Shown: positions 1-64,000 of the stretch, one piece after another
Layout: each line of letters opens with the position of its first letter
How positions within the stretch are numbered: position 1 is the first letter of the stretch
Assembly: GCA_902826095.1 (NCBI GenBank)
Contig: CADEDN010000004.1
Coordinates: forward strand, 1-64,000
From: an uncultured Alphaproteobacteria bacterium
Lineage (GTDB): Bacteria > Pseudomonadota > Alphaproteobacteria > Caulobacterales > Parvularculaceae
Direction of reading: 5' to 3'
Length of the DNA: 64,000 nt
Made by a program: the position numbers and the translations under genes
The notes under the pieces: generated by a model
What the model saw: the letters and a program-made list of their open reading frames with translations, nothing else
The model's database searches: none
What the model was told of the DNA's origin: nothing

Positions 1-50
1 GGTTCGCCTTCACCGCAAACCAAATTGATTCGCGTTATTTGCGTGACGCT

Positions 51-476
51 CTAGTGCTTGCCGACGTCAGTGACCGCGAGGTCGCGTCGCGCGGTGACCG
101 TCGTCACGACGAGCCCGGCCATCGGGTCGAGGAAGGTCATCGTCAGGAAGATGAAATAAGTCGAATTGCCGAAGCCCGGCGCGAGGATGAAAAGGAGGAG
201 CGCCACGACGAAAAGCAGAAACGACAACAGGTGGTTGGTGATCGACGCGGTGCCGGCCTTGGTCGCGCGAACGAGTTCGACGAAGAGGAGGCCCATGCTG
301 CCGAGCAGAAACAGCGTTCCCCACGACACCCGCCAGACATCGCCGGAATACATCGGCAGATTGAGAACGACGAGGTCGTGCCAGGCGGCGCCGGCGCCGC
401 CGCCCATGCCGGTGACCGTCAGCACCGTATAAATGATGAGACTGATCGTCAGCAGCGGAAAAACCTGGAGAACCAT
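51..476 (-). CDS. small integral membrane protein (4 predicted TM helices), downstream of GT2 gene; GtrA/DUF2304-like candidate
   Basis: 141-aa ORF rich in hydrophobic segments, co-oriented with and immediately downstream of the GT2 gene at 518-1339. Confidence 0.45.
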   Translation of the reverse strand: MVLQVFPLLTISLIIYTVLTVTGMGGGAGAAWHDLVVLNLPMYSGDVWRVSWGTLFLLGSMGLLFVELVRATKAGTASITNHLLSFLLFVVALLLFILAPGFGNSTYFIFLTMTFLDPMAGLVVTTVTARRDLAVTDVGKH

Positions 477-517
477 ACCGGCCCTGCTCCCTTTATCCGG
501 CCCCCGGGCCGTCTGAT

Positions 518-1339
518 TCAGTCCACCCTATCATAGCCGCAGCCCGGCTCTAGCTCCGAAATCGTCAAAGGCGAGCGGGCGCGGGTTTTCAGCCACACCA
601 CGCCCTTAAGATCGGACAGGGCGACGGCGAGCCTCCCCAGATTGGTGTATTTCGAGGATCCGAAGGCGCGGGCGCGGTGGTTCACCGGCGCAAACTCGAC
701 TTGAAACCCCTCCCGACGCATCAGCGCTGGCAGGTAGCGGTGCGAATGGTCGAAATAGGGAAGCTTCAGATAGGCGTCGCGGTAGAAGGCTTTGAGGCCG
801 CAGCCGGTGTCGGCGGCGCCGTCGTCGAGGATGCGGCGGCGGATCGCATTCGCCAGTCTTGACGCCGTCTTCTTGGCGGCCGCGTCCTGTCGCACTTGCC
901 TTTCCCCTGCAACCATGGCGAGCAGCGCCGGCGCGTCAGACCGCGTGAGGGCGGCATGGAGGGCAGGAATATCGGCAGGGTCGTTCTGGCCGTCGCCGTC
1001 GATGGTGACGACGATCGGCGCGCGCGCGGCGAGGATTCCGGTTCTGACGGCGCGGCTCTGGCCCGCATTGACGCCGTGCCGCAGAACTCTGAGTTGGGGT
1101 GTCCGACGCGCGGCGGCCGCAAGTTCCGCCAGGGTCTTGTCGCGGCTGCAATCATCGACGGCGATGATTTCGAAATCGAGATGGGAGAGGCTCGCCGCAA
1201 TCTCCTCGACAAGCGACGCGGCGCCGCCCTCCTCGTCGAGCATCGGAATGACGACGCTGAGCACCGGTCCCGGCCCATAGGACCGCCTGACGCCGAACAG
1301 CGGCGCCAGCTCGTCATTTCCCACGATGTTTGGCATCAA
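518..1339 (-). CDS. family 2 glycosyltransferase (polyprenyl-phosphate sugar transferase, ArnC/DPM1-like)
   Basis: VLSVVIPMLDEE...IIAVDDCSRDKT...DGDGQNDP motifs typical of GT2 DXD enzymes. Confidence 0.75.
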   Translation of the reverse strand: MMPNIVGNDELAPLFGVRRSYGPGPVLSVVIPMLDEEGGAASLVEEIAASLSHLDFEIIAVDDCSRDKTLAELAAAARRTPQLRVLRHGVNAGQSRAVRTGILAARAPIVVTIDGDGQNDPADIPALHAALTRSDAPALLAMVAGERQVRQDAAAKKTASRLANAIRRRILDDGAADTGCGLKAFYRDAYLKLPYFDHSHRYLPALMRREGFQVEFAPVNHRARAFGSSKYTNLGRLAVALSDLKGVVWLKTRARSPLTISELEPGCGYDRVD

Positions 1340-1457
1340 GGCTCCGCAAGGCGATGATCGTCCGCCGGGGCTAGGTCGCAGAAAACGCCCTCTATTGAAA
1401 GTCTTGGCGCAAGACAGTCCCGGCGCGGGCGCCTATGGTGGCGGTCGAGGGACATTG

Positions 1458-3125
1458 ATGGGACCACCAACAAGCGCGGCGCGGCGGGCGCCTTTTGCGC
1501 CGATGGCGCTGATCGCCGCCTATGCGGCGCTGGTCGCGTTCGCCGGCGTTTTCACAATGCCGGTTCTCGATCGCGACGAGGCGCGATTCGCGCAGGCGAC
1601 CGTGCAGATGCTGGAGACGCGCGACTATGTCGCGATCCGCTTTCAGGACGACGAACGAAACCGCAAGCCGGCCGGCATCCACTGGCTGCAGGCGGCCTCG
1701 GTCGCCGCGTTTTCGAGCGTCGAGGCCCGTGACATCTGGGCCTACCGGATTCCCTCCGCCGTCGGCGCCGTGCTCGCGGCGCTCTTCACCTATTTCGCCG
1801 GGCTTCGACTGTTCGGGCCGAAAACGGCGTTCCTCGCCGCCCTCCTCCTCGCCTCATCGCCCGCGATCGCTGGCGAAGCGACGATCGCCAAGACCGATGC
1901 GATGCTGCTCGCCTGCATCGCCGCGGCGCAGACGGCGCTCATCCATCTTTATGGCGCGATCGCCGATGCGACGCGGCCAGGGCGGCGCTGGGCCGCGCTT
2001 TTCTGGGCCGCGACCGGGGCCGGCATTCTCATCAAGGGCCCGATCATCCTCATGGTCGTCGGACTGACGGGCGCCGCCTTGTTCCTCAAACGCCCGCGCA
2101 CCGACTGGATGGCGGCGACAAGGCCGCTCATCGGCGTCGCCATCCTGGCGGTGATGATCCTCCCCTGGGCGAACGCCATCCATGAAGCGACCGAGGGGCG
2201 CTTTTTCTCGGAGGCGATCGGCGGCGACATGCTGGCGAAGATCGGCGCGGCGCAGGAGCATCACGGCGGCCCGCCCGGCTATTATTCCGTCCTCGTCTTT
2301 ATCCTGTTCTGGCCGGCGGCGGCGCTGCTCCTCCCCGGCCTGCGGAACGCGATCGCCAACCGGTCGGACTGGCGCTACTGGTTCCTGATCGCCTGGATCG
2401 CGCCGAGCTGGGCGGCGTTTGAACTCGCCGCGACAAAGCTGCCGCACTACACGCTCCCGCTCTATCCAGCGCTCGCGATCCTCGCGGCGCAGGCGGCGGT
2501 CGGCGCGCTTCCTGCGTCGCGCCTCGAGCGGATCGGCGCGCTCGTCTATGGCCTTGTCGGCCTTGTCGTCGCCGCGCTCATCGCCGCGCTGGCGATCATC
2601 TATCAGACGGACGCGATCAAGACCTACGCGATCACAAGCGCGGCGGCGCTCGCCGCTGCAACGCTCGCGATCGCCATTCTCTACTGGCGCCGGCGCGCCG
2701 TCGAAGCGCTGATTGGCGGCGCGCTGGTCTCGGCGGGTCTCGCCTGGACGCTTCTCGCCGGCGTTCTTCCCAACCTTGAACCGCTCGCCGTGTCGCCGCG
2801 CGCGAACGCCGCCATCGACGCCGCGGGCCTTCATCCGGTCCGCGACAAGGCGGGCGGTGCCGTTCTCAGCGGCTATTACGAACCGTCGGCGGTTTTCCTG
2901 CTCGGGACGAACACGGCGATGGCGAAGGGACGCGACGCCGCCGACAAACTCGCGGCGCTGCGCGGCGCCGCCATCATCGAGAGCCGCGAAAACGCCGCAT
3001 TCATGTCGCGACTTGCCGAACTTGGTCTCAGCGCCGAACCCTTTGCGGCGATTGACGGCGTCAATTATTCGAACGGCGACGATGTGACTTTGACCCTTTA
3101 CCGTTTGCCGGCGCCCCACCCCTGA
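1458..3125 (+). CDS. ArnT/PMT-like family 39 glycosyltransferase (membrane)
   Basis: RDEARFAQATVQMLETRDYVAIRFQDDERNRKPAGIHWLQA N-terminal loop motif followed by multiple TM helices; start uncertain (ORF opens at 1326). Confidence 0.7.
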   Translation: MGPPTSAARRAPFAPMALIAAYAALVAFAGVFTMPVLDRDEARFAQATVQMLETRDYVAIRFQDDERNRKPAGIHWLQAASVAAFSSVEARDIWAYRIPSAVGAVLAALFTYFAGLRLFGPKTAFLAALLLASSPAIAGEATIAKTDAMLLACIAAAQTALIHLYGAIADATRPGRRWAALFWAATGAGILIKGPIILMVVGLTGAALFLKRPRTDWMAATRPLIGVAILAVMILPWANAIHEATEGRFFSEAIGGDMLAKIGAAQEHHGGPPGYYSVLVFILFWPAAALLLPGLRNAIANRSDWRYWFLIAWIAPSWAAFELAATKLPHYTLPLYPALAILAAQAAVGALPASRLERIGALVYGLVGLVVAALIAALAIIYQTDAIKTYAITSAAALAAATLAIAILYWRRRAVEALIGGALVSAGLAWTLLAGVLPNLEPLAVSPRANAAIDAAGLHPVRDKAGGAVLSGYYEPSAVFLLGTNTAMAKGRDAADKLAALRGAAIIESRENAAFMSRLAELGLSAEPFAAIDGVNYSNGDDVTLTLYRLPAPHP

Positions 3126-3172
3126 CACCGCCCCCGACACCGTCCCCGACACCGTCCCTGACAGGATTTTCC

Positions 3173-4645
3173 TTGCACGCCCTGACCTCCTATCTGTCGA
3201 CGCCCGGCCGCCGTTTCGCCGTCCTCGCCGCCGTATTGACGGCGCTGCGCATCCTGACGCTCATCGTCGGGCACCCGGATCTCGGGCCTGACGAGGGCCA
3301 ATACTGGTTCTGGAGCAAGACGCCCGATTTCGGCTATTTCTCCAAACCGCCGCTGATCGCCTGGTCGATCGCCGCGACGACGGCGCTGTTCGGCGACAGC
3401 GAGTGGGCGGTGCGGCTCAGCGCGCCGCTTTATCAGCTTGGCGCCGCCACTTTCATTTTTCTGCTGACCCGGCGTCTCGCCGGCGCGCGCGAAGCGTTCT
3501 GGGCCGGCGCGGCGTGGCTCACCTTGCCGGGCGTCTTTTTGTCGTCGGCGTTGATCACGACCGACGCGCCGCTGATTTTTTTCTGGTGCGCGGCGCTCTA
3601 TTTCTTCTTCGCGCTCACCGATGAAAGGGCCCCGGAAAATCGTCTTTATTGCGCAGCGGCGCTCGGGCTCGCCGTCGGGCTTGGCTTCCTCGCCAAATAC
3701 GCGATGACGTATTTCCTGCTTGGCGCCCTGCTCGCGCTCATCTTGTCGCCGGCAAGGCGCCGGCGGATGAAAGTCAGCGACGCGGCGCTCGCCCTCGCGA
3801 TCGCGCTCATCACGCTCTCGCCGAATATCTGGTGGAACGCGGCGCATGATTTCCAGACGATTTCGCACACGGCCGCCAACGCCGACTGGAACGGCGATTT
3901 CGGCCATCCGGACCGGCTTGCGAAATTTCTGCTCGACCAGTTCGGCGTCGCCGGCCCGATCGCGCTTGCGCTGGTCATCGCCGCCGCTCTCTTCGGTCGG
4001 CGCGGGCGCCCGTCCGACAGCGACGCCCTGCGGACGCTGCTCGCCTTCTCGATTCCAGTGATGACAATTGTCAGCGTTCAGGCCTTCCTGTCGCGCGCGC
4101 ATGGAAACTGGGCGGCGGTCGCTTATCCCTCGGCGATCATCATGGCGACGATCGTCGCCCTCCGCGACAAACGCATGATGGTCGCGGCGAAAGCGAGCGT
4201 CATCTTGCACATGCTCGTCGGGCTTGGATTTCTTGCAGCCTTCGCCAGCGCTTCTTTCGCGGACAGGATCGGCGCGGCGTCGGCCTTCAAGAAACTGCGC
4301 GGCTGGGAGGCGCAAGGCGCTGAAATCGCCAGGCTGAGCGAGGGCTATGACGCGATCATGACCGACGACCGGGAAATGACCGGCGAACTCGTCTATTACG
4401 CGCGCGGCGGACAACGGATCGTCGCGTGGAATTCAAACCGGTCGATCGACAGCCATTTCGAGGCGTTCCATGCGTATCAGCCCGAACGCGACAAGCGCGT
4501 TCTTTATGTCTCGACAAATGGCGACGCGCTCTATGTCCAGAATCGATTTGCGACAATCGAATTGCTTGGGAAGATCGACGCGGAAATCGGGCGCGGCCGA
4601 ACGCGCACGATCTATTATTACAACGTATCCGGCTTTCTTTGGTGA
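3173..4645 (+). CDS. second ArnT/GT39(83)-like glycosyltransferase (membrane)
   Basis: DEGQYWFWSKTPDFGYFSKPPLIAW motif and polytopic membrane body; paralog of previous gene. Confidence 0.7.
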   Translation: MHALTSYLSTPGRRFAVLAAVLTALRILTLIVGHPDLGPDEGQYWFWSKTPDFGYFSKPPLIAWSIAATTALFGDSEWAVRLSAPLYQLGAATFIFLLTRRLAGAREAFWAGAAWLTLPGVFLSSALITTDAPLIFFWCAALYFFFALTDERAPENRLYCAAALGLAVGLGFLAKYAMTYFLLGALLALILSPARRRRMKVSDAALALAIALITLSPNIWWNAAHDFQTISHTAANADWNGDFGHPDRLAKFLLDQFGVAGPIALALVIAAALFGRRGRPSDSDALRTLLAFSIPVMTIVSVQAFLSRAHGNWAAVAYPSAIIMATIVALRDKRMMVAAKASVILHMLVGLGFLAAFASASFADRIGAASAFKKLRGWEAQGAEIARLSEGYDAIMTDDREMTGELVYYARGGQRIVAWNSNRSIDSHFEAFHAYQPERDKRVLYVSTNGDALYVQNRFATIELLGKIDAEIGRGRTRTIYYYNVSGFLW

Positions 4646-4690
4646 AAGCGGCGGCCGGTTTCGCGGGCAAAGGCGCGCCAAACCAATGAT

Positions 4691-5665
4691 CTAACGGCGA
4701 TTGGCGGCGATCGCCGGCGACGCGGCCGTCGGCTGGAACGCGATCCGCCCGGGCGCGAAGACGCGCGACAACAGCGTCACCGCCGCCTTGACGCCGAACT
4801 GCGCCCAGAGCAGCGCGCCGACAAGCGACAGAAACGGCGCCGGGTAGGGATCGGAAAAATGCGCCTTGAAATAGCGCAGCATGCTGGAGGTCTTGCGCAT
4901 GTCGACGAAAATCGGATCGACCTCGCTCGAACTCTTGAAATGGAGCACCGAAACGGAAGGGTCGAAATAGACGGTTCCGCCGGCGTCCGCGAAACGCAGG
5001 CAGAAATCGACATCCTCGACATGGAGGAAATAACGCTCGTCCATGCCGCCGATCGACCAATAGTCCGTGCGCGGCGTCATGAAGCACGCGCCGGAAATGA
5101 CCGGCACGGGGATGACTTCTCCGGGGCAAGGGTCGCCGTGAAGGTTGAACCGCCGGAAATAGGGATGGCGCGGCGCAAGCCTATAAAGGCTCGTCGCTTC
5201 GACAAAGGCGCGCCATGGGGTCAAAGTCGCGCGCCGGCTGCCGCGCTGCTCGGCGCCATCGGGATCGATGATCTTTGCGCCCATGAGCCAGGGATGCGGG
5301 CGCATCGCGCCGTCGCGCGCCAGTTTCATCGCGCCGCCGGGCGGCAGGATGGCGTCCGGATTGACGAACAGAAGATGATCGCCGGTCGCCGTGCGGGCGC
5401 CGAGGTTGCAGGCGGCCGCAAATCCGACATTGCCGTGACCGCTGATCAGCCGGATCTTCGGGCCGTCGGTCTCGGGACCGATCGCGGCCTCGACCGCGCC
5501 CAGCGGGTTGCCGTTGTTGACAAGAATGATCTCGCGGACGCCTTCCTGCATGCGCAGCGCATCAAGACAGCGCGCCAGCACCGGACCCGTGTAGTAGGTT
5601 ACGACGATCGCCGAGACCACGACGCCTGATGTGTTGTTAGCCGGCAAAACTCGCCCCCGAACCAC
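4691..5665 (-). CDS. family 2 glycosyltransferase
   Basis: VVSAIVVTYYTGPVLARCLDALRMQEGVREIILVNNGNP N-terminal GT-A fold signature. Confidence 0.7.
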   Translation of the reverse strand: MVRGRVLPANNTSGVVVSAIVVTYYTGPVLARCLDALRMQEGVREIILVNNGNPLGAVEAAIGPETDGPKIRLISGHGNVGFAAACNLGARTATGDHLLFVNPDAILPPGGAMKLARDGAMRPHPWLMGAKIIDPDGAEQRGSRRATLTPWRAFVEATSLYRLAPRHPYFRRFNLHGDPCPGEVIPVPVISGACFMTPRTDYWSIGGMDERYFLHVEDVDFCLRFADAGGTVYFDPSVSVLHFKSSSEVDPIFVDMRKTSSMLRYFKAHFSDPYPAPFLSLVGALLWAQFGVKAAVTLLSRVFAPGRIAFQPTAASPAIAANRR

Positions 5666-5695
5666 TGTTTCGGCGCCTCTTAAAGCGGCGCTCTC

Positions 5696-6952
5696 TTATT
5701 GCTTCGATTTGTTTATGGAATATGACACCGCGCAGCCAAAAGCCGCAAGGGCAAAAACAGCAAGCCGCCAGACTTGCCACAGACTCGCTTCCAACATTAC
5801 GGAAATGAAAGATACGGATGCAGCCGCGATCATCGCGGCGAGCGATAAGCGGTCGATATTGCTGCGAAATATCGCGGCGGCGCCGGCTGTCAGCGCGACC
5901 GCGAAGAACATGACGCCGGGAAGGCCAAGCTCGAGCCAGATCTGGATGAAAACATTGTGAGGATGGATCGGGATCAGCGGCAGCGGCAGCGGAAAGCCGA
6001 CGACGTCGATCAGCCCGCCTTGCGCGTGCCAGGCCCGCGCGAAGTCCGCGCCGCACCCTCCCGGAAAACAATCGCCGAGCGCGCGCGCGGCCGCGACCTG
6101 CCAAAGGATGAGGCGCTGGCTCCACGACGCCGGCAAGTCGCCGTCAGACACCAGCGCGCTGATCGGCGCGGAGGCAGCGACGATTGGAGAGAGGAATAAC
6201 CCCGCGAGGAACGCAGCCGTGAGGAGGATCGCGGACAATCGGGGACGGGCGAGGGCGAGGGCGAAACCGCCGGCGCCGACGGCCAGCGCGATGACATTGG
6301 CAAAGACCGAGAACTGCGCCGCCGCGACCAGCAGCGCGCCGAGCGGCGTCAGCGCGACGACCCAGGATCCCGTCAGCCTGAACAAAAGCACGGCGGCCGG
6401 AAAGACAAGCGGCGCGATCGCGGTGACGCCGCGCGCCAGCGCGGTCATATCCTTCCACCGCAAGGGCGAGGCGTCTTCCGGCGGCAGGACGCTGCGGAGA
6501 TAGCCGCCGGACAAGCCCTCAAACAGCAACAGCGCGGCGGCGGCGCTGACCGATATTGCGAAGATTTGCGCGAACCGCCGCGCGCGCCGTTGCGTCGCCC
6601 GCAAGGCCTCGAAAACCAGCGCGCCGCCGGCAAGGGTCGCGGCGAACGCCGTCAGCCCGAGCCATTCGGCGCCGGGCGTCGGCGACCAGAAGGCGGTCGC
6701 GGCGATCCAGACGGCAAAGCCGCCCATCGACAAGGCGGCGACCGACAATGGGGTTGAGAAAATTCTTGCTGGCGCGAAAAGGGCAAAGCCCGAACGCCAG
6801 ATTTGAGGCCGCAAACCGATCGTCAGCGCGATGAAGCCCGCCGCCGGCGCAAGGCCGCGATGGCCGAAAACGGCAAGCCAGGCGACGCCCGCAAAGGCGA
6901 TCAGGACCATCGCATCGATCGCGCGGTCGAGCGTCGAGGGTTTTCCCGCCAA
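5696..6952 (-). CDS. O-antigen ligase/polymerase-like polytopic membrane protein
   Basis: 418 aa, ~10 TM helices with large loop, embedded in glycosyltransferase cluster. Confidence 0.5.
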   Translation of the reverse strand: MAGKPSTLDRAIDAMVLIAFAGVAWLAVFGHRGLAPAAGFIALTIGLRPQIWRSGFALFAPARIFSTPLSVAALSMGGFAVWIAATAFWSPTPGAEWLGLTAFAATLAGGALVFEALRATQRRARRFAQIFAISVSAAAALLLFEGLSGGYLRSVLPPEDASPLRWKDMTALARGVTAIAPLVFPAAVLLFRLTGSWVVALTPLGALLVAAAQFSVFANVIALAVGAGGFALALARPRLSAILLTAAFLAGLFLSPIVAASAPISALVSDGDLPASWSQRLILWQVAAARALGDCFPGGCGADFARAWHAQGGLIDVVGFPLPLPLIPIHPHNVFIQIWLELGLPGVMFFAVALTAGAAAIFRSNIDRLSLAAMIAAASVSFISVMLEASLWQVWRLAVFALAAFGCAVSYSINKSKQ

Positions 6953-6954
6953 TG

Positions 6955-8892
6955 TCAGCGACCGCGCAGATCAGGCGGCGTCGCCTCGTCGCCAAGACGC
7001 GCCAGCGCCTCGTCGAGCGCGGCGACGTCCTGACGCTCCGATCCAAGGCGGCGAAGCGACACCTTGCGCTCTTCCGCCTCGCGCGCGCCGACGACGGCGA
7101 TCACGGGAACCTTGGCGAGCGAATGTTCGCGCACCTTGTAATTGATCTTCTCGTTGCGAAGATCGGTCACGACGCGAAGGCCCGCCGCGCGCATCTCCGC
7201 GGCGACTTTCAGCGCGTAATCGTCGGCGTCGGAGACGATGGTCGCGACGACGATTTGCACTGGCGCGAGCCACAGCGGAAACTTGCCGGCGTAATGCTCG
7301 ATCAGAACGCCGGTGAAACGCTCCAGCGAGCCGAGGATCGCGCGATGCAGCATGACGGGCGTGTGGCGCGCGCCGTCCTCGCCGACATATTCGGCGCCAA
7401 GGCGCCGCGGCAGATTGAAATCGCACTGAAATGTGCCGGTCTGCCATTCTCGGCCGATCGCGTCGCGAACGACGAAGTCGAGTTTTGGGCCGTAAAACGC
7501 GCCGTCGCCGGGGTTCAGTTCCGGCTCGATGCCAAGTCGCTTGCAGGCGCCTTCGAGCGCGGCCTCCGCCTTGTCCCAGATTTCATCGGCGCCGATGCGC
7601 TTTTCCGGGCGCGTCGAGAATTTGACGAGCGGCTCCTCAAAGCCGAGTTCGGCGTACATTTCGAACAGCAGGCGGACGAAAGCGATCGCTTCATCCTCGA
7701 TCTGGCTTTCCATCAGGAAAATGTGGCCGTCGTCCTGAACAAACCCCCTGACGCGCATGAGGCCGTGCAGCGCGCCCGACGGCTCATAGCGATGGCAGCA
7801 GCCGAATTCGGCAAGGCGCAGCGGCAGCTCGCGGTAAGACCGAAGCCCTTGCCGGAAGATCTGCACATGCGCCGGGCAGTTCATCGGCTTTAGGGACATC
7901 ACGCGTTTTTCTTCGCCGCCCTCATCGACTTCGGCGATGAACATGTTCTCGCGGTAATTCTCCCAGTGCCCGGACGCCTCCCAGAATTTGCGGTCCATCA
8001 GCTGCGGGGTCTTCACCTCGACATAGTCCTTCGCCGCGATCTTGCGGCGGACGTAGTTTTCGAGCGTCCGGTAAAGCGTCCAGCCATGCGGGTGCCAGAA
8101 CGCCTGGCCAGCCGCCTCTTCCTGGAAATGAAAAAGATCCATCTCCCTGCCGAGGCGGCGATGGTCGCGCTTTTCCGCCTCCTCAAGGCGCGTCAGATAG
8201 GCCTTTAGATCTTTCTCGTCCTTCCACGCCGTCCCGTAAATTCGCTGCAGGACGGCGTTTCGATGATCGCCGCGCCAATAGGCGCCCGCGACCTTCATCA
8301 GCTTGAAGGCCTTGCCGATATGTCTTGTCGACGGCAGATGCGGGCCGCGACAGAGGTCATGCCAGTCGCCGTGCCAGTAGACCTTGATGTCCTCGCCGGC
8401 GGGCAGATCGGAAATGATCTCCGCCTTGTAGGTCTCGCCGATCGACTTGAAATGGGCGATCGCCTTTTCGCGCGCCCAGATCTCCTTGCGGGTCGGACGA
8501 TCCTCGTCGACGATCTCCGCCATCCTTCTTTCGATGCGGGCGAGATCGTCGGTCGAAAACGGTTCGGGCCTCGCGAAGTCGTAGAAGAACCCGTCCTCGA
8601 CATTCGGGCCGATCGTCACCTGCGTTCCCGGGAACAGCTCCTGCACCGCCTGCGCGAGGAGGTGCGCCGTATCGTGACGGATAAGGTCGAGCGCGTCCGC
8701 ATCCTTGCGCGTGACGATTTCAATCCTTGCGTCGCGCGCGACCGGCTGGAAGAGATCGGAAAGGACGCCGTCGACCCGCATCGCGACCGCCTTTTTGGCG
8801 AGCGATTTTGAAATCGATTCCGCGACGTCGGTTCCTGTGACCGCGCGGTCGTAATGTCGAACCGAGCCGTCGGGGAGTGTGATCGCGACCAT
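6955..8892 (-). CDS. thrS: threonine--tRNA ligase
   Basis: [15 protein letters not shown]... TGS domain, class II aaRS motifs; true start at ATG 8892 (ORF-track extension to 9150 is antisense of tRNA genes). Confidence 0.9.
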
Positions 8893-9074
8893 ATTGGTCT
8901 TCCTGCCTTGCGGGCGTCCGACATCCATGAGCGCGGCCGAAACGTCAAGTTTGGATGGACTTCGTTCGCGCCGCCGTGTAACGACGCGGTCGATTTTCGT
9001 CGTTTCGTTGGGGCTCGAAGACCCTTCGGGCGCGGGGCGGCCCTGCCGCTTTCGTGTTCCACGGCGAAGATCAC

Positions 9075-9149
9075 GCCTCAGTAGCTCAGCGGTAGAGCAG
9101 CCGGCGTAAAGCCGGCAGGCGGTCGGTTCGACTCCGATCTGGGACACCA
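9075..9149 (+). tRNA. atypical tRNA-like gene (class I cloverleaf, anticodon loop CGUAAAG: anticodon UAA but G33; C2:A71 mismatch; encoded CCA) - possible pseudo-tRNA
   Basis: GCCUCAG/UA/GCUC-AGCGGUA-GAGC/A/GCCGG-CGUAAAG-CCGGC/AGGCG/GUCGG-UUCGACU-CCGAU/CUGGGAC/A/CCA hand-folded. Confidence 0.45.
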
Positions 9150-9221
9150 CTGGATAGCTCAGTAGGGTAGAGCAGGAGACTGTTAATCTCTCGGTCGGGG
9201 GTTCGACTCCCCCTCCAAATT
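9148..9221 (+). tRNA. tRNA-Asn(GUU) with defective acceptor 5' strand (overlaps CCA of upstream tRNA-like gene)
   Basis: canonical D arm UAGCUCAGUAGGGUAGAGC, anticodon loop CUGUUAA, T arm GGGGG-UUCGACU-CCCCC; but 5' strand CACUGGA pairs only 4/7 with 3' strand UCCAAAU. Confidence 0.5.
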
Positions 9222-9597
9222 GGCCTGCAACGCCAACTTCGAAGTGTGGGGAGGCCGGGCCGTCTCGGCGGCGACCGCGCCAAAGGCATTAGCCGGCGGC
9301 GCGCAAGCCGCGCCCGGGAACGGGCTTCGCGCCGGCGCAGATGCCGGCGGCGGGAAAAGCCGCGAGGCGCCGCCTCCCAGGGCAGGACTTTCGGGTCTTG
9401 CCGCTGCGGGCGGCGCGGACGGCCGGCCCCGCCGCCTCAAGCGCCGGACCGCCCAGCTTTCGGGGAGACGGCCCGGCTTCTCTTTTTTTTCCGCTAACGG
9501 ACGATTTATTGTTTACACGCAGCGCCGATTGCAGTATTTCGCGCGCCCCTTTTTCGGCATTGGGCCGGAAAGGCGATAGAGAGAGGAGCGCGAAGTC

Positions 9598-10734
9598 ATG
9601 CTGAAAACGTATGTCGTCGCTGAAAACCAGCGCGGCCTCCTCATCAAGGACGGCCGCATCGTCCGCCTGCTCGAACCGGGCCGCCGCCAGTTCTTCGACC
9701 CGCTCGGCCGTCTCAAGGCCGAGATCGTCGACGCGCGCGGCGAGTTCAACTCTCCGTGGGCGGAGATCGTCGAAAAACGCCACCCCGCGATCGCGGCGCG
9801 GATGCTTGAGACCGTGCGCGTCAAGGAGGGAGAGGTCGCGATCGTGATGATCGACGGCGCCGCGCGCGCGATCGTGCGTCCGGGCGAAGTCCGTTATTTC
9901 TGGAAGGCGCTCGCGAAGATCGAGTCGGTGCGCGTCGACGTTAACGCCGAGCCGCGACTTGCCCGCGCCGATCTCGTCGCCTTTGAAAAGGCGGCGGGCG
10001 CGGCGCAAGCGATCGCGATCATCAATGTCGAGCCCCACGAAGCGGGTCTTGTCTATTTCGACGGGGCGCTTGTCGAGACGCTTGCGGCCGGCCGTTACGG
10101 CTATTGGCAGGTCGGGCGCAGCGTCCGCTCGAAGACGCTCGACAAGCGTCCGCTGCCGCTTGAAGTGACGGCGCAGGAGATCTTGACGAAAGACCGCGTC
10201 AGTCTGCGCGTCACCTTGACCGCTTTCGTCAAGGTGACGTCGGTCGAACAGGCGGCGGCGTCGACGCCGGACTACATGGGCCATATTTACAAGCTCGTGC
10301 AGTTCGCCGTGCGCGAAGCCGTCGGCGGACGGACGCTCGATGAAGTCCTGAACGATCGCGAAAGCGTCGACGACCAGATCGTTCGGCACGTTCGCGGCGC
10401 GCTTGGCGATGTCGGCGTCGAGGTCACCGAACTCGGCGTCAAGGACGTGATCTTGCCCGGCGACATGCGCGAGCTCATCAACCGGGTGGTCGAAGCGGAA
10501 AAGACGGCGCAGGCGAACATCATTCGCCGGCGCGAGGAAACGGCGGCGACCCGCTCGCTCCTCAACACCGCCCGGCTGATGGAGGAGAGCCCGACCTTGC
10601 TCAGGTTGAAGGAGCTTGAAGCGCTCGAACGCGTCACCGAGAAGATCGGCCGCATCGACGTGCATGCGAGCTCCGGCGAAGGCCTCAACGCGATCGTCGA
10701 TCGCCTGATCAGCCTGAAGCCGAGAGAGCAATAG
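9598..10734 (+). CDS. SPFH/band-7 (slipin/stomatin-like) domain protein
   Basis: 378 aa; TKDRVSLRVTLTAFVKV...EKTAQANIIRRREETAATRSLLNTARLMEE band-7 core and coiled coil. Confidence 0.75.
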   Translation: MLKTYVVAENQRGLLIKDGRIVRLLEPGRRQFFDPLGRLKAEIVDARGEFNSPWAEIVEKRHPAIAARMLETVRVKEGEVAIVMIDGAARAIVRPGEVRYFWKALAKIESVRVDVNAEPRLARADLVAFEKAAGAAQAIAIINVEPHEAGLVYFDGALVETLAAGRYGYWQVGRSVRSKTLDKRPLPLEVTAQEILTKDRVSLRVTLTAFVKVTSVEQAAASTPDYMGHIYKLVQFAVREAVGGRTLDEVLNDRESVDDQIVRHVRGALGDVGVEVTELGVKDVILPGDMRELINRVVEAEKTAQANIIRRREETAATRSLLNTARLMEESPTLLRLKELEALERVTEKIGRIDVHASSGEGLNAIVDRLISLKPREQ

Positions 10735-10736
10735 GA

Positions 10737-10775
10737 AACGGGGCGGCTCATCGCCGCCCCGTTTCGCCTTTCGCG
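10737..10775. terminator. bidirectional stem-loop terminator between SPFH gene and yidD
   Basis: AACGGGGCGGC-TCAT-GCCGCCCCGTT perfect hairpin followed by T-rich tract. Confidence 0.45.
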
Positions 10776-11056
10776 CCGCGCTCCGTCCTCGCCCAGTCGC
10801 CATAGCGCCACAGGCGCCAGCCATGGTCCGGCAAGGTCTCCGGAACCGGGTCGAATCCGTGCGAGCCGAACGGATGACAGCGCGCAACGCGCGACAGGCT
10901 GAGCCAGAATCCCTTCATCGCGCCATGGCGTCGAAACGCGTCTGCGGCGTAATCCGAACAGGTCGGCAAATGCCGGCAGCGCGCGCCGAGCGAATGAAAC
11001 AGCGGCGACAGCGTGCGCTTGTAGAGCCAGATGAGGGCGAGGGCGATTTTTGTCAT
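10748..11056 (-). CDS. yidD: membrane protein insertion efficiency factor YidD
   Basis: MTKIALALIWLYKRTLSPLFHSLGARCRHLPTCSDYA conserved YidD motif; start at internal ATG of the 151-aa ORF. Confidence 0.8.
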   Translation of the reverse strand: MTKIALALIWLYKRTLSPLFHSLGARCRHLPTCSDYAADAFRRHGAMKGFWLSLSRVARCHPFGSHGFDPVPETLPDHGWRLWRYGDWARTERGAKGETGRR

Positions 11057-11089
11057 GCGGGTGTGCGGATCAACTGGCGCGCTCGAATT

Positions 11090-11213
11090 CCCTCCCCTTG
11101 AAAAGGGGAGGGTAAGGGTGGGGATTGGCGCCGGTTCTGGAAAGCAAATCCTCGACGCACTGACGGCCATCGCGGCGCCAATCCCCTCTGCCCCCCTTTC
11201 CAAGGGGGGTGAA
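11090..11213. repeat. composite REP-like palindromic element (family A: CCCTCCCCTTGAAAAGGGGAGGG hairpin + GGGGATTGGCGCCG...CGGCGCCAATCCCC + CCCCCCTTTCCAAGGGGGG hairpin)
   Basis: same hairpin modules recur at 29641-29664 and 50837-50878 in opposite orientation. Confidence 0.7.
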
Positions 11214-11227
11214 GGAAGACGCCGCCC

Positions 11228-12178
11228 TTATTCAACAATCCCCAGAAACTCGTCGAGGCCGAGCGCGATGTTGAGATTCTGGATCGCCTGCACCGCGGCG
11301 CCTTTGAGGAGGTTGTCTTCCGCCGCGACGACGACGGCGCTCCCGCCGCCCTCGCCGACGTCGAAGCCGCCGATGAGAACGCCGGCGCGGTTCGCGCCGT
11401 CTTTCAGTTCCGGCGGCTCGTCCTGCAGATCGATCAGGCGTTCGGCGTCATAATATTCGTGAAAGAGCTTTTTCAGTCCCGCCTTGTCGAGCGGCGCCGC
11501 GAGCGGGACATGCGCGGTGACAAGGAGCCCGCGAAACGCCGGATGAACATGCGGGAAGAACCGCACGGGGAGGCCCAGATGCCGCGTCGCCTCTTTCTCG
11601 TGATTGTGGCCGACGAGCTTGTAGGGCATCAAATTGCCCTCCAGACGCTTTGGGTCGTTGCGCGGGCCTGGCGTCGTCCCGGCGCCCGAATAGCCGGAGA
11701 CGCCAAAGATCGCCGGCGCTCCCTCGACCATGGGGACGAGCGGCGCGACCGCGAGCTGCAGCGCGGTCGCGTAACAGCCGGGATTGGCGATCCGCGTCTT
11801 GCCCCTGATCTTCGCGCGATGAAGCTCGGGGAGCCCGTAGGCCCATTGATCGTCAAACCGTCTGTCGGCGGAGAGATCGACGATGACCGTCTCCTTCGCG
11901 GACGCCTCGAACGCGTCGACATAAGGGCCGCCGGCGCCGTCAGGGAGCGCGAGGATCACCGCATCGACCCGGCGACGCGCGGCCTCCTTCGGATCGAGCG
12001 CTTCAAAAATGCACTCATCCTTGTCCTCGGGCGCGATCTCGGAGACTTTCCGGCCGGCGAATTCGCGGCTGACCGCATAGGCGAGCATCATCTCCGGATG
12101 GCCGGAGATCAGGCGAATGAGTTCGCGGCCCGTGTGGCCGCGGGCGCCGACAAGGCCGATGAGGTAGGGTTCGGTCAT
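11228..12178 (-). CDS. argC: N-acetyl-gamma-glutamyl-phosphate reductase
   Basis: MTEPYLIGLVGARGHTGRELIRLISGHP... NAD-binding N-terminus and catalytic Cys region of short-form ArgC. Confidence 0.9.
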   Translation of the reverse strand: MTEPYLIGLVGARGHTGRELIRLISGHPEMMLAYAVSREFAGRKVSEIAPEDKDECIFEALDPKEAARRRVDAVILALPDGAGGPYVDAFEASAKETVIVDLSADRRFDDQWAYGLPELHRAKIRGKTRIANPGCYATALQLAVAPLVPMVEGAPAIFGVSGYSGAGTTPGPRNDPKRLEGNLMPYKLVGHNHEKEATRHLGLPVRFFPHVHPAFRGLLVTAHVPLAAPLDKAGLKKLFHEYYDAERLIDLQDEPPELKDGANRAGVLIGGFDVGEGGGSAVVVAAEDNLLKGAAVQAIQNLNIALGLDEFLGIVE

Positions 12179-12189
12179 GGTCTGGGGGT

Positions 12190-12216
12190 TGGTGGCTAGT
12201 GGTTAGTGGTTAGTGG
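12190..12216. repeat. heptad tandem repeat (GTGGCTA/GTGGTTA x3-4), left inverted flank of four-helix-bundle cassette
   Basis: GGTGGCTAGTGGTTAGTGGTTAGTGGT; reverse-complement array at 12594-12659. Confidence 0.7.
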
Positions 12217-12597
12217 TCATAGACGGGCATTCAACGATTTCGAAAGACCAGACAACATCCTTCCGATCTCGTCCGCGGAATGGCGCAGTTTGTCAGATTG
12301 CTGGCCGTCAAGATACCGAAGACGGGCGGCGAGGATCACGAAGGTCTTCGTTTCCGCCAAAGAGCCTCTCGCGATGGAGACGAAACGCAGAAAATCCTTT
12401 GTTCCGTCTCGTTCTGCGCCCTCGGCGATATTCGCCGCAATGGATATTGCGGAGCGGCGAATTTGTTGTGTAAGGCCGAATCGCTCGTCCGCTGGCCAGG
12501 CTTTTGAGGACTCGTACACGACTTCGGCAAAGTCGACCGCTTTGCACCAGACCTGCAATTCCTCGTAACTCTTCGCCATGCCTGCGTTGCCCGCCAC
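12217..12597 (-). CDS. four-helix-bundle protein (rRNA intervening-sequence-type protein)
   Basis: YEELQVWCKAVDFAEVVYESSKAWPADERFGLTQQIRRSAISIAANIAEGAER...RGSLAETKTFV signature of the IVS four-helix-bundle family. Confidence 0.8.
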   Translation of the reverse strand: MAGNAGMAKSYEELQVWCKAVDFAEVVYESSKAWPADERFGLTQQIRRSAISIAANIAEGAERDGTKDFLRFVSIARGSLAETKTFVILAARLRYLDGQQSDKLRHSADEIGRMLSGLSKSLNARL

Positions 12598-12659
12598 CAG
12601 CCACTAGCCACTGACCACTAGCCACCGGCCGCTAGCCACTGACCACCGACCACCGAACA
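12594..12659. repeat. heptad tandem repeat array (CCACTAG/CCACTGA...), right inverted flank of four-helix-bundle cassette
   Basis: CCACCAGCCACTAGCCACTGACCACTAGCCACC...GCCACTGACCACCGACCACCGAACAC, reverse complement of 12190-12216 style repeats. Confidence 0.7.
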
Positions 12660-13979
12660 CTAATCCTCAAACGACGCCGGCAGCGCCGCCACCCGATCGA
12701 CGATGCGGGCGATCCTCGCGAAATCCGTCTCGCCGATCCAGTAGACGGTCCACGGCCCGCGCTTCACCGAGCCGGTCGCCGCGTCATTGTAGAAGGCGTT
12801 GAAATTGTTGACGGTGCGCGAGCGCCACCAGAAGACCGGGTTCTGCTTGGTGAACTGGCGCCAGATCGTGCGCGAGAGGCCCTCGCCGCGCGCCTCTTCC
12901 GTCACCGCGAATTTGTCGAGATAAACGAAATCGTCGATCTTTGTCAGGATCGCGCCGGCGCGGTATTTCTCCGACATGAAGACCTGGTGGATGTCGAGGT
13001 TTTCCCACCAGCCGCGTCTGAGCTTGCGGCCGAACGCGGTCTCGACCAGCGCCTCCGCCTTGTCGCGATCCAGTCTTGTCTTCGACGTGAAAGTGCGGAT
13101 CGCTTCGCCCTGGCGGATCAAGGTGCCGGAGCCGCCATGGGTGAAGAGTTCGCGCACAAGGCCCTTTGGCGTCGTGATCGACACTGACGAGGTGAGCGGC
13201 AGGGCGTCGAGCAGCTTCTTGATCTCCTGAAGCTTCAGACGCATGCCGCCGGCGACCCAGTCGGCCTTCATCAGCTTGTCATAGTCCGACGCGAGGTTGA
13301 TCGAATGCATCGGCCGCTTGTGCCTGTCGAGGAGACCGCCGGTTCCGGTGAGGAAGACGACCTTCAGCGGCTGCAGCGCCGCAACGACCGCGCGCGTCGC
13401 CGAATCGCCGTTGATGTTGAGCAGCTGCCCGCCGGGCGCGATGCCAAGGCAGGTCATGATCGGCACCGCGCCCGATTTGACGATCGAGGTCAGCATGCCG
13501 AGGCGGATATTCGTCGGCTCACCGACAAAGCCGTATTTCGCCTTGTCGAGATAATCGGCCTCGATGACGCCGGCGACGATGCCGTCCGCCTCGACGCCTT
13601 CGGCGCGGACCGCCTCGACCAGCTTGATGTTCTCGCCGATGAAAACGTCGCGCGCCGCGTCCATCGTCGCCGCGTCGGTGACGCGCAGCCCGTCGATCTT
13701 CGGCGTCTCGATCCCGCGCTCTTTCAAGACCGCGTCAAGCTGCGGCCCGCCGCCGTGAATGACGATCGGCGTCAAGCCGACCGTGTGCAGGAAAGCGAGC
13801 GCGTCCGCCGTCTCCTGCAGCTGCTCCTGCAAGATCGCGCCGCCGATCTTGATGACGGCGAAGCGCGACTGATCGATCGAGGAAAAACGCTGGAGATAAT
13901 TCCGGATCTCCTTCCCGTCCTGCATGTTGGAAAGAAGCTGAACGATCGTCTGGCGCGTAGAGAGGGAGGGGGCGGTCAT
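12660..13979 (-). CDS. bifunctional N-acetylglutamate synthase/kinase (vertebrate-like NAGS/K, amino-acid-kinase domain + C-terminal NAT domain)
   Basis: 439 aa; AAK fold (AVIKIGGAIL...VIHGGGPQ) plus C-terminal DUF619-like acetyltransferase region; resembles Xanthomonas/Maricaulis ArgA/B. Confidence 0.7.
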   Translation of the reverse strand: MTAPSLSTRQTIVQLLSNMQDGKEIRNYLQRFSSIDQSRFAVIKIGGAILQEQLQETADALAFLHTVGLTPIVIHGGGPQLDAVLKERGIETPKIDGLRVTDAATMDAARDVFIGENIKLVEAVRAEGVEADGIVAGVIEADYLDKAKYGFVGEPTNIRLGMLTSIVKSGAVPIMTCLGIAPGGQLLNINGDSATRAVVAALQPLKVVFLTGTGGLLDRHKRPMHSINLASDYDKLMKADWVAGGMRLKLQEIKKLLDALPLTSSVSITTPKGLVRELFTHGGSGTLIRQGEAIRTFTSKTRLDRDKAEALVETAFGRKLRRGWWENLDIHQVFMSEKYRAGAILTKIDDFVYLDKFAVTEEARGEGLSRTIWRQFTKQNPVFWWRSRTVNNFNAFYNDAATGSVKRGPWTVYWIGETDFARIARIVDRVAALPASFED

Positions 13980-14461
13980 TCGGCTGGTCTCGCCACAGGC
14001 TTCGCCTCATCCTGAGGAGCGCATCGAAGAGGCGCGTCGCGAAGGATGCCCGCGGCGGCGCCTTTGGTGACGTCGCTTTGCTGCTCCTCAGGGTGAGGCG
14101 AAACAGAACCGGCCTCATCCTGAGGAGCCTCGCGCAGCGAGGCGTCGCGAAGGATGCTTGCGGGGCGGACCCCGCGCCGCGAAAGCGCCTTCAACGCGGC
14201 CGCATCGCCGCGGACGAGCGCCTCCTTCTTGGCGCGGCTCCAGCCCTTCGATTGCCGCTCGGTCCGGATCGCATCGAACGCATTGGTGAAATAGTCCGAC
14301 CAGACGAGGTCGACCGGGCGGCGCTTGAACGTGTAGGCGGTTGGATGTTTCCCCGCATTGTGCTCGCCGACGCGCCACATCAGATCATGCCCCCGATAGC
14401 TGCCGACATAATACGATCCGTCGGCGCAGCGCAGCATGTAGACGAAGAGATCGTGCTTCAT
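13976..14461 (-). CDS. GIY-YIG nuclease family protein (core ~95 aa; C-terminal 60 aa is read-through of REP hairpins)
   Basis: FVYMLRCADGSYYVGSYRGHDLMWRVGEHN GIY-YIG motif; C-terminus encoded by repeated CCTCATCCTGAGGAG palindromes. Confidence 0.7.
   Translation of the reverse strand: MKHDLFVYMLRCADGSYYVGSYRGHDLMWRVGEHNAGKHPTAYTFKRRPVDLVWSDYFTNAFDAIRTERQSKGWSRAKKEALVRGDAAALKALSRRGVRPASILRDASLREAPQDEAGSVSPHPEEQQSDVTKGAAAGILRDAPLRCAPQDEAKPVARPAE
14111..14160. repeat. ~50-bp inverted terminal repeat (left) of GIY-YIG cassette: GCCTCATCCTGAGGAGC...CGTCGCGAAGGATGC
   Basis: inverted copy at 14458-14510 abuts GIY-YIG start codon; extra direct copy at 14002-14050. Confidence 0.65.
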
Positions 14462-14510
14462 CGATCATCCTTCGCGACGCGCCGCTTCGCGGCGCTCCTC
14501 AGGATGAGGC
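14458..14510. repeat. ~50-bp inverted terminal repeat (right) of GIY-YIG cassette
   Basis: CATCCTTCGCGACGCGCC...GCGCTCCTCAGGATGAGGC is the reverse complement of 14111-14160. Confidence 0.65.
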
Positions 14511-14544
14511 TTTCCCCTTGTCGCAACGATCGCCGCGAGCGCCC

Positions 14545-15555
14545 TCACCCCGCCAGCGCCTTCATGATCGCCTTTTGCACATGCAGGCGGTTTTCGGCCT
14601 CGTCATAGGCGATGCAGTTCTTCGAATCGAAGACCGCGTCGGTCATCTTGACGTTGCGGCGCATGGGGAGGCAGTGCGAGACGAGCGCGTCATCAGTCAT
14701 CGCCATCTTCTTTTCGTCGACGATGAAATGGCGGAAGCGGTCGCGGATCGCTTTTTCCGGCTCCCAGTTTCCGAAGAACGGCAAGGCGCCCCAGCTCTTG
14801 CAATAGACGATTTCGGCGCCGTCATAGGCCTCTTCGATGTCATGGGTGATCGTCAGCGCATGGCCGTTGGCGCCGCAATCCTTCGTCGCCTGCTCGATAT
14901 AGCGGTCGTCGAGAATGTAGTCCTCGGTCGGGCAGAGCAGCGTCACTTTCATCCCGAATTTCGCCGCCGCCATCAGCGCCGAATTGGCGACGGCGGTGTT
15001 CAAGGGCTTTGGATGATAGGTCCAGGTCAGCACATATTTCTTGCCGTCGAGCGGTCCGCGCCCGGCCTGCTCGAAGCGCTCCTTCAAGGCGAGGATATGC
15101 GCCATCTCCTGGCAGGGATGGGTGATCGTCTCGAGATTGATGACGGGGACGTCCGACCAGCGGGCGATCGCCTTCAGCACGCGGTCTTCCCGATCCTCGG
15201 CCCAGTTCTGGAATTTCGGAAAGGATCTGACGCCGATCAAGTCGGCGTAGCGCGAGAGGACCTTCGTCGCCTCCTTCACATGCTCTTCCGCCTCGCCGAG
15301 CATCACCGCGCCGTCCGCAAACTCCAGCGGCCACATGCCGCCGGTCGGGGAAAGGACGACCGCATGGCCGCCGAGCTGCGTCGCGCCGATGTCGAACGAG
15401 GTTCTGGTCCTCAAGCTGTTGTTGAAAAAGAGCAGCGCGATCGTCTTGTCCTTGAGGGCGTCGCCGATCGGGGATTTCTTCAGGCGCCGGGCGTCGGCGA
15501 GCATCGCCTCAAGCTCGGCTCTCGACCAGTCGGCGGTGTTCAGGAAATGTCTCAT
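14545..15555 (-). CDS. argF': N-acetylornithine carbamoyltransferase (AOTCase, ArgF')
   Basis: MRHFLNTADWSRAELEAML...FFNNSLRTRTSF...ITHPCQEMAH...HCLPMRRN; near-collinear with remembered Xanthomonas AOTCase. Confidence 0.8.
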   Translation of the reverse strand: MRHFLNTADWSRAELEAMLADARRLKKSPIGDALKDKTIALLFFNNSLRTRTSFDIGATQLGGHAVVLSPTGGMWPLEFADGAVMLGEAEEHVKEATKVLSRYADLIGVRSFPKFQNWAEDREDRVLKAIARWSDVPVINLETITHPCQEMAHILALKERFEQAGRGPLDGKKYVLTWTYHPKPLNTAVANSALMAAAKFGMKVTLLCPTEDYILDDRYIEQATKDCGANGHALTITHDIEEAYDGAEIVYCKSWGALPFFGNWEPEKAIRDRFRHFIVDEKKMAMTDDALVSHCLPMRRNVKMTDAVFDSKNCIAYDEAENRLHVQKAIMKALAG

Positions 15556-15706
15556 CGGCCGCGTTTATCAGATGAGATCGCGCTTCGCCATGGGACGCGC
15601 CGGGGGGCGGCGGCGGCGCCGTCGGCGCGGCGTTTCTTTCACAGCGGTTGAACCCGACGCCGCCGACGCTCTAGAAGCGGGCCGACGCTGAGAGAGGCTC
15701 GCCCGC

Positions 15707-18310
15707 ATGCGGACTGACGCCGACCGCAAACCTGTTCGCCGCGAAGATTATCGCCCCTGCGATTACAAGATCACGCACGCCGATTTCTATTTTTCGCTCG
15801 ACCCCAAACGGACGACCGTCAAATCGCGGCTGACGATCCGCCGGGCGCCGGGCGCGGCGGCGGACGCGCCGCTGGTGCTGAACGGCGAGATGATCGAACT
15901 TCTCTCGCTGGCGCTCGATGAAGACCCGATCCCGCCGTCGCGCTATGAACGCGCCGACGAGACCTTGACGATCCGCGGCCTGCCCGCCGAATTCACGCTC
16001 GACGTCGAGACCGCCTGCGCGCCGGAGGCGAATGACGCGCTCTCCGGGCTCTATCTTTCAAACGGCATGTTCTGCACGCAATGCGAAGCCGAAGGCTTTC
16101 GCCGCATCACCTATTATCTTGACCGGCCCGACGTCCTCGCGAAATTCTCGGTGCGGATCGAAGCCGACAAGCGCGCCTATCCGGTCCTGCTTTCGAACGG
16201 CAACAAGCTCGCCGAGGGCGATCTGCCCGGCGGTCGGCATTTCGCGCAATGGGCGGACCCGCACCCGAAGCCTTGCTATCTCTTCGCGCTGGTCGGCGGC
16301 GATCTCGTCGCGGCGGAAGACGAATTCACGACGCGCTCGGGACGGAAGATCGCGCTCAAGGTCTTCGTACAGGCGAAGAACATCGACAAATGCGGCTACA
16401 CGCTCGATTCGCTAAAGCGCGCGATGCGGTGGGACGAGGAGGCGTTCGGCCGCGAATATGATCTCGACGTCTTCATGATCGTCGCCGTCGACCATTTCAA
16501 TTTCGGCGCGATGGAGAACAAGGGCCTCAACATCTTCAATTCCGCCTATGTGCTGGCGAGCCCGGAGACCGCGACCGACGCCGATTATCAGGCGATCGAA
16601 TCGATCGTCGCGCATGAGTATTTTCACAACTGGTCCGGCAACCGTGTCACCTGCCGCGACTGGTTCCAGCTCTGCCTCAAGGAAGGCTTCACCGTCTTTC
16701 GCGACCAGGAATTCTCCGCCGACATGCGCTCGCGCGCCGTGCAGCGGATCAAGGATGTCCGTCGCCTGTGGGCGCAGCAATTCCCGGAGGACGCGGGGCC
16801 CCTCGCCCATCCGGTTCGCCCGGAAAGCTTCATCACCATCGACAATTTTTACACGGCGACTGTCTACGAAAAAGGCGCGGAGCTTTGCCGAATGATCCGG
16901 ACGATCGTCGGCGCGGAGAATTTCCGCAAGGGCGCCGATCTCTATTTCTCGCGCCATGACGGCGAGGCCGCGACTGTCGACCAGTTTGTGAAGGCGATCG
17001 AAGATGCGAGCGGCGAGGACCTTGCGCAGTTCCGCCTTTGGTATTCGGACGCCGGAACGCCGTCGATCCGCGTGAAAGAGAAATTCGACAGCGCCGGCGC
17101 CTATCGGCTGACGCTGTCGCAATCGACGAAGCCGACGCCGGGGCAAACCGAAAAGCCGCCGCGTGACATTCCGGTCGCGTTCGCGCTGATCGGCGCGCGG
17201 ACCGGCGCTGTGCTTGAGGAAGGCGTCATCCGGTTGCGCGAGGCCGAGACGACGAAGAATTTCGGTCCGTTCCGCGATCGTCCCATCGCCTCGCTGCTGC
17301 GGTTTTTTTCGGCGCCGGCGACGCTCGACCAATCCTTGAGCCTCGATGATCGCCTCGCGATCGCAAAATCCGAACCCGATCTCTTCGCGCGCTGGTCGGC
17401 GACCGACGCGCTCTGGCGCGACCTCTGCCTTGCTTTCGCCGGCGATCGCGAGATGGCGGACCGCGAGGCGACGCTCGCCCGCTTTTCAAAGGCGCTCGGC
17501 GCCAGCATCGACAGCGCCCGCCATGATCCCGCTTTCGCGGCGGAACTTCTCAAGGCGCCGAGCGAGGCCGAACTCGCCCAGCACGCGTCGGTCATCGATC
17601 CGGCCAAGATCGCGAGCGGGCGCAAGCGCGTGCGCGAGGCTGTCGCATCGGCGCTGAAGGACCAGTTCGCGGCGATCTATCGCGACCTCGCGACCAACCA
17701 ACCCTACGATCCTTCGGCGCCCTGCGCGGGCCGGCGGTCGCTGCGCAACGGAGCGATGGCGCTTCTCGTCGCCGCCGGCGAATTCGGTCTTGCCGAGGCG
17801 CAGGCGGCGAGCGCCGCCAACATGACCGATGAAGCCGCCGCCGTCTCCGCGCTCGCGACATCCGAGGCGCCCGGCCGCGAGGCGGCGCTGCAGCGCTTTT
17901 ACATGAAATGGCGCGCCGACACGCTCGTCGCCAACAAATGGCTCGGCTGGCGGGCGATGGCGCCGTCGGATCGCGCGCTCGACGAAGTGCGCGCGCTCCT
18001 CGATCACGAGGCGTATGATCCCAAAAACCCCAACAAGGTTCGCGCGCTCATCGGCGTCTTCGCCGCCCAGAACCTCGCCGGCTTTCACCGCGCCGGCGGC
18101 GAGGGCTATCAGTTCTTCGCCGACCAGCTCCTTGCGATCGACAAGGCGAACCCGCAGCTGGCGGCGCGGCTGACGACGTCGCTCGAAAGCTGGCGGCGGC
18201 TGGAGCCCGTGCGCCGGCGCCATGCGGAGGCGTCGCTGAAGCGGGTCGTTGCGGCGCCGAACCTCTCGTCCAATCTCTTTGAAATGGCGTCGCGCCTTAT
18301 CGCCGATTAA
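15707..18310 (+). CDS. pepN: aminopeptidase N
   Basis: GAMENKGLNIFN and HEYFHNWSGNRVTCRDWFQLCLKEGFTVFRDQEF gluzincin motifs; 867 aa. Confidence 0.9.
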   Translation: MRTDADRKPVRREDYRPCDYKITHADFYFSLDPKRTTVKSRLTIRRAPGAAADAPLVLNGEMIELLSLALDEDPIPPSRYERADETLTIRGLPAEFTLDVETACAPEANDALSGLYLSNGMFCTQCEAEGFRRITYYLDRPDVLAKFSVRIEADKRAYPVLLSNGNKLAEGDLPGGRHFAQWADPHPKPCYLFALVGGDLVAAEDEFTTRSGRKIALKVFVQAKNIDKCGYTLDSLKRAMRWDEEAFGREYDLDVFMIVAVDHFNFGAMENKGLNIFNSAYVLASPETATDADYQAIESIVAHEYFHNWSGNRVTCRDWFQLCLKEGFTVFRDQEFSADMRSRAVQRIKDVRRLWAQQFPEDAGPLAHPVRPESFITIDNFYTATVYEKGAELCRMIRTIVGAENFRKGADLYFSRHDGEAATVDQFVKAIEDASGEDLAQFRLWYSDAGTPSIRVKEKFDSAGAYRLTLSQSTKPTPGQTEKPPRDIPVAFALIGARTGAVLEEGVIRLREAETTKNFGPFRDRPIASLLRFFSAPATLDQSLSLDDRLAIAKSEPDLFARWSATDALWRDLCLAFAGDREMADREATLARFSKALGASIDSARHDPAFAAELLKAPSEAELAQHASVIDPAKIASGRKRVREAVASALKDQFAAIYRDLATNQPYDPSAPCAGRRSLRNGAMALLVAAGEFGLAEAQAASAANMTDEAAAVSALATSEAPGREAALQRFYMKWRADTLVANKWLGWRAMAPSDRALDEVRALLDHEAYDPKNPNKVRALIGVFAAQNLAGFHRAGGEGYQFFADQLLAIDKANPQLAARLTTSLESWRRLEPVRRRHAEASLKRVVAAPNLSSNLFEMASRLIAD

Positions 18311-18388
18311 TGTTCGGCCGCGCTGATTCGCGCGTGACAGCCGGACCCGAATGGGAATAGTTTCAAATTCGTAAACGGTCGGCCCCCT

Positions 18389-18412
18389 TGCGGGGCCTTT
18401 CCCTTGAATCCG
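18389..18412 (+). terminator. rho-independent terminator candidate after pepN
   Basis: GGCCCC-CTTG-CGGGGCC hairpin followed by TTTCCCTT. Confidence 0.4.
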
Positions 18413-18442
18413 GCATTTCGGCGAACATTAGGGCGATAGCGT

Positions 18443-20683
18443 TTGATGGGGGCGCAGGAGAAAGGAGCGGGCGCGATGGCCGCAAAGGCGGACGCCTTGT
18501 CGCCGCGCCGGCTGATGCTCCTGACGGGCCTGCTTGTCCTTGCGATCGCCGTTCTTTTCTTCGGCAAGATCCAGGAAGAAAACGACGGACGCCGCGTCGA
18601 AACCGCGCTCCGGGTCGATCGCGCGGCGGGCGAATGCGGCGCGGCGGCGAATGTCGCGCTGATGACCGGCGACCCGGTCAGGAAGGCGCTGGCTTCTTGC
18701 GCGCCGGACGGCCTTGCGGCGGTCTATCATCTGTCGGCCGCGGGCGATGTTCTGTCGAGCGCTGGATCGGTGAAGAGCGCGCGCTTCGAGGCGCCCGACG
18801 CGCAAGGGCTTGCGCTTGTCGAGCGCGGCGCCGTCGTCATCCCGCTGAAGACCGGCAAATCCTTTGTCGCCTGGCGACCGCTCGACAATGGCGAGGCCGC
18901 GCTCGTCGCGGCGCCGGTCAATGATATCTACGCGCGCTCGCCGACCTGGGTGTTCTATCTGCTGGTCTTGTCGGCGGTCTCGGTCGCGATCGCGTCGCTG
19001 ATGGCGGCGTTCATTCGCCAGAGCCGGGCCGCCGCGCTCGCCGCCGGCGCCGTCGACGCCTTGCAGGCGATGAACGTCGCGCTCGCCTCGGGGCGCTCTG
19101 GAACCTGGTCCTTCGACCCGAAGGAGCGCAGCGTCACGATCTCGAAAACATTCCTTGAGGCGATCGGGCTTGGACAGCGCGATCGCAGCTTCACCATGCG
19201 CGAGATCACCGCGCTCGTTCACGCCGAAGATTTGCGCGGCGCGCTCGCCGTCATCACCGGCGACACCAGCGGCGTCGCCGAGGCGGTCGTTCGCCTTCGC
19301 CAGCCGGCCGGCGGCTGGACGCGCACTTTCTTTCGCACGTCGTCGCTGGCGACGCGGTTCAATCGCTCGGGCTCGGCGGTCGACCTCTCGGGGTCGAAAT
19401 CCGTCGCGCCGGGCGCCGCGATCGCCGAGGCGCGCCTCAAGGACGCGATCGAGAGCATCCCCGAAGCCTTCGTGCTTTGGGACGGACACGGACGACTAGC
19501 GGCGTTCAATCGGCGTTTCGCCGCGATCTTCCGCATTGATCCCAAAGCCATGCAGGCGGGGCTCTCCGCCGCCGAGGTCGTCGCGCTCGCGCCGGCGGGC
19601 GGCGAGGTGATCGCCAATTATTTCGCGCCGGACAGCGCCGTCGAGGAGCAGTCGGTCGAGGTCGAGCTGCCGAAGGACCGCTGGATTCTGATTTCAAGAC
19701 GGCGGACCGGCGAAGGCGGCCTTGTCTGCATCGCCTCGAACGCCACCGAAATGAAACGCCGCACCAGAGCCCAGAAAAAGAAGGAGCGCGAACTCGAAGC
19801 GACGGTGAACGATCTGCAGGCCTCGCGGCGCGACCTTTCGGAGACGATGCGGAATTACGAGCTTGAAAAGCGCCGCGCCGAGGACGCGAGCCGCTCGAAA
19901 AGCGAATTCCTCGCCAATATGAGCCACGAACTCAGGACGCCGTTGAACGCCATCAACGGCTTTTCGGAGATCATGCAGTCGGAACTCTACGGTCCGCTCG
20001 GCGACGAAAAATACCGCGAATATGTCGGCGACATCTTGTCGAGCGGCCAGCATCTCCTTGAACTCATCGACGACATTCTCGACATGTCGCGGATCGAGGC
20101 CGGCAAGCTGCAGCTCGAGCCCAAGCGCGTCGAGCTGGAGCGCATCCTTGAAGAATGCGCGCGGCTCGTCGCCAAGCGCGCGAGCGACGCCGGCGTCGCC
20201 TTGACCGCACATGTCGCGCATGCGCCGGCGATCTTCGCGGATGCGCGGGCGGTCAAGCAAGTGACGCTCAATCTTCTCTCGAACGCCGTCAAATTCACGC
20301 CGGCGGGCGGCGAAGTCACCTTGACGGCGGAGGCCGATCTTGACGGCGTCACGATCATCGTCGCCGATAACGGCTCCGGGATCGCCAGCGAGAACATCGT
20401 CCGCCTCGGCGCGCCGTTCGAACTGATCGAGGATCATTTCTCAAAGACGCGCAAGGGCTCGGGCCTCGGCCTTGCGCTCTCGAAGTCGCTGATGGAGCTG
20501 CAGGGCGGCATCCTCGCGCTGGCGAGCCAGGAGGGGAAAGGCACGGTCGCCTGCGCGGCTTTCCCCCGCCGGCGCGACGCGCGCGTCCGCCTGCCGCAAT
20601 TCATCCGCGACGACGCGCATGTGCTGACCGCGCCGACATCGCCCGCGCCGACGCCGCCGAAACATATCGAGGCGGCGGAGTAA
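18443..20683 (+). CDS. sensor histidine kinase (periplasmic sensing region, PAS, HisKA, HATPase_c)
   Basis: SKSEFLANMSHELRTPLNAINGFSEIM H-box; NAVKFTPAGGEVTL...DNGSGI...GSGLGLALSK ATPase boxes. Confidence 0.8.
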   Translation: MMGAQEKGAGAMAAKADALSPRRLMLLTGLLVLAIAVLFFGKIQEENDGRRVETALRVDRAAGECGAAANVALMTGDPVRKALASCAPDGLAAVYHLSAAGDVLSSAGSVKSARFEAPDAQGLALVERGAVVIPLKTGKSFVAWRPLDNGEAALVAAPVNDIYARSPTWVFYLLVLSAVSVAIASLMAAFIRQSRAAALAAGAVDALQAMNVALASGRSGTWSFDPKERSVTISKTFLEAIGLGQRDRSFTMREITALVHAEDLRGALAVITGDTSGVAEAVVRLRQPAGGWTRTFFRTSSLATRFNRSGSAVDLSGSKSVAPGAAIAEARLKDAIESIPEAFVLWDGHGRLAAFNRRFAAIFRIDPKAMQAGLSAAEVVALAPAGGEVIANYFAPDSAVEEQSVEVELPKDRWILISRRRTGEGGLVCIASNATEMKRRTRAQKKKERELEATVNDLQASRRDLSETMRNYELEKRRAEDASRSKSEFLANMSHELRTPLNAINGFSEIMQSELYGPLGDEKYREYVGDILSSGQHLLELIDDILDMSRIEAGKLQLEPKRVELERILEECARLVAKRASDAGVALTAHVAHAPAIFADARAVKQVTLNLLSNAVKFTPAGGEVTLTAEADLDGVTIIVADNGSGIASENIVRLGAPFELIEDHFSKTRKGSGLGLALSKSLMELQGGILALASQEGKGTVACAAFPRRRDARVRLPQFIRDDAHVLTAPTSPAPTPPKHIEAAE

Positions 20684-20685
20684 GA

Positions 20686-20852
20686 CCAAGTTGCGTTGGG
20701 GAAGGCTAAAAAAACCGTGTCATCCCGGGCGCGCCGCGGCATGACAATGCCGCGGCGCAGACCCGGGATCCCGCGCAATTTCGGGCCCTCGGCTGCACGG
20801 GGTCCCGGGTCTGCGCAGCAACACTACGTGTTGCAGCGCGCCCGGGATGACA
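20686..20852. mobile_element. truncated copy of ~258-bp MITE (left TIR ACCAAGTTGCG + palindromic core, right end missing)
   Basis: aligns to full copies at 31301-31557 and 38060-38327; begins 3 bp after HK stop codon. Confidence 0.65.
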
Positions 20853-20878
20853 ATCAATCAGATCGCAAAACAATCCGC

Positions 20879-21352
20879 CTACGGACTATCTGGCGGCGGC
20901 GGTCCCCGCCGCCTTTTCGCGCGGCGGTCGAGGTGATCGGCGAGCGCCTTGCGGTCAGCGGGCGAGAGCGCGCCCGCCGTCTCGACGAGAAGCCTTGCAA
21001 GATCGGCCCGGCCCGCAATTTCGACGGTCTCGATCTTGGCGACGATTTCGTCGGCGGCGGCGCGGTCGAATTCGTCGGCGCGCAGGACCGCGATGAGCTC
21101 CTCATGCAGCGCGCGCCCGGCGCGCCGTCTTTCGGCGCCGGCGTCGCGGCGTTCGGCGAAGGCTTTCTTCAGGGCCTCGCGCGCCGCCGGCGGCAGATCG
21201 GCGAAGTCTTCGGCGCCGCGATGATGAAAGCCGAAGCCCTGCGCCCCGCCGCGATGATGCGGGCCGCCGGCGATCTTGCCGGCGATCATGCCGCCCATGA
21301 AAACATTCGCCGCGAGCGACAGCCCGAGCGCGATGATCACTCCGCGGCCCAT
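20879..21352 (-). CDS. periplasmic protein (Spy/CpxP/ZraP-like LTXXQ-type sensor candidate) of ECF module
   Basis: signal-anchor MGRGVIIALGLSLAANVFM, His-rich helical body; last gene of sigma/anti-sigma operon; start uncertain. Confidence 0.45.
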   Translation of the reverse strand: MGRGVIIALGLSLAANVFMGGMIAGKIAGGPHHRGGAQGFGFHHRGAEDFADLPPAAREALKKAFAERRDAGAERRRAGRALHEELIAVLRADEFDRAAADEIVAKIETVEIAGRADLARLLVETAGALSPADRKALADHLDRRAKRRRGPPPPDSP

Positions 21353-21723
21353 GACGCGTCCTCCCCGGTGAAATCCAATGACTGGTCGATCGCTGTCGAC
21401 AATTCCGCATAGGCGTCGGCGCCGCCCGTCGTCGCCGCGGCGCCGGCGATAAAACCGCCGGCGCAAAGCGAACCGAGAAGACCCGCCGCCGCGATCGGCC
21501 GCGCCAGCGCGCGCCAGCCGAAGGCGTCGGCGAAAGAGGCGAGCGACAAACGCTCGCGCCGTCGTCGCTGATGCGTGTCGTAATCGGAGAGCAGCCGCGC
21601 CGCGAGATCAGGACCAAGGATCGCGTCGACCTCGCGCAGATGCGCGAGCGCCGCGTCGACCATCGCTTCGGCGCGCGCGCGCATCAATCCTGTCTCCTCG
21701 CCGTTCGTCATATCCTCTTTCAT
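21337..21723 (-). CDS. anti-sigma factor (DUF1109/NrsF-like, single TM)
   Basis: 128 aa directly downstream of and overlapping ECF sigma gene; C-terminal TM segment. Confidence 0.5.
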   Translation of the reverse strand: MKEDMTNGEETGLMRARAEAMVDAALAHLREVDAILGPDLAARLLSDYDTHQRRRRERLSLASFADAFGWRALARPIAAAGLLGSLCAGGFIAGAAATTGGADAYAELSTAIDQSLDFTGEDASWAAE

Positions 21724-22295
21724 CCGGAAGCCCCTTCCAGCAATTCATCGCGCAGCCCCGTCAGCGCCTCGCGCAAGGCGCGCCGGCCGCGCGTCAGCAG
21801 CGCTTCGACCGCTTCAACGCTGACATTCATCGCCGCCGCCGCCTCGATATTCGACAGATCCTGCAAGTGACAGAGCGTCACCGCGATCCGCTGACGTTCG
21901 GGGAGCGCCGCGAGCGCTGCTTCGACCGCCCGTCGCCGCTCATCCGTCGAAATCCGGTCGACCGCCGAGGGCGCGCCGTCGGCGATGTCGCCGGCCGCGT
22001 CCGCGCCAAGCTCGCGCGGGCGACGTCGCAGCCGGTCAAGGGAGGCGTTGGTCGCGATCCGGCACAGCCACGCCTCGAACCGGACGCCCTGCGGCTTCCA
22101 GCGCGAAGCGTTTTCCCAGAGCTTCATGAACGTCTCCTGCGCCGCGTCTTCAGCGCCGGACCGATCGCCGAGAATTCTGACGCACACGGCCATCACCCGC
22201 GGCGAATGCCGGGCGATAAGGGCTGACGCGGCGAGCCGGTCGCCCCGGCCCGCCCGCGCGACAAGCGCTTCGTCGCTTTCCTCATCGCCTGACAA
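21720..22295 (-). CDS. ECF-family RNA polymerase sigma factor
   Basis: sigma-70 region 2 (ETFMKLWENASRW...FEAWLCRIATNASLDRLRRR) and region 4 (RQRIAVTLCHLQDLSNIEAAAAMNVSVEAVEALLTRGR). Confidence 0.8.
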   Translation of the reverse strand: MSGDEESDEALVARAGRGDRLAASALIARHSPRVMAVCVRILGDRSGAEDAAQETFMKLWENASRWKPQGVRFEAWLCRIATNASLDRLRRRPRELGADAAGDIADGAPSAVDRISTDERRRAVEAALAALPERQRIAVTLCHLQDLSNIEAAAAMNVSVEAVEALLTRGRRALREALTGLRDELLEGASG

Positions 22296-22325
22296 GCACG
22301 CGCCCGTTCTCTTCCAGAGGCGCCT

Positions 22326-22739
22326 TTAATGCTTGTTCGATCCATGATGGCGCCGATGGCCGCGATGGTCAGCCATTTCCTCCTTGCTGATCAAGCCGTC
22401 GCCGTTCTTGTCGAGGTCGGCGAATTTGGCGCGCGCGGCGTCTTCGAATTCGCGCCGGTCGACGGAACCGTCCTTGTTGGCGTCCGGAAAGCGCCGCGCC
22501 TCGTGTTCGGCGCGGCGGGCCTCATGCATCGCCTTCATTTCGTCTTCGGTCAAAAAGCCGTCCTTGTCGGCGTCGGCTTCAGCGAGAAATTCCCTGTGGC
22601 GGGAATCGAGTTCGGACATCGCGACTTTGCCGTCGCCGTCCTTGTCGAAGCGGGAAAAATCGCCGCGCCGTCCTTCGGCGGCGGCCGCGCCGATGGCGGC
22701 GAGGCTGGCGAGCATGGTTAATCCAAGAATGGCTTTCAT
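22326..22739 (-). CDS. secreted EF-hand calcium-binding protein
   Basis: signal peptide then four DKDGDGKV / DADKDGFLT / DANKDGSVD / DLDKNGDGLIS EF-hand loops. Confidence 0.7.
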   Translation of the reverse strand: MKAILGLTMLASLAAIGAAAAEGRRGDFSRFDKDGDGKVAMSELDSRHREFLAEADADKDGFLTEDEMKAMHEARRAEHEARRFPDANKDGSVDRREFEDAARAKFADLDKNGDGLISKEEMADHRGHRRHHGSNKH

Positions 22740-22789
22740 CGATGTGTCCTTTGATTGCGGGTTTTCGTCCTCTTGGAAACTTAAACGCG

Positions 22790-23950
22790 CTAGCGGCGCG
22801 ATTCCGTCGCTGCGCGCGTCGTTTCCCGGAAGGCGGCGGCGAGCCGGCTTTCCGCCGTGTCGTGGAGGCGGGCCGGGAGCCGCATGCCGGGGGCCTCGGG
22901 CAGCGCGGCTTCGAGCGGCCGGTCGAGGGCCGCAGCGTCGATATCGGCGAAACAGAGCGCCCGGCGGAGCCTTGGCGAGAACGCCGCGGAAGTGACGCGC
23001 CCGACAATCTCGGCCCTTGCGTGGATCGTCGCCCCGACCGGCGCAAGATCGGTGTCGACCGTCAGCACGACCAGATAGCGGCGCGGATCGGCGGCGTTCT
23101 TCATCGCGCGCCGGCCGTTGAACCAGGCGCGGTTCGGCGGGGCGAGATGCGGCAGGCCGATTTCGTCCGGCATCCTTGCAGCGCCCGCGGCGGCGCGATC
23201 GGCGCTGACGAAATCGACGCCGGGGCGCGGCGCGCCGCCTTCGATCCTTAGAATGTCGAGGGCGTCGATGCCGGCGACCGGCAATTGGCGCTTGCGCTTC
23301 AGCCGCTCCCAGATCACCAGCGCGTCCTCCGCCGGATAGATGATTTCAACGCCGGGCGCCGCGCCGAAATTGATCGGGCGGATGGCGAGTTCGACGCCGC
23401 GCACGCGCCCTTGCGCCGACGCGTCCGCCGACAGGACGTCGATCCCCGCGGCGGCGGCGGCATCGCGCGCGCCGGGTCCGACAATCCCGAGCGCCGCGAC
23501 CTCCGCGCCGACATTGCTCACCGACGCCTCAAAGCCGCGCGCCGCGAGATCAAGGCGCCGGTCGGCGGGCGTCGCCGTCGTCAGCAGATAAAGATCGCCG
23601 GAAAGCCGCGTCAGATCCGCGAAATCGACGACCGCGCCGGCGGCGTCGAGGATGAGGCCGCGCGCGCTTTCGGCGACCGAGAGTTCGTTGACCGGCGTCG
23701 TCGTCAGCCGCGCGAGAACTTTCGCCGCGTCAAACCCGCGGACCGTGTAGCGGCAGAGCGGGCCAAGATCGACGAGCGCCGCGTCCTCGCTCGCCGCGCG
23801 GTATTCCTCTTCAACCTTGGCGTAGACGCGCGCCGCCGCCCAGCCATTGATCGCGGTCCAGCTGTTCGAGGTGGATTGCGACGCCGCCGCCGCGTAGAGC
23901 GGCGTCGGCCTTGGCGTCTTGCAGTCGTCGTCGCCTTGCGGGAAATGCAT
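22790..23950 (-). CDS. aminomethyltransferase (GcvT) family folate-binding protein
   Basis: 386 aa; GcvT-like fold motifs; last gene of a three-gene operon with two FAD oxidoreductases. Confidence 0.5.
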   Translation of the reverse strand: MHFPQGDDDCKTPRPTPLYAAAASQSTSNSWTAINGWAAARVYAKVEEEYRAASEDAALVDLGPLCRYTVRGFDAAKVLARLTTTPVNELSVAESARGLILDAAGAVVDFADLTRLSGDLYLLTTATPADRRLDLAARGFEASVSNVGAEVAALGIVGPGARDAAAAAGIDVLSADASAQGRVRGVELAIRPINFGAAPGVEIIYPAEDALVIWERLKRKRQLPVAGIDALDILRIEGGAPRPGVDFVSADRAAAGAARMPDEIGLPHLAPPNRAWFNGRRAMKNAADPRRYLVVLTVDTDLAPVGATIHARAEIVGRVTSAAFSPRLRRALCFADIDAAALDRPLEAALPEAPGMRLPARLHDTAESRLAAAFRETTRAATESRR

Positions 23951-25440
23951 CAGTCAAATCCGCCTTGCTTGAAAAAAGCGAGCGCGCGCTCGCCGGCGCG
24001 ACGGCCGGCCGCGAGGCTTAACGGGCCGCCGATCAGCGCTTCCGGGCCGCAGAAATAATAGCCTTCAAGACCGGACGCGCCGGTCAGAATTTCCCGCCGC
24101 TCAATCGCCGCAAGCGTCGGCGGCGCCGCGGCCTCCGGCTCGCCGATATCAATCGCCTCGATCAGCGACGCCGATCCGGGCGCGATCCGTCCGAAGGCGA
24201 CGCGCGAAGCGGCGTCGACGCTTTCGCGCCACCGCTCGTCGCCGGGCGGACGCAAGGCGACCGGATGAAGAAGGAGGCTCGCCGTCGCGCAGCCCTCGGG
24301 CGCGAGCCCCGCCTCGAGCGCGCTTGGAAAAATCAGTTCGGCGATCAACGGCGCGCCGCAGACGCCCTCGCCCGCAAGGCGAAAGGCGCGGTCAAGCTCG
24401 ATCGGCGCCGGCGCGTAAAGAAAGCGCCGGTCAAGCGCCGCGGCGGCGTGCGGATCAACGAGCGGGCCGCTGATCGCGAGATTGACGCGGACGCTGGCGA
24501 TCGCCGGAGACGGCGTCTCGACGACGCGCGCGAATTCGATATCAAGGCGCGCGCGGCCGACGAGATCGAAAAACGTCTCGCGCGCCGGCAGCGCCGAGAT
24601 GATGATCGGCGCGCGGATCTGCCCGCCATCGTCGAATTCAACGCCGGCGACGCGATCGAACTCAACGATGACGCTTTTGACGCGATCGGTCTGGCGGATG
24701 CCGACGCCGGCGGCCTGGCCGGCGCGCCGGAGCGCCTGGACAAGCCCGCGCCCGCCCCCTTCGATGGCGGCGACAGCGCCCTGCAATCCCGCCGCATCGC
24801 CCGCCATCCGCCGCAGCAGCGCGAGATAGGTGAACGGCTCCGACGGGCGCGAAGCGGCGCCGAGCGCGGCTTCCGCGCGCAGATAGTCGGCGATGCGCGC
24901 ATCGAGAAATCGCCCGGTCACCGCTTCCTCAATCGACGCGGCGGCTTTCTCCGTGCGCAGATCCGGCGCGATCGCCGGCTCGGCGCCGCCTGAAAACCAC
25001 GCCGCGAACTGCCGGGCGGTCTTGCGCTCGGCCTCGGCGTAGTCGGCGAATCTGTCCGCATCCGCCTCCGACATCGCGGCGATCGCCTCATGCGCGAAGG
25101 CCGGATCGCCGGGAAGGACGAGCGCCGCCCCGTCGGAAAAGCGCACGAATGTTTCCAGCCGGCGGCGCGCGAAGGCGAGACCATGGCGATAGAGGTCAAG
25201 CTGGTCGATCGTCTGCTGGTCGAGCGCCGTCGCGATCGGATCGCCGTCGGCGGCGTAATAATGGGGCGCGAATTCCGCCCGCTCGCGAAAGCGACCGGCG
25301 CCGGTTTCGATCAGGACGACATGAAGGCCGCCGCGCGCGAGGATCGCGGCGGCGGCGAGCGCGTCGACGCTGGCGCCGATGATGACCGCGTCGACGCCGC
25401 CTTCGATTTTCGGACCCGTCTTGCGCCGCAATTCAGTCAC
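23950..25440 (-). CDS. FAD/NAD(P)-binding oxidoreductase (phytoene-desaturase/amine-oxidase-like)
   Basis: VDAVIIGASVDALAAAAILARGGLHVVLIETG Rossmann dinucleotide motif; start uncertain (ORF overlaps upstream gene). Confidence 0.55.
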   Translation of the reverse strand: MTELRRKTGPKIEGGVDAVIIGASVDALAAAAILARGGLHVVLIETGAGRFRERAEFAPHYYAADGDPIATALDQQTIDQLDLYRHGLAFARRRLETFVRFSDGAALVLPGDPAFAHEAIAAMSEADADRFADYAEAERKTARQFAAWFSGGAEPAIAPDLRTEKAAASIEEAVTGRFLDARIADYLRAEAALGAASRPSEPFTYLALLRRMAGDAAGLQGAVAAIEGGGRGLVQALRRAGQAAGVGIRQTDRVKSVIVEFDRVAGVEFDDGGQIRAPIIISALPARETFFDLVGRARLDIEFARVVETPSPAIASVRVNLAISGPLVDPHAAAALDRRFLYAPAPIELDRAFRLAGEGVCGAPLIAELIFPSALEAGLAPEGCATASLLLHPVALRPPGDERWRESVDAASRVAFGRIAPGSASLIEAIDIGEPEAAAPPTLAAIERREILTGASGLEGYYFCGPEALIGGPLSLAAGRRAGERALAFFKQGGFD

Positions 25441-26695
25441 GGCGGACGATCTCCATCGCAAGGGCCGAGGCGGCGCCGATCGAATCGTGCGAGGGCGGCG
25501 GCGCCGGCAGCGGCGGGATGTCGAAGGAACGGCGCGCAAGCCCCGCCGCGACGTCAGGGCCGATCGTCACGGTGATTTCCCGCGGCGTTCCGAGCATCGC
25601 GCCGAGGCGCTGCTCAATCAGCGCCGCCGCCTGCCGGCCGAGAATTTGCCGGTCTTGTCCCGTCCACTCCCGAACCTCGCCATTGTCGCGCAGGCGCGCC
25701 GGGCAATAGGGCGCTTTCGCGATGATCTCCTTGCCGCGGATTTCAAAAGAGAGCGGCGCGTCCTCTTCGAACTTCCCTTCGATCATGCTGTTGCGCGCGC
25801 GGATGATCGCCTGTCGGTCGGCGGCGGTGAAATAGGCGGCGGCGGCGTCTTTGGCCGAGAGCTTGGGCTTTCTGTCATAGCGGATGCGGATCGTCGCTTC
25901 GGCGCCGCTTCGACGCAGCAGCGGCGAGCCGGCCGCGTTGACGCGGACGCCCGCCGCCTCCGCGAGGAGCGCCGACGACGCCATCGCGCCCCTCGCGCGC
26001 AATTCGCGGCCGTCTTCCATGCGGATCTTCCAGAATTTGCCGCCGTCGCGGGTGAGCGCCGCGAGGCGCCCGGCAAGCTGATCGACGCCCGCCGCCTGCG
26101 CCGCCGCCTTCAGCGCCTCGATCAGCGGCGTTGTCGCGGTCCGCCGATAGGGCCAGGCGCCGGCGGCGGCGAGCGCCTGCGCGGACCCGGCCTCGTCGCC
26201 GGCAAGTCCGCAGGGCGCAAGCAGCGCGCCGACGAGATGCGTTTTCAGATGTTCGTCGCGAAAATAATCGTCGAGCGCCGCGTTGGCGGACTGATACGGC
26301 CCGGGCCCGAGACCGCCAGCCGCCTCCCGCGTCGGCGCCGATCGTTTCATGTCGTCGATGAAGGCCGGCCACAAATGCTCGAGCGAGGCGTCGAGGGCGG
26401 CGAGCCGGCGGCCGGTTTCGCCGACGTCGTCGGTCGTCGTCAGCGCCGGCGCGCCATTGGCGAAGAAGGTCGTCCGCAGCGGGAGCGTTTCAAAGCGGAG
26501 GTCATATTGGTGAAGATCAAGCAGCCGCCAGACGAAATTCGGCGGCTCTGACGTCGCGGTCGCGTCGGGCGATTCAAGACCGGTCGGCGCGAGCGCGACG
26601 CTGGCGCCCGTGCGCGCGGCGCAGGCGGCGGCGGCGATCCCGGCCGCGTCCGCGCCAATGACGAGAAGATCGATCGCCGTTCGTTGCGCCATCAC
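25433..26695 (-). CDS. FAD/NAD(P)-binding oxidoreductase
   Basis: IDLLVIGADAAGIAAAACAARTGASVALAP GXGXXG motif. Confidence 0.55.
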   Translation of the reverse strand: MMAQRTAIDLLVIGADAAGIAAAACAARTGASVALAPTGLESPDATATSEPPNFVWRLLDLHQYDLRFETLPLRTTFFANGAPALTTTDDVGETGRRLAALDASLEHLWPAFIDDMKRSAPTREAAGGLGPGPYQSANAALDDYFRDEHLKTHLVGALLAPCGLAGDEAGSAQALAAAGAWPYRRTATTPLIEALKAAAQAAGVDQLAGRLAALTRDGGKFWKIRMEDGRELRARGAMASSALLAEAAGVRVNAAGSPLLRRSGAEATIRIRYDRKPKLSAKDAAAAYFTAADRQAIIRARNSMIEGKFEEDAPLSFEIRGKEIIAKAPYCPARLRDNGEVREWTGQDRQILGRQAAALIEQRLGAMLGTPREITVTIGPDVAAGLARRSFDIPPLPAPPPSHDSIGAASALAMEIVRRD

Positions 26696-29595
26696 AAAGG
26701 CGAACTCCTCGATCGCGAAGCCAGAACGATGTCAGCATAGACGTTTCGCGCCGCCGCTTCGAGCGCGACGAGTTTTGTTTCCGCCGCCTCAAGACTTGTC
26801 CCGCCGAAGATCGCCGCCATCATCCGCCGGACCTGATCGCCCGCGGCGCCGGGCGCAAAGACGCCGCCGGTCGCCGCCCGGCTCATCTGGTGAGCGGCCT
26901 CAAAGAGACGCGAGGCCTCCCGCAAATCCGCGGCCTGCGCGGCGGAGAGAACCCCGCCCGCTTCAAGTGCGTTGATCGCCGAGGGTAAATCGCTTCGGAT
27001 TGCGCCCGCCATCGCTAGAGGATGGGTCAAGATCAGATACTGAACCGTGAAATCGATCTCGACAAAGCCGCCGACGACCGCCTTCAGATCCCAGGGGCCA
27101 ATCGCCGGCTTGGCGCTTTTCAGCCTTTCGCGCATAGCGTCGACGTCGCGCGCGCAGGTCGCCGGATCGCGCGGGCGCGCCATGACCGCCGAGATTTCCG
27201 CCTCGACGCGGCGCGCGATCGCTTCGCCGCCGGCGATGACCCGCGCTTTCGTCAGCGCCATCAGCTCCCATGTCCAGGCGTCGGCGCCGTAATATTGGCG
27301 GAAGGCGGCGAGCGAGACCGCCGCCGGGCCTTTGGCGCCGGACGGCCGCAGCTGCATGTCCGCTTCATAGAGGACGCCTTCCTCGGTCGGGGTCGTCACC
27401 GCGGCGAGGTACCGGCGCACCAGCCGGGCGAAATAGGTGACGGCGTCGAGCTTTGCGTCGCCCGTCGCGCGCGCGTTCTCCGCCGCCTCATAGACGAACA
27501 TCAAATCGACATCGGAGGCCGCCGTCATCGCCTTGGCGCCGAGCCGCCCGAGCGCGATGATGGCGATCTCGCCGTCGATCCGGCCGAATTGTCGCTCGGT
27601 CTCGGCGACCGCCGCGTCGTAGAGCTCGGCGAGCGAGGTTTCCGCAACCGCGGTGAAGCGCGCCGCCGCATCGTCCGGCCTTATCAGGTCGGCGAGTAGC
27701 TGCGCCGAGATCGAAAAGGATTCCTCCGACGCCCAGCGCCGGACGCCATTGAGGATCTGCTCATGATCGTCCGCCGCCGCGAGTCTCGCCGCGAGCTTTC
27801 CCCGCAGCATTTCCGCCGAGGGCGCCGCGTCCGGCCATCGGCTTTCGATCAGCGACTCGGCGAGATGCGCCCGCCGCGCGACCTCGCGCGCGAGATAGGG
27901 CGACGCCGTCATGATGCGGATCAACCGGTCGAAAACGTCCGGTCGGTTCAAGAACAGCGAGAAGATCTGAACGCCGGCCGGCAGCCCCCGCAGGAAACCG
28001 TCAAACGCCGCGAAGGCGTCGTCCGGCGCGCCGGCGCGCGCCAGCGCTTCAATGAGCTGCGGCGTCACCCTGGCGAGGAGGGCGCGCGCGCGCGTCGATC
28101 GGGTGGCGCGGGTTTCGCCCGCATGCCAGCGGCGAAAGGCGTCGGCGATCTGTTCGGGCCGTTCAAAGCCGAGCGCCTTGAGCGCCGCGATCGTTTCTGG
28201 ATCATTGTCGACGCCGGTGAAACTGAACGAAGGCGCTTTCGGCCCCTGGCGCTCTTCCGGCTTGAACAGCGGCGCCGTCAGCTGATGTGTCGACCGGAAG
28301 ACGCCGGTCAGGCGTTCCTCGAACGTCTCAAGGCTTACTTCGCCAAGAAAAGCCGCAAGCCGCGCCGCGTCGTCCTCATTGATCGGGATGCGGTGGGTCT
28401 GTTCGTCGGCGATCATCTGCAGCCGGTGTTCGACCATCCTCAAATAGCAATAGCGCTCTTGAAGCGCCGCCGCGGTCTCTCGCTCGACATTGCCCGCCTG
28501 CGTCAGCGCCGCCATCGCCTCCAGCGTCGCGCGCGCGCGCAAGGCGGGATTTTTGCCGCCGGCGATCAATTGCTGGGCCTGCACGAAGAACTCGATCTCG
28601 CGAATGCCGCCGCGACCGCGTTTCAAATCAGCGCCGAAGAAGTCAGCTTCGCCGGCGCCCCTTCCCGCATGGATCTGGCGCATCACGGCGTGGACTTCCT
28701 CGATCGCCGCGAAGTCGAGATATTTGCGCCAGATAAAGGGTCGAAGGCGGCGGATGAAGTCTTCGCCGACCCCGATATCGCCGGCCGCGGCGCGCGCCTT
28801 GATGAAGGCCGCGCGCTCCCAGTTCTGGCCGTGCGATTCGTAATAGGCCTCGGCGGCGCCGACCGAAACCGCCGCCGCCGAAACGCCAGGATCGGGGCGA
28901 AGGCGAAGATCGGTGCGAAAGACATAGCCGTCCGCTGTCTGATCATTGAGGCGCGAGACCATGGCGCGCGCCGCCGCGACCGCGACGCGCTTGGCCTCGT
29001 CGCCGGCGCCGAGCGCCGGGCTCGCCTTGTCAAAGAGCACGACAAGGTCGATGTCGCTCGAATAATTGAGTTCGAAAGCGCCGTGCTTGCCCATGGCGAG
29101 GACGACAAGGCCCGAGCCTTCCTCGGGACGCTCGGCCTGCGCCGGGCGAAATCCCATTTTCTCCGTCTGGCGCAGCGCCATTCTGACCGCGGAGCCGACC
29201 GCCGCGTCGGCAAAGCGCGACAGACGCGCCGCCGATTCCATCGTCGTCGCCGCGCCCGAAATCTCGGCGAGCGCCGTTGAAAGCGCGGCGTCCGCCTTGG
29301 CGCGGCGGAGCGCCTTCATCTGCGCCCCCGCCTCGCCCTCGTCGGCCGCCCGCCAGGCGGCGTCGACGGCGCGCGCAAGGCTCGCTTCGGGCGAAGAAGA
29401 GAGCGCGAGGCGCGCGGTTTCCGGATAGCGGCTGATCAGCCTTGCAAGATAGGGCGAGCAGCCGGCGACGCCGAGAATGAAATCACTGGCGCCGTCGGCG
29501 CCGCCGAGGGCGGCGCGCGCGCGCTCGCCGGCGGCCCGGTCAACCGGCTTTGGCGCAAAGGCGATCAGCTTCGAAAGGGACGCGTCCTCTGGCAT
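26692..29595 (-). CDS. glnE: bifunctional glutamine-synthetase adenylyltransferase/deadenylyltransferase
   Basis: 967 aa; two nucleotidyltransferase domains (GKHGAFELNYSSDIDLVVLF and GRLGAKAMTAASDVDLMFVYE). Confidence 0.9.
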   Translation of the reverse strand: MPEDASLSKLIAFAPKPVDRAAGERARAALGGADGASDFILGVAGCSPYLARLISRYPETARLALSSSPEASLARAVDAAWRAADEGEAGAQMKALRRAKADAALSTALAEISGAATTMESAARLSRFADAAVGSAVRMALRQTEKMGFRPAQAERPEEGSGLVVLAMGKHGAFELNYSSDIDLVVLFDKASPALGAGDEAKRVAVAAARAMVSRLNDQTADGYVFRTDLRLRPDPGVSAAAVSVGAAEAYYESHGQNWERAAFIKARAAAGDIGVGEDFIRRLRPFIWRKYLDFAAIEEVHAVMRQIHAGRGAGEADFFGADLKRGRGGIREIEFFVQAQQLIAGGKNPALRARATLEAMAALTQAGNVERETAAALQERYCYLRMVEHRLQMIADEQTHRIPINEDDAARLAAFLGEVSLETFEERLTGVFRSTHQLTAPLFKPEERQGPKAPSFSFTGVDNDPETIAALKALGFERPEQIADAFRRWHAGETRATRSTRARALLARVTPQLIEALARAGAPDDAFAAFDGFLRGLPAGVQIFSLFLNRPDVFDRLIRIMTASPYLAREVARRAHLAESLIESRWPDAAPSAEMLRGKLAARLAAADDHEQILNGVRRWASEESFSISAQLLADLIRPDDAAARFTAVAETSLAELYDAAVAETERQFGRIDGEIAIIALGRLGAKAMTAASDVDLMFVYEAAENARATGDAKLDAVTYFARLVRRYLAAVTTPTEEGVLYEADMQLRPSGAKGPAAVSLAAFRQYYGADAWTWELMALTKARVIAGGEAIARRVEAEISAVMARPRDPATCARDVDAMRERLKSAKPAIGPWDLKAVVGGFVEIDFTVQYLILTHPLAMAGAIRSDLPSAINALEAGGVLSAAQAADLREASRLFEAAHQMSRAATGGVFAPGAAGDQVRRMMAAIFGGTSLEAAETKLVALEAAARNVYADIVLASRSRSSPL

Positions 29596-29640
29596 TGGAC
29601 GGGTTTTAGGCTGTTGCGCGCGAAGTTGGGAACTCTTCCT

Positions 29641-29664
29641 TCACCCCCCTTGGAAAGGGGGGCG
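29641..29664. repeat. REP family A hairpin (TTCACCCCCCTTGGAAAGGGGGG)
   Basis: matches 11190-11213 (inverted) and 50837-50859. Confidence 0.7.
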
Positions 29665-29688
29665 ATCGCATTTGGCGCTGCAATGCCT

Positions 29689-29812
29689 TCCCCTCTCCCG
29701 CTTGCGGGGTCGGACCATGTGTCCGACGGGCTGGGGGTGAGGGGGCGTCAACGAAGGGAATCCCCCGTTCAGACGCCCCCTCACCCTGCCCTCTCCCGCA
29801 AGCGGGAGAGGG
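29689..29812. repeat. REP family B composite palindrome (CCCTCTCCCGCNNGCGGGAGAGGG arms + GGGGGTGAGGGGGCGTCAA...GACGCCCCCTCACCC)
   Basis: same unit at 43512-43992 (x3 tandem), 44441-44666 and 50946-51073. Confidence 0.75.
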
Positions 29813-29857
29813 TGGGCGCCATCCAAGGAGAGGGAATCTGTTCCGTACACGCCCCCA

Positions 29858-31282
29858 TCAGACCTTCTCAAACGCCGGGAAGGCGATCGTCACCTTGAGG
29901 CCGCGGCGCTCGGCGTTTGACGAGGAATCGCCAAGCGCGATCGACGCGCGGTGCGCCCGCGCGATCGCTGAAACAAGCGAGAGGCCGAGGCCCGAGCCCG
30001 GCGTCGTTCGGCTTTGCTCAAGTCGGACGAAGCGCTTGACGACGCTGTCGCGGTCGGTTTCGGGAACGCCCGGCCCGTCATCGAGCACCGACAGCAAGAC
30101 GCGGTTTTCCGCGCCCTTGCGGACGTCGATCCGGATCGTCGTGCCGCCGATCGCATATTTCAGCGCGTTATCGAGAAGGTTTGAAATCGCCTGGCTGATC
30201 AGCGACCGCGAGCCGCGGATCGGCGGCGTCGGCGCCGTCTTGATCTGCAGGGTGAAGCCCGCGTCCTGCGCCGCCGGCTCGTAGAGTTCGGCCATCTCCT
30301 CCGCGATCGAGACGAGGTCGATCGCCTCCATATGGCCGGCGCCCTCGCCCGATTCGATGCGCGCGATCGACAAAAGCGCGTTGAAGGTCATGATCATGTT
30401 CTCGGCGTCGTCGAGCGTCGAGCGCAGCGCCGCTTCCTTCTCCGAGGGCGTGCTTTTCAGCGCGTCGTTCAGCCGCCCGCGGATGCGATTGAGCGGCGAG
30501 CGCAGATCATGGGCGATATTGTCCGAGACCTCGCGCATGCCGTTCATCAGGCGCTCGATCTGGTCGAGCATCGCGTTCAGGTTGATGGCGAGGTTTTCAA
30601 GCTCGTCGCCGGCGCCGGTCAGCGCGATGCGCTTGGAAAGATCGCCGTCGCGGATCGCTTTCGCCGTCCGGTTGACGCTGTCGACCCGCCTTAAAAGCGC
30701 GCGCGAGAAGACGAGGCCGACGATGATGCCGAGCCCGATCGTCGCCGCGCCGATGCGCGTCATCAGCGCCTGGCTTCGTTTGCGGAGCGCCTCGCGCGCC
30801 GAAATATCGCGGGCGACGAAGACGAGGAACGAGGTCTCGGCGTCGGGCGTCGGCTTGAAGCGGCGGATCTTGCCGCGCGCCTCGCGCGTGTCGATGCCGA
30901 TCTCGCGCCCGGCGGCGTCAAGGCGCGGGCGTTCGAAGGTGAAGTTGAAAAACCCCTCGCTGGCGGAGAGCGCCTCGGGCGGCAGCGCCGACAAATTCCC
31001 CGAAAGCACCGCGCCCGAGGGCGAGCCGATCAGCATGTAAAGCCCGTCGTCGCGCCAGGCCGCGCGCTCGCGAACGACGCGCCGCAGGACGCCTGCGCCT
31101 TCGGAGGAAAACACTTCCGAGAGGACGACGAGCTCCTGATCGACGATCTGGTCGGTCTGCTTCGACATCGCGCCGAACGTGTCCTGGTAGAACAACAGCC
31201 CGAGCAGCGCGACGGCGAACGCGAACACGAACACGTAAATGATCGTGAAGCTGAAAGTCGTCGTTCGGAGGATGCGGAACAT
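29858..31282 (-). CDS. sensor histidine kinase (2 TM, HAMP, HisKA, HATPase_c), partner of OmpR-type regulator
   Basis: REVSDNIAHDLRSPLNRIRGRL H-box; LDNALKYA...DDGPGV...GSGLGLSLV ATPase boxes. Confidence 0.8.
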   Translation of the reverse strand: MFRILRTTTFSFTIIYVFVFAFAVALLGLLFYQDTFGAMSKQTDQIVDQELVVLSEVFSSEGAGVLRRVVRERAAWRDDGLYMLIGSPSGAVLSGNLSALPPEALSASEGFFNFTFERPRLDAAGREIGIDTREARGKIRRFKPTPDAETSFLVFVARDISAREALRKRSQALMTRIGAATIGLGIIVGLVFSRALLRRVDSVNRTAKAIRDGDLSKRIALTGAGDELENLAINLNAMLDQIERLMNGMREVSDNIAHDLRSPLNRIRGRLNDALKSTPSEKEAALRSTLDDAENMIMTFNALLSIARIESGEGAGHMEAIDLVSIAEEMAELYEPAAQDAGFTLQIKTAPTPPIRGSRSLISQAISNLLDNALKYAIGGTTIRIDVRKGAENRVLLSVLDDGPGVPETDRDSVVKRFVRLEQSRTTPGSGLGLSLVSAIARAHRASIALGDSSSNAERRGLKVTIAFPAFEKV

Positions 31283-31300
31283 TGAAGGGATTAGGGATTA

Positions 31301-31557
31301 TACCAAGTTGCACTGAGTCCAACTCATTCGGCGAGGATCCCTTCTGCTTTTGAAAGTGTCATCCCGGGCGCGCTGCAACACGTAGTGTTGCTGCGCAGAC
31401 CCGGGACGGCGTGCAGCCAAGGGCCCGAAATTGCGCGGGATCCCGGGTCTGCGCCGCGGCATTGTCATGCCGCAGCGCGCCCGGGATGACACGGTATTCT
31501 CCTTTGAAGAGGTCCGGGAAACAGGAACGTCATGAGTCTTCTTCAACGCAACTTGGG
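31301..31557. mobile_element. full-length ~258-bp MITE (TIR TACCAAGTTGC / GCAACTTGGKA, long internal palindrome, TTA target duplication) in the RR-HK intergenic region
   Basis: terminal inverted repeats and ~95% identity to copy at 38060-38327; flanked by TTA on both sides. Confidence 0.75.
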
Positions 31558-31620
31558 ATTAGGCCTTGGGCGTCGGGGTCGCGCGCCTCCCCCTAACACC
31601 TAAAACCTCAAACCCAAAAC

Positions 31621-32304
31621 CTACTCGCCGTCGCCGATGGTGTAGCCGGCGCCGCGGATCGTTTTCAAAAGCGCGGTGTCGAAGTCCTTGTCGATCTTGG
31701 CCCTGAGGCGCGAGATGTGAACGTCGATGACATTCGTCTGCGGGTCGAAATGATATTCCCAGACGTTTTCGAGCAGCATGGTGCGCGTCACCACCTGGCC
31801 GGCGTGGCGCATCAGATATTCAAGCAGGCGGAATTCGCGCGGCTGCAGGTCGATCTTGCGGCCGGCGCGGCGGACGGTGCGGGTGATGACGTCGATTTCA
31901 AGATCGCCGACGGCGTAGCGCGTCGTCACCGCCGACGGGGCCTGATGGCGCCGCCGCCCCAAAGCCTCGACGCGGGCGATCAGCTCCGGGAACGCGTAGG
32001 GCTTGACGAGATAATCGTCGCCCCCCGCCTTGAAGCCCTTCACGCGGTCATCGACCTCGCCGAGCGCCGACAGGAAAAGCGCCGGCGTCTCGTCGCCGCC
32101 GGCGCGCCGTTTCGACAGCAAGCTGACGCCGTCGAGCTTTGGCAGCATGCGGTCGATCACATAGGCGTCGTAATCGCCGGCGCCGGCCATGTTGAGCCCG
32201 ACCTCGCCGTCCAGCGCATGATCGACGACATGGCCCGCTTCGCGCAGGCCCTTCGACACATGCGCGGCGGCTTCGGCGTCGTCTTCGACTACGAGGATTC
32301 TCAT
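31621..32304 (-). CDS. OmpR/PhoB-family DNA-binding response regulator
   Basis: MRILVVEDD...receiver Asp; C-terminal winged helix (VHISRLRAKID...IRGAGYTI). Confidence 0.85.
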   Translation of the reverse strand: MRILVVEDDAEAAAHVSKGLREAGHVVDHALDGEVGLNMAGAGDYDAYVIDRMLPKLDGVSLLSKRRAGGDETPALFLSALGEVDDRVKGFKAGGDDYLVKPYAFPELIARVEALGRRRHQAPSAVTTRYAVGDLEIDVITRTVRRAGRKIDLQPREFRLLEYLMRHAGQVVTRTMLLENVWEYHFDPQTNVIDVHISRLRAKIDKDFDTALLKTIRGAGYTIGDGE

Positions 32305-32401
32305 GGGCGTTCCTTCTAGGTTGCCGGTTGCCGGTTGAAGGTCGCAGGAACCCGACGCACATCCGCTTGCCGCGCCCTGCCGCCTGCTCCCCGCAACCTC
32401 A

Positions 32402-33919
32402 TTATCCCTTCTTGATCGTCAGCGCGCTGAACTGTTTCGCCTGTCCGAGCTGGAGGCGCAACAACACCGCCTCCTTGCCCGCGGCTTTCGCGTCGGCGAC
32501 CTTCTTTTTCAGCGCCGCCGTCGTCGTCACCGCCGCGCCGTCCACCTGCAAAATGACGACGCCCGGCTGCAGGCCGGCCTGTTCGGCGGCGCTGCCGGGC
32601 TTGACCGCCGTCACCAGGACGCCGTTGACGCCGTCGTCGATGCGAAATTGCTGGCGCGTCGCGTCGCTGATGTCGGCGACGCGAAGGCCGATGTCTTTCG
32701 ACAGCTGGTCCTCGGCTTTCGACGGCGCTTCCTCGGTCGCGGCGATCTTGTCGTCCTTGTCGCGCTGGCCGAGCGTCACCGTCAGATCGCGCGTCGCGCC
32801 GTTGCGCAGGACCGTCACTTTCGCCTTGTCGCCCGGCGGCAGCGCCGAAATCGACCGCGTCAGATCGCGCGGCGAGTCGATATCGCGCCCGTTGAGCCGC
32901 ACCACGAGATCGCCGCTTTCAAAGCCCGCCTTGTAGGCGGGGGTTCCTTCAAGCACCTCAGCGACGAGCGCGCCCTTGGTTTCCTTGCGGCCGAGCGCGG
33001 CGGCGATTTCCGTCGTCACCGGCTGGATCGAAACGCCGAGCCAGCCGCGCGTCACCGACCCGTTCTCGATGAGCTGCGCGACGGTTTCCTTGGCGACTTT
33101 CGACGGGATCGCGAAACCGATGCCGACGCTGCCGCCGGTCGGCGAGAAGATCGCCGTGTTGACGCCGACGACGCGGCCCTTGAGATCAAAGGTCGGGCCG
33201 CCGGAATTGCCGCGATTGATCGGCGCGTCGATCTGGATGAAATCGAGGAACTGCCCCTCGCGGTTCTGGCCGCCGATCGCCGAGACGATGCCGCTCGTCA
33301 CCGTGCCGCCGAGCCCGAACGGATTGCCGACCGCGACGACCCAGTCGCCGACGCGCAAATTCACGCCGTCCGCGAATTGCACGAAAGCCTGGCCCTTCGG
33401 CGGCTCGACCTTCAGCACGGCAAGATCCGTGAGCGGATCAGCGCCGATCAGTTTCGCCGCGATCTCCTTGCCGTCGGCGAGGCGCACCTTGATCGCGTCA
33501 GCGTCCTCGATGACGTGATTGTTGGTGACGATATGGCCGGACCCGTCGATGAAAAAGCCCGAGCCCTCCGCTTCCATGCGCTGCAGGCCCGGTTCGCCGT
33601 CAAAGCCGTCGCTCCCGCCGCCGCCCTCGCGATCCTCGGGCGGCTGGCCGAACCGGAAGAACTCTTCAAACGCCTGCGGAACCCGCGGCGCCTCGACTTC
33701 CTTTTCAACGAGCACGCTGACGACCGCCGGCGCGACGCGCTCGACGAGATCGGCGAAAGAAAGCGACCCGTCGATCGCGGCCGGCGGCGGCGCGACAAGA
33801 CGCGGCGCCTGCGCGCTCGCTTGCGGCGCGATCACCGCGCCCGCGCCGATCAGCGCGACGCTGGCGGCGATCCCCGCCAGCAATCCCTTTTTGAAGCCGT
33901 ACACTTTCACCTCGGTCAT
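32402..33919 (-). CDS. DegP/HtrA periplasmic serine endoprotease (trypsin domain + 2 PDZ)
   Basis: HVIEDADAI (His), DLAVLKV (Asp), GNSGGP (Ser) catalytic triad; two PDZ domains; signal peptide. Confidence 0.9.
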   Translation of the reverse strand: MTEVKVYGFKKGLLAGIAASVALIGAGAVIAPQASAQAPRLVAPPPAAIDGSLSFADLVERVAPAVVSVLVEKEVEAPRVPQAFEEFFRFGQPPEDREGGGGSDGFDGEPGLQRMEAEGSGFFIDGSGHIVTNNHVIEDADAIKVRLADGKEIAAKLIGADPLTDLAVLKVEPPKGQAFVQFADGVNLRVGDWVVAVGNPFGLGGTVTSGIVSAIGGQNREGQFLDFIQIDAPINRGNSGGPTFDLKGRVVGVNTAIFSPTGGSVGIGFAIPSKVAKETVAQLIENGSVTRGWLGVSIQPVTTEIAAALGRKETKGALVAEVLEGTPAYKAGFESGDLVVRLNGRDIDSPRDLTRSISALPPGDKAKVTVLRNGATRDLTVTLGQRDKDDKIAATEEAPSKAEDQLSKDIGLRVADISDATRQQFRIDDGVNGVLVTAVKPGSAAEQAGLQPGVVILQVDGAAVTTTAALKKKVADAKAAGKEAVLLRLQLGQAKQFSALTIKKG

Positions 33920-34074
33920 TTTTGTCCCTTGCCAGTCCGTTGAATGCGCCGCCCGATTTGGTTCGAAAGTCCTGCGCTTTTGCGCGCCTCACCATAAGCC
34001 CCGCCTTGGCGACGAAATCCCGGCGCGGCGAATTAAAAATTATCAAGGATTTAGGGCGCTTACGAGGCAGATCA

Positions 34075-34090
34075 AGGAATCTTGTGCGAC
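34075..34090. promoter_or_regulatory. perfect 7-2-7 palindrome TGCGACA-AA-TGTCGCA upstream of htrA (candidate operator)
   Basis: AT-containing perfect inverted repeat in otherwise GC-rich 200-bp htrA leader. Confidence 0.25.
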
Positions 34091-34120
34091 AAATGTCGCA
34101 ACTGTGAACGGCGCGAGGGC

Positions 34121-35596
34121 TCACGCCGACACCGCGGCGGCGGCGGCGCGCTCGCGCAACAGCGCGATTTCGCTCTCCGGAAGGAGCGGCGCGGCGGCGA
34201 GGAGCGTCGCGTCGAAGCGCTTCTTGGCGGCGGTGCGCTCGGGCCCTTCGGCGGCCCTGATTTCAAGGACGAGATCGCCGGCGTAGCGGCGCGTCTCGGC
34301 GATCGCATCATCGACGAGACTGCGCGCGGCGTCCGGCCGGCCGAGAAGGCCGGCAAGGCCGTTCGCCTTCATCAGGAAGGCGGCGGCGGCGCGCGCGGCG
34401 CGGTCGGCGGCGCGATCAAGCGGGCGGTCGATGTCGGGCCGGCGCCCCATCAGCAAGGAAGAGCCGCCGGCGTGGCGGACCGGATGAACCCGCCGCACCG
34501 CGCCGAGCGCTTGTTCGGCGAAACGCGCGAGCGCCGACGCCGCGACGTCGCGGCTCGCCTCGGCGCGCGCCGCGAGCGCGCCGTCGCCGGCGCTTTCAGC
34601 CTCCTTGATGACGCCGCTCGCGAACTCGGCGAGATGCGCGAGCCGCGCCGGCGCGTCGTCCGTATCGGGATCATCATCGGCGTCGCGCTCAAGGCCGCGC
34701 GCGAGGCTTTCCAGATCCTCAAACAGCGCCTCAACGATATAGCCCGCGTCGGCGCGCGCATAAGGAAGGCGCTCGTCGCCAGAGCCGGCGAAATGGCGAT
34801 AGAGCGCAAGACCGCGCCAGGGCGCGTCCATCCGCGCCGCGATCGCCAGAAGCACATAGGCCGCCGTGTCGGGATGATCGCCCGCGGCGTCGGCGTAAAG
34901 GCGGCGCGCGTCGTAAAGCTGCTCTTCGGTCAAGGCCGATGTCGGCCGCGGAAAGAGGCGCTGCGCTTCGCGAAGATGCGCGGCGAGCGGTAAGAGGTGG
35001 TTGATCTCCGCAAGATCAAGGAGCGCGGCGGCGCCCGCCTGTTCGTCATCAGGGCCAAGCCGCCGCGAGAGATCGGCGCGAAACGCCGCGTCTTCTTCCG
35101 CATGCGCGATCAGCCGCGCAAATCCGGCGCCGGCCTGCGCATAGAGCGCGCGCTCGCCATGCGAAAGGTCGCGCTCGCCGCGCGCGATCGCGGCGTCGAG
35201 ATCGGCGGCGGCCGCCGCCGCGCCGGCGAGCGCCGTATCGACGAGAATGAGCGACCAGATCGGCGCAAGCGAAGCGCGGCCGATCCGCGCGCGGCGCTTG
35301 CGGCCGCGCCGGCGCGTCACGAAGAAATCCTCGAACGGCGTGAAGAACAGCCGCGCGGCGGTCTTGCGGCGCGCCGGGAGCCGCGCGCCGCCGTCAATCA
35401 ACCGTGTACGGAGAACCGCGAGCATCGCGGCGGCGGGAACGCCCTCGGCGCCAGCCCCGCCCGCCGCCTCCAGCGTTTCAAAAAGGCGGAGCGCCGCGGC
35501 GGGCGGCAAGGCGCCCAAAAACGCCTCAAGCCGCGCCCATTTTTTCGGCGGCACGCCAGGCGGCGAGGAGGAAAACGCTGCGGAAAGATCGGTCAT
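34121..35596 (-). CDS. hypothetical Ala/Arg-rich protein (491 aa)
   Basis: long ORF with consistent codon usage, no recognisable motif. Confidence 0.45.
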   Translation of the reverse strand: MTDLSAAFSSSPPGVPPKKWARLEAFLGALPPAAALRLFETLEAAGGAGAEGVPAAAMLAVLRTRLIDGGARLPARRKTAARLFFTPFEDFFVTRRRGRKRRARIGRASLAPIWSLILVDTALAGAAAAAADLDAAIARGERDLSHGERALYAQAGAGFARLIAHAEEDAAFRADLSRRLGPDDEQAGAAALLDLAEINHLLPLAAHLREAQRLFPRPTSALTEEQLYDARRLYADAAGDHPDTAAYVLLAIAARMDAPWRGLALYRHFAGSGDERLPYARADAGYIVEALFEDLESLARGLERDADDDPDTDDAPARLAHLAEFASGVIKEAESAGDGALAARAEASRDVAASALARFAEQALGAVRRVHPVRHAGGSSLLMGRRPDIDRPLDRAADRAARAAAAFLMKANGLAGLLGRPDAARSLVDDAIAETRRYAGDLVLEIRAAEGPERTAAKKRFDATLLAAAPLLPESEIALLRERAAAAAVSA

Positions 35597-35727
35597 CGGG
35601 CGGAGAAGCTAGAACGCGTTCGCGGAAAGTGTAAGCGGTTTTCGGAAAAGAACGCGCGACAAATCAAGCGCCGGCGGCCGGAATCCGAATTGGATGACGC
35701 ACCCCCTCCGTCGGCTTCGCCGACACC

Positions 35728-35792
35728 TCCCCCGCTTTGCGGGGGAGGAAAGGTCTCGGCGCCTGCCTTTCCTCCCCCGCTTCAGCGGGGGA
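35728..35792. repeat. pair of REP-like hairpins (family C: CCTCCCCCGCTTYRGCGGGGGAGG)
   Basis: two near-identical palindromes 41 bp apart. Confidence 0.6.
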
Positions 35793-35912
35793 GGTGGCGA
35801 GCGCAGCGAGCCGGAGGGGGGCGGCGCTCAAGCGCGGCGATTCCGGGCGCCGGAGGCGTCCGGCGCGCCGCCGCCCTTGTTCTCGTCCCGTCGCGCCTTG
35901 CGCCTTTGATAT

Positions 35913-35926
35913 CGTCAGTATACTGA
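35913..35926. promoter_or_regulatory. perfect 14-bp palindrome GTCAGTATACTGAC
   Basis: AT-rich perfect palindrome between cbpA-like gene end and hypothetical gene start. Confidence 0.2.
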
Positions 35927-35941
35927 CAATAGGAGAGCGCC

Positions 35942-36964
35942 TCACGCGCCGGCGAAATGCTTGCGCGGGGCGGCGTCCGCGCCGCTCCAGCGTTTGACGA
36001 ACTCTTCAAGCTCGGCGTCGCCGCCCTCGGGGAGGACGATCTTCAGCTTCACATATTGATCGCCCGCCGGCGCGCCCTCGCGCGCGACGCCGCGCCCCTT
36101 AAGGCGCAGCACCGCGCCCGAGCTTGAATTCTTCGGCACCGAAATCGAGACCTCGCCGGCGATCGTCGGCGCGGTGATCTTGCCGCCCAGAACCGCCTCT
36201 TTCAGCGTGATCGGCGCCTCGATATGGATGTCGTCGCCGTCACGCTCGAACAAGGGATGGGGCTTGACCGCGATCTCGACATAGACGTCGCCCGCCGGGC
36301 CGCCGGAGGTTCCAGCCTCGCCCTGGCCCTTGAGGCGCAGGGTCTGGCCGTTCTCAAGCCCTGACGGAATGGCGATGTCGAGCGATCGCCCGTCCGGCAT
36401 GGTCACGCGTTTCTTGGCGCCTTTGACGGCGTCGAGAAAATCGACCTCAAGGCGGTATTTGACGTCGCGCCCGCGAAACGCCGCGCCCTGGCCTGCGCCC
36501 TGGCCTGCGCCGCCCGGCGCAAACCCGCCGCCTTGACCCGGTGCGCGCCCGCGCCCGAAGAGATCGGCGAAAATGTCGCCAAGATCGTCAAAATCGCCCT
36601 TGTTGGCGAAGCCGCCGGAATAATTGGCGCCGCCCTGACCTGATGTCCCTTGACCTTGCGCGTTGGGGCCGCCGGTCCATTGCCGGTACTGATATTGCGG
36701 ACGCTCGCGGCCATGTTCGTCGATTTCGCCGCGGTCATATTTCTTGCGGCGGTCGGCGTCGCCGATGATGTCGAAGGCGGCGGAGATTTCCTTGAATTTC
36801 TCCTCGGCCTTCTTGTCGTCCTTGTTGCGGTCGGGGTGGTATTTTTTGGCGAGCGTCCGGAACGCCGTGCGGATTTCCGCGTCGGTCGCCGACGGGGTGA
36901 CGCCAAGCACGCTATAAGGGTTCCTCGCCAAGTCCTTACAAGGCTCCTTTTGAGCGCAAAACAT
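35942..36964 (-). CDS. J-domain co-chaperone (CbpA/DnaJ-like, J domain + Gly-rich linker + DnaJ C-terminal domains, no zinc finger)
   Basis: NPYSVLGVTPSATDAEIRTAFRTLAKKYHPDRN J domain with HPD; G-rich region; C-terminal beta domains. Confidence 0.7.
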   Translation of the reverse strand: MFCAQKEPCKDLARNPYSVLGVTPSATDAEIRTAFRTLAKKYHPDRNKDDKKAEEKFKEISAAFDIIGDADRRKKYDRGEIDEHGRERPQYQYRQWTGGPNAQGQGTSGQGGANYSGGFANKGDFDDLGDIFADLFGRGRAPGQGGGFAPGGAGQGAGQGAAFRGRDVKYRLEVDFLDAVKGAKKRVTMPDGRSLDIAIPSGLENGQTLRLKGQGEAGTSGGPAGDVYVEIAVKPHPLFERDGDDIHIEAPITLKEAVLGGKITAPTIAGEVSISVPKNSSSGAVLRLKGRGVAREGAPAGDQYVKLKIVLPEGGDAELEEFVKRWSGADAAPRKHFAGA

Positions 36965-37121
36965 TCATCGCGGGACCACGGCCCCGCGTTCTAGATAGGC
37001 AATCCTGCCACAAAATGAAGGGAACGCGGTTAATTTCGCCCCGCGATCTTGTGATCGGCCGGCGGATTGCCGATCGAGCGCGCAATAAGGAGGATCGCGC
37101 CGCAATCCGCGGAGCGCATCG

Positions 37122-37601
37122 ATGAAATACCGCCTCGCCGCCCTTTTCGCCTTGTTCGCCCTGCCCGCTTTGGCGAGCGATCCGGTCGATCTTTCCTTCC
37201 TCGCCGGGGATTTCGCGATCCATGATCCGGCGGGCGCCGAAATCGGCGAAGCCGCCGCCATCGAGGAAGCGGCGGACGCCGTCATCCGGGAAACGCGCAA
37301 AGTCGGCGACGGCGCCCCGCAAATCCTGTGGTTCGTCAACGACGAAGAAAAAGGCGGCTGGCGCCAGCTCTTCGTCGCCGCGACCGGCCGCGTGCGCGCC
37401 TTCGATCCGGTCTCCGCGGCGGGCGAATGGCCGCTCGTTCTTGGAAGCGAGACGACGCTCAAGGACGGAACGACAGCGCGGTTCCGCATGACCCTCTCGA
37501 AAACCGGCGACGACCGCGCGCGGCGCCTTCTTGAAATGTCGAAGGACGACGGCGCGACATGGACGACCGTCTTCGACTATGATTACCGGCGGCGGGAATA
37601 A
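37122..37601 (+). CDS. secreted hypothetical protein
   Basis: signal peptide MKYRLAALFALFALPALA; 159 aa. Confidence 0.5.
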   Translation: MKYRLAALFALFALPALASDPVDLSFLAGDFAIHDPAGAEIGEAAAIEEAADAVIRETRKVGDGAPQILWFVNDEEKGGWRQLFVAATGRVRAFDPVSAAGEWPLVLGSETTLKDGTTARFRMTLSKTGDDRARRLLEMSKDDGATWTTVFDYDYRRRE

Positions 37602-37651
37602 GGGACGCAGGCGGATCATCGGAGGGAGAAGGCGGCGCAGACCGGAGACGA

Positions 37652-38497
37652 TCATATGTCGCCGACAATGAGCGCGCGCAGCTCGGACAAGCAGGCCGGC
37701 GTTTGCGGAAGGCCGGCGCGCTGCAGCTCGGCGAGGTAACTGTCAAATGAGATCGGCGGATTTCGATAGTGCTCGAAGTCCCATTTGACGGCGGCGAGGA
37801 ACGCAAGCTCGCCAATGCTCGCGACGTCGAGGATGAATTCGTCGGGATGGCGGGTATGAAGCCCGAATTTCGCGAGGATCTCCTTAGGGAAATCCTTCTC
37901 ATTAAATGTGACAATGACGCTTGCGTTCGCGCAAATCGCCGCGGCGAGTATCGGCCGGTCGCCCGCATCCGGCAAGGTCAGCGAATTCGCCAGCTCTTCA
38001 TATTCCTCGACCAGGCAATCAGGGACCGCGCGGTCCATCGCCGCGCGAGTTGCAACTAATACCAAGTTGCACGGGGTCCAACGCATTCGGCGAGGATCCC
38101 TTCTGCTTTTGAAAGTGTCATCCCGGGCGCGCTGCAACACGTAGTGTTGCGGCGCAGACCCGGGACGGCGTGCAGCCAAGGGCCCGAAACTGCGCGGGAT
38201 CCCGGGTCTGCGCCGCGGCATTGTCATGCCGCAGCGCGCCCGGGATGACACGGTTTTCTCCTTTGAAGAGGTCCCGGAAACAGGAACGTCATGAGTCTTC
38301 TTCAACGCAACTTGGTATAACGATGGCGGATTGAGATCGCTTCGCTTTGAGAGAACCGCCCTGATCCATTCTTCATGCACGTATTCCGACCAGCGCGCGC
38401 GGAACAAGCCCGTTTTCGCCAAAGAGACTACGAGACTTCTAAGGCGCGCGCCGAAGAAAACGTTTGAACCGAAGAACGCGGTGAAAGTGGAGATCAC
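37652..38497 (-). pseudogene. PIN-domain toxin gene carrying an in-frame 261-bp MITE insertion (87 extra aa between N- and C-terminal halves)
   Basis: N-terminal FFGSNVFFGARLRSLVVSLAKTGLFRARWSEYVHEEWIRAV and C-terminal LPDAGDRPILAAAICANASVIVTFNEKDFP halves match a PIN family paired with HTH antitoxins; the middle is MITE-encoded. Confidence 0.6.
38060..38327. mobile_element. full-length MITE copy (TIR TACCAAGTTGC..GCAACTTGGTA, TAA target-site duplication) inside PIN toxin gene
   Basis: TIRs, internal palindrome GTCATCCCGGGCGCGCTGC...GCAGCGCGCCCGGGATGAC, TAA flanks. Confidence 0.75.
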
Positions 38498-38498
38498 G

Positions 38499-38954
38499 CT
38501 AATCGAGCCTCAGCCGCTCCGCTTCGGCCGCAAGCTCCTCAAGCGCCGCCTCGCGCTCTTTCATTGATCGGCGCTCATAATCGAGAAGGTCGCCGAACCG
38601 GATCCGGCGATGCCGCCCAACGACCCGGTGCCTGATGAGACCGCGGTCGATGAGGCCGGTGAGATAGGGCCGCGAGACATTCAGATAATCGGCGGCTTGC
38701 TGCGTTGTCAGCTCCGCCTCATTCGGGATGATCGAGATTGGAATCCGTTCCGACATGCATTCGAGAATTTTGACGATCAGCGAAACGGCGCGCGCCGGCA
38801 ACGGCACGACGACCTTTGCGCCGTCCTGCACGACGAGGCGAATGTCTTGCTTCGCGTCCGCGCTCGCTTTCAATTTCTGAACAGCCGCTTTGGCGATTGT
38901 CGCCTCAATCTCATCGGCGACAAACGGATCGGTCTGGTCCACCAGCGCAAACAT
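38499..38954 (-). CDS. helix-turn-helix (excisionase/MerR-like) antitoxin partner of PIN toxin
   Basis: LTTQQAADYLNVSRPYLTGLIDRGLIRHRVVGRHRRIRFGDL HTH; immediately upstream of the PIN gene with 1-bp spacing. Confidence 0.65.
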   Translation of the reverse strand: MFALVDQTDPFVADEIEATIAKAAVQKLKASADAKQDIRLVVQDGAKVVVPLPARAVSLIVKILECMSERIPISIIPNEAELTTQQAADYLNVSRPYLTGLIDRGLIRHRVVGRHRRIRFGDLLDYERRSMKEREAALEELAAEAERLRLD

Positions 38955-39124
38955 GGTTCAAGCGGCTCCCTTGGGCCTGGCGGGCGGCCTCCAAGACCGG
39001 CCCTGAAGTCCTATACATTGGTGGTCAAACGAAATAAACGCAATAAATGCAATAATCGTAAATCGCCCTTGAGCTGACGTTGAATGCTCGCAACCAGTGT
39101 TTGTGTGGATGATCCTCCTAAAGT

Positions 39125-39190
39125 TTAGAATGAGCCCTCCCCTCTTTCCCCCACCCCGACCAGGTCCGAGATCTCCGCGACGCTGAGGGT
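39125..39190 (-). pseudogene. 3'-terminal fragment homologous to C-terminus of GTA tail protein (…EISDLVGVGERGEGSF)
   Basis: ~45-bp nucleotide and 17-aa similarity to the end of the 1005-aa gene (…QISDLVGVGEWGETGA). Confidence 0.35.
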
Positions 39191-39309
39191 GAGCGCCGAC
39201 GTGCCGCCCCGCGGGCGCAACAATGCGACTTCGGCGATTTGATAATGTTGATTTGCTTTTATTTGACGATAAAGTGACCCAATTGCTATCGGGGTTAGGG
39301 GCGACAACA

Positions 39310-40065
39310 ATGAAATATGCGTTATTGCTGGGCGCGATTTTCTTATCGTGCTCATGCGCAACAGTCGTGCGCGGAACCAAAGACACGGCCGAATTTGAAA
39401 GCCGGCCTAGCGGCGCCAATGTCACGGTCGAGTCGGTCAGCGAAGACAAGCTCGGACCGTATGACTGCGTCACGCCCTGCAGTCTTGAACTGAAGCGCAA
39501 ACGGACTTGGGCGGTCGACTTTACGCTCGAAGGATACAAGCCGGCTTCGGGGCGTCTTAGACCGAAAGTCACTGGCGGCGGCGTTGCGGCCGGCGCCGGC
39601 AATGTGCTGCTTGGAGGCCTCATCGGTGTCGGCGTTGATGCAGGAACCGGCGCCAATCTCGATCTGCGGCCAAATCCGATGATCGCCGAACTAGAGCCGC
39701 TCGACTCGCCGAATGAATCGCGCGTCCTCGACACGGAAATCGACGACGACGCGGCGCCGACCGCGGCCGGTGAGCCAGCGCCTTCCGCTGCGAGCGATAC
39801 TCCGTCGGCGGAGGACTTGCCCGCGAACGATGACGCCGCGCCGGCGAGCGTTGATCGGGAAAGCGCAACAGACGCCGCACCGCAGGAGACGACCGCTGCG
39901 ACCAGCGGCGAGGCGGCGACGGAAACGACCGATGAAATCGCTGGGGAGCCGGTCGCCCAGCCGGCGCGCCTGTACAAGCCCGGTGAGGTCGCGCCGAACG
40001 ATGAAGCGGCAAGCGATCTTAACCGGCGACAGCTTGAAAAGATCGAGAACCTTCCACAGCAATAA
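39310..40065 (+). CDS. lipoprotein with acidic low-complexity C-terminal half
   Basis: MKYALLLGAIFLSCSCAT lipobox; gene start sits in a locally low-GC patch; the long antisense ORF 38958-40169 is rejected. Confidence 0.6.
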   Translation: MKYALLLGAIFLSCSCATVVRGTKDTAEFESRPSGANVTVESVSEDKLGPYDCVTPCSLELKRKRTWAVDFTLEGYKPASGRLRPKVTGGGVAAGAGNVLLGGLIGVGVDAGTGANLDLRPNPMIAELEPLDSPNESRVLDTEIDDDAAPTAAGEPAPSAASDTPSAEDLPANDDAAPASVDRESATDAAPQETTAATSGEAATETTDEIAGEPVAQPARLYKPGEVAPNDEAASDLNRRQLEKIENLPQQ

Positions 40066-40075
40066 TCAAAACCCC

Positions 40076-40112
40076 GCGCCGCCTGATCCGGACCGTCAGG
40101 CGGCGCGTCACA
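40076..40112. terminator. convergent-gene hairpin (CGCGCCGCCTGA-n9-TCAGGCGGCGCG)
   Basis: 12-bp perfect stem between the ends of lipoprotein (+) and 1005-aa gene (-). Confidence 0.35.
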
Positions 40113-40147
40113 TCGGCGGGCGTTGTTTGCGGCCGAGGCGGCTGTGC

Positions 40148-42985
40148 TCACGCCCCCGTCTCCCCCCATTCGCCGACGCCGACCAAATCCGAGATCTGCG
40201 CGACTTTGATGACGAGCGGCGGCTTTCCGCCGGGAAATCCGGCCGGCGGAAAGTCGGCGGCGATCATCGCCGCCGCATAGGCGAAGGCGGGGGTTGAGAC
40301 TTCCGCCGTGCGGACGCGGGCGGCGCCGTTCCAGATCTCGACGCGGTAGCGCTCGAAGGCCTCGCCCAAGGGGACGTCCTCGCCTTCCCAGCTGTCGCCG
40401 CCGGCCCTCGTTCTCCTTATCCAGGAGACGGCGATGTCGCCGTTCGGCTGGTCCTTCGCGCGCAGATGCGCCGGGGAGAGAGGCTTTAGCCCCCGCGCCG
40501 CGCCGGCGAAGGTCTTTATACGGAAGGTCTCTTCGGTCGGAAGATCGCCCGCCGGGCCGGCCGCCCAGTCGAAGGAGAGGCCGCGCAGGTCGAAGGGAAG
40601 CTCGGCCTGGATGATCGCGGGCGAGAGGAGGATGAAGCGCGCGCCGGCGCCGGCGCCCGCCGCCGCCTGGCGCTCGGTTCCCGCCTGCCCGCGCAAAAGG
40701 CCCGTCAGCGTCCAGACGCCGTCCGGCCCGAGCGTCGCGTCGCGAAATTGCAGAACCTCGAACCCTTGCGGCGTTTCGACGACGGCGCTGTTGGCGCCGG
40801 CGAAAATCTCTTCGGCCCCGCGCGACGCGAGCGCGCCGAAGGCGAGCCGCACGCGGAGCGTCCGCTCGTCGAAGCGGCCGGCGACGCCGGGCGCGAGCGC
40901 CGCGTCAAGCCTTCCCATCACCGCGCGCGTCGCGGCGGTTGCGGCGAGCGCCGACCCCCGATAGAGCGCGACGGCGCCCGGCCAGGGATCGGCATAGACG
41001 GCGAGATAGGGCGCGGCCGGATCATCGCCCTCGGAGAGGAGCGGCAGATTCATCAGCTCGAACGCCGGCTTTCCAAATTGCGGCGGGCTCGCCGGCGTCT
41101 TCCACCCCGATGTCGCGACCGGCGCTTCATAGACGGCCGGCGAGACGCGCACCGCCTCGACCTTGCGCGCCGCGCCGTCGGTCAGCGAGATGATGCGGAA
41201 ATCGCGGGCGACGGGCCCGAATTCGACGCGGACCGCGTCGCCGGGTTCGAGAAAGGCGAGCGAGGGCGGCAGCGTGAATGTCGCCGTTTCGCGCATCAAG
41301 GCGGCGTCGGCGAGGATCGAGCGCGCACGCGCCGCCGCGCTCGCCTCGTCCATCACCGCGGGGAGCTCCAGCGCCGTCTCGCGGATCTCGTCCGTGTGCG
41401 GATGGCGCGCCTCGGCGACAGCGGGGAGATAGTCGCCGCCCTCGTCGATATAGAGGAGGCGGACGGCGCTCGGCAGATCCGCCTTCTGCCCGGTCGTCAA
41501 GGTGAAGGCGGCGGCGCCTTTGCCGCCGGCGCCGTCGTCGACAAGCGCCGCCTTGCCGATCGTCAGCGCGTTCGGGCCGCCGCGCGGCTGGAACCGCAGG
41601 CCGGCTTGCGTCTCGACCATGTCGAACTGGAAAACATCCGCCAGGGGATCGATCATCTGGCGGGGCGAGAGCGGCCGGTCGACGACAAACCCCGCGAGCG
41701 AGCCATTGAGCGCGCCGGCGTCGGCCGCGACATCGCCTTCGGCGGCGAGCGCTTCGACGAGGGCGCCGAGCGGCGCGCGCGAGAGGCGCCCGTTCAGCCA
41801 GTGGCCCTTTTCCCAATTGCCGGCGTCGCCCCAGATGTCGCCGCGCGCCGGAAAGAACGGATAGGGCCGCGCGTCGACGGCATAGACATAGAGCCGGTCG
41901 GTGTCGATCATCGCGACGCCCGCCGCGCTTTCATTATGCGCGCGCCAATAATCATGCACGGCCTCAAGCGCGCGGCGCTGGATCTGATCGTCGCGCGCGC
42001 CGCTCGAAAAAGGCGGCAGCGCCGATTCCGACGATTTCGGATCGACAAAGACATTCGGCGCGTTCGCCCCCTTGTCGACAGCGGGACAGCCGATTTCGGT
42101 GAAGCGGATCGGCTTTGATTTCGGGACCCATGCCGTCGGCGCCGCCGCCCTTGCGAAATTCGGGCGGTCGTGATGCGCGTTCTTCCACCAATTGCGGATG
42201 TCCTTGGCGCGCCAGACGAAGGGCTCATTGTGCGCCGCGTCGCTGATCGGCGTTCTTGTCTGCGCGATGCGGTCGGCCTCGCTCGCATAATGCCAGTCGA
42301 AATGCTCGCCGCCCTCGATATTGGCGGCGATATAGGCAGGGTCGTAAGGGCTCTTCCAGCCGGCGTTCAAATCCGCATGATCAAAGCCGTCGCGCCAGTC
42401 GGCGAGCGGCGGGTAATAATCAACGCCGACAAAGTCGATATTGGCGTCCGCCCACGCGGCGTCGAATTGATGGCCGCGAAGCCCGTCCGGATCCTCCGAG
42501 GAGAACACATAGGCGACCGAGCCGTTCGCCGGAAAGACGAGGCGCCGGCGCGAGACTTCATAGCGCGGGCGCTCATTGTCGGGGCCAAGATGCGCGAGGC
42601 CGGATTGGCCGTCGATCATGACTTCCCTCCCGTCGGCATAGGTCTCGCTGACGAGCGCGATGCGCGCCGGCGTCGTCCGATCACGGACGAATTCCCGGAT
42701 CCATTCGGCGCCCGCTCTCGTCTTCCCGGCGCCGCGCCCGCCGAGCAGAAGCCATAAGGTCCAGTCATCGGTGAGCGGCCATTTCTGGTGGTCATGCGCG
42801 TTGCGGCGATACCAGTCATGCTCGGTCCCCCGAGCCTTCGCCGTGCTGTCCGCCATCAGCCTCGCGACCCCCAGCAGCGCCGCGACCTGTGAGTCGGTAT
42901 ATATGCTCATCAAGCTCTCGCTTGAGGACAGCCGCGTCAGCGGCGATGCGGGCGTTGTGGTCGGCGTCAGCGCCGTCTGTTCCAT
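40148..42985 (-). CDS. chimeric phage/GTA protein: N-terminal ~240 aa terminase-large-subunit ATPase fragment fused in frame to GTA TIM-barrel/host-specificity (g15-like) tail protein
   Basis: DWTLWLLLGGRGAGKTRAGAEWI...LRGHQFDAAWAD (TerL Walker A region) then NIDFVGVDYYPPLADWRDG... GTA TIM-barrel-like and tail regions; start uncertain (42856-43165). Confidence 0.55.
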   Translation of the reverse strand: MEQTALTPTTTPASPLTRLSSSESLMSIYTDSQVAALLGVARLMADSTAKARGTEHDWYRRNAHDHQKWPLTDDWTLWLLLGGRGAGKTRAGAEWIREFVRDRTTPARIALVSETYADGREVMIDGQSGLAHLGPDNERPRYEVSRRRLVFPANGSVAYVFSSEDPDGLRGHQFDAAWADANIDFVGVDYYPPLADWRDGFDHADLNAGWKSPYDPAYIAANIEGGEHFDWHYASEADRIAQTRTPISDAAHNEPFVWRAKDIRNWWKNAHHDRPNFARAAAPTAWVPKSKPIRFTEIGCPAVDKGANAPNVFVDPKSSESALPPFSSGARDDQIQRRALEAVHDYWRAHNESAAGVAMIDTDRLYVYAVDARPYPFFPARGDIWGDAGNWEKGHWLNGRLSRAPLGALVEALAAEGDVAADAGALNGSLAGFVVDRPLSPRQMIDPLADVFQFDMVETQAGLRFQPRGGPNALTIGKAALVDDGAGGKGAAAFTLTTGQKADLPSAVRLLYIDEGGDYLPAVAEARHPHTDEIRETALELPAVMDEASAAARARSILADAALMRETATFTLPPSLAFLEPGDAVRVEFGPVARDFRIISLTDGAARKVEAVRVSPAVYEAPVATSGWKTPASPPQFGKPAFELMNLPLLSEGDDPAAPYLAVYADPWPGAVALYRGSALAATAATRAVMGRLDAALAPGVAGRFDERTLRVRLAFGALASRGAEEIFAGANSAVVETPQGFEVLQFRDATLGPDGVWTLTGLLRGQAGTERQAAAGAGAGARFILLSPAIIQAELPFDLRGLSFDWAAGPAGDLPTEETFRIKTFAGAARGLKPLSPAHLRAKDQPNGDIAVSWIRRTRAGGDSWEGEDVPLGEAFERYRVEIWNGAARVRTAEVSTPAFAYAAAMIAADFPPAGFPGGKPPLVIKVAQISDLVGVGEWGETGA

Positions 42986-43214
42986 TCTTCTTCTTTTCCT
43001 CTCGAATGCGGCCGAGAAGCGCGTTCGCATCCTGCGCGACGCGCATGAAGGCGACCGCGGTGCGCGCGATGCGGTCGAATTTGCGATTGTCCTCGCGCTC
43101 GTCATAGGCGACGTCGGCGAGGCGTTGCCTGGTTTCGGCGATCGCAAAGCCGAAGATGCATTCAAGGCTCTCTTCGCATTCGGCGATCGTCAGCGCTGTC
43201 TTCTTCTCCGTCAT
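42816..43214 (-). CDS. hypothetical helical protein (possible GTA g1-like small protein) overlapping the terminase-fragment N-terminus in another frame
   Basis: MTEKKTALTIAECEE... 130-aa charged helical ORF just upstream of the TerL-like region. Confidence 0.3.
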   Translation of the reverse strand: MTEKKTALTIAECEESLECIFGFAIAETRQRLADVAYDEREDNRKFDRIARTAVAFMRVAQDANALLGRIREEKKKNGTDGADADHNARIAADAAVLKRELDEHIYRLTGRGAAGGREADGGQHGEGSGDRA

Positions 43215-43273
43215 CGGCTCTCGGCCCTCGTCTAATTTCAAACTCGACGGAGAATGTAGGGTCGCCGGAGGGG

Positions 43274-43345
43274 TGTGGGATAAAGTGGGGGATAAACTGG
43301 GGGATAAGGTGGGGGATAAGGTGGGGGATAAGTAGGGGGATAACT
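43274..43345. repeat. tandem ~12-bp repeats (GTGGGGGATAAG x6) followed by AT-rich segment
   Basis: GTGGGATAAAGTGGGGGATAAACTGGGGGATAAGGTGGGGGATAAGGTGGGGGATAAGTAGGGGGATAAC. Confidence 0.7.
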
Positions 43346-43511
43346 TTTTTTTATTGAGGAAAATCAGCGCGCTATATAATTAATAAAAAAGGTTGGTTAA
43401 CGGATCATTCGCCTTGTTTTTGATGAGCAGAAGATTCCAATTTTTGCAACCGCTGGCGGATGATCCGTAGACGGATCGTCAACCGCCGGGGGATTTTTGA
43501 AAGGGGCGCAT

Positions 43512-43992
43512 CCCCCCTCTCCCGCTCGCGGGAGAGGGGCCGGGGGTGAGGGGGCGTCAAAGGAGAGCGCCGCCCATGTTCGACGCCCCCTCACCCTACC
43601 CTCTCCCGCAAGCGGGAGAGGGTGGCGCGTCTCATGCGCCTCACGACAACTGAAATTTCCGGTTCTGCAGCGAGATCGCGCCGCTACCTCCCCTCTCCCG
43701 CTCGCGGGAGAGGGGCCGGGGGTGAGGGGGCGTCAAAGGAGAGATCCGTCCCTGTCTCACGCCCCCTCACCCTGCCGTCGGACGCATGGTCCGACCCCGC
43801 AAGCGGGAGAGGGTGGCGCGTCTCATGCGCCTCACGACAACTGAAATTTCCGGTTCTGCAGCGAGATCGCGCCGCTACATCCCCTCTCCCGCAAAGCGGG
43901 AGAGGGGCCCGGGGTGAGGGGGCGTCAAAGGAGAGCCCTGTCCATGTTCGACGCCCCCTCACCCTGCCCTCTCCCGCAAGCGGGAGAGGGGG
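43512..43992. repeat. tandem array (3 units of ~180 bp) of REP family B composite palindromes
   Basis: units at 43512, 43690, 43870 with identical inter-palindrome segments (not CRISPR). Confidence 0.8.
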
Positions 43993-44088
43993 GCGCACTA
44001 AATGCGATCGCCCTGCGCTAGCGGAAGAGGGGGGGGCGGCGGCGGATTTGGTCTTGTCGACCGCAAATCCGGCAGACAATCTTGACAT

Positions 44089-44427
44089 ATGCGAGACGAC
44101 CAAAAAACCAAGCTTGCGCGCCGCCTTCGTCGCGATGCGAATGCGCCGGAACGCGCCGCGTGGGCCGCACTGCGCATGCTGCGCGAGCGCGGTTTCGCCG
44201 TGCGGCGCCAGCATCCGGTTGGTCCCTATGTCGTCGACTTCGCCATTGTCGCGCGCAAACTCGTGATTGAAATCGACGGCGGCGTTCATCGCCTCAAGGC
44301 TGCGGACGACGCGCTGCGGCAATCGCATCTTGAGGGCCTTGGCTGGCGCGTCGTTCGCGTCAAACCGGAGGTCGCGCTGAGCCGGGATCATTTGCTTGAT
44401 CTTATCGAGAGAGTGCTCGGGAATTGA
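44089..44427 (+). CDS. DUF559 endonuclease-domain protein (Vsr/restriction-endonuclease-like fold)
   Basis: ERGFAVRRQHPVGPYVVDFAIVARKLVIEIDGGVHR...GWRVVRV conserved DUF559 core; embedded between REP arrays. Confidence 0.75.
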   Translation: MRDDQKTKLARRLRRDANAPERAAWAALRMLRERGFAVRRQHPVGPYVVDFAIVARKLVIEIDGGVHRLKAADDALRQSHLEGLGWRVVRVKPEVALSRDHLLDLIERVLGN

Positions 44428-44440
44428 AGCGCCCTCTCTT

Positions 44441-44666
44441 CCCCCTCTCGCGCTTGCGGGGTCGGACCATGCGTCCGACGGGCCGGGGGTGAGGGGGCGT
44501 CAAAGGAGAGCGCCGCTCATGTTCGACGCCCCCTCACCCTGCCCTCTCCCGCAAGCGGGAGAGGGTGGCTCGTTTGGCGCACGCAATAAACTTCGAAGAT
44601 TTGGATTGCGCGGTGAGATCGCAGAAGAAGGGCGCCTTCCCCCCTCTCCCGCAAGCGGGAGAGGGT
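44441..44666. repeat. REP family B copies
   Basis: CCCTCTCGCGCTTGCGGGGTCGGACCATGCGTCCGAC...GGGGGTGAGGGGGCGTCAAAGGAGAG...CCCTCTCCCGCAAGCGGGAGAGGG. Confidence 0.75.
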
Positions 44667-44674
44667 TCGCGCCG

Positions 44675-46177
44675 CTACGTCTCCAGCATCGGCAGGAGGT
44701 AGCGGTACAAGGGATCGGCGAAGAGGAAGAGGAGGAGCGCCAGCGCCGCCGTCAACGCCGGGGCGAGGAGGCAGAGGAGCGGCGCTTCCTTCATCGCGCG
44801 CCAGTCGATCGGTTTGCCGCCGGACCCTTGCGAGCGGGCGCCGGCCCCCGCCGGTTCGAGATAGAACGCCATCACCGGGATCGCCAGCAGATAGACGACA
44901 TTCAGCAGCGACGAGAGAATGAGGACGCCGATCGCGAACAGCGCGCCGGCGTCCGCCGCGCCGAGCATCAGCAGGAATTTCGGCCAGGAGCCGCCGGCGG
45001 GCGGCAGGCCGACGATCGACATCGCGCCGATGAAGAACAAGATGAAGGTGATCGGCATCTTCGCGCCAAGGCCGCGCATTTCCGAGACCAGCGTCTTGTG
45101 GGCGGCGACGTAGATGGCGCCGGCGCACATGAAGAGCGTCATCTTGCCGGCGGCGTGCGCGGCGATCTGCAAGGCGCCGCCCATCGCGCCCATCGACGTC
45201 GCCAGCATCGCGCCCAGGGTCACATAGGAAAGCTGCGAGATCGTCGACCAGGCGAGGCGCGCTTTCAGATTGTCCTGATGCATGGCGATCGCCGAAGCGA
45301 GGAGGATCGAGATCGCGGCGATCCACAAGAAAGGCGTCGCCGCGCCGGACGCCGACAGGAAATCGATCCCGAATATGTAAACGGCGATCTTGAGGACCGC
45401 GAAGACGCCCGCCTTGACGACCGCGACGGCGTGCAGGAAGGCCGAGACCGGCGTCGGCGCGACCATCGCGTTCGGCAGCCAGGAATGAACCGGCATCAAC
45501 GCCGCTTTCGCCGTTCCGAACAGGAAGAGCCCCATCAAGATCGCCGGCAGCGGACCTGAATCCTGCAAGGGCGCCGCCAGCACGCCGCCCGGCGTGAAAT
45601 CCGTCGTGCCGGCGATCGAATAGACCCAGACGATCGCCGGCAGCAGCAGCGCCATCGAGGTTCCCATCAAGACGCCGAGATAGACCCGCCCGCCATGGCG
45701 CGCCTTGTCGTCGCCCTTGTGGGTGACGAGCGGCCAGGTTGAAAGCGTCAGCGCTTCGTAAAAGAAGAACAGGGTGAACAGATTGGCGGCGTAGGCGACG
45801 CCCATGGCGGAGGCGATGGCGATCGCAAAGCACATGTAAAAGCGCGTTTGATGCTTCTCATCGCCGGCGCGCATATAGCCGATCGAATAGAGCGAATTGA
45901 CGACCCACAAGACGCTCGCAAGGAGCGCGAACATCGCGCCGAGGGGCTCGGCCTGAAAGGCGATCGGCAGCCCGCCGACGACCGTCGTCAGCACAAAGCC
46001 CGGCCGCGCGCCCTCGCCGACGCTGAGGAAGACAAGGGTCGTCAGCGCAATGAGGATCGCGCCGGTCGCCAAGGTCGCCGCCTCGCGAAAATTCGGCGCG
46101 CGGTCAAGGATGAGGATCGCGGCCATGCCGACAAGCGGAACCGCGAGCGCGAGAATGATGGCGAGGCCGGGGGTCAT
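44675..46177 (-). CDS. Mrp/Mnh antiporter subunit D-like (NuoM/NuoL-family proton-conducting membrane subunit)
   Basis: ~500 aa, 14 TM, NuoM-family conserved helices; start placed at MTPGLAIILAL. Confidence 0.75.
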   Translation of the reverse strand: MTPGLAIILALAVPLVGMAAILILDRAPNFREAATLATGAILIALTTLVFLSVGEGARPGFVLTTVVGGLPIAFQAEPLGAMFALLASVLWVVNSLYSIGYMRAGDEKHQTRFYMCFAIAIASAMGVAYAANLFTLFFFYEALTLSTWPLVTHKGDDKARHGGRVYLGVLMGTSMALLLPAIVWVYSIAGTTDFTPGGVLAAPLQDSGPLPAILMGLFLFGTAKAALMPVHSWLPNAMVAPTPVSAFLHAVAVVKAGVFAVLKIAVYIFGIDFLSASGAATPFLWIAAISILLASAIAMHQDNLKARLAWSTISQLSYVTLGAMLATSMGAMGGALQIAAHAAGKMTLFMCAGAIYVAAHKTLVSEMRGLGAKMPITFILFFIGAMSIVGLPPAGGSWPKFLLMLGAADAGALFAIGVLILSSLLNVVYLLAIPVMAFYLEPAGAGARSQGSGGKPIDWRAMKEAPLLCLLAPALTAALALLLFLFADPLYRYLLPMLET

Positions 46178-46373
46178 CGGGACAGAGCCATAGAGGGCGC
46201 GGCCTTTGCTCCCCCGTTTACGGGGGAGCTGTCGCGAAGCGACTGAGGGGGCGCGCCGATGCAACGAGGGCGGCCCTTGCGGCAGCGGCGGCCCCCCTCA
46301 GTCACGCTTCGCGTGACAGCTCCCCCGCTCGCGCGGGGGAGCAGAGCGGCGCCATCAAACGCTTGCGTCGGAC

Positions 46374-47867
46374 TCATCGCGCGTCTCCCATCAGCGCGAC
46401 AGCCGCGCGTTCGGCGAGGTCGACGGTCATTTCGGTGTTGAGCCCGAAATAGACATTCGCGGCGACGAGGATGTAGAGCGGGATCAGCATCGTCGCCGGC
46501 GCCTCCTTCGTTCGGCCGCCGGCGCCTTCGCGCATCGTCATCAGTTCGATGACGCGGCCCATATAGATGACGGCGAGCAGCGACGCGCCGACGACGAGGA
46601 ACGCCGCCCAGGGGCGCCCTGAATCGAACGAAGCGGCGAGGAGCTGCCATTTCGAGATGAAGCCGACCGTCCCCGGAACGCCGACGAGCGACAGCGCGGC
46701 GATGATGAACGCCGCCGCGGTCAGCGGCATCCGCCGCGCAAGGCCGGCGTAACCGGCGCAGGTCTGCGTTCCAAGGCGTAGAACGACGCAGGCCGCCGCC
46801 ATGAACAAGGCGCCCTTCATCAGCCCGTGATTGAAGAGATGAACAAGGCTCGCCGAAAGCCCCTGCTCGGTGCCGAAGGAGACGCCGAGCAGCATGTAGC
46901 CGATCTGGCCGACCGAGGAATAAGCGAGCATGCGCTTCAGATCGTCCTGGAAGATCGCGACGATCGAGGCGAACATCATGCCGGCGACGGCGAGCGGCGC
47001 GATCAGCCAGTTGAACGCGGCGCCCGCGAAATCGAAATCAGCGCCGATCACCGTGTAGATGAAGCGGATGACGACATAGACCGCGACCTTGGTCGACGTC
47101 GCGGCGAGGAAGACGGCGACCGCCGACGGCGCGTGGGCGTAGGCGTTCGGCATCCACAGATGCATCGGGAACATCGCCGCCTTCAATCCCATGCCGACGA
47201 GAATGAAAGCAAAGCCCGCCTCGACCATGCGGTTGCTCTCGCCGGCGAGCTGGATCTTCAGATCCGCCATGTTGAGCGTGCCGGTCGCCTGATAGAGAAG
47301 GCCAAGGCCGATGACGAAGAACGTCGCGCCGATCGTCCCCATGACGAGGTAGTTGAACGAAGCGGTCAGCGCGCGGCGGTCGCGCGCCGCGCCGAGCGCG
47401 ACGAGGGCGTAGGTCGAGAGCGATGATATCTCGACGAAGACGAAGACGTTGAACGCGTCGCCGGTGATGACGACGCCAAGCAGGCCGACCATCGCGATCA
47501 GCGCCATTGCGTAGAACATCGACAATTGCCGGTCGTCGATCTCGGCCCTGATGCTGGCGTAGGAAAACGGGAAAGCGAGCGCGGCGACGCCGGAGACGAG
47601 CGTCAGGACCAGCGCGTTGGCGAGATCGATCCGGTACTCGATGCCGATCGGCGGCGCCCAATCGCCCATATGATAGGAGATCGGCCCCGCCGTCGCGACG
47701 GAATGAAGCAGCGCCGCCGACGCCGCGAAGACGATCCACGAAACGAGCGTCGCAAAGACGTAAGGCAAAAGCCCCTTCAATCGCCGCGGCGGCAGCAAAA
47801 TGGTCAGCGGCGCCGCGATCAGCGGAATGATGATCGGCAGGACCGGAAGCTGCGCCGCCAGATTCAT
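46374..47867 (-). CDS. Mrp/Mnh antiporter subunit D (NuoN/NuoM-like)
   Basis: 497 aa polytopic; AMFPMHLWMPNAYAHAPSAVAV motif typical of MrpD/NuoN. Confidence 0.75.
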   Translation of the reverse strand: MNLAAQLPVLPIIIPLIAAPLTILLPPRRLKGLLPYVFATLVSWIVFAASAALLHSVATAGPISYHMGDWAPPIGIEYRIDLANALVLTLVSGVAALAFPFSYASIRAEIDDRQLSMFYAMALIAMVGLLGVVITGDAFNVFVFVEISSLSTYALVALGAARDRRALTASFNYLVMGTIGATFFVIGLGLLYQATGTLNMADLKIQLAGESNRMVEAGFAFILVGMGLKAAMFPMHLWMPNAYAHAPSAVAVFLAATSTKVAVYVVIRFIYTVIGADFDFAGAAFNWLIAPLAVAGMMFASIVAIFQDDLKRMLAYSSVGQIGYMLLGVSFGTEQGLSASLVHLFNHGLMKGALFMAAACVVLRLGTQTCAGYAGLARRMPLTAAAFIIAALSLVGVPGTVGFISKWQLLAASFDSGRPWAAFLVVGASLLAVIYMGRVIELMTMREGAGGRTKEAPATMLIPLYILVAANVYFGLNTEMTVDLAERAAVALMGDAR

Positions 47868-48544
47868 GCCGCGCGCCCCGGCTTGTGCGGAATATGGCCG
47901 AATTCCGCGATGTCGTCGGCGGCCTCAAGCTCGTCTTCCTCGATTGTTCCGTAGGCCTCGCGGATGCGGACGATGAGCGCGAGGCCGACCGCCGTCGTCG
48001 CGATCCCGACGACGATCGCGGTGAGGATCAGCACATGCGGCAACGGGTTCGAATAGAGGATGTCCGCCGCCTGATGCGCGAGATCGGCGCCGGCGCCGGG
48101 CCCGTCGATCGTCAAGGCGGGCGCGGCGAGAATGTCATTGGCGCCGCCGGCGGGCGCCGCGTGAATTGCGGCCGCGTCCGGCCTTTCGGCGGGCGCGGTG
48201 AGGCTTGCAAGATCATTGCCGGCGAGGTCGAACCCGTCATGCAGGCTCTCGTCAGGGCGAAGGGCGCCCGCGCCCATCTCCGACTTGCCCGCAAGCGACG
48301 GCGCATGATCGCCCGCATGGGCGGTCCGCGCCTTCAGATCGTCGGGGAGGTAGATCGGCGCCGTGCCGCCGTCGATTTTCCCGATCGAGATGTAATAGAT
48401 GAAGACCGACGTCTGGAAGACGTTGAGGCCGATCATCTTCTTGATCAGATTGCCGCGCGCGATGACGATGTAGAGGCCCATCATCATCAGCGTAATGAAT
48501 ATCCAGTAATTGTAGCGCTCCAGCGCGAATGTCACGAAGTCCAT
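47864..48544 (-). CDS. Mrp/Mnh antiporter subunit C (NuoK-like) carrying a ~105-aa low-complexity loop insertion
   Basis: N-terminal NYWIFITLMMMGLYIVIARGNLIKKMIGLNVFQTSVFIYYIS and C-terminal LILTAIVVGIATTAVGLALIVRI match MrpC; middle Pro/Ala/Asp-rich insert. Confidence 0.7.
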   Translation of the reverse strand: MDFVTFALERYNYWIFITLMMMGLYIVIARGNLIKKMIGLNVFQTSVFIYYISIGKIDGGTAPIYLPDDLKARTAHAGDHAPSLAGKSEMGAGALRPDESLHDGFDLAGNDLASLTAPAERPDAAAIHAAPAGGANDILAAPALTIDGPGAGADLAHQAADILYSNPLPHVLILTAIVVGIATTAVGLALIVRIREAYGTIEEDELEAADDIAEFGHIPHKPGRAA

Positions 48545-48550
48545 GGGGCC

Positions 48551-48997
48551 CTACCAGTCCTCGTCGCGGATTTCGGGCTCGCGGCCGGCGAAGTGATAGA
48601 AGATCATCAGCATGGTCGAGGCGACCGCCATGCCGACGCCGAACTCGACGAGCAAGATGCCGTAATGCTGGCCTTCATGATGGGTCGAGTGCGGCGCGAT
48701 CGCGTCGTAGCCGAGAAGATTGCCGCCGAGCAGCATCGTCGCGGCGCCGGTTCCCGCATAGAACAGAAAGCCGACGACCATCATCATCCGCAAGGCGCCG
48801 ATCGGCAGCACGCGGCGCGTCTCTTCAAGGCCCATGACCAGCGCGTGAAGGATGAAGGCGACCGCGAAGATGACGCCCGCCTGAAAGCCGCCGCCGGCGC
48901 CGTAATCGCCGTGGAACTGCACATAGAGCGCAAACAAGAGGATCGGCGCGAACATGAGCTTGATGACGACGCGCAAGATCAGATGTTCGTCTCTCAT
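48551..48997 (-). CDS. Mrp/Mnh antiporter subunit B
   Basis: 148 aa, 4 TM, MnhB-family. Confidence 0.7.
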   Translation of the reverse strand: MRDEHLILRVVIKLMFAPILLFALYVQFHGDYGAGGGFQAGVIFAVAFILHALVMGLEETRRVLPIGALRMMMVVGFLFYAGTGAATMLLGGNLLGYDAIAPHSTHHEGQHYGILLVEFGVGMAVASTMLMIFYHFAGREPEIRDEDW

Positions 48998-49614
48998 GAC
49001 GGCTGATCCTCGCCCCCGCGATCATCGGCCGGACGGTCCTTCACCGCCCGCCCGCCGCGCGGCGCGCCGGCGCCGAGCAGCAGCATGACGCCGAGCCCCG
49101 CGGTGAAGATCACCATCGTCTCGCCGAGCGTGTCGAAGCCGCGATAGCTCGCGAGCACGGCGGTGACGACATTCGGAACCGCGATCTCCGCCGCCGTGCG
49201 CTCCATATAGGCGGCGCCGATATAGGAATTGGCCGGCGCCGCCGCGTCGCCGAAGGCCGGCATGTCGATCGTCGCATAGATGAGCGCCGAGCCGACAAGC
49301 GTGACCACGGCGACGCCGATCGCCGCGCGCCCCGATCGCGCCGGGCTTTCGCGGCGGACGGTCAAGAGCATCGCGCCGAGCATCAGGACCGTTGAAACGC
49401 CCGCTCCGACCGCCGCTTCGGTGAACGCGACGTCGACCGCATCGAGCGAGACGAAGAGCGCGGCCGAGAGCAGGCTGTAAATCCCCGACATCATCACGAT
49501 CGCAAAAAGATGGCGCGAGCGGAGCATCTGATAGGCGACGAGGACAAGCATCGTCAGCAGCGAAAGATCGATGACACGGCCGAAAAGCGCGGCGATTTCC
49601 CCGGTCGGCGTCAC
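48994..49614 (-). CDS. MrpA C-terminal-domain-like (DUF4040/MnhB-like) membrane protein, GTG start
   Basis: membrane segment LLTMLVLVAYQMLRSRHLFAIVMMSGIYSLLSAALFVSLDAVDV; N-terminal 100 aa of the called ORF is Arg-rich junk. Confidence 0.5.
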   Translation of the reverse strand: MTPTGEIAALFGRVIDLSLLTMLVLVAYQMLRSRHLFAIVMMSGIYSLLSAALFVSLDAVDVAFTEAAVGAGVSTVLMLGAMLLTVRRESPARSGRAAIGVAVVTLVGSALIYATIDMPAFGDAAAPANSYIGAAYMERTAAEIAVPNVVTAVLASYRGFDTLGETMVIFTAGLGVMLLLGAGAPRGGRAVKDRPADDRGGEDQPS

Positions 49615-49949
49615 GCCTCGCCCTCCCGCTTCAGAAGGGGGCCGAGCATCGGGCGAAGGCCGACGACATAGGCGGCGTGCGCGATCGCATGCGTCGAAAC
49701 CGGGCTCGTCATGAACAGGAAGAAGCCGATGATGACGAGCTTGGCGGCGACGAGCCAGCTTGGCGCCTGAAGGATCATCGCCAGGAGGATCAGCTCCGCG
49801 CCCGCCGTGTCGGTGATGCCGGCGGCGTGAAGGCGGGTGTAGAAATCCGGAAAGCGGACGATGCCGATCGCGCCGACGACGACGCCGGCGCCGCCGAGCA
49901 GGAACAAGAACCACGACAAGAGATCGCGGATGAGGTCGAGCGTGATCAT
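49611..49949 (-). CDS. Mrp/Mnh antiporter subunit G
   Basis: 112 aa, 3 TM, PhaG/MnhG pattern (GAIGIVRFPDFYTRLHAAGITDTAGA). Confidence 0.75.
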   Translation of the reverse strand: MITLDLIRDLLSWFLFLLGGAGVVVGAIGIVRFPDFYTRLHAAGITDTAGAELILLAMILQAPSWLVAAKLVIIGFFLFMTSPVSTHAIAHAAYVVGLRPMLGPLLKREGEA

Positions 49950-50260
49950 GCGAGATCGCGCTCCCGCATCGCCGGGGCGGCCGATTCCGGCCCCTGCAGC
50001 GGCGCCGATAATGTCCGGTAACGGAAGAATTTGAGGATCGCGATCGTCGAGGCGAAGTTCAACAGCGCATAAAGCAGCGCGATGTCGAGAAAATCCGGCC
50101 GCCCGGTCAAAAAGCCCATGAGGCCGATCAAAATCACCGTCTTGGTGCCGAAGGAATTGCCGGCGAGGACGCGGTCATAAAGCGTCGGCCCGGCGAAAGC
50201 GCGCACCAGCGCCAGCAGCATGGCGACGAGGATCGCGCCGGTCGCGACGGCGATCATCAT
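49946..50260 (-). CDS. Mrp/Mnh antiporter subunit F
   Basis: 104 aa, 3 TM, MrpF pattern. Confidence 0.7.
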   Translation of the reverse strand: MMIAVATGAILVAMLLALVRAFAGPTLYDRVLAGNSFGTKTVILIGLMGFLTGRPDFLDIALLYALLNFASTIAILKFFRYRTLSAPLQGPESAAPAMRERDLA

Positions 50261-50742
50261 CCGCCCCTCCCCTCGATCGCCGCGACGCGCCGGCCCATGT
50301 CGTTGATCGCCGCCTCATCGGCGAGCGCCTCGGTCAGGGCGTGAACGACCATGTGACCCGGCTCAAGATCGACCGTCACCGTGCCGGGCGTCAAGGTGAT
50401 CGAATTGGCGAAGGTCGCAAGACCGGCCTTCGTTTTCGTCGGCGAGACGATCCTGAGAAGCTTTGGCGACAGTTTCGGTTCGACCGCGAGCGCCTGGCGC
50501 GCGACGATGAAATTCGCCTTGCCGATCTCGGCGAACAGCCACCACCAATAAAGGAAGACGCGCGGCATCATGCCGGTCGGCGCGCCTTCCGCATCAAGAA
50601 CGCGGGCGCGGACCGCCAGCGCGACGCACAAGGCGACGGACATGACGCCAAAGCCGAGCAGCAGCGGCTTGTCGAAATAGCCCGAGAGCAATAGCCACAA
50701 AACCGTGAGCGAAACGGTCAGGATGATCGCTCTTCCCAGCAA
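50257..50742 (-). CDS. Mrp/Mnh antiporter subunit E
   Basis: 161 aa, N-terminal 2 TM then soluble domain, MnhE pattern (ANSITLTPGTVTVD). Confidence 0.7.
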   Translation of the reverse strand: MLGRAIILTVSLTVLWLLLSGYFDKPLLLGFGVMSVALCVALAVRARVLDAEGAPTGMMPRVFLYWWWLFAEIGKANFIVARQALAVEPKLSPKLLRIVSPTKTKAGLATFANSITLTPGTVTVDLEPGHMVVHALTEALADEAAINDMGRRVAAIEGRGG

Positions 50743-50836
50743 GTCTTATAGCTCCCGTTCCGACGCGGGCGCGCCCTCGGGATCGACCATTAGGAGTTTT
50801 CAGAGAAAATCAAGCCCTTGGAAAGCGCCCCCTGCC

Positions 50837-50878
50837 TTCACCCCCCTTGGAAAGGGGGTTTGGGGGGATTGGCGCCGC
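50837..50878. repeat. REP family A (TTCACCCCCCTTGGAAAGGGGG + GGGGGGATTGGCGCCG)
   Basis: inverted counterpart at 11120-11213. Confidence 0.7.
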
Positions 50879-50945
50879 GAGGGACCGATCGTCCGTATAA
50901 AAACCAATCTCCGCGGCCTCGCCATTTCCGGCCGGGGCGCTACTT

Positions 50946-51073
50946 CCCCCCTCTCCCGCTTGCGGGAGAGGGGTCGGGGGTGAGGGGGCGTCAACGCAGA
51001 GGTCCGCCCATGTCTCACCTCCCCTCACCCTGCCGTCGGACGCATGGTCCGACCCCGCAAGCGGGAGAGGGTT
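50946..51073. repeat. REP family B copy
   Basis: CCCCTCTCCCGCTTGCGGGAGAGGGGTCGGGGGTGAGGGGGCGTCAACG...GTCGGACGCATGGTCCGAC...CGCAAGCGGGAGAGGG. Confidence 0.75.
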
Positions 51074-51102
51074 CGCACCATAGGGGCGGGAACAAGGACG
51101 GC

Positions 51103-51492
51103 TCAGGCCTCGCCCGGCTTTTTCATCGCGGCGGCGAGGCAGGAGCAGCCGCCGAGGGAGAGGACGCCTCTTGCGTCGAGATATTCCTCGATCGCTTCGG
51201 CGATGAGATCGTCGGCGCTCATGTCGGCTTCGGCGGCGCCGAGCGCGAGGCGCATGAATTCGCGCGCCGACAAATGCACGGTGACGCCGGCCTTGACCTC
51301 TTTTGTCTGCGGCGCCGGCGCGGGCGCGGCGACCGGCGGCGCCGGCGCGGCGTCCCTCACCCGCCGCGCGATCGCACCAGAGACAGCGCACGACGCCCGA
51401 AAGCGACGCGCGCGGAGGACGAATGGAATCACAACTCGGCCGTGACATCTTAGGAAAATACTGCGGGAACGCAAATCATGGAACAATTTCAA
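51103..51492 (-). pseudogene. chimeric ORF: insertion-derived N-terminus fused to orphan duplicate of RHH C-terminal domain
   Basis: C-terminal 77 aa identical to the end of 53969-54883 protein; N-terminal 50 aa encoded by low-GC inserted DNA. Confidence 0.4.
51106..51357. repeat. ~250-bp direct repeat (copy L) duplicating the 3' end of the RHH/ParG-like gene; left boundary of 2.6-kb low-GC insertion
   Basis: near-identical (1-2 mismatches) to 53964-54215. Confidence 0.85.
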
Positions 51493-51610
51493 TGCTTCGC
51501 CCCATCAGGATCCGCGGAGGCCATTGCGAAGGGCGTCGACACTGAAATTAACCGCAATCAATCATAAGCTGGTCCGAGCGTTTAACGGCTCAAGGAATTG
51601 AGGTACTGCA

Positions 51611-53794
51611 CTATTCTTCGGCAAGCTGCACTCGATCAAACTCAGCGACCCTGACTATGTCCTGAAGTTTCCGTTTCATTTCGTCCGTCAATAGGCGGGC
51701 AGCACCACAAGAGTTCTCACCCAGCATCCTGCGTGCAAATTCTTCGCGTGCGATAAATGGCGATGGCTGATCTGGATGACCTTCATCATCCATCATCGGC
51801 GTAAGCGCCTCTAATAAGATCTTCTCAACGATATCGGAATCGGACTCCATGCAGGCAGAGCGCGCGACGACCGTCAATCGCTGAGGCAGGATGCCGCCCG
51901 CAACATCCTCAAATTCAATTGCAGGAGACCACTCTGCCGTGTATCCCAAGTCAAAATCTTCATTACTCAGGCAACCTTCGAGCGATTTTGGATCGGTCGC
52001 GGCTCTTAACCGAGCGCCCCGCTCAGTTGAGATGAAACCATCTTTGACTACTTGTGCGAATTTGCCCAATGTGTTTTCGATTTCCGACACTTCGAGTGGT
52101 GCGCAGCCGAATTTTGCGCGGAAAAGCATTGCGGAATCTGTGGTCTTTGGGTGTCCCTCTGCCCGTCGAAGATCCACTCCATTGAGATCCGCCGCGGCCA
52201 GATCAGCATCCAATAGACTGACTCCGATTAGACTTGCATTGGCCAACTTTGTTCCTTGGAGAATGGCGTCCTTTAGATCGGCGCCAACCAACACAGTGTT
52301 GGTGAGCGACGCCCAGCTCAGGTCTGTGCCGTGAAGATTTGCCCCCAGCATGCTCGCGCCGTCCAACAAGGCGTGCTTCAACTTTGCGCGGGTCAGTTCT
52401 GCGCCCGACAAATCGGCACGACTGAGGATGCTCATTTGCACCTCGGCATCCATCAAGCTCGCTGACCTCAATTCGGCATCTACGAGAATTGCGCCATGGA
52501 GGTCTGCCCGATCGAGTATGGCTTTATTCAATATTGCGCCTTTCATGTCAGCTTGTTGAAGTCTTGCCGATGTCAAGTTGGCAGCGCTGAGAGATACGCT
52601 CTCCATTAATGCACCCTCCAAATCAGCACCAATCAAGTCTGCTCCTTGAAGAAATGCGCCGGTCAAGTCAATTCCACGAAGAGATGCGTTCCGAAGAAAC
52701 GCACCTTCCAGGCGGCGCTTGCGCAACGATAATCTTGATAGTTTCGGAGCACCATCGCCCTGCGCCGCATGCTCGGCAAAATCATAATAGGGCAACATTA
52801 TTGAGTCACTGAACGGGCTTGCAGGCCGCCGCGAGATGTCATCGAAAGATTGATCGAATAATTTCTCTCGCACTCGAGCAACAAATGGCAGTTCGCGAAC
52901 GCGCGCAAAAATAGTTTCCTCGTCAAAGGCGACCAAGATCCATGACGTTGCGAGCAGGAGCGCGCTAAGCAACGCAATCAAGATGTACTTTGTGATAGAT
53001 TTCAGTGTACGTCGGGCGGGAGCCATAATTGAGCGGCGCTCCGGTCTTACCCAAATTATAGAGAGAAGAAGCACGTCGAATGCGATGAGGGCGCGAATCC
53101 ACCAGAGAGTTGCCTCCCCGTGATAAGGAAGGAATTGCACTTGCGTCAGCAGCAATCCGAACATGGGTAAGATCGCCAATGTCACGAATCCTATCAGTCG
53201 GAGCACGTAGGCGAAAAACCCCGTCCGATTCCAAGTCGGTCCTGCGAGCATTTGCGCAAATACAAAGTTTGAAATTTGGAGACGCGTCTCGTTTTGACGA
53301 TCAACCGAAATCTCGTGATCCGCCAAGAAGCGATTCAGCTGGGCCGCATTGTCAGCCAGCAACCAGATGTGCAGCAGGGAGTAGCTATGCAGCAAAAACA
53401 GGAGCAGTGGCGCAACCCAGAAATAGGGCACCAGCGGCAATTCGGCGTCAATAATCGGCAATCTGAATGGTGTTTCGAGTAGCAGTTGTGTGTGCGTCAC
53501 TGTCCCCATTGAGATTAGATAGTAAGTCGCAAATGAAATGAACGACAACCAAATGCCCTGTGTCTTTGCTGCCGCATCATTCAGTGCTGCCATTGCGTCT
53601 TGCAGGCGCCTAGTTTGCGTCCCAGTTAGATTGGGACCAAACACTAAACTGGCTGCGGTGCCTCCAGAGTCAGCGCCACCATGATTTTGCTCTACAGAGG
53701 GAGCCGTGACGCTCGGCCCGCCAGAGGCGCTTTTTGCCGCGCATTGAAGCGCATTTCGTCGAAGCGCCATTGCGATATCGAACTGAGTGACCAC
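51611..53794 (-). CDS. membrane-anchored pentapeptide-repeat protein (N-terminal ~300-aa polytopic domain, ~230-aa pentapeptide-repeat solenoid, ~180-aa C-terminal domain)
   Basis: tandem A(D/N)LxxAxL pentapeptides (LRGIDLTGAFLQGADLIGADLEGALMESVSLSAANLTSARLQQADMKGAIL...); ~50% GC versus ~67% flanks. Confidence 0.75.
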   Translation of the reverse strand: MVTQFDIAMALRRNALQCAAKSASGGPSVTAPSVEQNHGGADSGGTAASLVFGPNLTGTQTRRLQDAMAALNDAAAKTQGIWLSFISFATYYLISMGTVTHTQLLLETPFRLPIIDAELPLVPYFWVAPLLLFLLHSYSLLHIWLLADNAAQLNRFLADHEISVDRQNETRLQISNFVFAQMLAGPTWNRTGFFAYVLRLIGFVTLAILPMFGLLLTQVQFLPYHGEATLWWIRALIAFDVLLLSIIWVRPERRSIMAPARRTLKSITKYILIALLSALLLATSWILVAFDEETIFARVRELPFVARVREKLFDQSFDDISRRPASPFSDSIMLPYYDFAEHAAQGDGAPKLSRLSLRKRRLEGAFLRNASLRGIDLTGAFLQGADLIGADLEGALMESVSLSAANLTSARLQQADMKGAILNKAILDRADLHGAILVDAELRSASLMDAEVQMSILSRADLSGAELTRAKLKHALLDGASMLGANLHGTDLSWASLTNTVLVGADLKDAILQGTKLANASLIGVSLLDADLAAADLNGVDLRRAEGHPKTTDSAMLFRAKFGCAPLEVSEIENTLGKFAQVVKDGFISTERGARLRAATDPKSLEGCLSNEDFDLGYTAEWSPAIEFEDVAGGILPQRLTVVARSACMESDSDIVEKILLEALTPMMDDEGHPDQPSPFIAREEFARRMLGENSCGAARLLTDEMKRKLQDIVRVAEFDRVQLAEE

Positions 53795-53963
53795 TCAGAC
53801 ATTACCGCACAGACCGCATTTACATGCAATTTAGCGCAGTCAGATTTTCCGGTACCAGATTCGAAGGAAGCCACACGTCATTGGCGAATAATCGCCTTAC
53901 CCTTCGGCAGGTTGCTGCGTAAGTGCTTTGGAGCTCGGCTTTCGCCAGGGTGCGCTGCGGGAT

Positions 53964-54215
53964 GAAAACTACGCCTCGCCCGGCTTTTTCGTCGCGGCGG
54001 CGAGGCAGGAGCAGCCGCCGAGGGAGAGGACGCCTCTTGCGTCGAGATATTCCTCGATCGCTTCGGCGATGAGATCGTCGGCGCTCATGTCGGCTTCGGC
54101 GGCGCCGAGCGCGAGGCGCATGAATTCGCGCGCCGACAAATGCACGGTGACGCCGGCCTTGACCTCTTTTGTCTGCGGCGCCGGCGCGGGCGCGGCCGCC
54201 GGCGGCGCCGGCGCG
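53964..54215. repeat. ~250-bp direct repeat (copy R), within 3' end of intact RHH/ParG-like gene
   Basis: matches 51106-51357. Confidence 0.85.
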
Positions 54216-54883
54216 TCGTCATCAAGCGCGTCCGGCGGATCGTCATCATCCTCTAAACTGTCGAGAACGTCGTCCTCTTCCCGCCGGTCGCCGTAGAAGG
54301 CGCTTTTTTCCTGCGCGATCGTCTCGGTGTCGCCGAATTTCTCGAAATAGGAGAGAACTTCGTCGGCTTCGGCTTCGAGCGCGGCGATTTCCTCCGGCGA
54401 CGGATTATCGGGATAGCCGGCGTCGAGGCTGCGCTCGTTGATGACGGTCATCGGCCGCGGCGGCGCCGTAGCGGCGGCGGGGGCGGCTTTCGCCGCGGGC
54501 GCGGGCGCGGCTTTGGCCGCCGGCTGCGCCTTGACGTCGGGAACGCTCGGCGATTTCGAGGCGGCGGGCGCGCTGGCGGGCGGAACAGCAGGCGCCGGCG
54601 CCTTCGCTTTTGGATCGCGCGCCGGCTCTTTCGCGGACTCTTTCGCCGGCTCCTTCGCCGGGGGCCTCGCCGCGGTTTTCAGATCGAGCGGCGGCGCTTT
54701 TGATTTGGGCTTGCCTTTGGGCTCAAGATTGAAGGCGTCGGTCTCTTCGGCCGGATCGACGATCGGCGCGTTCGACGGCGCGGCCTGTCCCTTGCGGGCG
54801 AGCAGGCCCGATGTCAGGGCGGCGAAGCGGGCTTCAAGCTTCCCCTCGCCTTCGCGCGCGCCGTTCTTTTTCATGCCGAGCAT
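53969..54883 (-). CDS. ribbon-helix-helix (ParG/CopG-like) DNA-binding protein with long Pro/Ala/Lys-rich N-terminal region; partner of ParA-like ATPase
   Basis: C-terminal VTVHLSAREFMRLALGAAEADMSADDLIAEAIEEYL RHH motif; immediately downstream of parA-like gene. Confidence 0.55.
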   Translation of the reverse strand: MLGMKKNGAREGEGKLEARFAALTSGLLARKGQAAPSNAPIVDPAEETDAFNLEPKGKPKSKAPPLDLKTAARPPAKEPAKESAKEPARDPKAKAPAPAVPPASAPAASKSPSVPDVKAQPAAKAAPAPAAKAAPAAATAPPRPMTVINERSLDAGYPDNPSPEEIAALEAEADEVLSYFEKFGDTETIAQEKSAFYGDRREEDDVLDSLEDDDDPPDALDDDAPAPPAAAPAPAPQTKEVKAGVTVHLSAREFMRLALGAAEADMSADDLIAEAIEEYLDARGVLSLGGCSCLAAATKKPGEA

Positions 54884-54916
54884 CCCGCGTTCGGGACTTT
54901 CCCTGTTCGCCCGCCG

Positions 54917-55636
54917 CTATTGGGCGGCTCTGCGGCCGAAAACGCGGTTTTGCGCCGCGACCGCGGCGGCCGCCTGCTCTTCGGGCGACCTTATGCCGCC
55001 CTCCGCGCGTTTGAGGCGCCGGTCGAGATATTGCCAGAGCTCGGAAATTTCCTGCGCGGATTTGCAATAGGGATCGATCTCCATCACCGTCCGTCCGTCA
55101 ATCATCGAGGCGGCGTAGTCGACGCGGTGATGGATGACGGTCGGCGAGACGGTCCCGTGCTGGGAGAGCGCGATCGCCGCTTCCGAGGTGATGCGCGCCT
55201 TGGGCGTCGCGCCGTTGACGACAAAGACGAGCTGTTTGCCGCGCGCCTGCGCGATGTCGACGGTCGGTCCGACGGCGCGAAGATCATGCGGCGAGGGCCG
55301 CGTCGGCGCGACCACGAGATCGGCGAAATTGACGACCTCCGAGATCGCCCGCGTCACCGCCGGCGGCGTGTCGATGACGACCAGGCGAAAGCCTTCGTCG
55401 CGCGCGCGATCAAGGTCCTGAAAGAGATTTGAAAACACCGACTGGATGAAGGCGGGGTTTGGATCCTCGCGGACGTTCCACCATTTCGCCAGCGATCCTT
55501 GCGGATCGGTGTCTATGAGCGCGACGGGGCCCGCCCCGGCTCGCCCTGCTTCGACGGCAATGTGGCCCGAGAGCGTTGTTTTGCCCGAGCCCCCCTTTTG
55601 CGACGCGAAGACTATTACGCGCATCGACGCCAGCAT
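54917..55636 (-). CDS. ParA/MinD-family P-loop ATPase
   Basis: deviant Walker A VFASQKGGSGKTT; start likely at MLASMRVIVF (ORF opens at 55693). Confidence 0.85.
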   Translation of the reverse strand: MLASMRVIVFASQKGGSGKTTLSGHIAVEAGRAGAGPVALIDTDPQGSLAKWWNVREDPNPAFIQSVFSNLFQDLDRARDEGFRLVVIDTPPAVTRAISEVVNFADLVVAPTRPSPHDLRAVGPTVDIAQARGKQLVFVVNGATPKARITSEAAIALSQHGTVSPTVIHHRVDYAASMIDGRTVMEIDPYCKSAQEISELWQYLDRRLKRAEGGIRSPEEQAAAAVAAQNRVFGRRAAQ

Positions 55637-56253
55637 GCGTCCTCCCGGAATCTTTTCCCTGGGCGTGTCGCCCCGGCCGCCATCTTCGCGCATGAGGCGT
55701 TAAAGCCGCGCGCAGAACGCGCTTCGAATTGTCTGAAAACCTTAACCATAAAGTGAGGGTTGGCGGACGGCGCGAAGACCGCGCGAAAAAAAAGAGCGCC
55801 GGAAGCAGCCTAGATACGCAAGGCCGCGACCGACGCGACGCGAGCTATGACAGAGATGTTTTAAATCGCGCTTAATTGCAGGCGCGTCATCAAGCGCCGC
55901 GCGCGGGCGGATGGATGTGACGGCGAATGCGGATTTTGCGGCCGGCCGCAGGGACGGCGATGTCTCATTTTGAATGGACGCGATCCGCCGATTGGTCGCG
56001 GCCCTGAAGGGCCGCTCGGGGGCGACGCTGACGATCGTTGTCGAAGAGTAGACGGGTTGGGATTTGGCCCGAAGCCGACGCAGACGACGCGCGCGGCGAA
56101 CGGCTGGTTGATCCGCAAGGCGGACTCTTACGCACACGATCGCGCGACTTAGCAGACATCAGATAAGGAGGCGCCGGGAGAAGAATCCCGCGTCACGATC
56201 CCGCCGGCCCACTCCGGTTAGGACGAAAAAGAAATTCGTACAGCAATCGCACC

Positions 56254-56898
56254 CTATGCGGCGTACTGCTTTTGGTAGACCTTATTCTCGAGCAGCGATC
56301 GAAAGTGCTGCATCAGCCCAAGGATTTCGGCGATTAAATCGTCTACGCCCGTTTCTTGGATGAATTCGTTCTGGCCGTGCGCAATGGCATTCCTACGCTT
56401 AAGAATGAATTGGTCGAGGAACACGCGCTTGGTTTCAAAATGCAAAGAATCGACTGAGCAGATAAGGCAGATTTCCCTGATGATGTCCGTATTGAGGTTA
56501 GACTTTGTGTCGATCAGTGATGGGTTTACGTATTTGAACGTGCCGGTCATTCCATCGAGAATGTCGTTGACTAGTTTGCATCGCGCTTCCAGGTTCGCAC
56601 GACTCTGATGTAGCGCATCGATCCTGGCGAGGAACGTGTTCACGTAAATTTGCCGCTCAAGGTTCGCGTAGGTTCGGCGCCGGATTGTGAGGTATTCGAA
56701 ATATCGGTTCGCGCAGTTGCGAACATAGCCCTCCCAATGCGCATAGCTCATCGTCACTATGGCGCGGAGCAAAACAGGCTTCGCAGCGGCGTCTGCCGCC
56801 TTCACCGCGGCCTTCAAATCGGAAAGCTCTTTGCGGCGCCAGATAAGGTCCTGGTCAAAAAGGTCCGAGAGGTCTTGGTCTGTATAGGGTTTGCTCAC
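56254..56898 (-). CDS. HEPN-like predicted nuclease (MAE_28990/MAE_18760-type), downstream partner of DUF262 gene
   Basis: all-helical 214-aa protein with C-terminal RRNAIAHG (Rx4H HEPN motif); 4-bp overlap with upstream gene; low-GC islet. Confidence 0.65.
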   Translation of the reverse strand: MSKPYTDQDLSDLFDQDLIWRRKELSDLKAAVKAADAAAKPVLLRAIVTMSYAHWEGYVRNCANRYFEYLTIRRRTYANLERQIYVNTFLARIDALHQSRANLEARCKLVNDILDGMTGTFKYVNPSLIDTKSNLNTDIIREICLICSVDSLHFETKRVFLDQFILKRRNAIAHGQNEFIQETGVDDLIAEILGLMQHFRSLLENKVYQKQYAA

Positions 56899-58007
56899 TG
56901 CGCGAACCAGTTAGTGCCGAACGGAATCGTCCGTTGGATGCGGACGGTCCCACGAAGACCGGCTACAAAGAAGGTATCGATATCGGGCGACTGCCAGAAC
57001 TGGGCGATGCGGTGTTGGACGTATTGCGTCGGATCGGGCTTGGCCTGGATGGCAGGAAGATTCCGCGCGATGCCGATCGCGATGCATTCATAGGCCGCGA
57101 GGAGCACACGTCCAGTTGGCTGCCCATTGTTGAAGCGACGAAGCGCGTTTTCGCCGTACGCCGCGTGGAGGAGGTCAAAAGTGCCGTTAAAAGTCTCGGC
57201 GACCTGCTGAGTCACACCAGCCGATGCTAGCTCGACGATACTCTTGTCGATGAACTCCTCTACGTCCAGCTTGTTGTCGTAATCTATGTATTTGTGGACG
57301 AGGTAACGCGACACGTATTCCATGTCGCGCTGCTTTTCGAGCTGGTCCTCGCTCGCCGAAAGAACGAAACGGTAGGATTGCCTCTGCGAGAGCACGCGCA
57401 TCATCTGGTGGTACGCGGGGTTCACCATGATAACGATGACATTTCGAAGCTCTTGTGCGTTGGCCAAAGTACCGCCTGCATTTAGGCGCTGGAACAAGTC
57501 GTACTTGGTTTCATTTGAACTTGGCCGCTTCAGAATTTCGACGCTTATCCTGCTCCGCCGGATGGCGAGCTGAAATGGTCCTGTGAACGGCTGTTGTTCA
57601 TCCAATGGGACACCCGGAATATCGTTCGATGCCTCCCATACCGCCTTGTCTAGTGACGGCAGATACTTAGTGGCAACGAGCGCGGTCGGCGGCTCGAGCT
57701 GGTTGGATTCCGAATTACGCAAGACACCAACGAATTCGAGGAGAGTTGAGACACGCTGAAGCCCGTCTATGAGCTCCCATCTCGAGTTCTCCTTCTCGAA
57801 AACGAAGATGGGCGGAACCGGAATACCCAGAAGGATGGATTCAATGAGCTTCGACTTCTGCCCAATCTCCCAGCGGAAGAGCCGCTGGAAATCAGGATTG
57901 ATGATGAGTTCGTTATCCTTGTACATGTTGATCAGCTCACCGACGGACATCTGATATGCGTCGGTCTTCACAAGCCGCGTGGCGATCTCAATCTCATTCT
58001 CCAGCAT
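56895..58007 (-). CDS. DUF262 domain protein (ParB/sulfiredoxin-fold, GmrS-like N-terminal NTPase/nuclease domain)
   Basis: INPDFQRLFRWE and ELIDGLQRVSTL (DGQQR-type) signature motifs; 370 aa; ~50% GC. Confidence 0.8.
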   Translation of the reverse strand: MLENEIEIATRLVKTDAYQMSVGELINMYKDNELIINPDFQRLFRWEIGQKSKLIESILLGIPVPPIFVFEKENSRWELIDGLQRVSTLLEFVGVLRNSESNQLEPPTALVATKYLPSLDKAVWEASNDIPGVPLDEQQPFTGPFQLAIRRSRISVEILKRPSSNETKYDLFQRLNAGGTLANAQELRNVIVIMVNPAYHQMMRVLSQRQSYRFVLSASEDQLEKQRDMEYVSRYLVHKYIDYDNKLDVEEFIDKSIVELASAGVTQQVAETFNGTFDLLHAAYGENALRRFNNGQPTGRVLLAAYECIAIGIARNLPAIQAKPDPTQYVQHRIAQFWQSPDIDTFFVAGLRGTVRIQRTIPFGTNWFAQ

Positions 58008-58335
58008 GTGAGAGCTCCGAATTTGCAGGGGCAGATTAGCCGGGTGCAGCGGATAGCGCGACCGCGAAAGTAACGTGTCAAATCTGTATTAGGTCGTGCC
58101 CTCGCTGGATCCGTCCAAACTTATTCCGTCTTGCTTCCGATCACACGAGGGTAGCATAGTCCGCTTCTGCCCCCAATCCGGTCATTCCCGCGATCAGGTT
58201 CGCGCGTCCGCGCTCGGCGATTTGCAGCAAGGGCGTCGCCGCATGGCGCGCGGCAGGAGGTTCCGGATAATCGCTTTCGGCGATTTCCGGGATGACAGGT
58301 GATGAGCCTTCATCAGCGCAAATCGGGACGAGCCC

Positions 58336-59517
58336 TTACGCGACGTCGTCCTCGTCGAATCCTAGGAGGCGGGTGATGCGCGCTATTCGCGGATTGCCGT
58401 CCCAGTCCCAATAGCGAAGGACGGCTCTCGCGTAATCGCGCGCCATTGAATCGAAGACGCCGAGGATTTTCTCCGCGCGTTCCGGCGAGAGCGGATTTTC
58501 CGCGTCCTTGCGCGAGACGATCTGGAAGAATTCGGCGCGCGGCAGGCCGAGGCTCTTGGCCATAACGGCGAAGGGCTCGACGCCCGGATCGCGCAGGATG
58601 CGCGCGACAAGTTCGCGGCTGACGCCGGCGATCATGGCGCAGGCGTGGATGATCTCTTGCGCCGGATATTTGCGCGCCGCGGCCAGCGTCTTGATGACGA
58701 CGTCCATCGTGACCGGCTCGCCGTTGACGCCGCGCGGGCGGTGGCGGCGGTCGAGCATGATGAGGATTTCCTTGACGAGCGGATCGGCGCCCTCGCCGCG
58801 GAAGACGCGCGCGTAAAGCTCCTGCACGCTGTCTTGCACGATCGTGCGGTCGAGCGCGAAGCGCGCGAGGATGCGCTTGCGGCTTTCAACGTCGACCCAC
58901 CAGAACATCATGAAGCCATGCGCGGGCTCAAGCTCGCGCCGGCGCAGCAACAGCGCCTGCGTCTCCGTATCGGCGGTCGAACGGCTGACGAGCAGATCGA
59001 TGGCGGACGGCGAGAACTGGAACTCCTCGCGGCGGAGCAGCAGCTTCGTCACTTCCGGTTCGTTGAATTCAAGAACGACGTCGGCGAGCGAGGCCGTGAG
59101 GTCGAGGCGGCGGGCGATCATCTCGCGATGCGCGGTCGTGCCGGTGCGCGCGCACTCGATCAGCAGCGCTTCGGGGAGCGGCTCGACGCGGCGGATCACC
59201 GGCTCGGCGACGCGCGGCTCGTCAAGCAGCAGCATGCGCAGCAGCGAGTTCGGGGCCTCGGCGACGCGCGCGATGCGGCGCGACACCTCAAGGCGAAGGT
59301 CTTCCTCGACCTTGTCGAGCGCCTGCAGCATGATGTCGGCGACCAGCGAGCGCTGGTTGGCGGTGAGACGCGCCGGCGGCAGGACGACGATGTCGGAGAG
59401 TTTCCGGACCAGCACCTCGCGCGGGGTGTGGCCGCGCGTCGAGGGCGGCGTCAGGCCGACATCGCTTTGCGGCGCGACATCCTCTTCTTCCATTGCCGGA
59501 TCTTGCGTCGACATCAA
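58336..59517 (-). CDS. DUF2336-like hypothetical protein
   Basis: 393 aa helical repeat protein common in alphaproteobacteria. Confidence 0.5.
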   Translation of the reverse strand: MMSTQDPAMEEEDVAPQSDVGLTPPSTRGHTPREVLVRKLSDIVVLPPARLTANQRSLVADIMLQALDKVEEDLRLEVSRRIARVAEAPNSLLRMLLLDEPRVAEPVIRRVEPLPEALLIECARTGTTAHREMIARRLDLTASLADVVLEFNEPEVTKLLLRREEFQFSPSAIDLLVSRSTADTETQALLLRRRELEPAHGFMMFWWVDVESRKRILARFALDRTIVQDSVQELYARVFRGEGADPLVKEILIMLDRRHRPRGVNGEPVTMDVVIKTLAAARKYPAQEIIHACAMIAGVSRELVARILRDPGVEPFAVMAKSLGLPRAEFFQIVSRKDAENPLSPERAEKILGVFDSMARDYARAVLRYWDWDGNPRIARITRLLGFDEDDVA

Positions 59518-59584
59518 TGCCCTGCGGTTTCGCCGTTTTGACAGGCGCTTTTAGGCCCGGCAGGGTTAAGGTCGGTTAAAGACA

Positions 59585-59687
59585 GGGACTGGGGACTGGG
59601 GACTGGGACTGGCGGCCGAAGCTGTGCGCGATTGGCAAGTCCGGTCCGGTAGCCTACTAATCCCCAGTCCCTAGTCCCCAGTCCCCA
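59585..59687. repeat. inverted heptad-repeat hairpin (GGGGACT x4 ... AGTCCCC x4) enclosing 45-bp loop
   Basis: GGGACTGGGGACTGGGGACTGGGACTGG...AATCCCCAGTCCCTAGTCCCCAGTCCCCAA. Confidence 0.65.
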
Positions 59688-59699
59688 ACCTTCCAGGCG

Positions 59700-59993
59700 T
59701 TGATCGTGTTGAAACAGTTCCTTTGCGCCGCTGGCGCGCTTGTCCTTTCCGCCTGCGCCGGCGATCCCGGCCTCAACGAGGAGCCGGGTTTCCTCGCCGG
59801 TTACGGCGACGGCTGCGCGACCGCGCATGAGCTTGAAAAGAGTTTTTCAACCAAGCGCGTCAAGGATGATTACCAGTTCGATAATGACAAGGCCTACCGC
59901 TCCGGCTGGCGCCAGGGCTACCAGGAATGTCAGACGCCCTATCGCAAGACAGACGACGGCGGCCGCATCCTCGGCGACGAGGAAGGGTTTTAG
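59700..59993 (+). CDS. small lipoprotein
   Basis: MIVLKQFLCAAGALVLSACAG lipobox. Confidence 0.5.
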   Translation: MIVLKQFLCAAGALVLSACAGDPGLNEEPGFLAGYGDGCATAHELEKSFSTKRVKDDYQFDNDKAYRSGWRQGYQECQTPYRKTDDGGRILGDEEGF

Positions 59994-60267
59994 AGACCGT
60001 TTGGAAACTCTACCGCCTTGGGGTGCAAATGATGGAATTTCGCCGGTCCGATTCACGCGCCCAGAAGGCCGACCTTTCGCATAGCGCTGTCTCCTTGGCG
60101 CTGAGACAATCGCAATCTCATTGAACGGGGCCGTTAAGCCGCCCATGTAGGCGCAATACTTCTGTGACGGCGCATCGCGGCGGCGATCAAAAGCGCAAAC
60201 GCCGATGATCAGTGCGCGGCGTTTTCAGAACTGGCCGAGTTGATCCGGAGAGCGAAGCGGTGACATC

Positions 60268-60669
60268 ATGCAGGCGGCGCTTTGGGGAGCGGTTGTGGGC
60301 CTTGCCGGCGCGATCGCCGCAAGGGTTGTCGGCCTTGATCGGGATCGCTCCTTTTATCCGACGGTTCTGATCTTCATCGCGTTCTATTATGTCCTCTTCG
60401 CGGCGATGGCGGGAAACGCAAGCGCGATCGGCGTCGAAACCATGATCGCCCTGTTGTTTTTCGCGGTCGCCGCCGTCGGGCGACGCTTTGGATCCTTCAT
60501 CGTCGCCGGCGGATTGCTGGCGCACGGCGCATTCGATCTCGTCCGCCCTGACGCCCTTCACGCGGCCGGCGCGCCTTCCTGGTGGCCGGCCTTTTGCGCC
60601 GCCGCCGATGTGGCGCTGGCGTTCGCCGCGGCGCAATCCGCATCGCGGCCGGCCGACCGGGTCGGGTAG
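60268..60669 (+). CDS. hypothetical membrane protein (4 TM)
   Basis: 133-aa hydrophobic ORF. Confidence 0.4.
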   Translation: MQAALWGAVVGLAGAIAARVVGLDRDRSFYPTVLIFIAFYYVLFAAMAGNASAIGVETMIALLFFAVAAVGRRFGSFIVAGGLLAHGAFDLVRPDALHAAGAPSWWPAFCAAADVALAFAAAQSASRPADRVG

Positions 60670-60767
60670 CCGCCGCATTCTCCGCAAAGGCAAGGTTAAT
60701 CTCCGCAACTTATGCGAGGATTAATGCGGCTTGCTCCGCGCGCGCCGAACGGCCGCGCGGGCGCTTA

Positions 60768-61604
60768 TCAAGAAAAGGGCGGCCAGATCGGCTTGCCGGC
60801 GAGCGCCTGAAGGAAGAGCGCGGCGGCAAGGCCGATCTGCAAGATCGCGGCGCCGATCATCGCGGCGCTCGCCGGCGCGCGCATCCGGTCGAGCAAAAAA
60901 CCGACGATCGGCAAGGTCTGCATCGCATGGAGGGCGACGAAATGCGCCGGGCGCAAATCGCCGGCCTCCAGCGACCAGCCTAAAAAGGGGACCTCGGCGC
61001 CGCCTGCCGGATGAACGCCGACATGATGGCTGCCGCTGATCGACATGTATCCGGCGAAACCGATCGTCGCGGCGGCGCCGAGGAGGAGACCGAGACTTGA
61101 GCCGAGCTTCAACCCAGGCGCGGCCGGATCGCCCTTGCGCATGATCTCGATCGCGAGAACGATCGCGACGATGACGAGAAACAGCGCGCCGAGCCCCATC
61201 AGGGAGTAGAGCTGGCTTTCAAACACGGTCTCATAATTGAAATGCGAGCGCCGCGCGCGCGCCGCCTGGATCGACATATAGATGATTTCAAACGCCATCG
61301 AGACGAGCGCGGCGTAAGCGAAGATCGTGAGCGTCGGCCCGGCCCGCACCTTTCGCGGCAATTGCTGCGCGAGGATCGCGAGCGTCAGGAAATGGATCGT
61401 CAGCGAGATGTTGAACTTCTGCGGCTTCAGCCATGCTGAAACGCCGTCGACCGTTCGGGTGTCGATCAGCAACGCCGGCAAGGTGACGACGAACATCGCG
61501 ACCGTAAAGAACGCGGCGGCGACGAGCGCGCGCGTCACATGATCATCGTCGAGCCCCGGCACGGCCGGCGAGCGGCGGCGCATCGCGTCGAGAAACCGCA
61601 TCAT
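60768..61604 (-). CDS. hypothetical polytopic membrane protein
   Basis: 278 aa, ~7 TM; 4-bp overlap with upstream membrane gene. Confidence 0.5.
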   Translation of the reverse strand: MMRFLDAMRRRSPAVPGLDDDHVTRALVAAAFFTVAMFVVTLPALLIDTRTVDGVSAWLKPQKFNISLTIHFLTLAILAQQLPRKVRAGPTLTIFAYAALVSMAFEIIYMSIQAARARRSHFNYETVFESQLYSLMGLGALFLVIVAIVLAIEIMRKGDPAAPGLKLGSSLGLLLGAAATIGFAGYMSISGSHHVGVHPAGGAEVPFLGWSLEAGDLRPAHFVALHAMQTLPIVGFLLDRMRAPASAAMIGAAILQIGLAAALFLQALAGKPIWPPFS

Positions 61605-62050
61605 GACGCCGCCCCGTCAGCGCGTCGCCGATAAAGGCTCCGCATTGTCAAGAAGAGCGCGAGGCCGACGGGGCCGAACATGAAGGTCGCGACCAGAATC
61701 GGCGCCTGTAACAGGCGCGGCAGACCGATTGCGTCCGACTGACGCGCGATCCAGGCGCCGATGAACATGTCGAAGGCGAGGTAATGCAGCCAGCCGGCGA
61801 GCAAGAGTTCGTCCTTGCCGAACAGCGCGCGCACGTCGGCGATCGACGAGAAGCCGCCGTCGACCGTGTAGACATTCGCGAAAATGAGGCCCGCATAGAG
61901 AAGCGCGAAACCGAACGGCATCAAATATTGCGGGATGAAAAAGATGACGTCGAAACGGCGCGGCAAAATGATGAGAATCATCCAGCCGATCAGCGCCGCA
62001 GAATTGGCGAGCGCGAAAAGCCGTTCCGGCTCCGGCAACTCAAGAACCAC
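61601..62050 (-). CDS. ABA4/DUF4281-like small membrane protein
   Basis: 149 aa, 4 TM, operon with following membrane gene. Confidence 0.45.
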   Translation of the reverse strand: MVLELPEPERLFALANSAALIGWMILIILPRRFDVIFFIPQYLMPFGFALLYAGLIFANVYTVDGGFSSIADVRALFGKDELLLAGWLHYLAFDMFIGAWIARQSDAIGLPRLLQAPILVATFMFGPVGLALFLTMRSLYRRRADGAAS

Positions 62051-62131
62051 AAGGAACCCCTGCTCCGCGCACGACGAGCGCTCCAGGGCCAGCCTAGCAG
62101 ATCGGCAGAAGCGAGGCGATCCGGCCCCAAA

Positions 62132-62473
62132 CTATTCGGCGAGCCTTAGTCTCTGCCGGTCGAAAAGGCGCAGGACCTGCGCGAGGTCGTGCCCGCGTTT
62201 TAAAATGACGCCGGTCATCGAGACGACGGCGTAGGCGCCTTGTCGCTGGGCGAGCGCCGGGCGCTTCTCGATGCGATAGAGCGGCGTTTCCGCGGCGCGG
62301 CGAAACACCGAAAAAACCGCGGCGTCTTTCAGATGATCGATCGCATAATCGCGCCATTCGCCGGCGGCGACGAACCGGCCGTAAAGGCCGAGGATCCTCG
62401 ACAACTCTTCGCGGGAGAAGGCGACAGCGTCCGTCCTTGCTCCCGCCCAAACCTGTCCGGGCGTTGCGACCAT
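62132..62473 (-). CDS. DUF2794-like hypothetical protein
   Basis: 113-aa conserved alphaproteobacterial small protein pattern. Confidence 0.45.
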   Translation of the reverse strand: MVATPGQVWAGARTDAVAFSREELSRILGLYGRFVAAGEWRDYAIDHLKDAAVFSVFRRAAETPLYRIEKRPALAQRQGAYAVVSMTGVILKRGHDLAQVLRLFDRQRLRLAE

Positions 62474-62576
62474 GCGAGGGCGAGCATCCGACGGGTCGGC
62501 GGCGAGAGCAAGGGGGAAGATGCGGGCGGCGGCTTCGGGGTGGGCGCGTCAGGGCGGGCGCGTCAAGGCGGGCGCG

Positions 62577-63713
62577 TCAGGGCGGCGTATTCCTGTTCAG
62601 CCAGACGCCCCACGCCCGCTTTGGCACGAGATTGCGATCATGCAGTCCGGCGAATTCCCAGATGTGAACGGCTTCATCGGCGATCCCGATCTTTTCAAGG
62701 AGCGCTGGATAGTCGACCGGAACGAACCAGACGATGAACAAATAGCGGTCCTTGTGCGCCGTCGCGACGAGATCGCGCAGGAACTGCTCCTGCAGGAATT
62801 CGTCGCCGGGAAAATGAAGGCCGGTGTTCGGCAAGGTGACGTCGCGCGTCGTGTAGCCGGTCTCGGCGATGGCGATCGGCTTGTCCGTATAGGTCTTTAG
62901 GAAGGCGAGCGGCGTTCGCCATTGCGCCGGCGGCGGCGGCAGCGGCGCAAGACCGAAAAACTCGCCGAACTCCGAACTGTATGGATAAAAGCTGACGCCG
63001 AGAAAGTCGGCCTTGTCGACGGTCGGCTTCACCTGGTCGCCGACCCGCTTCAGCATCAGCCCCTGCGCCTCCATTTCAACGCCGATCGGCAACGCCGGAT
63101 GCCGCGCCTTCAGCCTGTCATAGACGGCGAAGTAGAAGCGCTCGAAGGCGGGCCAGCGCGCCGGCGCATTCAGCGACAGGCCGGTGATCTCGATGCCGAC
63201 GAGGAAGAATGACGGGTTCATTTTCGCGATGACGCGGTCGGCGTAGGCCGCATAGGCGTCGATGATCGCCGGATCGTCATAATCCTTGCCGGCGAGGGCG
63301 GGCGGCATCGGCGCCGGCGCGCCTTCGGCGTCGCCGCATTGTCCGACCATGTCCACCCGCGACTGGTCGGTCGGCGTTGTCGAGACGTAAATCCTGTGGC
63401 GCGGCGTCACGCGCGCGAGGGCGTCGTCGAAACCCGCCTCGAACCAGGCGGGGAAGGGCGCGCCGCTCATCGCTTGCGACCATGGGATGCAGCCGGCGAG
63501 ATCGAGATGGAGCGCGTAAAGCTCCGAGTTCGGAAGAATGATGTCGTGAAGCGCGTCTTGCGCGGCCGCGGTCGCGTCATAGGGAAAGGGGACGAAGCCC
63601 CATAGCGGCGCCGCGGCGGGCGGCGGGGGCGGCGGCGGCGGCGCGGGATCGCCGCTTGTGCAGCCGGCGAGCGCGGCCGCGGCGAAAACGCCGAACAGTA
63701 AAGATCGCGGCAT
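62577..63713 (-). CDS. lipoprotein, TIM-barrel glycoside-hydrolase-like
   Basis: LFGVFAAAALAGCTSG lipobox; poly-Pro linker; catalytic-looking GIEITG / ETGYTT segments. Confidence 0.5.
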   Translation of the reverse strand: MPRSLLFGVFAAAALAGCTSGDPAPPPPPPPPAAAPLWGFVPFPYDATAAAQDALHDIILPNSELYALHLDLAGCIPWSQAMSGAPFPAWFEAGFDDALARVTPRHRIYVSTTPTDQSRVDMVGQCGDAEGAPAPMPPALAGKDYDDPAIIDAYAAYADRVIAKMNPSFFLVGIEITGLSLNAPARWPAFERFYFAVYDRLKARHPALPIGVEMEAQGLMLKRVGDQVKPTVDKADFLGVSFYPYSSEFGEFFGLAPLPPPPAQWRTPLAFLKTYTDKPIAIAETGYTTRDVTLPNTGLHFPGDEFLQEQFLRDLVATAHKDRYLFIVWFVPVDYPALLEKIGIADEAVHIWEFAGLHDRNLVPKRAWGVWLNRNTPP

Positions 63714-63806
63714 GGACGCAGCCTCCTCGTGCTATATAAGATACCGATATAGCGTACCTCGGACAGTGATATAGCGCAAGCGGCCGCATCATGGTAAGCG
63801 CGCGCC

Positions 63807-64000
63807 ATGACCGAAAAATGGCTTCAGCAGACGCGCAAGGGCCTCGCCGAACTTTGCGTGCTGGCGGCGCTCCGGGGCGAGGAGGCCTATGGCTACGCCA
63901 TCCTGAAAAAGCTTTCCGCCGCCGGATCGCTGTCATTCACCGAGAGCACGGTCTATCCCGTTCTCGCGCGCCTCGCTGAAGAGGGAGACGTCGTCATGCG
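63807..64000 (+). CDS. PadR-family transcriptional regulator (5' partial, runs off window)
   Basis: MTEKWLQQTRKGLAELCVLAALRGEEAYGYAILKKLSAAGSLSFTESTVYPVLARLAEEGDVV winged-helix PadR signature. Confidence 0.65.
   Translation, partial: MTEKWLQQTRKGLAELCVLAALRGEEAYGYAILKKLSAAGSLSFTESTVYPVLARLAEEGDVVM

Follow-up and report, generated by a model that had tools for sequence, protein, structure and literature searches.

Long direct repeats around a low-GC pentapeptide-repeat gene may mark a recombination scar in a variable chromosomal locus of an uncultured alphaproteobacterium

How does a low-GC gene come to lie between two long copies of the 3' end of its neighbor, with that neighbor still intact and with no recombinase gene in the block? 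Duplication of a target gene's 3' end in direct repeats, with the gene kept intact, is the classic signature of islands such as e14 in icd and those in tRNA genes, which bring along a surrogate for the 3' end of the target. The locus considered here lies in a window of 64,000 nucleotides, the whole stretch of DNA that was analyzed, from an alphaproteobacterium; the organism is known only from metagenome assemblies. A preliminary description had read the structure as single-crossover (Campbell) integration of a foreign circular molecule. The features on which the argument turns are listed in the direction of transcription, with positions counted from the first letter of the window.

54917 to 55693, minus strand: gene for a ParA-family ATPase (NCBIfam ParA_partition, E 6e-48, below the curated cutoff)
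53969 to 54883, minus strand: intact ParA-partner gene, a 304-aa ORF annotated as 301 aa from 54874 (P0214)
53973 to 54220, minus strand: right repeat copy, the 3' end (last ~82 codons) of the intact partner gene
53955 to 53962, no strand assigned: 8-bp direct repeat CTGCGGGA, copy 1, at the cargo edge nearest the partner gene
53795 to 53968, minus strand: spacer Y, from the partner-gene stop to the cargo gene (GC 0.52)
51611 to 53794, minus strand: cargo gene for a pentapeptide protein of 727 aa (719 aa annotated; Pfam Pentapeptide, E 2e-41)
51461 to 51468, no strand assigned: CTGCGGGA, copy 2, at the AraC-proximal cargo edge
51449 to 51610, minus strand: spacer X1, from the cargo gene to the AraC start (GC 0.49)
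51347 to 51448, minus strand: 5' fragment of an AraC-family (DUF6597 + HTH_18) gene, 34 codons, MSRPSCDSIRPPRASLSGVVRCLWCDRAAGEGRR, with ATG at 51448
51346 to 51354, minus strand: novel joint with microhomology, from AraC codon 33-34 to partner codon ~222
51107 to 51354, minus strand: left repeat copy, an orphan partner-gene 3' end with REP elements and then mrpE downstream
51103 to 51360, minus strand: 85-aa ORF (P0215) with a GTG start, predicted to hold a linker, the RHH-like domain and the tail only
50743 to 51102, minus strand: native downstream context of the left copy, with REP-like palindromes at ~50830-51090
~50743 to 50830, minus strand: conserved mrp-operon upstream element (..GGGCTTGATTTTCTC..) within that context
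50257 to 50742, minus strand: mrpE (MNHE), which opens the conserved Na+/H+ antiporter operon found after the locus in relatives

A repeat search found a single 248-nt direct-repeat family, with its two copies at a spacing of 2866 and 98% identical (98.4%). The second-largest direct repeat in the 10-kb region is only 39 nt long at 66-95% identity, so chance is no issue for the 248-bp repeat. Base-by-base comparison places four mismatches between the copies, at 51125, 51331, 51332 and 51350, around a perfect run of 205 bp. The repeat spans 82 codons plus 2 nt of the ParA-partner gene and ends one base short of the stop codon; in the left copy, derivation from the partner gene is clear for 51107-51349 only. 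The preliminary description had rightly seen that the gene following ParA has a duplicated 3' end and that the intact gene is built on the right copy. Its figures for the repeat (a right copy at 53964-54215, one or two mismatches, the last ~77 codons plus stop) are replaced by those given here. The ORF that it drew at 51103-51492 is present; public annotation calls the 85-aa ORF from the GTG at 51360 instead.

The last codon and the stop differ by copy, GCC TGA in the left and GCG TAG in the right, with ...PGEA encoded by both. Because each copy has its own wobble base and its own stop, the copies look like two alleles. The strength of this argument is ~20:1 only, an immediate in-frame stop being expected at a random breakpoint in 3/64, or ~5%, of cases. 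The differences between the copies sit near both ends of the repeat (P ~0.02 for such spacing), a pattern in keeping with alleles that were initially more divergent and whose core underwent gene conversion later.

The ParA-family ATPase is more than 90% identical across ~20 species of Parvularculaceae and is therefore a conserved chromosomal gene. The pair that it forms with its partner gene is syntenic in most of the related loci that have downstream DNA. The partner protein has three conserved modules: an LLARKG motif at the N-terminus, a motif in the middle, and an RHH-like domain at the C-terminus with a CSCL motif behind it. In its AlphaFold model, residues ~241-290 have pLDDT 74-90, with helices predicted at 251-263 and 268-282, preceded by an extended VTVHLS segment, and all seven Foldseek matches of this domain in the PDB are RHH proteins, at E values of 0.7-8.5. 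Searches of Pfam, NCBIfam, PADLOC and PDB profiles gave no sequence match. The fold thus weakly supports the RHH label of the preliminary description. Its second label, ParG-like, holds by position only, the gene lying immediately downstream of a ParA-family ATPase, as in ParA/ParG type Ib pairs. The protein also resembles the partners in such pairs in a predicted strand-helix-helix C-terminal domain, RHH-only structural neighbors and an N-terminal basic motif. Its size does not agree: ParG has ~76 aa and centromere-binding RHH proteins ~70-100 aa, against 301-304 aa here. The partner gene differs from those of ParA/ParG pairs also in being a conserved chromosomal gene of Parvularculaceae, located beside a DUF2336/SpbR-like gene.

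The pentapeptide gene is the only real gene between the repeats, as had been described, and the DNA there is indeed lower in GC, at 0.53 for the gene and 0.49-0.52 for the spacers versus 0.65 for the window. By eye, its product has hydrophobic segments at the N-terminus; a pentapeptide-repeat region follows, and then a C-terminal extension. The nearest homologues of the protein are only 34-38% identical; the gene is absent from all of the ~40 related loci examined, and spacer Y has no homologue in related loci. The low-GC DNA runs from the partner-gene stop codon to ~20 nt before the AraC ATG, and so ends at ~51470, ~115 bp short of the left repeat; by eye, the last ~20 nt of X1 resemble the native AraC upstream region of relatives. 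An 8-mer shared by the two cargo edges, as CTGCGGGA is, arises in 0.8% of shuffles, and the pair is a possible target-site duplication of the cargo. At the cargo ends, a repeat search found no terminal inverted repeats and inspection by eye a match of 4 nt only; the cargo lacks both these repeats and the transposase of a transposon. Acquisition of the cargo and the 248-bp duplication were most likely separate events.

The left 100 bp of the block, from 51448 to 51347, has a different source. Over 72 nt, this stretch shares 79% identity with the beginning of the AraC gene of the related lineage L041 (blastn, E 2e-11), its translation is 68% identical over 31 aa to residues 2-32 of P0216 (blastp), and in a codon alignment the differences fall mainly at third positions. 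Short as it is, the AraC stub is supported independently by DNA, by protein and by position. In the four closest lineages, an AraC(DUF6597) gene and a DUF6265 gene come directly after the partner gene, which is 77% identical to that of the window in L041, 71% in L043/44/45 and 71% in L047. As the AraC gene occupies this position there, the sequence fused to the left copy, which had been taken for insertion-derived, is derived from the locus, and the block is not wholly foreign. No other remnant was found of the rest of the AraC gene or of the DUF6265 gene, both of which are missing from the window. Where the stub meets the repeat, GACGCCGCG on the AraC side corresponds to GACGACGCG in the partner gene, eight of nine positions agreeing (GACG[C/A]CGCG, or GACGMCGCG) around a perfect CGCG core at 51346-51349; the "mismatch" at 51350 is the AraC-side base. 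Judged by its sequence, this junction is an illegitimate microhomology joint, not an att-like core.

Comparison with relatives shows two arrangements of the locus. In one, here called D-type, the AraC and DUF6265 genes follow the partner gene, as in the four closest lineages. In the other, E-type, found in many related species, the partner gene is followed by ~190-260 bp and then by mrpE; this is the empty site for which the preliminary description had suggested searching. The left copy stands in an E-type context of stop codon, REP elements and then the mrp upstream element, which also comes soon after the partner-gene stop in L001, L007, L012 and L015. Relatives show a break of homology at the partner-gene stop codon as well: between L041 and L047, identity is 88% as far as that stop and resumes at 98.4% from a point 15 nt ahead of the AraC ATG. 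At the same intergenic site, different lineages hold different cargo, and L041 has a 709-aa cargo there with no flanking duplication. None of the ~40 related loci has such a repeat, and no other genome has a second copy. Rfam gave nothing in the region, and an identity scan along mrpE-mrpG revealed no recombination breakpoint. In protein searches and two degenerate DNA scans of JGI metagenomes, no same-species genome or contig turned up that carries an intact D- or E-type locus, and a protein search with the L041 AraC found nothing closer than the L041 and L043 lineages. An exact-protein look-up returned only the 301-aa product and an 85-aa ORF; the pentapeptide protein and constructed "empty-site" partner hybrids were not on record.

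We favor, with somewhat better than even confidence, a reading in which the structure is a recombination scar that joins two versions of one variable chromosomal locus. One parent would have had a D-type order, which we infer from the closest relatives, of ParA, partner gene, low-GC pentapeptide cargo, AraC, DUF6265 and mrp operon; the other would have had the E-type order of ParA, partner gene, a short spacer (here with REP elements) and mrpE. An illegitimate joint at the GC-rich 8/9 microhomology would have connected AraC codon 33-34 to partner codon ~222, with the other side resolved by ordinary homologous recombination. The product would be partner gene, cargo, AraC 5' stub, second partner 3' end, REP elements and mrpE. 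Two routes could lead to it. A linear fragment from a sister strain may have entered by homology-facilitated illegitimate recombination, with homology at one end (the mrp operon or the ParA/partner genes) as anchor and microhomology at the other; or a 2866-bp fragment may have circularized at the AraC/partner joint and then entered by a single Campbell crossover in the partner 3' end. The products of both routes are identical, and direction of transfer and enzymology, like the two parental alleles themselves, are proposed here from the architecture of the locus. Under such a joining the 248-bp repeat would be a by-product. The Campbell signature claimed in the preliminary description holds for topology: repeats flank the insert, the intact 304-aa ORF uses the right copy, and there is one novel joint, as a single crossover gives and as the linear-fragment route would give too. 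It fails for content, since part of the block is native, and plasmid and phage BLAST searches with the 2.6-kb segment turned up no molecule from which the circle might have come.

Other origins explain part of these data. That the assembly has threaded an empty-site chromosome together with a 2866-bp circle or a co-existing strain by way of the repeat is conceivable, since the 205-bp core exceeds the k=31 of the Logan contig graph, which does not bridge it and so does not tie the 5' part of the partner gene to one 3' flank. The ParA-side contigs L033 and L034 accordingly end at 54167, exactly 30 nt past the variant at 54197, which is where a k=31 graph breaks off on entering a repeat, and an integrated form looks the same in such contigs as an empty site with a free 2866-bp circle. 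Independent short-read contigs from several sequencing runs nevertheless confirm both inner junctions. Contig L036, present in four samples, matches window positions 54021-51301 at 100%, spanning the whole insert and reaching into both copies beyond the copy-specific variants. It covers the AraC/repeat and repeat/Y joints in four runs, so the non-canonical joint exists in real molecules. A pure assembly artefact, which the preliminary description had named as a point to check, is rejected at the level of the junctions. No de Bruijn mis-join can come from a microhomology of 4-9 nt, the integrated form is present in the deposited 209-kb contig, and a free circle would still need the same illegitimate event; we therefore give this explanation very little credence. 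The same small weight goes to an element without integrase, mobilizable in cis by an integrase acting in trans, whose attachment region carries a surrogate 3' end as in e14/icd. The duplicated 3' end with its intact gene, the low-GC cargo and the variety of cargo at this site would suit it. Neither the block nor the ten neighboring ORFs (51.1-63.7 kb, scanned with Pfam and NCBIfam; the mrp-like genes to their left were identified by homology only) contain an integrase, transposase or other recombinase domain, in keeping with the preliminary description. The block ends in a native AraC stub, which is not expected of an autonomous element, and the low-GC DNA stops well before the left repeat. 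The joint is a short microhomology with no sign of a shared core and arm sites, and neither a related element nor such a repeat in related loci was found, the cargo homologues being 38% identical or less. The stub together with the absence of a recombinase leads us to reject a site-specific island.

An origin wholly in place, with no second allele, is less improbable, although we still consider it unlikely. Unequal sister exchange at the AraC/partner microhomology could have produced a 2866-bp tandem duplication, from which the second cargo-AraC-DUF6265 segment was then deleted; or one replication template switch could have put a copy of the partner 3' end in place of DUF6265 and the 3' part of AraC. 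The closest lineages, being AraC-type, suggest that the resident chromosome was probably D-type. A microhomology joint suits slippage between sister strands or template switching equally, the copies are 98.4% identical, and REP-like palindromes after DUF6265 in L041 indicate that the REP cluster could predate the event. Such an origin requires more steps, however, and above all a second illegitimate breakpoint at the last codon of the duplicated gene that yields a synonymous wobble change and a stop. This is a coincidence of ~5%, or far less if breakpoints were uniform over the several kilobases deleted, and microhomology at this second joint would be demonstrable only with the ancestral sequence. 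The clustering of copy differences at the ends is likewise not the spread expected of new mutations. A separate question is why the left copy persists. Its 85-aa ORF may have been retained as a stand-alone RHH protein, small like ParG/CopG, that would bind the DNA sites of the partner protein, with gene conversion keeping the copies alike. The duplicated segment does hold the whole conserved C-terminal domain with its predicted RHH fold, the GTG-start ORF is in the public annotation, reading frame and exact C-terminus are intact, and the core is perfect over 205 bp. Against retention for use, a promoter/terminator scan stayed at background level, with no convincing ribosome-binding site or promoter and a weak terminator-like hairpin upstream, at 51461-51474. 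Both internal differences change amino acids (M/T, V/A) and are too few for a test of selection, no second copy occurs elsewhere, and recent origin alone explains the intactness. We judge retention for use to be quite improbable.

The recombination scar that we favor resembles three known processes to different degrees. Joints of homology-facilitated illegitimate recombination are typically GC-rich. In Acinetobacter baylyi, Streptococcus pneumoniae and Pseudomonas stutzeri, this process likewise combines a one-sided anchor, which the locus architecture suggests here, with one microhomology joint, inserts non-homologous DNA and may remove resident DNA, as the AraC 3' part and DUF6265 may have been lost in this case. 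Its joints measure 3-10 bp according to the part of PMC6382021 that summarizes de Vries & Wackernagel 2002, Prudhomme 2002, and Meier & Wackernagel 2003, a range that includes the 8/9 match described above. The present case differs in being inferred from a natural genome, not from an experiment, and in its 248-bp duplication, which the joint would have produced because the heterologous tail itself held a stretch homologous to the recipient. Campbell-type integration, for which transformation-generated merodiploids (PMC3784515) and suicide-plasmid insertion-duplication offer comparison, shares the homology-segment repeats that bracket the insert, the reconstituted gene and the ability of the insert to loop out. 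Plasmid backbone and replicon are lacking here, and what circularized would presumably be a 2866-bp stretch of a sister chromosome, its ends joined at the AraC/partner microhomology. With integrase islands and prophages the locus has in common a duplicated target 3' end, a functional gene, a displaced orphan 3' fragment and low-GC cargo. It differs in their defining features, having no integrase (the pentapeptide protein is the sole gene), no att core, and a native gene stub inside the block.

We consider it very doubtful that the 2866-bp unit functions as a "homology cassette" that needs no integrase, with an 85-aa RHH-only product that modulates the chromosomal ParA system. If it did, RecA recombination between the 248-bp repeats would release the unit as a circle, which would then integrate into any sister strain through a Campbell crossover, with the conserved 3' end of the ParA-partner gene as crossover site, and the site after the partner gene would be a hotspot of cargo exchange serviced by homologous recombination alone. 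On the reading that we prefer, a two-allele recombination scar, the locus is a natural example of a known process and opens no new class of system. It would be a clean example, in which the placement of a foreign gene in an uncultured alphaproteobacterium, by means other than mobile-element machinery, can be read from parental architectures, joint and microhomology. Duplication of a 3' gene end in long direct repeats does not in itself constitute evidence for an integrating element. For the Parvularculaceae, the spacer after the partner gene emerges as a recurrent boundary of variable DNA. The partner gene stays intact thanks to the repeat, and RecA recombination between the copies could delete or amplify the cargo. 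In this way the repeat makes reversible deletion or amplification of the pentapeptide gene possible, with potential consequences for variation among strains.

A repeat search of 48-58 kb found a single large direct-repeat family, a 248-nt sequence present at 51107-51354 (left copy) and 53973-54220 (right copy) with 98% identity and a spacing of 2866 bp. Every gene in the region lies on the minus strand.

Features of the region around the repeat, in gene order
58336-59517, minus strand, DUF2336 gene
56254-58007, minus strand, low-GC islet with GmrSD_N and HEPN genes
54917-55693, minus strand, ParA
53969-54883, minus strand, 304-aa ParA-partner gene, last approximately 82 codons forming the right copy
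53795-53968, minus strand, spacer Y, 174 bp
51611-53794, minus strand, 727-aa pentapeptide-repeat gene (Pfam E 2e-41)
51355-51610, minus strand, spacer X, 256 bp
51107-51354, minus strand, left copy of the repeat
50743-51105, minus strand, stop codon, roughly 280 bp of REP-like palindromes, and a conserved element, in that order
50257-50742, minus strand, mrpE

The duplication of a gene's 3' end, as reported in the preliminary description, is confirmed, and the intact gene (53969-54883) does use the right copy. The right-hand coordinates given there, however, were about 9 nt off, and base-by-base comparison finds four mismatches (51125, 51331, 51332, and 51350) rather than one or two, with a perfect core of 205 bp. 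The repeat ends one base short of the stop codon. As last codon plus stop, the left copy has GCC TGA and the right GCG TAG; the encoded C-terminus is ...KKPGEA in both. The internal differences sit close to the two ends (P about 0.02). The DNA between the copies is lower in GC, as had been noted, at 0.53 for the pentapeptide gene and 0.49-0.52 for its spacers versus 0.65 for the window.

ParA identity is 85-94% in about 24 Parvularculaceae metagenome-assembled genomes and 82% in Amphiplicatus, and the synteny of DUF2336, ParA, and partner gene is conserved. The empty site sought in relatives was found in six loci (L001, L007, L012, L014, L015, and L019), in which only 187-259 bp separate the partner gene from mrpE; we call this arrangement E-type. 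Other genes occupy the site in L006, L009, L022, L024, L031, and L046. In none of about 40 loci did we find the pentapeptide gene or a second partner-gene 3' end. The closest homologs of the pentapeptide protein are just 34-38% identical, and the suggested search of plasmid and phage records with the 2.6-kb segment returned no match. In the closest relatives, judged by partner-gene identity (L041, 77%; L043, L044, and L045, 71%; L047, 71%), an AraC-family gene (DUF6597 plus HTH_18, 274 aa) and then DUF6265 directly follow the partner gene. At the same site L041 (8894-11270) has another single large gene (GC 0.63), whose 709-aa product contains a HemolysinCabind domain; no duplication flanks it, and L047 (2042-2109) is the cargo-free counterpart of L041. 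Identity between these two loci is 88% across the stretch that takes in the end of ParA and the partner gene as far as its stop, and it rises to 98.4% across AraC-DUF6265, counted from 15 nt ahead of the AraC start codon (ATG). This jump in identity across the spacer marks it as a recurrent recombination boundary.

The GC-rich part of spacer X begins with an ATG at 51448 and reads MSRPSCDSIRPPRASLSGVVRCLWCDRAAGEGRR, which alignment identifies as the N-terminus of the relatives' AraC gene. It matches the start of the L041 AraC gene at 79% over 72 nt (E 2e-11) and residues 2-32 of protein P0216 at 68% over 31 aa, with differences mainly at third codon positions. Neither the 3' part of AraC nor DUF6265 is present in the window. 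The 2866-bp unit therefore consists of the partner-gene 3' end, Y, the pentapeptide gene, a low-GC spacer, and AraC codons 1-34. The description of the block as foreign does not hold for the AraC codons, a stub of a native gene. The sole novel joint fuses AraC codon 33-34 to partner-gene codon about 222. Here the sequence is GGA CGC CGC G on the AraC side and TGA CGA CGC G in the partner gene, a microhomology, GACG[C/A]CGCG, of 8/9 that includes a perfect CGCG (51346-51349); the apparent repeat mismatch at 51350 is simply the AraC base.

The low-GC cargo, that is, the pentapeptide gene with its low-GC spacers, has limits of its own. It extends from the partner-gene stop codon to a point some 20 nt short of the AraC ATG, where, by eye, the sequence resembles what lies upstream of the native AraC gene in relatives. 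Each edge carries a copy of an 8-bp direct repeat, CTGCGGGA (53955-53962 and 51461-51468); a shared 8-mer arises in 0.8% of shuffles. The pair may be a target-site duplication, in which case the ancestral spacer between partner gene and AraC would have been 26 nt; neither a transposase nor a terminal inverted repeat goes with it. Because the cargo has its own limits, L041 has another gene at the site, and L047 is cargo-free, cargo gain and the 248-bp duplication look like separate events.

The window derives from a 209-kb NCBI contig, and the preliminary description had allowed that the repeat might be an assembly artefact. We compared it with Logan contigs, which are independent, per-run short-read assemblies (k=31) and match the window at 100%. 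L036, found in four samples, corresponds to window 54021-51301; it crosses the whole insert and enters both copies past copy-specific variants. On the ParA side, L033 and L034 stop at 54167, exactly 30 nt beyond the variant at 54197, as expected of a k=31 graph that breaks on meeting the repeat. Both inner junctions are therefore present in real reads, and an artefact is disfavored, although such contigs, too short in k to cross the 205-bp core, would by themselves read the same for the integrated form as for an empty site plus a free circle.

The simplest and most likely history is one recombination that joined a D-type locus (partner gene, cargo, AraC, DUF6265, mrp) to an E-type locus (partner gene, REP, mrp). 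One illegitimate joint would have formed at the AraC/partner-gene microhomology, and homologous exchange would have settled the other side. This could have proceeded by homology-facilitated illegitimate recombination of a linear fragment taken up from outside, a process with 3-10 bp joints and a one-sided anchor (PMC6382021), or by circularization of the fragment at the AraC-partner gene joint followed by Campbell integration, a case to which transformation-generated merodiploids are related (PMC3784515). Both routes yield the same sequence, and the Campbell integration proposed earlier survives as one of the two. The context of the left copy is E-type: beyond its stop codon come REP elements and next the conserved upstream element of mrp, found in E-type species shortly after the partner-gene stop. 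A separate wobble base and stop in each copy is natural for two alleles whose homology ends at a variable region; a random breakpoint would give such a pattern in about 5% of cases, and the same homology boundary at the partner-gene stop recurs between L041 and L047. The end-clustered differences fit later gene conversion of the core. All four nearest lineages have the AraC arrangement, which makes a D-type resident chromosome quite plausible. In that case DUF6265 and the 3' part of AraC would have been replaced by an E-type fragment with its anchor in the mrp operon. No breakpoint that would prove such a replacement was seen on scanning mrpE-mrpG.

An origin in place, by tandem duplication plus deletion or by template switch, would require a second illegitimate breakpoint exactly on the last codon, and we regard it as unlikely. 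An integrase-dependent island that duplicates a gene end, like e14 in icd, is likewise disfavored, given the lack of a recombinase, the native gene stub within the block, the microhomology at the joint, and the fact that no related element is known. The feature is best read as the scar of recombination between versions of a single variable locus, a further instance of a known process rather than a new kind of mobile element. The repeat and duplicated 3' end reported earlier stand, and the accompanying interpretation is borne out in part.

A second low-GC islet (55880-58330, GC 0.54) lies between DUF2336 and ParA. Its two minus-strand genes, 56254-56898 and 56895-58007, overlap by 4 nt and between them encode a GmrSD_N/DUF262 protein (PADLOC NsnA, E 2e-51) and a HEPN RiboL-PSP/MAE_28990 protein; the pair resembles a defense module of two genes. 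The islet is missing from almost all related loci, where the DUF2336-ParA gap is about 200-380 bp (larger in L024), and we found no flanking repeats. The REP-like perfect palindrome CCCTCTCCCGCNNGCGGGAGAGGG occurs at eight intergenic sites versus zero expected (29789-29812, six copies in 43515-44665, and 50949-50972), within 100-135-nt elements at 29.7 kb, at 43.5-44.7 kb, and a short way downstream of the left copy; such elements also interrupt contigs from short reads, L037 at 50972 among them. A stretch of roughly 185 nt upstream of ParA (55694-55876; ...GCGGCCTTGCGTATCTAGGCTGCTTCCGGCG, then a T-run) and a GGG(G/C)TTGATTTTC motif upstream of mrpE (50743-50830) are kept across many species and are probably regulatory; neither has an Rfam match. 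Elsewhere, at 9075-9217, Rfam gives two adjoining tRNA matches (9075-9146 and 9151-9217), and ARAGORN only one, tRNA-Leu(TAA), at 9075-9149.

The partner family has three conserved modules: an N-terminal one with a ...ALTSGLLARKGQAAPSN... motif, a central one (...INERSxEAGYPDNPSPEEIAALEAEADEV...), and a C-terminal domain (...AGVTVxLxAREFMRLxLGAAE...LIAEAIEEYLDARG...GGCSCL). Searches of Pfam, NCBIfam, PADLOC, and PDB gave no sequence match. In the AlphaFold model, the C-terminal domain consists of an extended segment and then two helices (pLDDT 74-90), and all seven Foldseek PDB matches (ORF56, PutA, Arc, NikA, AtaR twice, and FitA) are ribbon-helix-helix (RHH) proteins, although at E 0.7-8.5. 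Of the earlier label "RHH/ParG-like", the first part is therefore plausible, while the second holds only by position beside ParA. The left copy retains the complete conserved C-terminal domain, in which public annotation calls an 85-aa ORF (P0215), and might conceivably have been kept for a putative functional RHH-only product, but no convincing expression signals accompany this ORF. The 301-aa partner protein (P0214) falls in a 90%-identity cluster represented by the 85-aa ORF, and for this reason the full-length protein is not its own best match in a homolog search.

Across Parvularculaceae, DUF2336 (58336-59517; SpbR-like, NCBIfam E 3e-12), ParA, and the RHH-like partner of approximately 300 aa make up a conserved trio on the chromosome. 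Databases carry no annotation for the partner family, and the trio may be an uncharacterized ParA-based positioning system. The repeat preserves an intact ParA-partner gene. Since the pentapeptide gene is flanked by 248-bp recombination substrates, its precise loss or amplification is possible, and precise loss would regenerate an E-type locus.

Follow-up and report, generated by a model that had tools for sequence, protein, structure and literature searches.

A candidate divergent member of a large family of inner-membrane pentapeptide-repeat proteins, encoded in a low-GC insert

Introduction

A gene in a 64,000-nucleotide stretch of DNA from an uncultured alphaproteobacterium of the Parvularculaceae (contig CADEDN010000004.1; hereafter the window) encodes a protein of three parts: a membrane domain, a pentapeptide-repeat β-helix, and a helical C-terminal domain. 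That the gene belongs to a large protein family and is of foreign origin is close to certain. With about even confidence we hold the fuller reading, in which the product of this horizontally acquired gene belongs, as a divergent member, to an uncharacterized family of inner-membrane proteins and has a periplasmic rod and head that serve as an envelope spacer or scaffold. The family numbers considerably more than a thousand sequence clusters. Its members have a repeat rod joined to a five-helix domain that is conserved but uncatalogued, and two independent sequence signals predict that this rod faces the periplasm.

The function of most pentapeptide-repeat proteins is, to our knowledge, not known, and those that are best understood are cytoplasmic DNA mimics. 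The family described here suggests a testable alternative role for the pentapeptide fold, as a rigid spacer or scaffold in the cell envelope. It also contributes two newly identified protein domains that neither Pfam nor NCBIfam lists and that lack a solved structure. For annotation it means that a distinct family, not to be taken as Qnr-like, is concealed under the label 'pentapeptide repeat-containing protein'.

Gene and overall architecture

A sequence-only reading of this DNA had proposed a 727-residue open reading frame with a membrane domain, a repeat solenoid, and a distinct acidic C-terminal domain. The reading frame is present and complete on the minus strand from a GTG codon (Table 1), the three-domain architecture is real, and the C-terminal domain is indeed acidic, with 18 K/R against 33 D/E residues and a pI of 4.5. 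The public gene call, an exact match to public protein P0001, takes the ATG at 53770 as its start instead, for a length of 719 residues. No recognizable Shine-Dalgarno sequence precedes either candidate start, promoter and terminator scans performed no better than on shuffled sequence, and the upstream region holds no promoter-like site. The small inverted repeat that had been pointed out in the leader exists, but it is statistically unremarkable because shuffling the 200-nt region upstream produces a comparable repeat 6.5% of the time.

Table 1 Features of the gene, its product, and the surrounding insert in the window.
Feature	Coordinates	Strand	Remarks
Complete ORF, 5TM-pentapeptide-repeat-Cys-domain protein	51611..53794	-	727 aa from GTG at 53794; stop codon 51611-51613
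N-terminal tail, aa 1-79	53558..53794	-	Predicted cytoplasmic; AF2 and hydropathy
Five-helix membrane domain, aa 80-288	52931..53557	-	Hydropathy, AF2 helices, family conservation, family hydropathy and charge statistics
Juxtamembrane segment, aa 289-349	52748..52930	-	Caps start of repeat rod; holds conserved E293
Pentapeptide-repeat β-helix, aa 350-565	52100..52747	-	About 43 repeats, about 10.7 coils
Acidic helical C-terminal domain, aa 566-727	51614..52099	-	Family-conserved W622, C648, C696, L710
Inverted repeat CTGAGTG-AC-CACTCAG, 7-nt arms	53783..53798	.	Overlaps GTG start
Low-GC inserted segment, 2,618 bp	51355..53972	.	GC 0.53; only this gene; absent from this locus in relatives L088, L090, L091
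Left 248-nt direct repeat	51107..51354	.	Duplicates 3' end of 304-aa gene
Right 248-nt direct repeat	53973..54220	.	3' end of intact 304-aa gene
Chimeric ORF, 129 aa	51103..51492	-	C-terminal ~80 aa of 304-aa protein, duplicated, fused to insert-derived sequence
Resident 304-aa gene, downstream of ParA	53969..54883	-	3' end is presumed recombination target

The AF2 model of the full-length protein has a pLDDT of 88 and a pTM of 0.83, and the N-terminal domain modeled on its own reaches a pLDDT of 88.9. The N-terminal tail is the exception, with pLDDT values of 46 to 67 over residues 1 to 50 and poor modeling up to residue ~55, after which an amphipathic helix (residues 58 to 79) leads into TM1. 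Hydropathy reveals no signal peptide-like segment in this tail, and the tails of other family members, which are 50 to 80 residues long, likewise lack a signal peptide. Where about six hydrophobic helices had been counted earlier, hydropathy, the AF2 model, and family statistics agree on five, at roughly residues 80-98, 121-146, 193-217, 229-249, and 268-288. Residues of the membrane domain conserved in the family are W82, Y91, H101, L112-P113, P129, H136, R171, Q181, G185, R190, P210, F221-L-P-Y-H225, R234, and D240. The window protein keeps W82, H101, LP112-113, P129, H136, Q181/G185, P210, FLPYH221-225, R234, and D240 of the family N-domain set, together with E293. In the juxtamembrane segment the family motif TFPGE reads AFDEE, with the near-invariant P291 and G292 replaced by D and E. 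As the protein lacks these two residues and its closest relative is at most 38% identical, its activity could differ from that of the family or be lost.

For the membrane domain and the C-terminal domain alike, there is no match among Pfam families, NCBIfam families, or the sequences of solved structures. Pfam scans of 33 N-terminal and 21 C-terminal domains, like profile searches against the PDB, yielded no consistent match, and fold searches with the membrane-domain model found no solved relative. One weak C-terminal-domain hit, to ALR sulfhydryl oxidase (E ~0.1), was dismissed as noise.

The only Pfam match in the protein is to the pentapeptide repeats of PF00805 (2e-41, residues ~352-545), with a score of 139.5 bits against a cut-off of 20.2. 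The run of repeats noticed earlier is genuine, and its register extends from residue ~350 to ~565. Compared with the eight or more contiguous A(D/N)LXX-type repeats that define the superfamily, about 43 are in register here, and they adopt the right-handed quadrilateral β-helix fold. This domain is charge-neutral, with 24 K/R and 25 D/E residues and a pI of 6.5. In solved pentapeptide-repeat structures each coil rises by ~4.8 Å, which for about 10.7 coils indicates a rod about 5 nm long.

A large and mostly alphaproteobacterial family

The three-part layout had been described as unusual, and proteins of this type as uncommon. Both descriptions proved wrong: the layout is the norm of a large family, and the membrane domain alone retrieves 1,671 cluster representatives (50% identity) at E<=1e-10, and 2,749 at E<=1e-3. 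These relatives are nearly all 600 to 800 residues long and share the layout, and about 100 proteins of 650 to 800 residues match the window protein across its membrane and repeat regions at 30-38% identity. With an HMM used to detect the C-terminal domain, the N- and C-terminal domains were both found in 195 of 252 sampled members, separated by a spacer of 178 to 341 residues (5th to 95th percentile). The family layout is fixed as a conserved five-helix domain, a β-helix of variable length, and a helical C-terminal domain with two near-invariant cysteines. The window protein has W622, C648, C696, and L710, the residues characteristic of the family C-terminal domain.

Most members come from Alphaproteobacteria. 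A genome scan, run with an alignment of a 7-sequence subset, showed the family to be patchy in distribution, with genes that are usually solitary amid housekeeping genes, often present in several copies per genome, and commonly accompanied by truncated copies in other genomes. The GC content of family genes lies below that of their flanks by a median of 3 points. Clustering of the neighborhoods of 80 genome loci identified no conserved partner gene. The largest real neighbor cluster, an EttA-like ABC-F gene at 7 loci, was set aside as synteny among related genomes.

Topology and cysteine pairing

Topology was assessed with statistics from 209 full-length family members, in which all five hydrophobic segments are conserved. 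The mean number of K and R residues is 2.2 in the N-terminal flank, 7.2 in loop 2, and 3.4 in loop 4, compared with 1.8 in loop 1 and 0.4 in loop 3. This distribution indicates that the N terminus is cytoplasmic. The repeat rod and C-terminal head are probably periplasmic, a prediction from sequence that draws on the positive-inside charge bias and on the parity of cysteines. Several K and R residues directly after TM5 in the window protein count against this placement.

Toward its C terminus the window protein has four cysteines, at positions 564, 608, 648, and 696, and C648 and C696 are conserved in 98-99% of the family. The number of cysteines within the last 190 residues is even in 186 of the 209 full-length members. 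Among the 161 members that have cysteines in the repeat segment, 118 have an even number in that segment. The tail and membrane domain served as an internal control and have an even count in only 44 of 119 members, so that the bias toward even numbers is found only downstream of the membrane domain. These counts make it probable that the C-terminal domain is disulfide-bonded.

Foreign origin and insertion

Horizontal acquisition of the gene had been proposed from the sequence, and composition and comparison with relatives both bear this out. The insert has a GC content of 0.53 against 0.66 in the host, and the GC3 of the gene is 0.54 against 0.78-0.86 in neighboring genes. In relatives the locus runs from DUF2336 through ParA, a gene for 283 or 297 residues, and a variable stretch to MnhEFG, and the pentapeptide-repeat gene is missing. 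The insert contains no other non-overlapping ORF, leaving this gene as its sole cargo, as had also been proposed.

Two 248-nt direct repeats flank the insert, an observation that had escaped the earlier reading. The copies are 98% identical, differing at 4 positions, and comparison with orthologues did not tell the native copy from the duplicated one. The 129-residue chimeric ORF at the left junction arose as a side effect of the insertion. Positions 51301-54021 of the window, which take in both junctions, are reproduced exactly by an independent Logan contig. Rfam and tRNA scans around the insert gave nothing, and no recombinase or circular intermediate was seen. Judged by repeat geometry alone, the gene would have arrived as a 2.6-kb single-gene segment, likely through one homologous crossover between the chromosome and a circular intermediate bearing some 248 nt from the 3' end of the neighboring gene, which would leave direct repeats on both flanks. 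Clean and limited to one gene, the insertion between the 248-nt repeats neatly illustrates how a gene can be gained with no recombinase.

Possible roles of the protein

We tentatively propose an envelope role for the protein: it would serve as a rigid spacer or scaffold whose rod keeps the C-terminal head at a fixed height over the inner membrane. An analogue for the spacer role is DotG, which is also anchored in the inner membrane and has long repeats that cross the periplasm and a C-terminal domain. The DotG repeats follow a 10-residue motif and do not form a classic pentapeptide-repeat β-helix (bioRxiv 10.1101/2023.03.22.533729). DotG also has a single anchor helix and is part of a multi-gene machine, whereas the genes of the present family are solitary.

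The conserved polar residues H101, Y224, H225, R234, and E293 cluster at the periplasmic face of the membrane domain, with H136 and D240 inside the membrane, and may bind a ligand, an ion, or a lipid-linked molecule. A bolder and unlikely extension of the scaffold proposal would make the five-helix domain a catalytic or transport module of a new, membrane-embedded kind. Its His/Asp/Glu/Arg/Tyr cluster would work at the outer leaflet of the inner membrane, on either an ion or a lipid-linked precursor of the envelope. The variable rod would then be a molecular ruler that sets the height of the disulfide-bonded head, for example at the peptidoglycan layer. If true, the family, possibly with the cyanobacterial protein HglK as a distant relative, would represent an unrecognized class of periplasm-spanning envelope organizers, and this would be the first role assigned to pentapeptide repeats in proteobacterial envelopes.

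The genomic setting raises the question of whether the gene is instead a single-gene anti-phage or exclusion determinant in a defense hotspot, its periplasmic rod blocking DNA entry or triggering abortive infection. Its foreign composition and single-gene insert would fit such a role, as would a second inserted island 2.5 kb away that carries a pair consisting of GmrSD_N/DUF262 and RiboL-PSP-HEPN. The patchy distribution, multiple and truncated copies, and low GC content of the family point the same way, and plasmid copies adjoin nucleases and a PLD-like/peptidase pair. However, a defense role seems improbable: PADLOC-DB v2 gave no defense-model match at E<=0.01, housekeeping enzymes are the nearest neighbors at the 80 genome loci, where defense genes are not enriched, and there is no conserved partner gene. 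In addition, the family was not found in 50,697 phage records or in IMG/VR contigs, and only 3 of 72,556 plasmid records have it.

It is rather less to be expected that the gene is decaying or non-functional foreign DNA with no present role in its host. Recent acquisition with an unadapted codon composition, the lack of Shine-Dalgarno and promoter-like sites, the substitution of two near-invariant residues, and the common truncation of copies elsewhere are all consistent with decay. Against it, the 2.2-kb ORF is intact, the remaining conserved residues of all three domains are kept, and the AF2 model is confident beyond the N-terminal tail.

HglK (All0813) of Nostoc/Anabaena sp. PCC 7120 is an integral protein of the cytoplasmic membrane with 727 residues, N-terminal membrane helices, and a long pentapeptide-repeat run, and is required for localization of the heterocyst glycolipid layer and normal septal architecture (PMC8145042). 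Its description gives four membrane segments and, from residue 501 onward, 36 repeats (PMC8145042). The shared design of a membrane anchor followed by a long A(D/N)LXX run could suggest that the window protein is a proteobacterial orthologue with the same role in depositing or organizing an envelope layer. We consider this very unlikely, as the likeness is one of layout only: the window protein has five helices, repeats at residues 350-565, and an extra cysteine-bearing C-terminal domain of ~160 residues, and its family is mainly alphaproteobacterial whereas HglK is cyanobacterial. The common length of 727 residues is a numerical coincidence.

The sequence-only reading had offered two functions for the repeats, a protein-interaction scaffold, which is still viable, and a DNA-mimicking β-helix, which is now disfavored. 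Qnr, MfpA, McbG, and AlbG are stand-alone, cytoplasmic, strongly anionic DNA mimics of ~180-220 residues. The window protein is instead a polytopic protein of 727 residues with neutral repeats and a predicted periplasmic rod, and has none of the small, stand-alone, cytoplasmic, or anionic-surface character of these mimics. Its NCBIfam scores are also far below the curated cut-offs, at 46.7 against 240 for Qnr, at most 41.5 against at least 425 for all Qnr subfamilies, 68.9 against 360 for MfpA, 147 against 354 for PipB2, 68.9 against 274 for PipB, and 110.7 against 260 for HetL, in keeping with the earlier view that no well-annotated family fits. The periplasmic location predicted by charge bias and cysteine parity, together with the neutral charge of the rod, suggests that the protein does not mimic DNA in the cytoplasm as Qnr and MfpA do, and a membrane-tethered version in which the β-helix guards or regulates a topoisomerase or other DNA-binding enzyme is highly unlikely, its similarity in fold being common to all pentapeptide-repeat proteins, lumenal ones included.

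Pentapeptide-repeat domains outside the cytoplasm occur in Rfr32 and TL15 of the thylakoid lumen, in the luminal domain of SV2A/B/C, and in the PilQ-associated NIES39_A07680. These are small soluble proteins or, in one case, an internal loop of a 12-helix transporter, and the five-helix anchor and C-terminal domain described here set the present family apart from all of them.

A divergent member of a large unnamed family

The gene was acquired horizontally and belongs, as a divergent member, to a large, uncharacterised and still unnamed family of bacterial proteins, in which a membrane N-domain is followed by pentapeptide repeats and a C-domain with two near-invariant cysteines. Most of what was observed from the sequence alone holds, and its interpretation holds in part. 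The open reading frame (ORF) is present as described. The public gene call P0001 starts the identical protein at an ATG at 53770, giving 719 residues, and no obvious Shine-Dalgarno sequence precedes either that ATG or the GTG start. A Pfam scan detects only pentapeptide repeats (PF00805, E=2e-41, residues ~352 to 545). The register in fives runs from residue ~350 to 565, with ~43 repeats, so that the long repeat run claimed by the sequence-only reading stands but ends short of the ~580 given there. Hydropathy identifies five hydrophobic segments, and an AlphaFold2 model (104 homologues; mean pLDDT 88, pTM 0.83) likewise contains five helices rather than the roughly six first counted. The model supplies the structure prediction called for to confirm the beta-helix, with one continuous solenoid spanning the repeats. 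The C-terminal 162 residues are acidic, as had been proposed (18 K/R vs 33 D/E, pI 4.5), and are modelled as a distinct helical domain.

Features of the insert, of the window protein and of the corresponding locus in relatives
Feature	Position	Strand	Size	Description
Low-GC insert	51355-53972		2,618 bp	Bracketed by 248-nt direct repeats
Left repeat copy	51107-51354		248 nt	Duplicate of 304-aa gene 3' end, fused to insert sequence
Right repeat copy	53973-54220		248 nt	3' end of intact 304-aa gene, which follows ParA gene
Chimeric ORF	51103-51492	-	129 aa	Left repeat copy plus insert sequence, product of insertion
Window-protein ORF	51611..53794	-	727 aa	Counted from GTG
Five long helices	aa 58-97, 121-159, 193-224, 227-253, 261-287			AlphaFold2 model
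Short beta-hairpin	aa 110-119			AlphaFold2 model
Continuous beta-solenoid	aa 350-565			AlphaFold2 model
Helical domain	aa 569-726			AlphaFold2 model
Variable spot in relatives	L088 8063-10192; L090 7910-9204; L091 2800-4094			Contigs of relatives without the window-protein gene

Searching 5.8 billion proteins brought up ~100 of 650-800 residues that are 30-38% identical to the window protein over the membrane and repeat regions and that are labelled, if at all, 'pentapeptide repeat-containing protein' or 'YjbI'. With the membrane region alone (residues 60-345) as query, a HMMER scan of 1.84 billion cluster representatives matched 2,749 at E<=1e-3, 1,671 at E<=1e-10 and 239 at E<=1e-30. Proteins of 500-800 residues make up most of the 150 top matches, and the matching region is N-terminal in nearly all of them. 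The architecture, taken for unusual and uncommon on first reading, is therefore the norm of a family with 1,671 representatives at E<=1e-10. The nearest membrane-region relative is just 38% identical, making the window protein an outlier within the family. The C-domain is also present in 195 of 252 sampled members that have the N-domain, and the segment between the two domains spans 178-341 residues (5th-95th percentile; n=252), so the number of repeats varies widely. Searches of Pfam, NCBIfam and solved-structure sequences gave no relative for either domain, and NCBIfam scores far under threshold uphold the view that the protein lies outside well-annotated families.

Near-invariant residues stand out in the alignments, both in the membrane domain (W82, Y91, H101, L112-P113, P129, H136, R171, Q181, G185, R190, P210, F221-L-P-Y-H225, R234, D240 and the motif T-F-P-G-E(293)) and in the C-domain (W622, C648, C696 and L710), which is otherwise weakly conserved (~16% identity). 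The window protein retains all of these save P291 and G292, replaced by D and E. Just past the fifth helix (residues 289-293, nt ~52916-52930), the family motif reads A-F-D-E-E, in which the glutamate (E293) alone is preserved. The analysis adds a definition of the family with two domains absent from the catalogues, evidence that the rod is periplasmic, and a single-gene insertion flanked by repeats; the biology is testable.

A single-gene insertion between direct repeats

GC content drops from ~0.65-0.70 to 0.50-0.55 across ~51400 to 53950. The window-protein gene has a GC of 0.53 and a GC3 of 0.54, against a GC3 of 0.78-0.86 in neighbouring genes, and it is missing at the same locus in three related contigs, which bears out the horizontal acquisition first proposed from sequence. 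The direct repeats that flank the insert were missed in that reading; their two copies have four mismatched positions. Homologues of the 304-aa protein, whose resident gene is the presumed recombination target, come from Parvularculaceae-like Alphaproteobacteria. In an independent Logan assembly of run ERR3089230, a 2,721-nt contig matches window positions 51301-54021 exactly and spans both insert-repeat junctions, and therefore the structure is not an assembly artefact. Scans within and around the insert detected no tRNA, no Rfam element and no further non-overlapping ORF, so that the gene is its sole cargo, as claimed. We infer that the insert arrived on a circular molecule, which included ~248 nt from the 3' end of the target gene and joined the chromosome by a single homologous crossover; such an event would leave the observed repeat geometry. 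Neither a recombinase nor a circular form was seen for the insert. The inverted repeat noted earlier in the leader exists (CTGAGTG-AC-CACTCAG, 53783-53798, overlapping the GTG start) but carries no weight, because shuffling the 200 nt upstream yields a similar one in 6.5% of cases.

In the three related contigs, the gene order is DUF2336, ParA, a 283/297-aa counterpart of the 304-aa gene, a variable stretch and MnhE-F-G. The variable stretch is either empty or occupied by an AraC + DUF6265 pair or by a haemolysin-type calcium-binding protein of 709 aa. The spot just 3' of the 283/297-aa gene, occupied by the 709-aa HemolysinCabind protein in one relative and by AraC + DUF6265 in three, looks like a recurrent insertion spot. 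The putative chimeric ORF joins the conserved C-terminal ~80 residues of the 304-aa protein (…VTVHLSAREFMRLALGAAE…GGCSCL…) to a new N-terminus. The GC-rich spacer from mnhE to the left repeat copy holds a perfect 18-nt inverted repeat of REP-like appearance (50949-50966 / 51054-51071; CCCTCTCCCGCTTGCGGG / CCCGCAAGCGGGAGAGGG; 87 nt between arms).

A second low-GC island (56254-58007, minus strand) encodes a GmrSD_N/DUF262 protein (370 aa, Pfam 6.5e-24) and a RiboL-PSP-HEPN protein (214 aa, Pfam 5.6e-34) with overlapping stop and start, a predicted nuclease/RNase defence pair. Comparison with L088 and L090 puts its insertion point between DUF2336 and the ParA promoter region; direct repeats do not flank it, and PADLOC gives the HEPN protein no match.

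Distribution and genomic context

Scanning 185,579 species-representative genomes with patterns drawn from alphaproteobacterial members gave 81 confirmed loci, and 80 entered the analysis. A few are from Acidobacteriota and nearly all others from Alphaproteobacteria, towards which the patterns are biased. The alphaproteobacterial loci occur in Methylocella, Methylocapsa, Methylocystis, Bradyrhizobium, Rhodopseudomonas, Roseiarcus and Acetobacteraceae. Several genomes hold two or three copies, as tandem paralogues in Methylocapsa aurea KYG (L022, 5557-7938 and 8052-9986) and on separate contigs in several metagenome-assembled genomes (e.g. CAVWVF, CAWHTC, Methylocystis sp. H62). About a dozen loci carry split or truncated ORFs of ~160-430 residues (L012, L029, L032, L035, L048, L053, L054, L062, L080, L083, L085, L086), which may be pseudogenes or frameshift errors of long-read assemblies. 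Family genes tend to have lower GC than their flanks (median -3 points, 51 loci), which fits frequent turnover.

For the co-occurrence analysis suggested earlier, the ORFs surrounding the 80 loci were clustered all against all, and no neighbour gene proved to be conserved. The largest real cluster, an EttA-like gene at 7 of 80 loci, reflects synteny among related genomes. On individual contigs the family gene stands alone, for instance between plsY and dprA, beside thrS, or flanked by bolA and a racemase gene. None of 50,697 phage genomes and no IMG/VR contig carries a family member, and only 3 of 72,556 plasmid records do, with accessory genes as neighbours. Around the members on Bradyrhizobium barranii pBb323S2c (L092) and Mesorhizobium onobrychidis pOM4 (L093), the accessory genes encode, among others, a split S1/P1 nuclease, a group II intron reverse transcriptase and a metallophosphoesterase, as well as a very large PLD-like protein with a trypsin-like peptidase after it.

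A role in defence or exclusion could be read from the foreign origin of the gene, the patchy multi-copy distribution of the family and the inserted DUF262 + RiboL-PSP-HEPN pair nearby. It is nevertheless improbable, given that no PADLOC model matches the window protein, that there is no phage link, and that the 148 nearest neighbours, scanned with Pfam and PADLOC, include aminotransferases, CoA-transferases, dehydrogenases and similar enzymes, among which defence, transposase and integrase families are not enriched. A decaying gene is also improbable: the composition has not adapted to the host, scans gave no expression signals and two conserved positions have changed, but the ORF is intact and the AlphaFold2 model well formed.

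Predicted membrane topology and disulfide bonds

Among 209 full-length members, mean K+R counts are 2.2 in the N-flank, 7.2 in loop 2 and 3.4 in loop 4, and 1.8 in loop 1 and 0.4 in loop 3. By the positive-inside rule, this pattern indicates an N-in, C-out protein with five crossings; the N-terminal tail of 50-80 residues carries no signal peptide, which likewise fits N-in. The last 190 residues contain an even number of cysteines in 186 of the 209 members (2 in 74, 4 in 104, 6 in 8), as does the repeat segment in 118 of the 161 with any cysteine there, against just 44 of 119 for the N-terminal tail and membrane domain of the same proteins. C648 and C696 are conserved in 98-99% of members. Cysteines gained and lost in pairs are the hallmark of disulfide bonding, which points to an oxidising compartment. 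Together, these two independent signals, charge bias and cysteine parity, place the repeat rod and C-terminal head in the periplasm with fair confidence for a sequence-based prediction. On the predicted topology, H101, Y224, H225, R234 and E293 would group at the periplasmic face, H136 and D240 inside the membrane, and the QxLAGP motif in a cytoplasmic loop. The protein is thus unlikely to be a cytoplasmic DNA mimic of the Qnr/MfpA type, an option raised on first reading: its repeat domain is neutral (24 K/R vs 25 D/E, pI 6.5), its NCBIfam scores are far under threshold, the topology signals put the repeats outside the cytoplasm, and the fold similarity is common to every pentapeptide-repeat protein.

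A possible envelope scaffold

Solved pentapeptide-repeat structures rise ~4.8 Å per coil, so that 43 repeats (~10.7 coils) would form a rod ~5 nm long, and the high pTM suggests that this rod may be held rigidly on the membrane domain. Our best reading, a working hypothesis, places the protein in the envelope, where the rod would serve as a spacer or scaffold and hold a putative disulfide-bonded head at a fixed distance from the inner membrane. The conserved polar cluster of the membrane domain would bind a ligand. Pentapeptide repeats are found outside the cytoplasm in lumenal Rfr32 and TL15 and in the luminal domain of SV2. A further non-cytoplasmic precedent is a repeat protein obtained together with the cyanobacterial secretin PilQ on purification (PMC12475490). 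Judged by layout and description alone, the closest characterised protein is HglK of Nostoc, a cytoplasmic-membrane pentapeptide-repeat protein required for glycolipid-layer deposition and septal architecture (PMC8145042). HglK is described as having four membrane segments and repeats from residue 501 (PMC8145042), whereas the window protein has five helices and repeats at residues 350-565; their equal length of 727 residues is a coincidence.

Follow-up and report, generated by a model that had tools for sequence, protein, structure and literature searches.

A divergent DUF262-HEPN gene pair with the architecture of the PD-T4-2 defence system, inserted at a conserved DUF2336-ParA junction

A ParB-HEPN operon was described for the RiboL-PSP-HEPN and MAE_28990 HEPN families by Anantharaman et al. 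(2013), in a purely computational study that neither defined a two-gene system nor tested its function. An experimentally validated counterpart is PD-T4-2, listed as 'DUF262, HEPN' by Vassallo et al. 2022 (PMC9519451; Table S1 and HHpred tables), which acts against phage T4 in E. coli both as a cloned system and, as judged by deletion, in the native ECOR65 background, where it consists of RCO39066.1 and an unannotated partner. The HHpred results of the same study (PMC9519451) place its A protein in PF03235 and its B protein in PF18735, followed by PF18737, while the literature searched contained no published account of its mechanism. DUF262 domains are also found in GmrSD, BrxU and SspE, where they are thought to sense modified DNA and to activate the attached nuclease, and the DGxQR/DGQQR motif of DUF262 is assigned a nucleotide-phosphate-binding role in the literature. 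Menshen (NsnABC) requires the NsnB ABC ATPase as a transducer and a polymorphic NsnC effector. HEPN domains, according to the literature, are mostly RNases.

The locus considered here lies in a 64-kb window (the whole stretch of 64,000 nucleotides that was analysed) and consists of two co-directional genes on the minus strand, exactly as originally predicted from the open reading frames: gene A (56895-58007, 370 aa, ATG start) and gene B (56254-56898, 214 aa, GTG start). The stop codon of A lies over the start codon of B in a 4-bp overlap, read on the coding strand as GTGA (56895-56898, minus strand), an arrangement that by its sequence amounts to predicted translational coupling; an ATGA or GTGA overlap occurs at the same A/B position in 11 of 11 loci compared. 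A Shine-Dalgarno element, GGAG (58015-58018, minus strand), precedes the ATG of A by 7 nt, and flank alignment of the relatives reveals a GGAG/GGGG-like element at the matching place 5' of A. The GC content of the pair is 0.535 (A 0.546, B 0.516) against a mean of 0.648 for the window and 0.655-0.685 for the flanking genes, and only 1.6% of all 1754-bp windows are as low in GC as the pair. The dip is therefore real, but its size is about 53% against about 65% rather than the ~50% against ~67% previously claimed. The other equally low 1754-bp windows all fall on a gene at 51.6-53.8 kb. Wherever the host was GC-rich, among the loci compared, A and B together had a lower GC content than the flanking host DNA.

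Comparison with empty sites bears out the horizontal acquisition of the pair that had been proposed. In three related Parvularculaceae-type genomes (L020, L021 and L022) the pair is absent and the DUF2336 gene directly adjoins the ParA gene; blastn homology to these relatives ends at window positions 58336-58349 and starts again at 55838-55875. Therefore, the pair resides on an insertion of ~2.46 kb (55876-58335), which contains only A, B and non-conserved spacers, and ParA belongs to the host backbone. The segment of ~2.6 kb described earlier corresponds to the whole parA-DUF2336 gap of 2,642 bp, and the inserted DNA itself is somewhat shorter. No direct or inverted repeats, tRNA anchors, promoters, terminators or ncRNAs were found above chance at the borders of the segment. 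Similarly, non-coding flank alignment of 11 loci showed no conserved ends or att-like sites, with conservation ending at the ORF borders.

Protein A combines a DUF262 (GmrSD_N) ParB-like NTPase/sensor domain at approximately residues 20-190 with a C-terminal domain of helical structure that is a homologue of the 'ParBDB' region of NsnA. PF03235 (E = 6.5e-24, residues 23-190) was the only domain found in a Pfam search, which agrees with the earlier observation that the usual DUF1524 HNH partner domain is missing. Both of the DUF262 signatures claimed for this protein are present in its translation: motif I, NPDFQRLFRW (57870-57899, minus strand, residues 37-46), and motif II, ELIDGLQR (57753-57776, minus strand, residues 78-85), which represents the DGxQR motif of DUF262. 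A third motif, KYDLFQRLNAGG (57471-57506, minus strand, residues 168-179), is also evident. In an alignment of 47 sequences of the family, with identities as low as ~30%, P38, Q41, R42, R45 and W46 of motif I are at least 95% conserved; the same level of conservation across the family applies to D81, G82, Q84 and R85 of motif II and to F172, R174, L175, N176 and G179 of motif III (FxRLN..G). Among PADLOC profiles, the best match of A was NsnA (E = 1.7e-51, residues 11-305); PD-T4-2_A (PDLC04027) was matched in two stretches at E = 8.2e-28 and 95.5 bits, and the SspE, HEC-05 and HEC-06 profiles gave weak N-terminal matches only. An AlphaFold2 model of A, built from a shallow alignment of homologues 67-87% identical, reached a pLDDT of 62, with a helical and confident C-terminal half and a poorly modelled N-terminal half. 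A Foldseek search of this model against the PDB returned nothing significant, the weak top matches being ParB-N, Noc and DndI, and sequence and profile searches detected no PDB relatives of either protein.

Protein B, the predicted RNase effector, consists of a HEPN domain on its own and belongs to the RiboL-PSP / MAE_28990 family. Its best Pfam match is PF18735 HEPN_RiboL-PSP (E = 5.6e-34; 118.1 bits against a gathering threshold of 28.4), in which residues 17-205 cover profile positions 2-191 of 191, followed by PF18737 MAE_28990 (E = 4.6e-24; 86.2 bits, cut-off 26.8). B thus matches, above threshold and over the full length, both Pfam models derived from the families of Anantharaman et al. 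(2013), and it stands in a ParB(DUF262)-HEPN operon as described there. The proposal of a HEPN protein with an Rx4H motif holds in that the domain is full-length and RRNAIAHG is present, with the correction that RiboL-PSP is the best-matching family and MAE_28990 the second; the accession given for the HEPN family, TIGR04255, was not confirmed, as an NCBIfam search yielded no relevant match. The catalytic motif (56374-56397, minus strand) spans residues 168-175 (R169-N-x3-H174-G), and in an alignment of 42 homologues the conservation of R169, N170, H174 and G175 reaches 95% or more. A second patch, YAHWEG (56728-56745, minus strand, residues 52-57), recognised by its conservation, contains Y52, H54, E56 and G57 at 95% conservation or more across the divergent family, and may possibly form part of the active site or of a dimer interface. 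The B family comprises 1,585 clusters at 50% identity, nearly all of ~215 aa. No PADLOC model, PD-T4-2_B included, matched B at E ≤ 1, and the AlphaFold2 model of B (pLDDT 48) was unusable, again reflecting a shallow alignment of homologues 67-87% identical.

The two genes travel as a unit. In 11 of 11 loci from genomes and metagenomes whose DNA can be read past A, B directly follows A. By group, it does so in all nine genome-representative loci with such DNA (L009 stops just past A), in the two contigs identical to the window, in all four other metagenome contigs (4/4) and in 33 of 34 loci from IMG/VR; the arrangement is identical in the plasmid examples, and the linkage persists to ~30% identity. 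Even where identity falls to ~18-30%, alignments of 47 A and 42 B sequences keep the DUF262 motifs (PxxQR..RW, DGxQR, FxRLN..G) and the HEPN motif R-N-x3-H-G at 95% conservation or more. Judging by this conservation of catalytic motifs, both A and B look like active enzymes. Hosts include Alpha- and Gammaproteobacteria, Desulfobacterota, Balneolaceae, Acidobacteriota, Planctomycetes and Actinomycetota. Within the clade with proteins of 370 and 214 aa, which spans several phyla, identity among the best 120 matches is 67% or more, and the cassette is usually inserted alone, without a mobility gene or conserved ends. One relative is located between a P4-type integrase and psu, which is a P4-satellite defence hotspot, another on a plasmid beside a PaeR7I restriction-modification system, and a third on a 5.7-kb mobilizable Col plasmid. 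The typical chromosomal neighbours of the pair are housekeeping genes and not defence islands: most chromosomal copies stand alone among such genes, and an enrichment in defence islands was unsupported in ~10 chromosomal loci. No B homologue was found in the cultured-phage collection. In Mesorhizobium kowhaii an IS element splits A, with B remaining full length and its RRNAIAHGQ motif intact.

How close, then, is this pair to PD-T4-2? Both consist of two co-directional genes, a DUF262 gene (without DUF1524) followed by a small HEPN gene; in both, the HEPN protein ranks PF18735 RiboL-PSP before PF18737 MAE_28990; and A matches the PD-T4-2_A profile. At the same time, PD-T4-2 measures 1,540 bp against 1,754 bp here, and its HEPN protein ~165 aa against 214 aa. 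On the opposing side, the NsnA profile gives A a higher score than PD-T4-2_A does, and the kinship of the two B proteins consists of shared Pfam families, B having no match to the PD-T4-2_B model. That model appears narrow, since none of 16 other HEPN partners, one of them from an E. coli plasmid, matched it at E ≤ 0.01. In three relatives (L007, L018 and L030) PD-T4-2_A was matched over nearly its full profile length. The pair on an E. coli IncF plasmid (L018; DUF262 and PF18735, found by tblastn) is a different variant; its A is 30% identical in the ParB domain only and its B alignable only at the Rx4H motif. With the P4-hotspot pair (L030) as query, megablast gave no match in any of the complete E. 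coli genomes.

We conclude that the pair is real and adds a divergent member to a kind of defence system already known, because its architecture equals that of the validated PD-T4-2. This overturns the original prediction on one point, that a DUF262-HEPN combination had never been characterised: the operon was described in 2013 and PD-T4-2 was validated in 2022. The claim had been staked on the pair matching no named defence system, and this ground is largely lost because A matches both the NsnA and the PD-T4-2_A profiles. The broader defence logic of a sensor combined with a HEPN effector is reasonable and its DUF262 and HEPN domains are borne out; it is the novelty claimed for the combination that falls away.

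Neighbouring systems resemble the pair in part. GmrSD, BrxU and SspE resemble A in beginning with a DUF262 NTPase domain that carries a DGxQR-type motif, but each is one polypeptide that ends in a DUF1524 HNH DNase, whereas the effector here is a separate HEPN protein. With HEPN toxins (HEPN-MNT, AbiD/AbiF, DARNA, ApeA) B shares small size and an Rx4-6H motif, and RNA cleavage and growth halt would be expected; the regulators in those systems, however, are an MNT nucleotidyltransferase, an RNA antitoxin or a fused sensor, and in none of them a ParB-like NTPase. No nucleotidyltransferase (MNT) domain was found in the pair with Pfam, the partner of B being DUF262. Neither A nor B matched the Dazbog (Dzb) profiles in PADLOC at E ≤ 1. 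The resemblance to Menshen is stronger, as A has the ParB-DUF262 plus ParBDB-type architecture of NsnA, its best PADLOC match. One could therefore ask whether A is an orphan or degenerate NsnA, or whether the pair works with the neighbouring ParA, rather than being a two-gene unit; a ParA-like gene does lie 560 bp downstream on the same strand as the pair, and the MAE_18760 HEPN family has been reported in operons with ParA/Soj. We consider this highly improbable. An incomplete Menshen is rejected because NsnB and NsnC are absent, with neither the NsnB ABC ATPase nor NsnC near the pair or in its relatives, and the sensor-like A is instead coupled directly to a HEPN protein. ParA as a component is excluded by the empty-site comparison, in which ParA and DUF2336 form a conserved backbone in three relatives without the pair; nor does ParA stand beside the pair in any other locus.

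It is probable, in our view, that the cassette arrived by horizontal transfer and that its two genes form a self-contained anti-phage module of PD-T4-2 type, in which A acts as a sensor or switch that activates the HEPN RNase B. Phage defence has been demonstrated for E. coli PD-T4-2 alone and the present pair is known from sequence; we infer its defence function in the host organism, and likewise what A senses, the RNase nature of B and the control of B by A. The identity of at least 67% among the best 120 matches, with fixed protein lengths, is unusually high for a defence system and counts against the defence reading. In the mechanism we suggest, A, with its ParB-like DUF262 NTPase and a helical domain of DNA-binding type like that of NsnA, would recognise invading DNA, possibly hypermodified. 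DGxQR-dependent binding and hydrolysis of NTP could then bring about a conformational change in A by which B is released or activated. B, probably a dimeric HEPN RNase with an R-N-x3-H active site, would be held at a fixed ratio to A by translational coupling, and once active may cut RNA (tRNA, rRNA or mRNA), so that translation stops and the infection is aborted or blocked.

On a rival reading, the two proteins would form an addiction module. Here B would be a constitutively toxic HEPN RNase and A its protein antitoxin, the cassette would persist mainly because its loss kills the cell, and any phage defence would be secondary. The 4-nt overlap between the first gene and the toxin-like second gene is a feature of many type II toxin-antitoxin operons, HEPN toxins are common in such systems, and the cassette is found on small plasmids and by itself amid housekeeping genes, frequently close to other toxin-antitoxin genes. 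Nevertheless, we regard this explanation as unlikely: at 370 aa and with family-invariant NTPase motifs, A is unlike a simple antitoxin, and the M. kowhaii locus, with intact B beside an IS-split A, suggests that B is tolerated without intact A. The latter argument is weak because the IS element may silence B, or the 304-aa fragment of A may still neutralise it. Addiction and abortive infection can also coexist. Alternatively, the pair could confer direct immunity, as opposed to abortive infection, in the manner of type IV restriction, with A recognising modified phage DNA and either A (through its ParB fold) or B (replacing DUF1524 HNH) serving as the DNase. The DUF262 domains of GmrSD, BrxU and SspE do target modified DNA, the phage used to select PD-T4-2, T4, has glucosyl-hydroxymethylated DNA, and Anantharaman et al. 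name the partner 'ParB nuclease' and connect HEPN genes with restriction-modification systems. Yet nearly all characterised HEPN domains are RNases, A has no recognisable DNase domain beyond the ParB fold, and, unlike the families linked to restriction-modification in 2013, the pair here comes without a methylase, none being linked in 15 inspected loci save for the unrelated restriction-modification neighbour on one plasmid. We regard restriction of this kind as unlikely, to the same degree as the addiction module.

Earlier work had already reported this combination of genes, along with its role in defence and the logic of its domains; the locus represents a divergent example and not a new principle. 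We would only tentatively entertain that the conserved clade of 370-aa and 214-aa proteins forms a functionally distinct defence subtype, in which a ParB-like NTPase gates a HEPN RNase directly, without an ABC-ATPase transducer; in such a subtype the trigger or the spread of the cassette might differ from those of E. coli PD-T4-2. DUF262-HEPN pairs are nonetheless widespread, the B family alone counting ~1,600 clusters at 50% identity. B has no PADLOC match and the clade would therefore escape PADLOC, exposing a gap in annotation at the level of the B model. With its compact and well-conserved proteins, clear catalytic motifs and a natural IS-interrupted variant of A, the clade could shed light on the control of a HEPN nuclease by an NTPase sensor of ParB-like type.

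The two minus-strand reading frames lie exactly where the original prediction had placed them. Gene A (56895-58007, ATG start), encoding the 370-aa DUF262 protein, is followed by gene B (56254-56898, GTG start), encoding the 214-aa HEPN protein, with the stop codon of A overlapping the start codon of B in the four bases GTGA and a Shine-Dalgarno sequence, GGAG, 7 nt upstream of the A start. All motifs quoted for the two proteins were found in translation (NPDFQRLFRW and ELIDGLQR in A, RRNAIAHG in B). The dip in GC content is also real, although the proposed contrast of ~50% against ~67% was somewhat overstated: the pair has 53.5% GC (A, 54.6%; B, 51.6%), compared to a window mean of 64.8% and 65.5–68.5% in neighbouring genes. 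Only 1.6% of equal-size windows are as low, the others all falling on one gene at 51.6–53.8 kb.

In Pfam, A matches PF03235 (GmrSD_N/DUF262; 6.5e-24, residues 23–190) with no second domain, DUF1524/HNH being absent, and B matches PF18735 (HEPN_RiboL-PSP; 5.6e-34) over the whole model length. The reading as a DUF262 protein lacking DUF1524, with a HEPN partner, is thus right at the domain level. Within HEPN, the family named for B, MAE_28990 (PF18737, 4.6e-24), fits less well than RiboL-PSP, and the TIGR accession quoted for it could not be confirmed, since an NCBIfam search gave nothing relevant. AlphaFold models were of low confidence because the alignments were shallow (pLDDT 62 for A and 48 for B), Foldseek and PDB sequence and profile searches returned nothing significant for A or B, and neither protein family appears to have a solved structure.

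Against PADLOC profiles, A matched NsnA, the DUF262 component of the Menshen system (1.7e-51 over residues 11–305), and PD-T4-2_A (8.2e-28); a profile search with B gave no match. By profile homology, A shares with NsnA a ParB-DUF262 plus ParBDB-type architecture. Menshen as a system is excluded because the NsnB ATPase and an NsnC gene are absent, and identity with GmrSD, BrxU or SspE because the HNH domain is missing. PD-T4-2 was obtained from E. coli ECOR65 by selection against phage T4 and is described as 'DUF262, HEPN' in the tables of Vassallo et al. 2022 (PMC9519451), where HHpred assigns PD-T4-2A to PF03235 and PD-T4-2B to PF18735, then PF18737, and where T4 plaquing is greatly increased on ECOR65 lacking the system. 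Reviews place it with Menshen and Dazbog among DUF262 systems without DUF1524 (PMC10952713, PMC12065111).

The families of A and B, and their order, coincide with those of PD-T4-2A/B. B does not match the PADLOC PD-T4-2_B model; this model also misses 16 of 16 other HEPN partners tested, that of an E. coli plasmid included, and is therefore narrow. PD-T4-2 is also smaller than the A-B pair (1,540 bp, with a HEPN protein of ~165 aa). Given that the pair agrees with PD-T4-2 in architecture, in lacking DUF1524 and in the Pfam families of B, and that A matches the PD-T4-2_A profile, and with Menshen and GmrSD-type systems excluded, we would classify the locus, as compared by profiles, Pfam families and architecture, as a divergent member of a PD-T4-2-like DUF262-HEPN class. 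The novelty originally proposed for the combination is not supported, as ParB-HEPN operons were tabulated in 2013 (Anantharaman et al. 2013, Table 1: 'Ribo L-PSP-HEPN ... operon with ParB', with MAE_28990 also entered) and PD-T4-2 followed in 2022. The accompanying statement that it had not been experimentally characterised is wrong on function, given the anti-T4 activity of PD-T4-2, but true on mechanism, no mechanistic study of PD-T4-2 having been found in the literature searched.

A and B are conserved together as a tight unit. There were 6,137 scored homologues of A and 1,198 of B. The best 120 of each share at least 67% identity, mostly match A or B in length (370 and 214 aa), and often have contigs in common. 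Species-representative genomes yielded the A gene in ten taxa (Methylovirgula, Balneolaceae, Desulfobulbaceae, Shewanella, Edaphobacter, Bryobacteraceae, Xanthobacteraceae, Mesorhizobium, an unclassified Proteobacteria bin and Terriglobia). By tblastn, a B homologue directly follows A in all nine representative loci with readable downstream DNA (the sequence of the tenth, L009, stops just beyond A) and in two contigs identical to the window; the two genes are likewise adjacent in 4/4 further long metagenome contigs. With the A alignment as query, IMG/VR yielded 37 loci at 29–58% identity; 34 of these have room downstream, and in 33 of them the next ORF matches the B profile. The ATGA/GTGA overlap is kept in 11/11 loci examined. 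Residues at least 95% conserved comprise P38, Q41, R42, R45, W46, D81, G82, Q84, R85, F172, R174, L175, N176 and G179 in A (47 sequences) and W20, R21, E24, Y52, H54, E56, G57, R169, N170, H174 and G175 in B (42 sequences), which suggests that both proteins are active enzymes. Divergence is quicker in B than in A (e.g. 27% vs 39% identity), and clustering at 50% identity divides the B family into 1,585 groups, which consist almost entirely of standalone proteins of ~215 aa.

Horizontal acquisition of the pair, as originally proposed, is evident from empty sites in three relatives and from its lower GC than the flanks. The flanking DUF2336 protein places the host as a Parvularculaceae-type alphaproteobacterium; its orthologues in these relatives are 81–84% identical, and in 3/3 the ParA-like gene comes directly after DUF2336, with a gap of 147–288 bp. 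Nucleotide homology to the empty sites ends at the DUF2336 stop codon (58336-58349) and restarts at 55838-55875, thus delimiting a ~2.46-kb insert with no content besides A, B and unconserved spacers. The GC content of the pair is well below that of its flanks in every high-GC host (e.g. 0.46 vs 0.61, 0.48 vs 0.60). A search for flanking repeats, a tRNA anchor, an integrase or conserved non-coding ends found none, and conservation among loci ends at the ORF borders.

ParA was rejected as a member of the system, as it follows DUF2336 in the three relatives without the pair. This ParA-like ATPase (CbiA/MipZ/VirC1-type) and a 304-aa Ala/Pro/Lys-rich acidic protein (53969-55693, minus strand) are conserved beside DUF2336 in Parvularculaceae relatives and constitute a chromosomal ParA-like pair, not a plasmid partition module. 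The 727-aa product of a second low-GC patch (51611-53794, minus strand; 0.526) is hydrophobic in its N-terminal half, has C-terminal pentapeptide repeats (PF00805, 2e-41) and gives no PADLOC match. Its gene, two genes away from the DUF262-HEPN islet, is missing after the ParA and 291-aa gene pair in L021 and L022, two syntenic relatives with empty sites, and so appears to have been inserted independently. Elsewhere in the window, two tRNA-like sequences abut at 9075-9217 (plus strand): ARAGORN calls the first tRNA-Leu(UAA), yet it is only 75 nt long with G not U before the anticodon; the second (9151-9217) has a GUU/Asn-like anticodon loop and exceeds the Rfam threshold, lacks the first three acceptor-stem bases and receives no ARAGORN call.

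Enrichment of the pair in defence islands was not evident in about ten loci. Chromosomal copies mostly stand alone among housekeeping genes (groEL, a ribosomal protein cluster, bipA, glmU-like), sometimes with small toxin-antitoxin genes close by. Certain relatives, by contrast, are found at sites classically associated with mobile elements or defence. In the IMG/VR locus L030 (IMGVR_UViG_3300024582_000091, 3796-7562), a P4-type integrase and psu flank relatives of A and B (39% and 31% identity), an interval identified as the defence hotspot of P4-like satellites (Rousset et al. 2022); no near-identical DNA was found in complete E. coli genomes. On a Corynebacterium plasmid a relative of the pair adjoins a PaeR7I restriction-modification system and an SNF2 gene. 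A 5.7-kb mobilizable Col-type plasmid of Enterobacter cloacae (CP056768.1) carries a DUF262-HEPN pair across the record origin (4674-5660 and 46-717), of which only the HEPN gene is entered in the gene table, as 'hypothetical protein'. On the E. coli IncF plasmid CP057984.1 (2923-4518), a variant pair, DUF262 (350 aa) and PF18735 HEPN (180 aa), adjoins the toxin-antitoxin modules ccdAB and pemIK; its HEPN gene bears no annotation beyond hypothetical and has no PADLOC match. More than 500 plasmids of E. coli, Klebsiella and Salmonella, mostly conjugative, share a near-identical copy of one DUF262 gene, whose product has 28% identity to A across residues 24–207.

The DUF262 domain of GmrSD, BrxU and SspE acts as an NTPase that, on sensing modified DNA, activates the nuclease to which it is attached, and the helical domain after it binds DNA; HEPN domains are predominantly RNases acting as dimers. 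Most likely, A would sense phage DNA and, through a DGxQR-dependent nucleotide cycle, activate or release B, which would cleave RNA and arrest translation, with defence as the presumed outcome; translational coupling would set the A:B ratio for a complex of the two. Alternatively, though less probably, the pair may be a toxin-antitoxin module, with B toxic and A its antitoxin. A natural 'A-knockout' bears on this: in Mesorhizobium kowhaii (NZ_JBHUGR010000001.1, 6912-8533), the A homologue is split by a ~1.6-kb IS element with a 465-aa DDE-transposase-like ORF, and the B homologue is intact, its RRNAIAHGQ motif present. The arrangement is a weak sign that cells tolerate B when full-length A is missing, although it could also be explained if the IS silences B by polarity or if a fragment of A retains some function. 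The locus itself introduces no new principle; its value is modest and lies in representing a conserved clade that escapes at least the PADLOC models.
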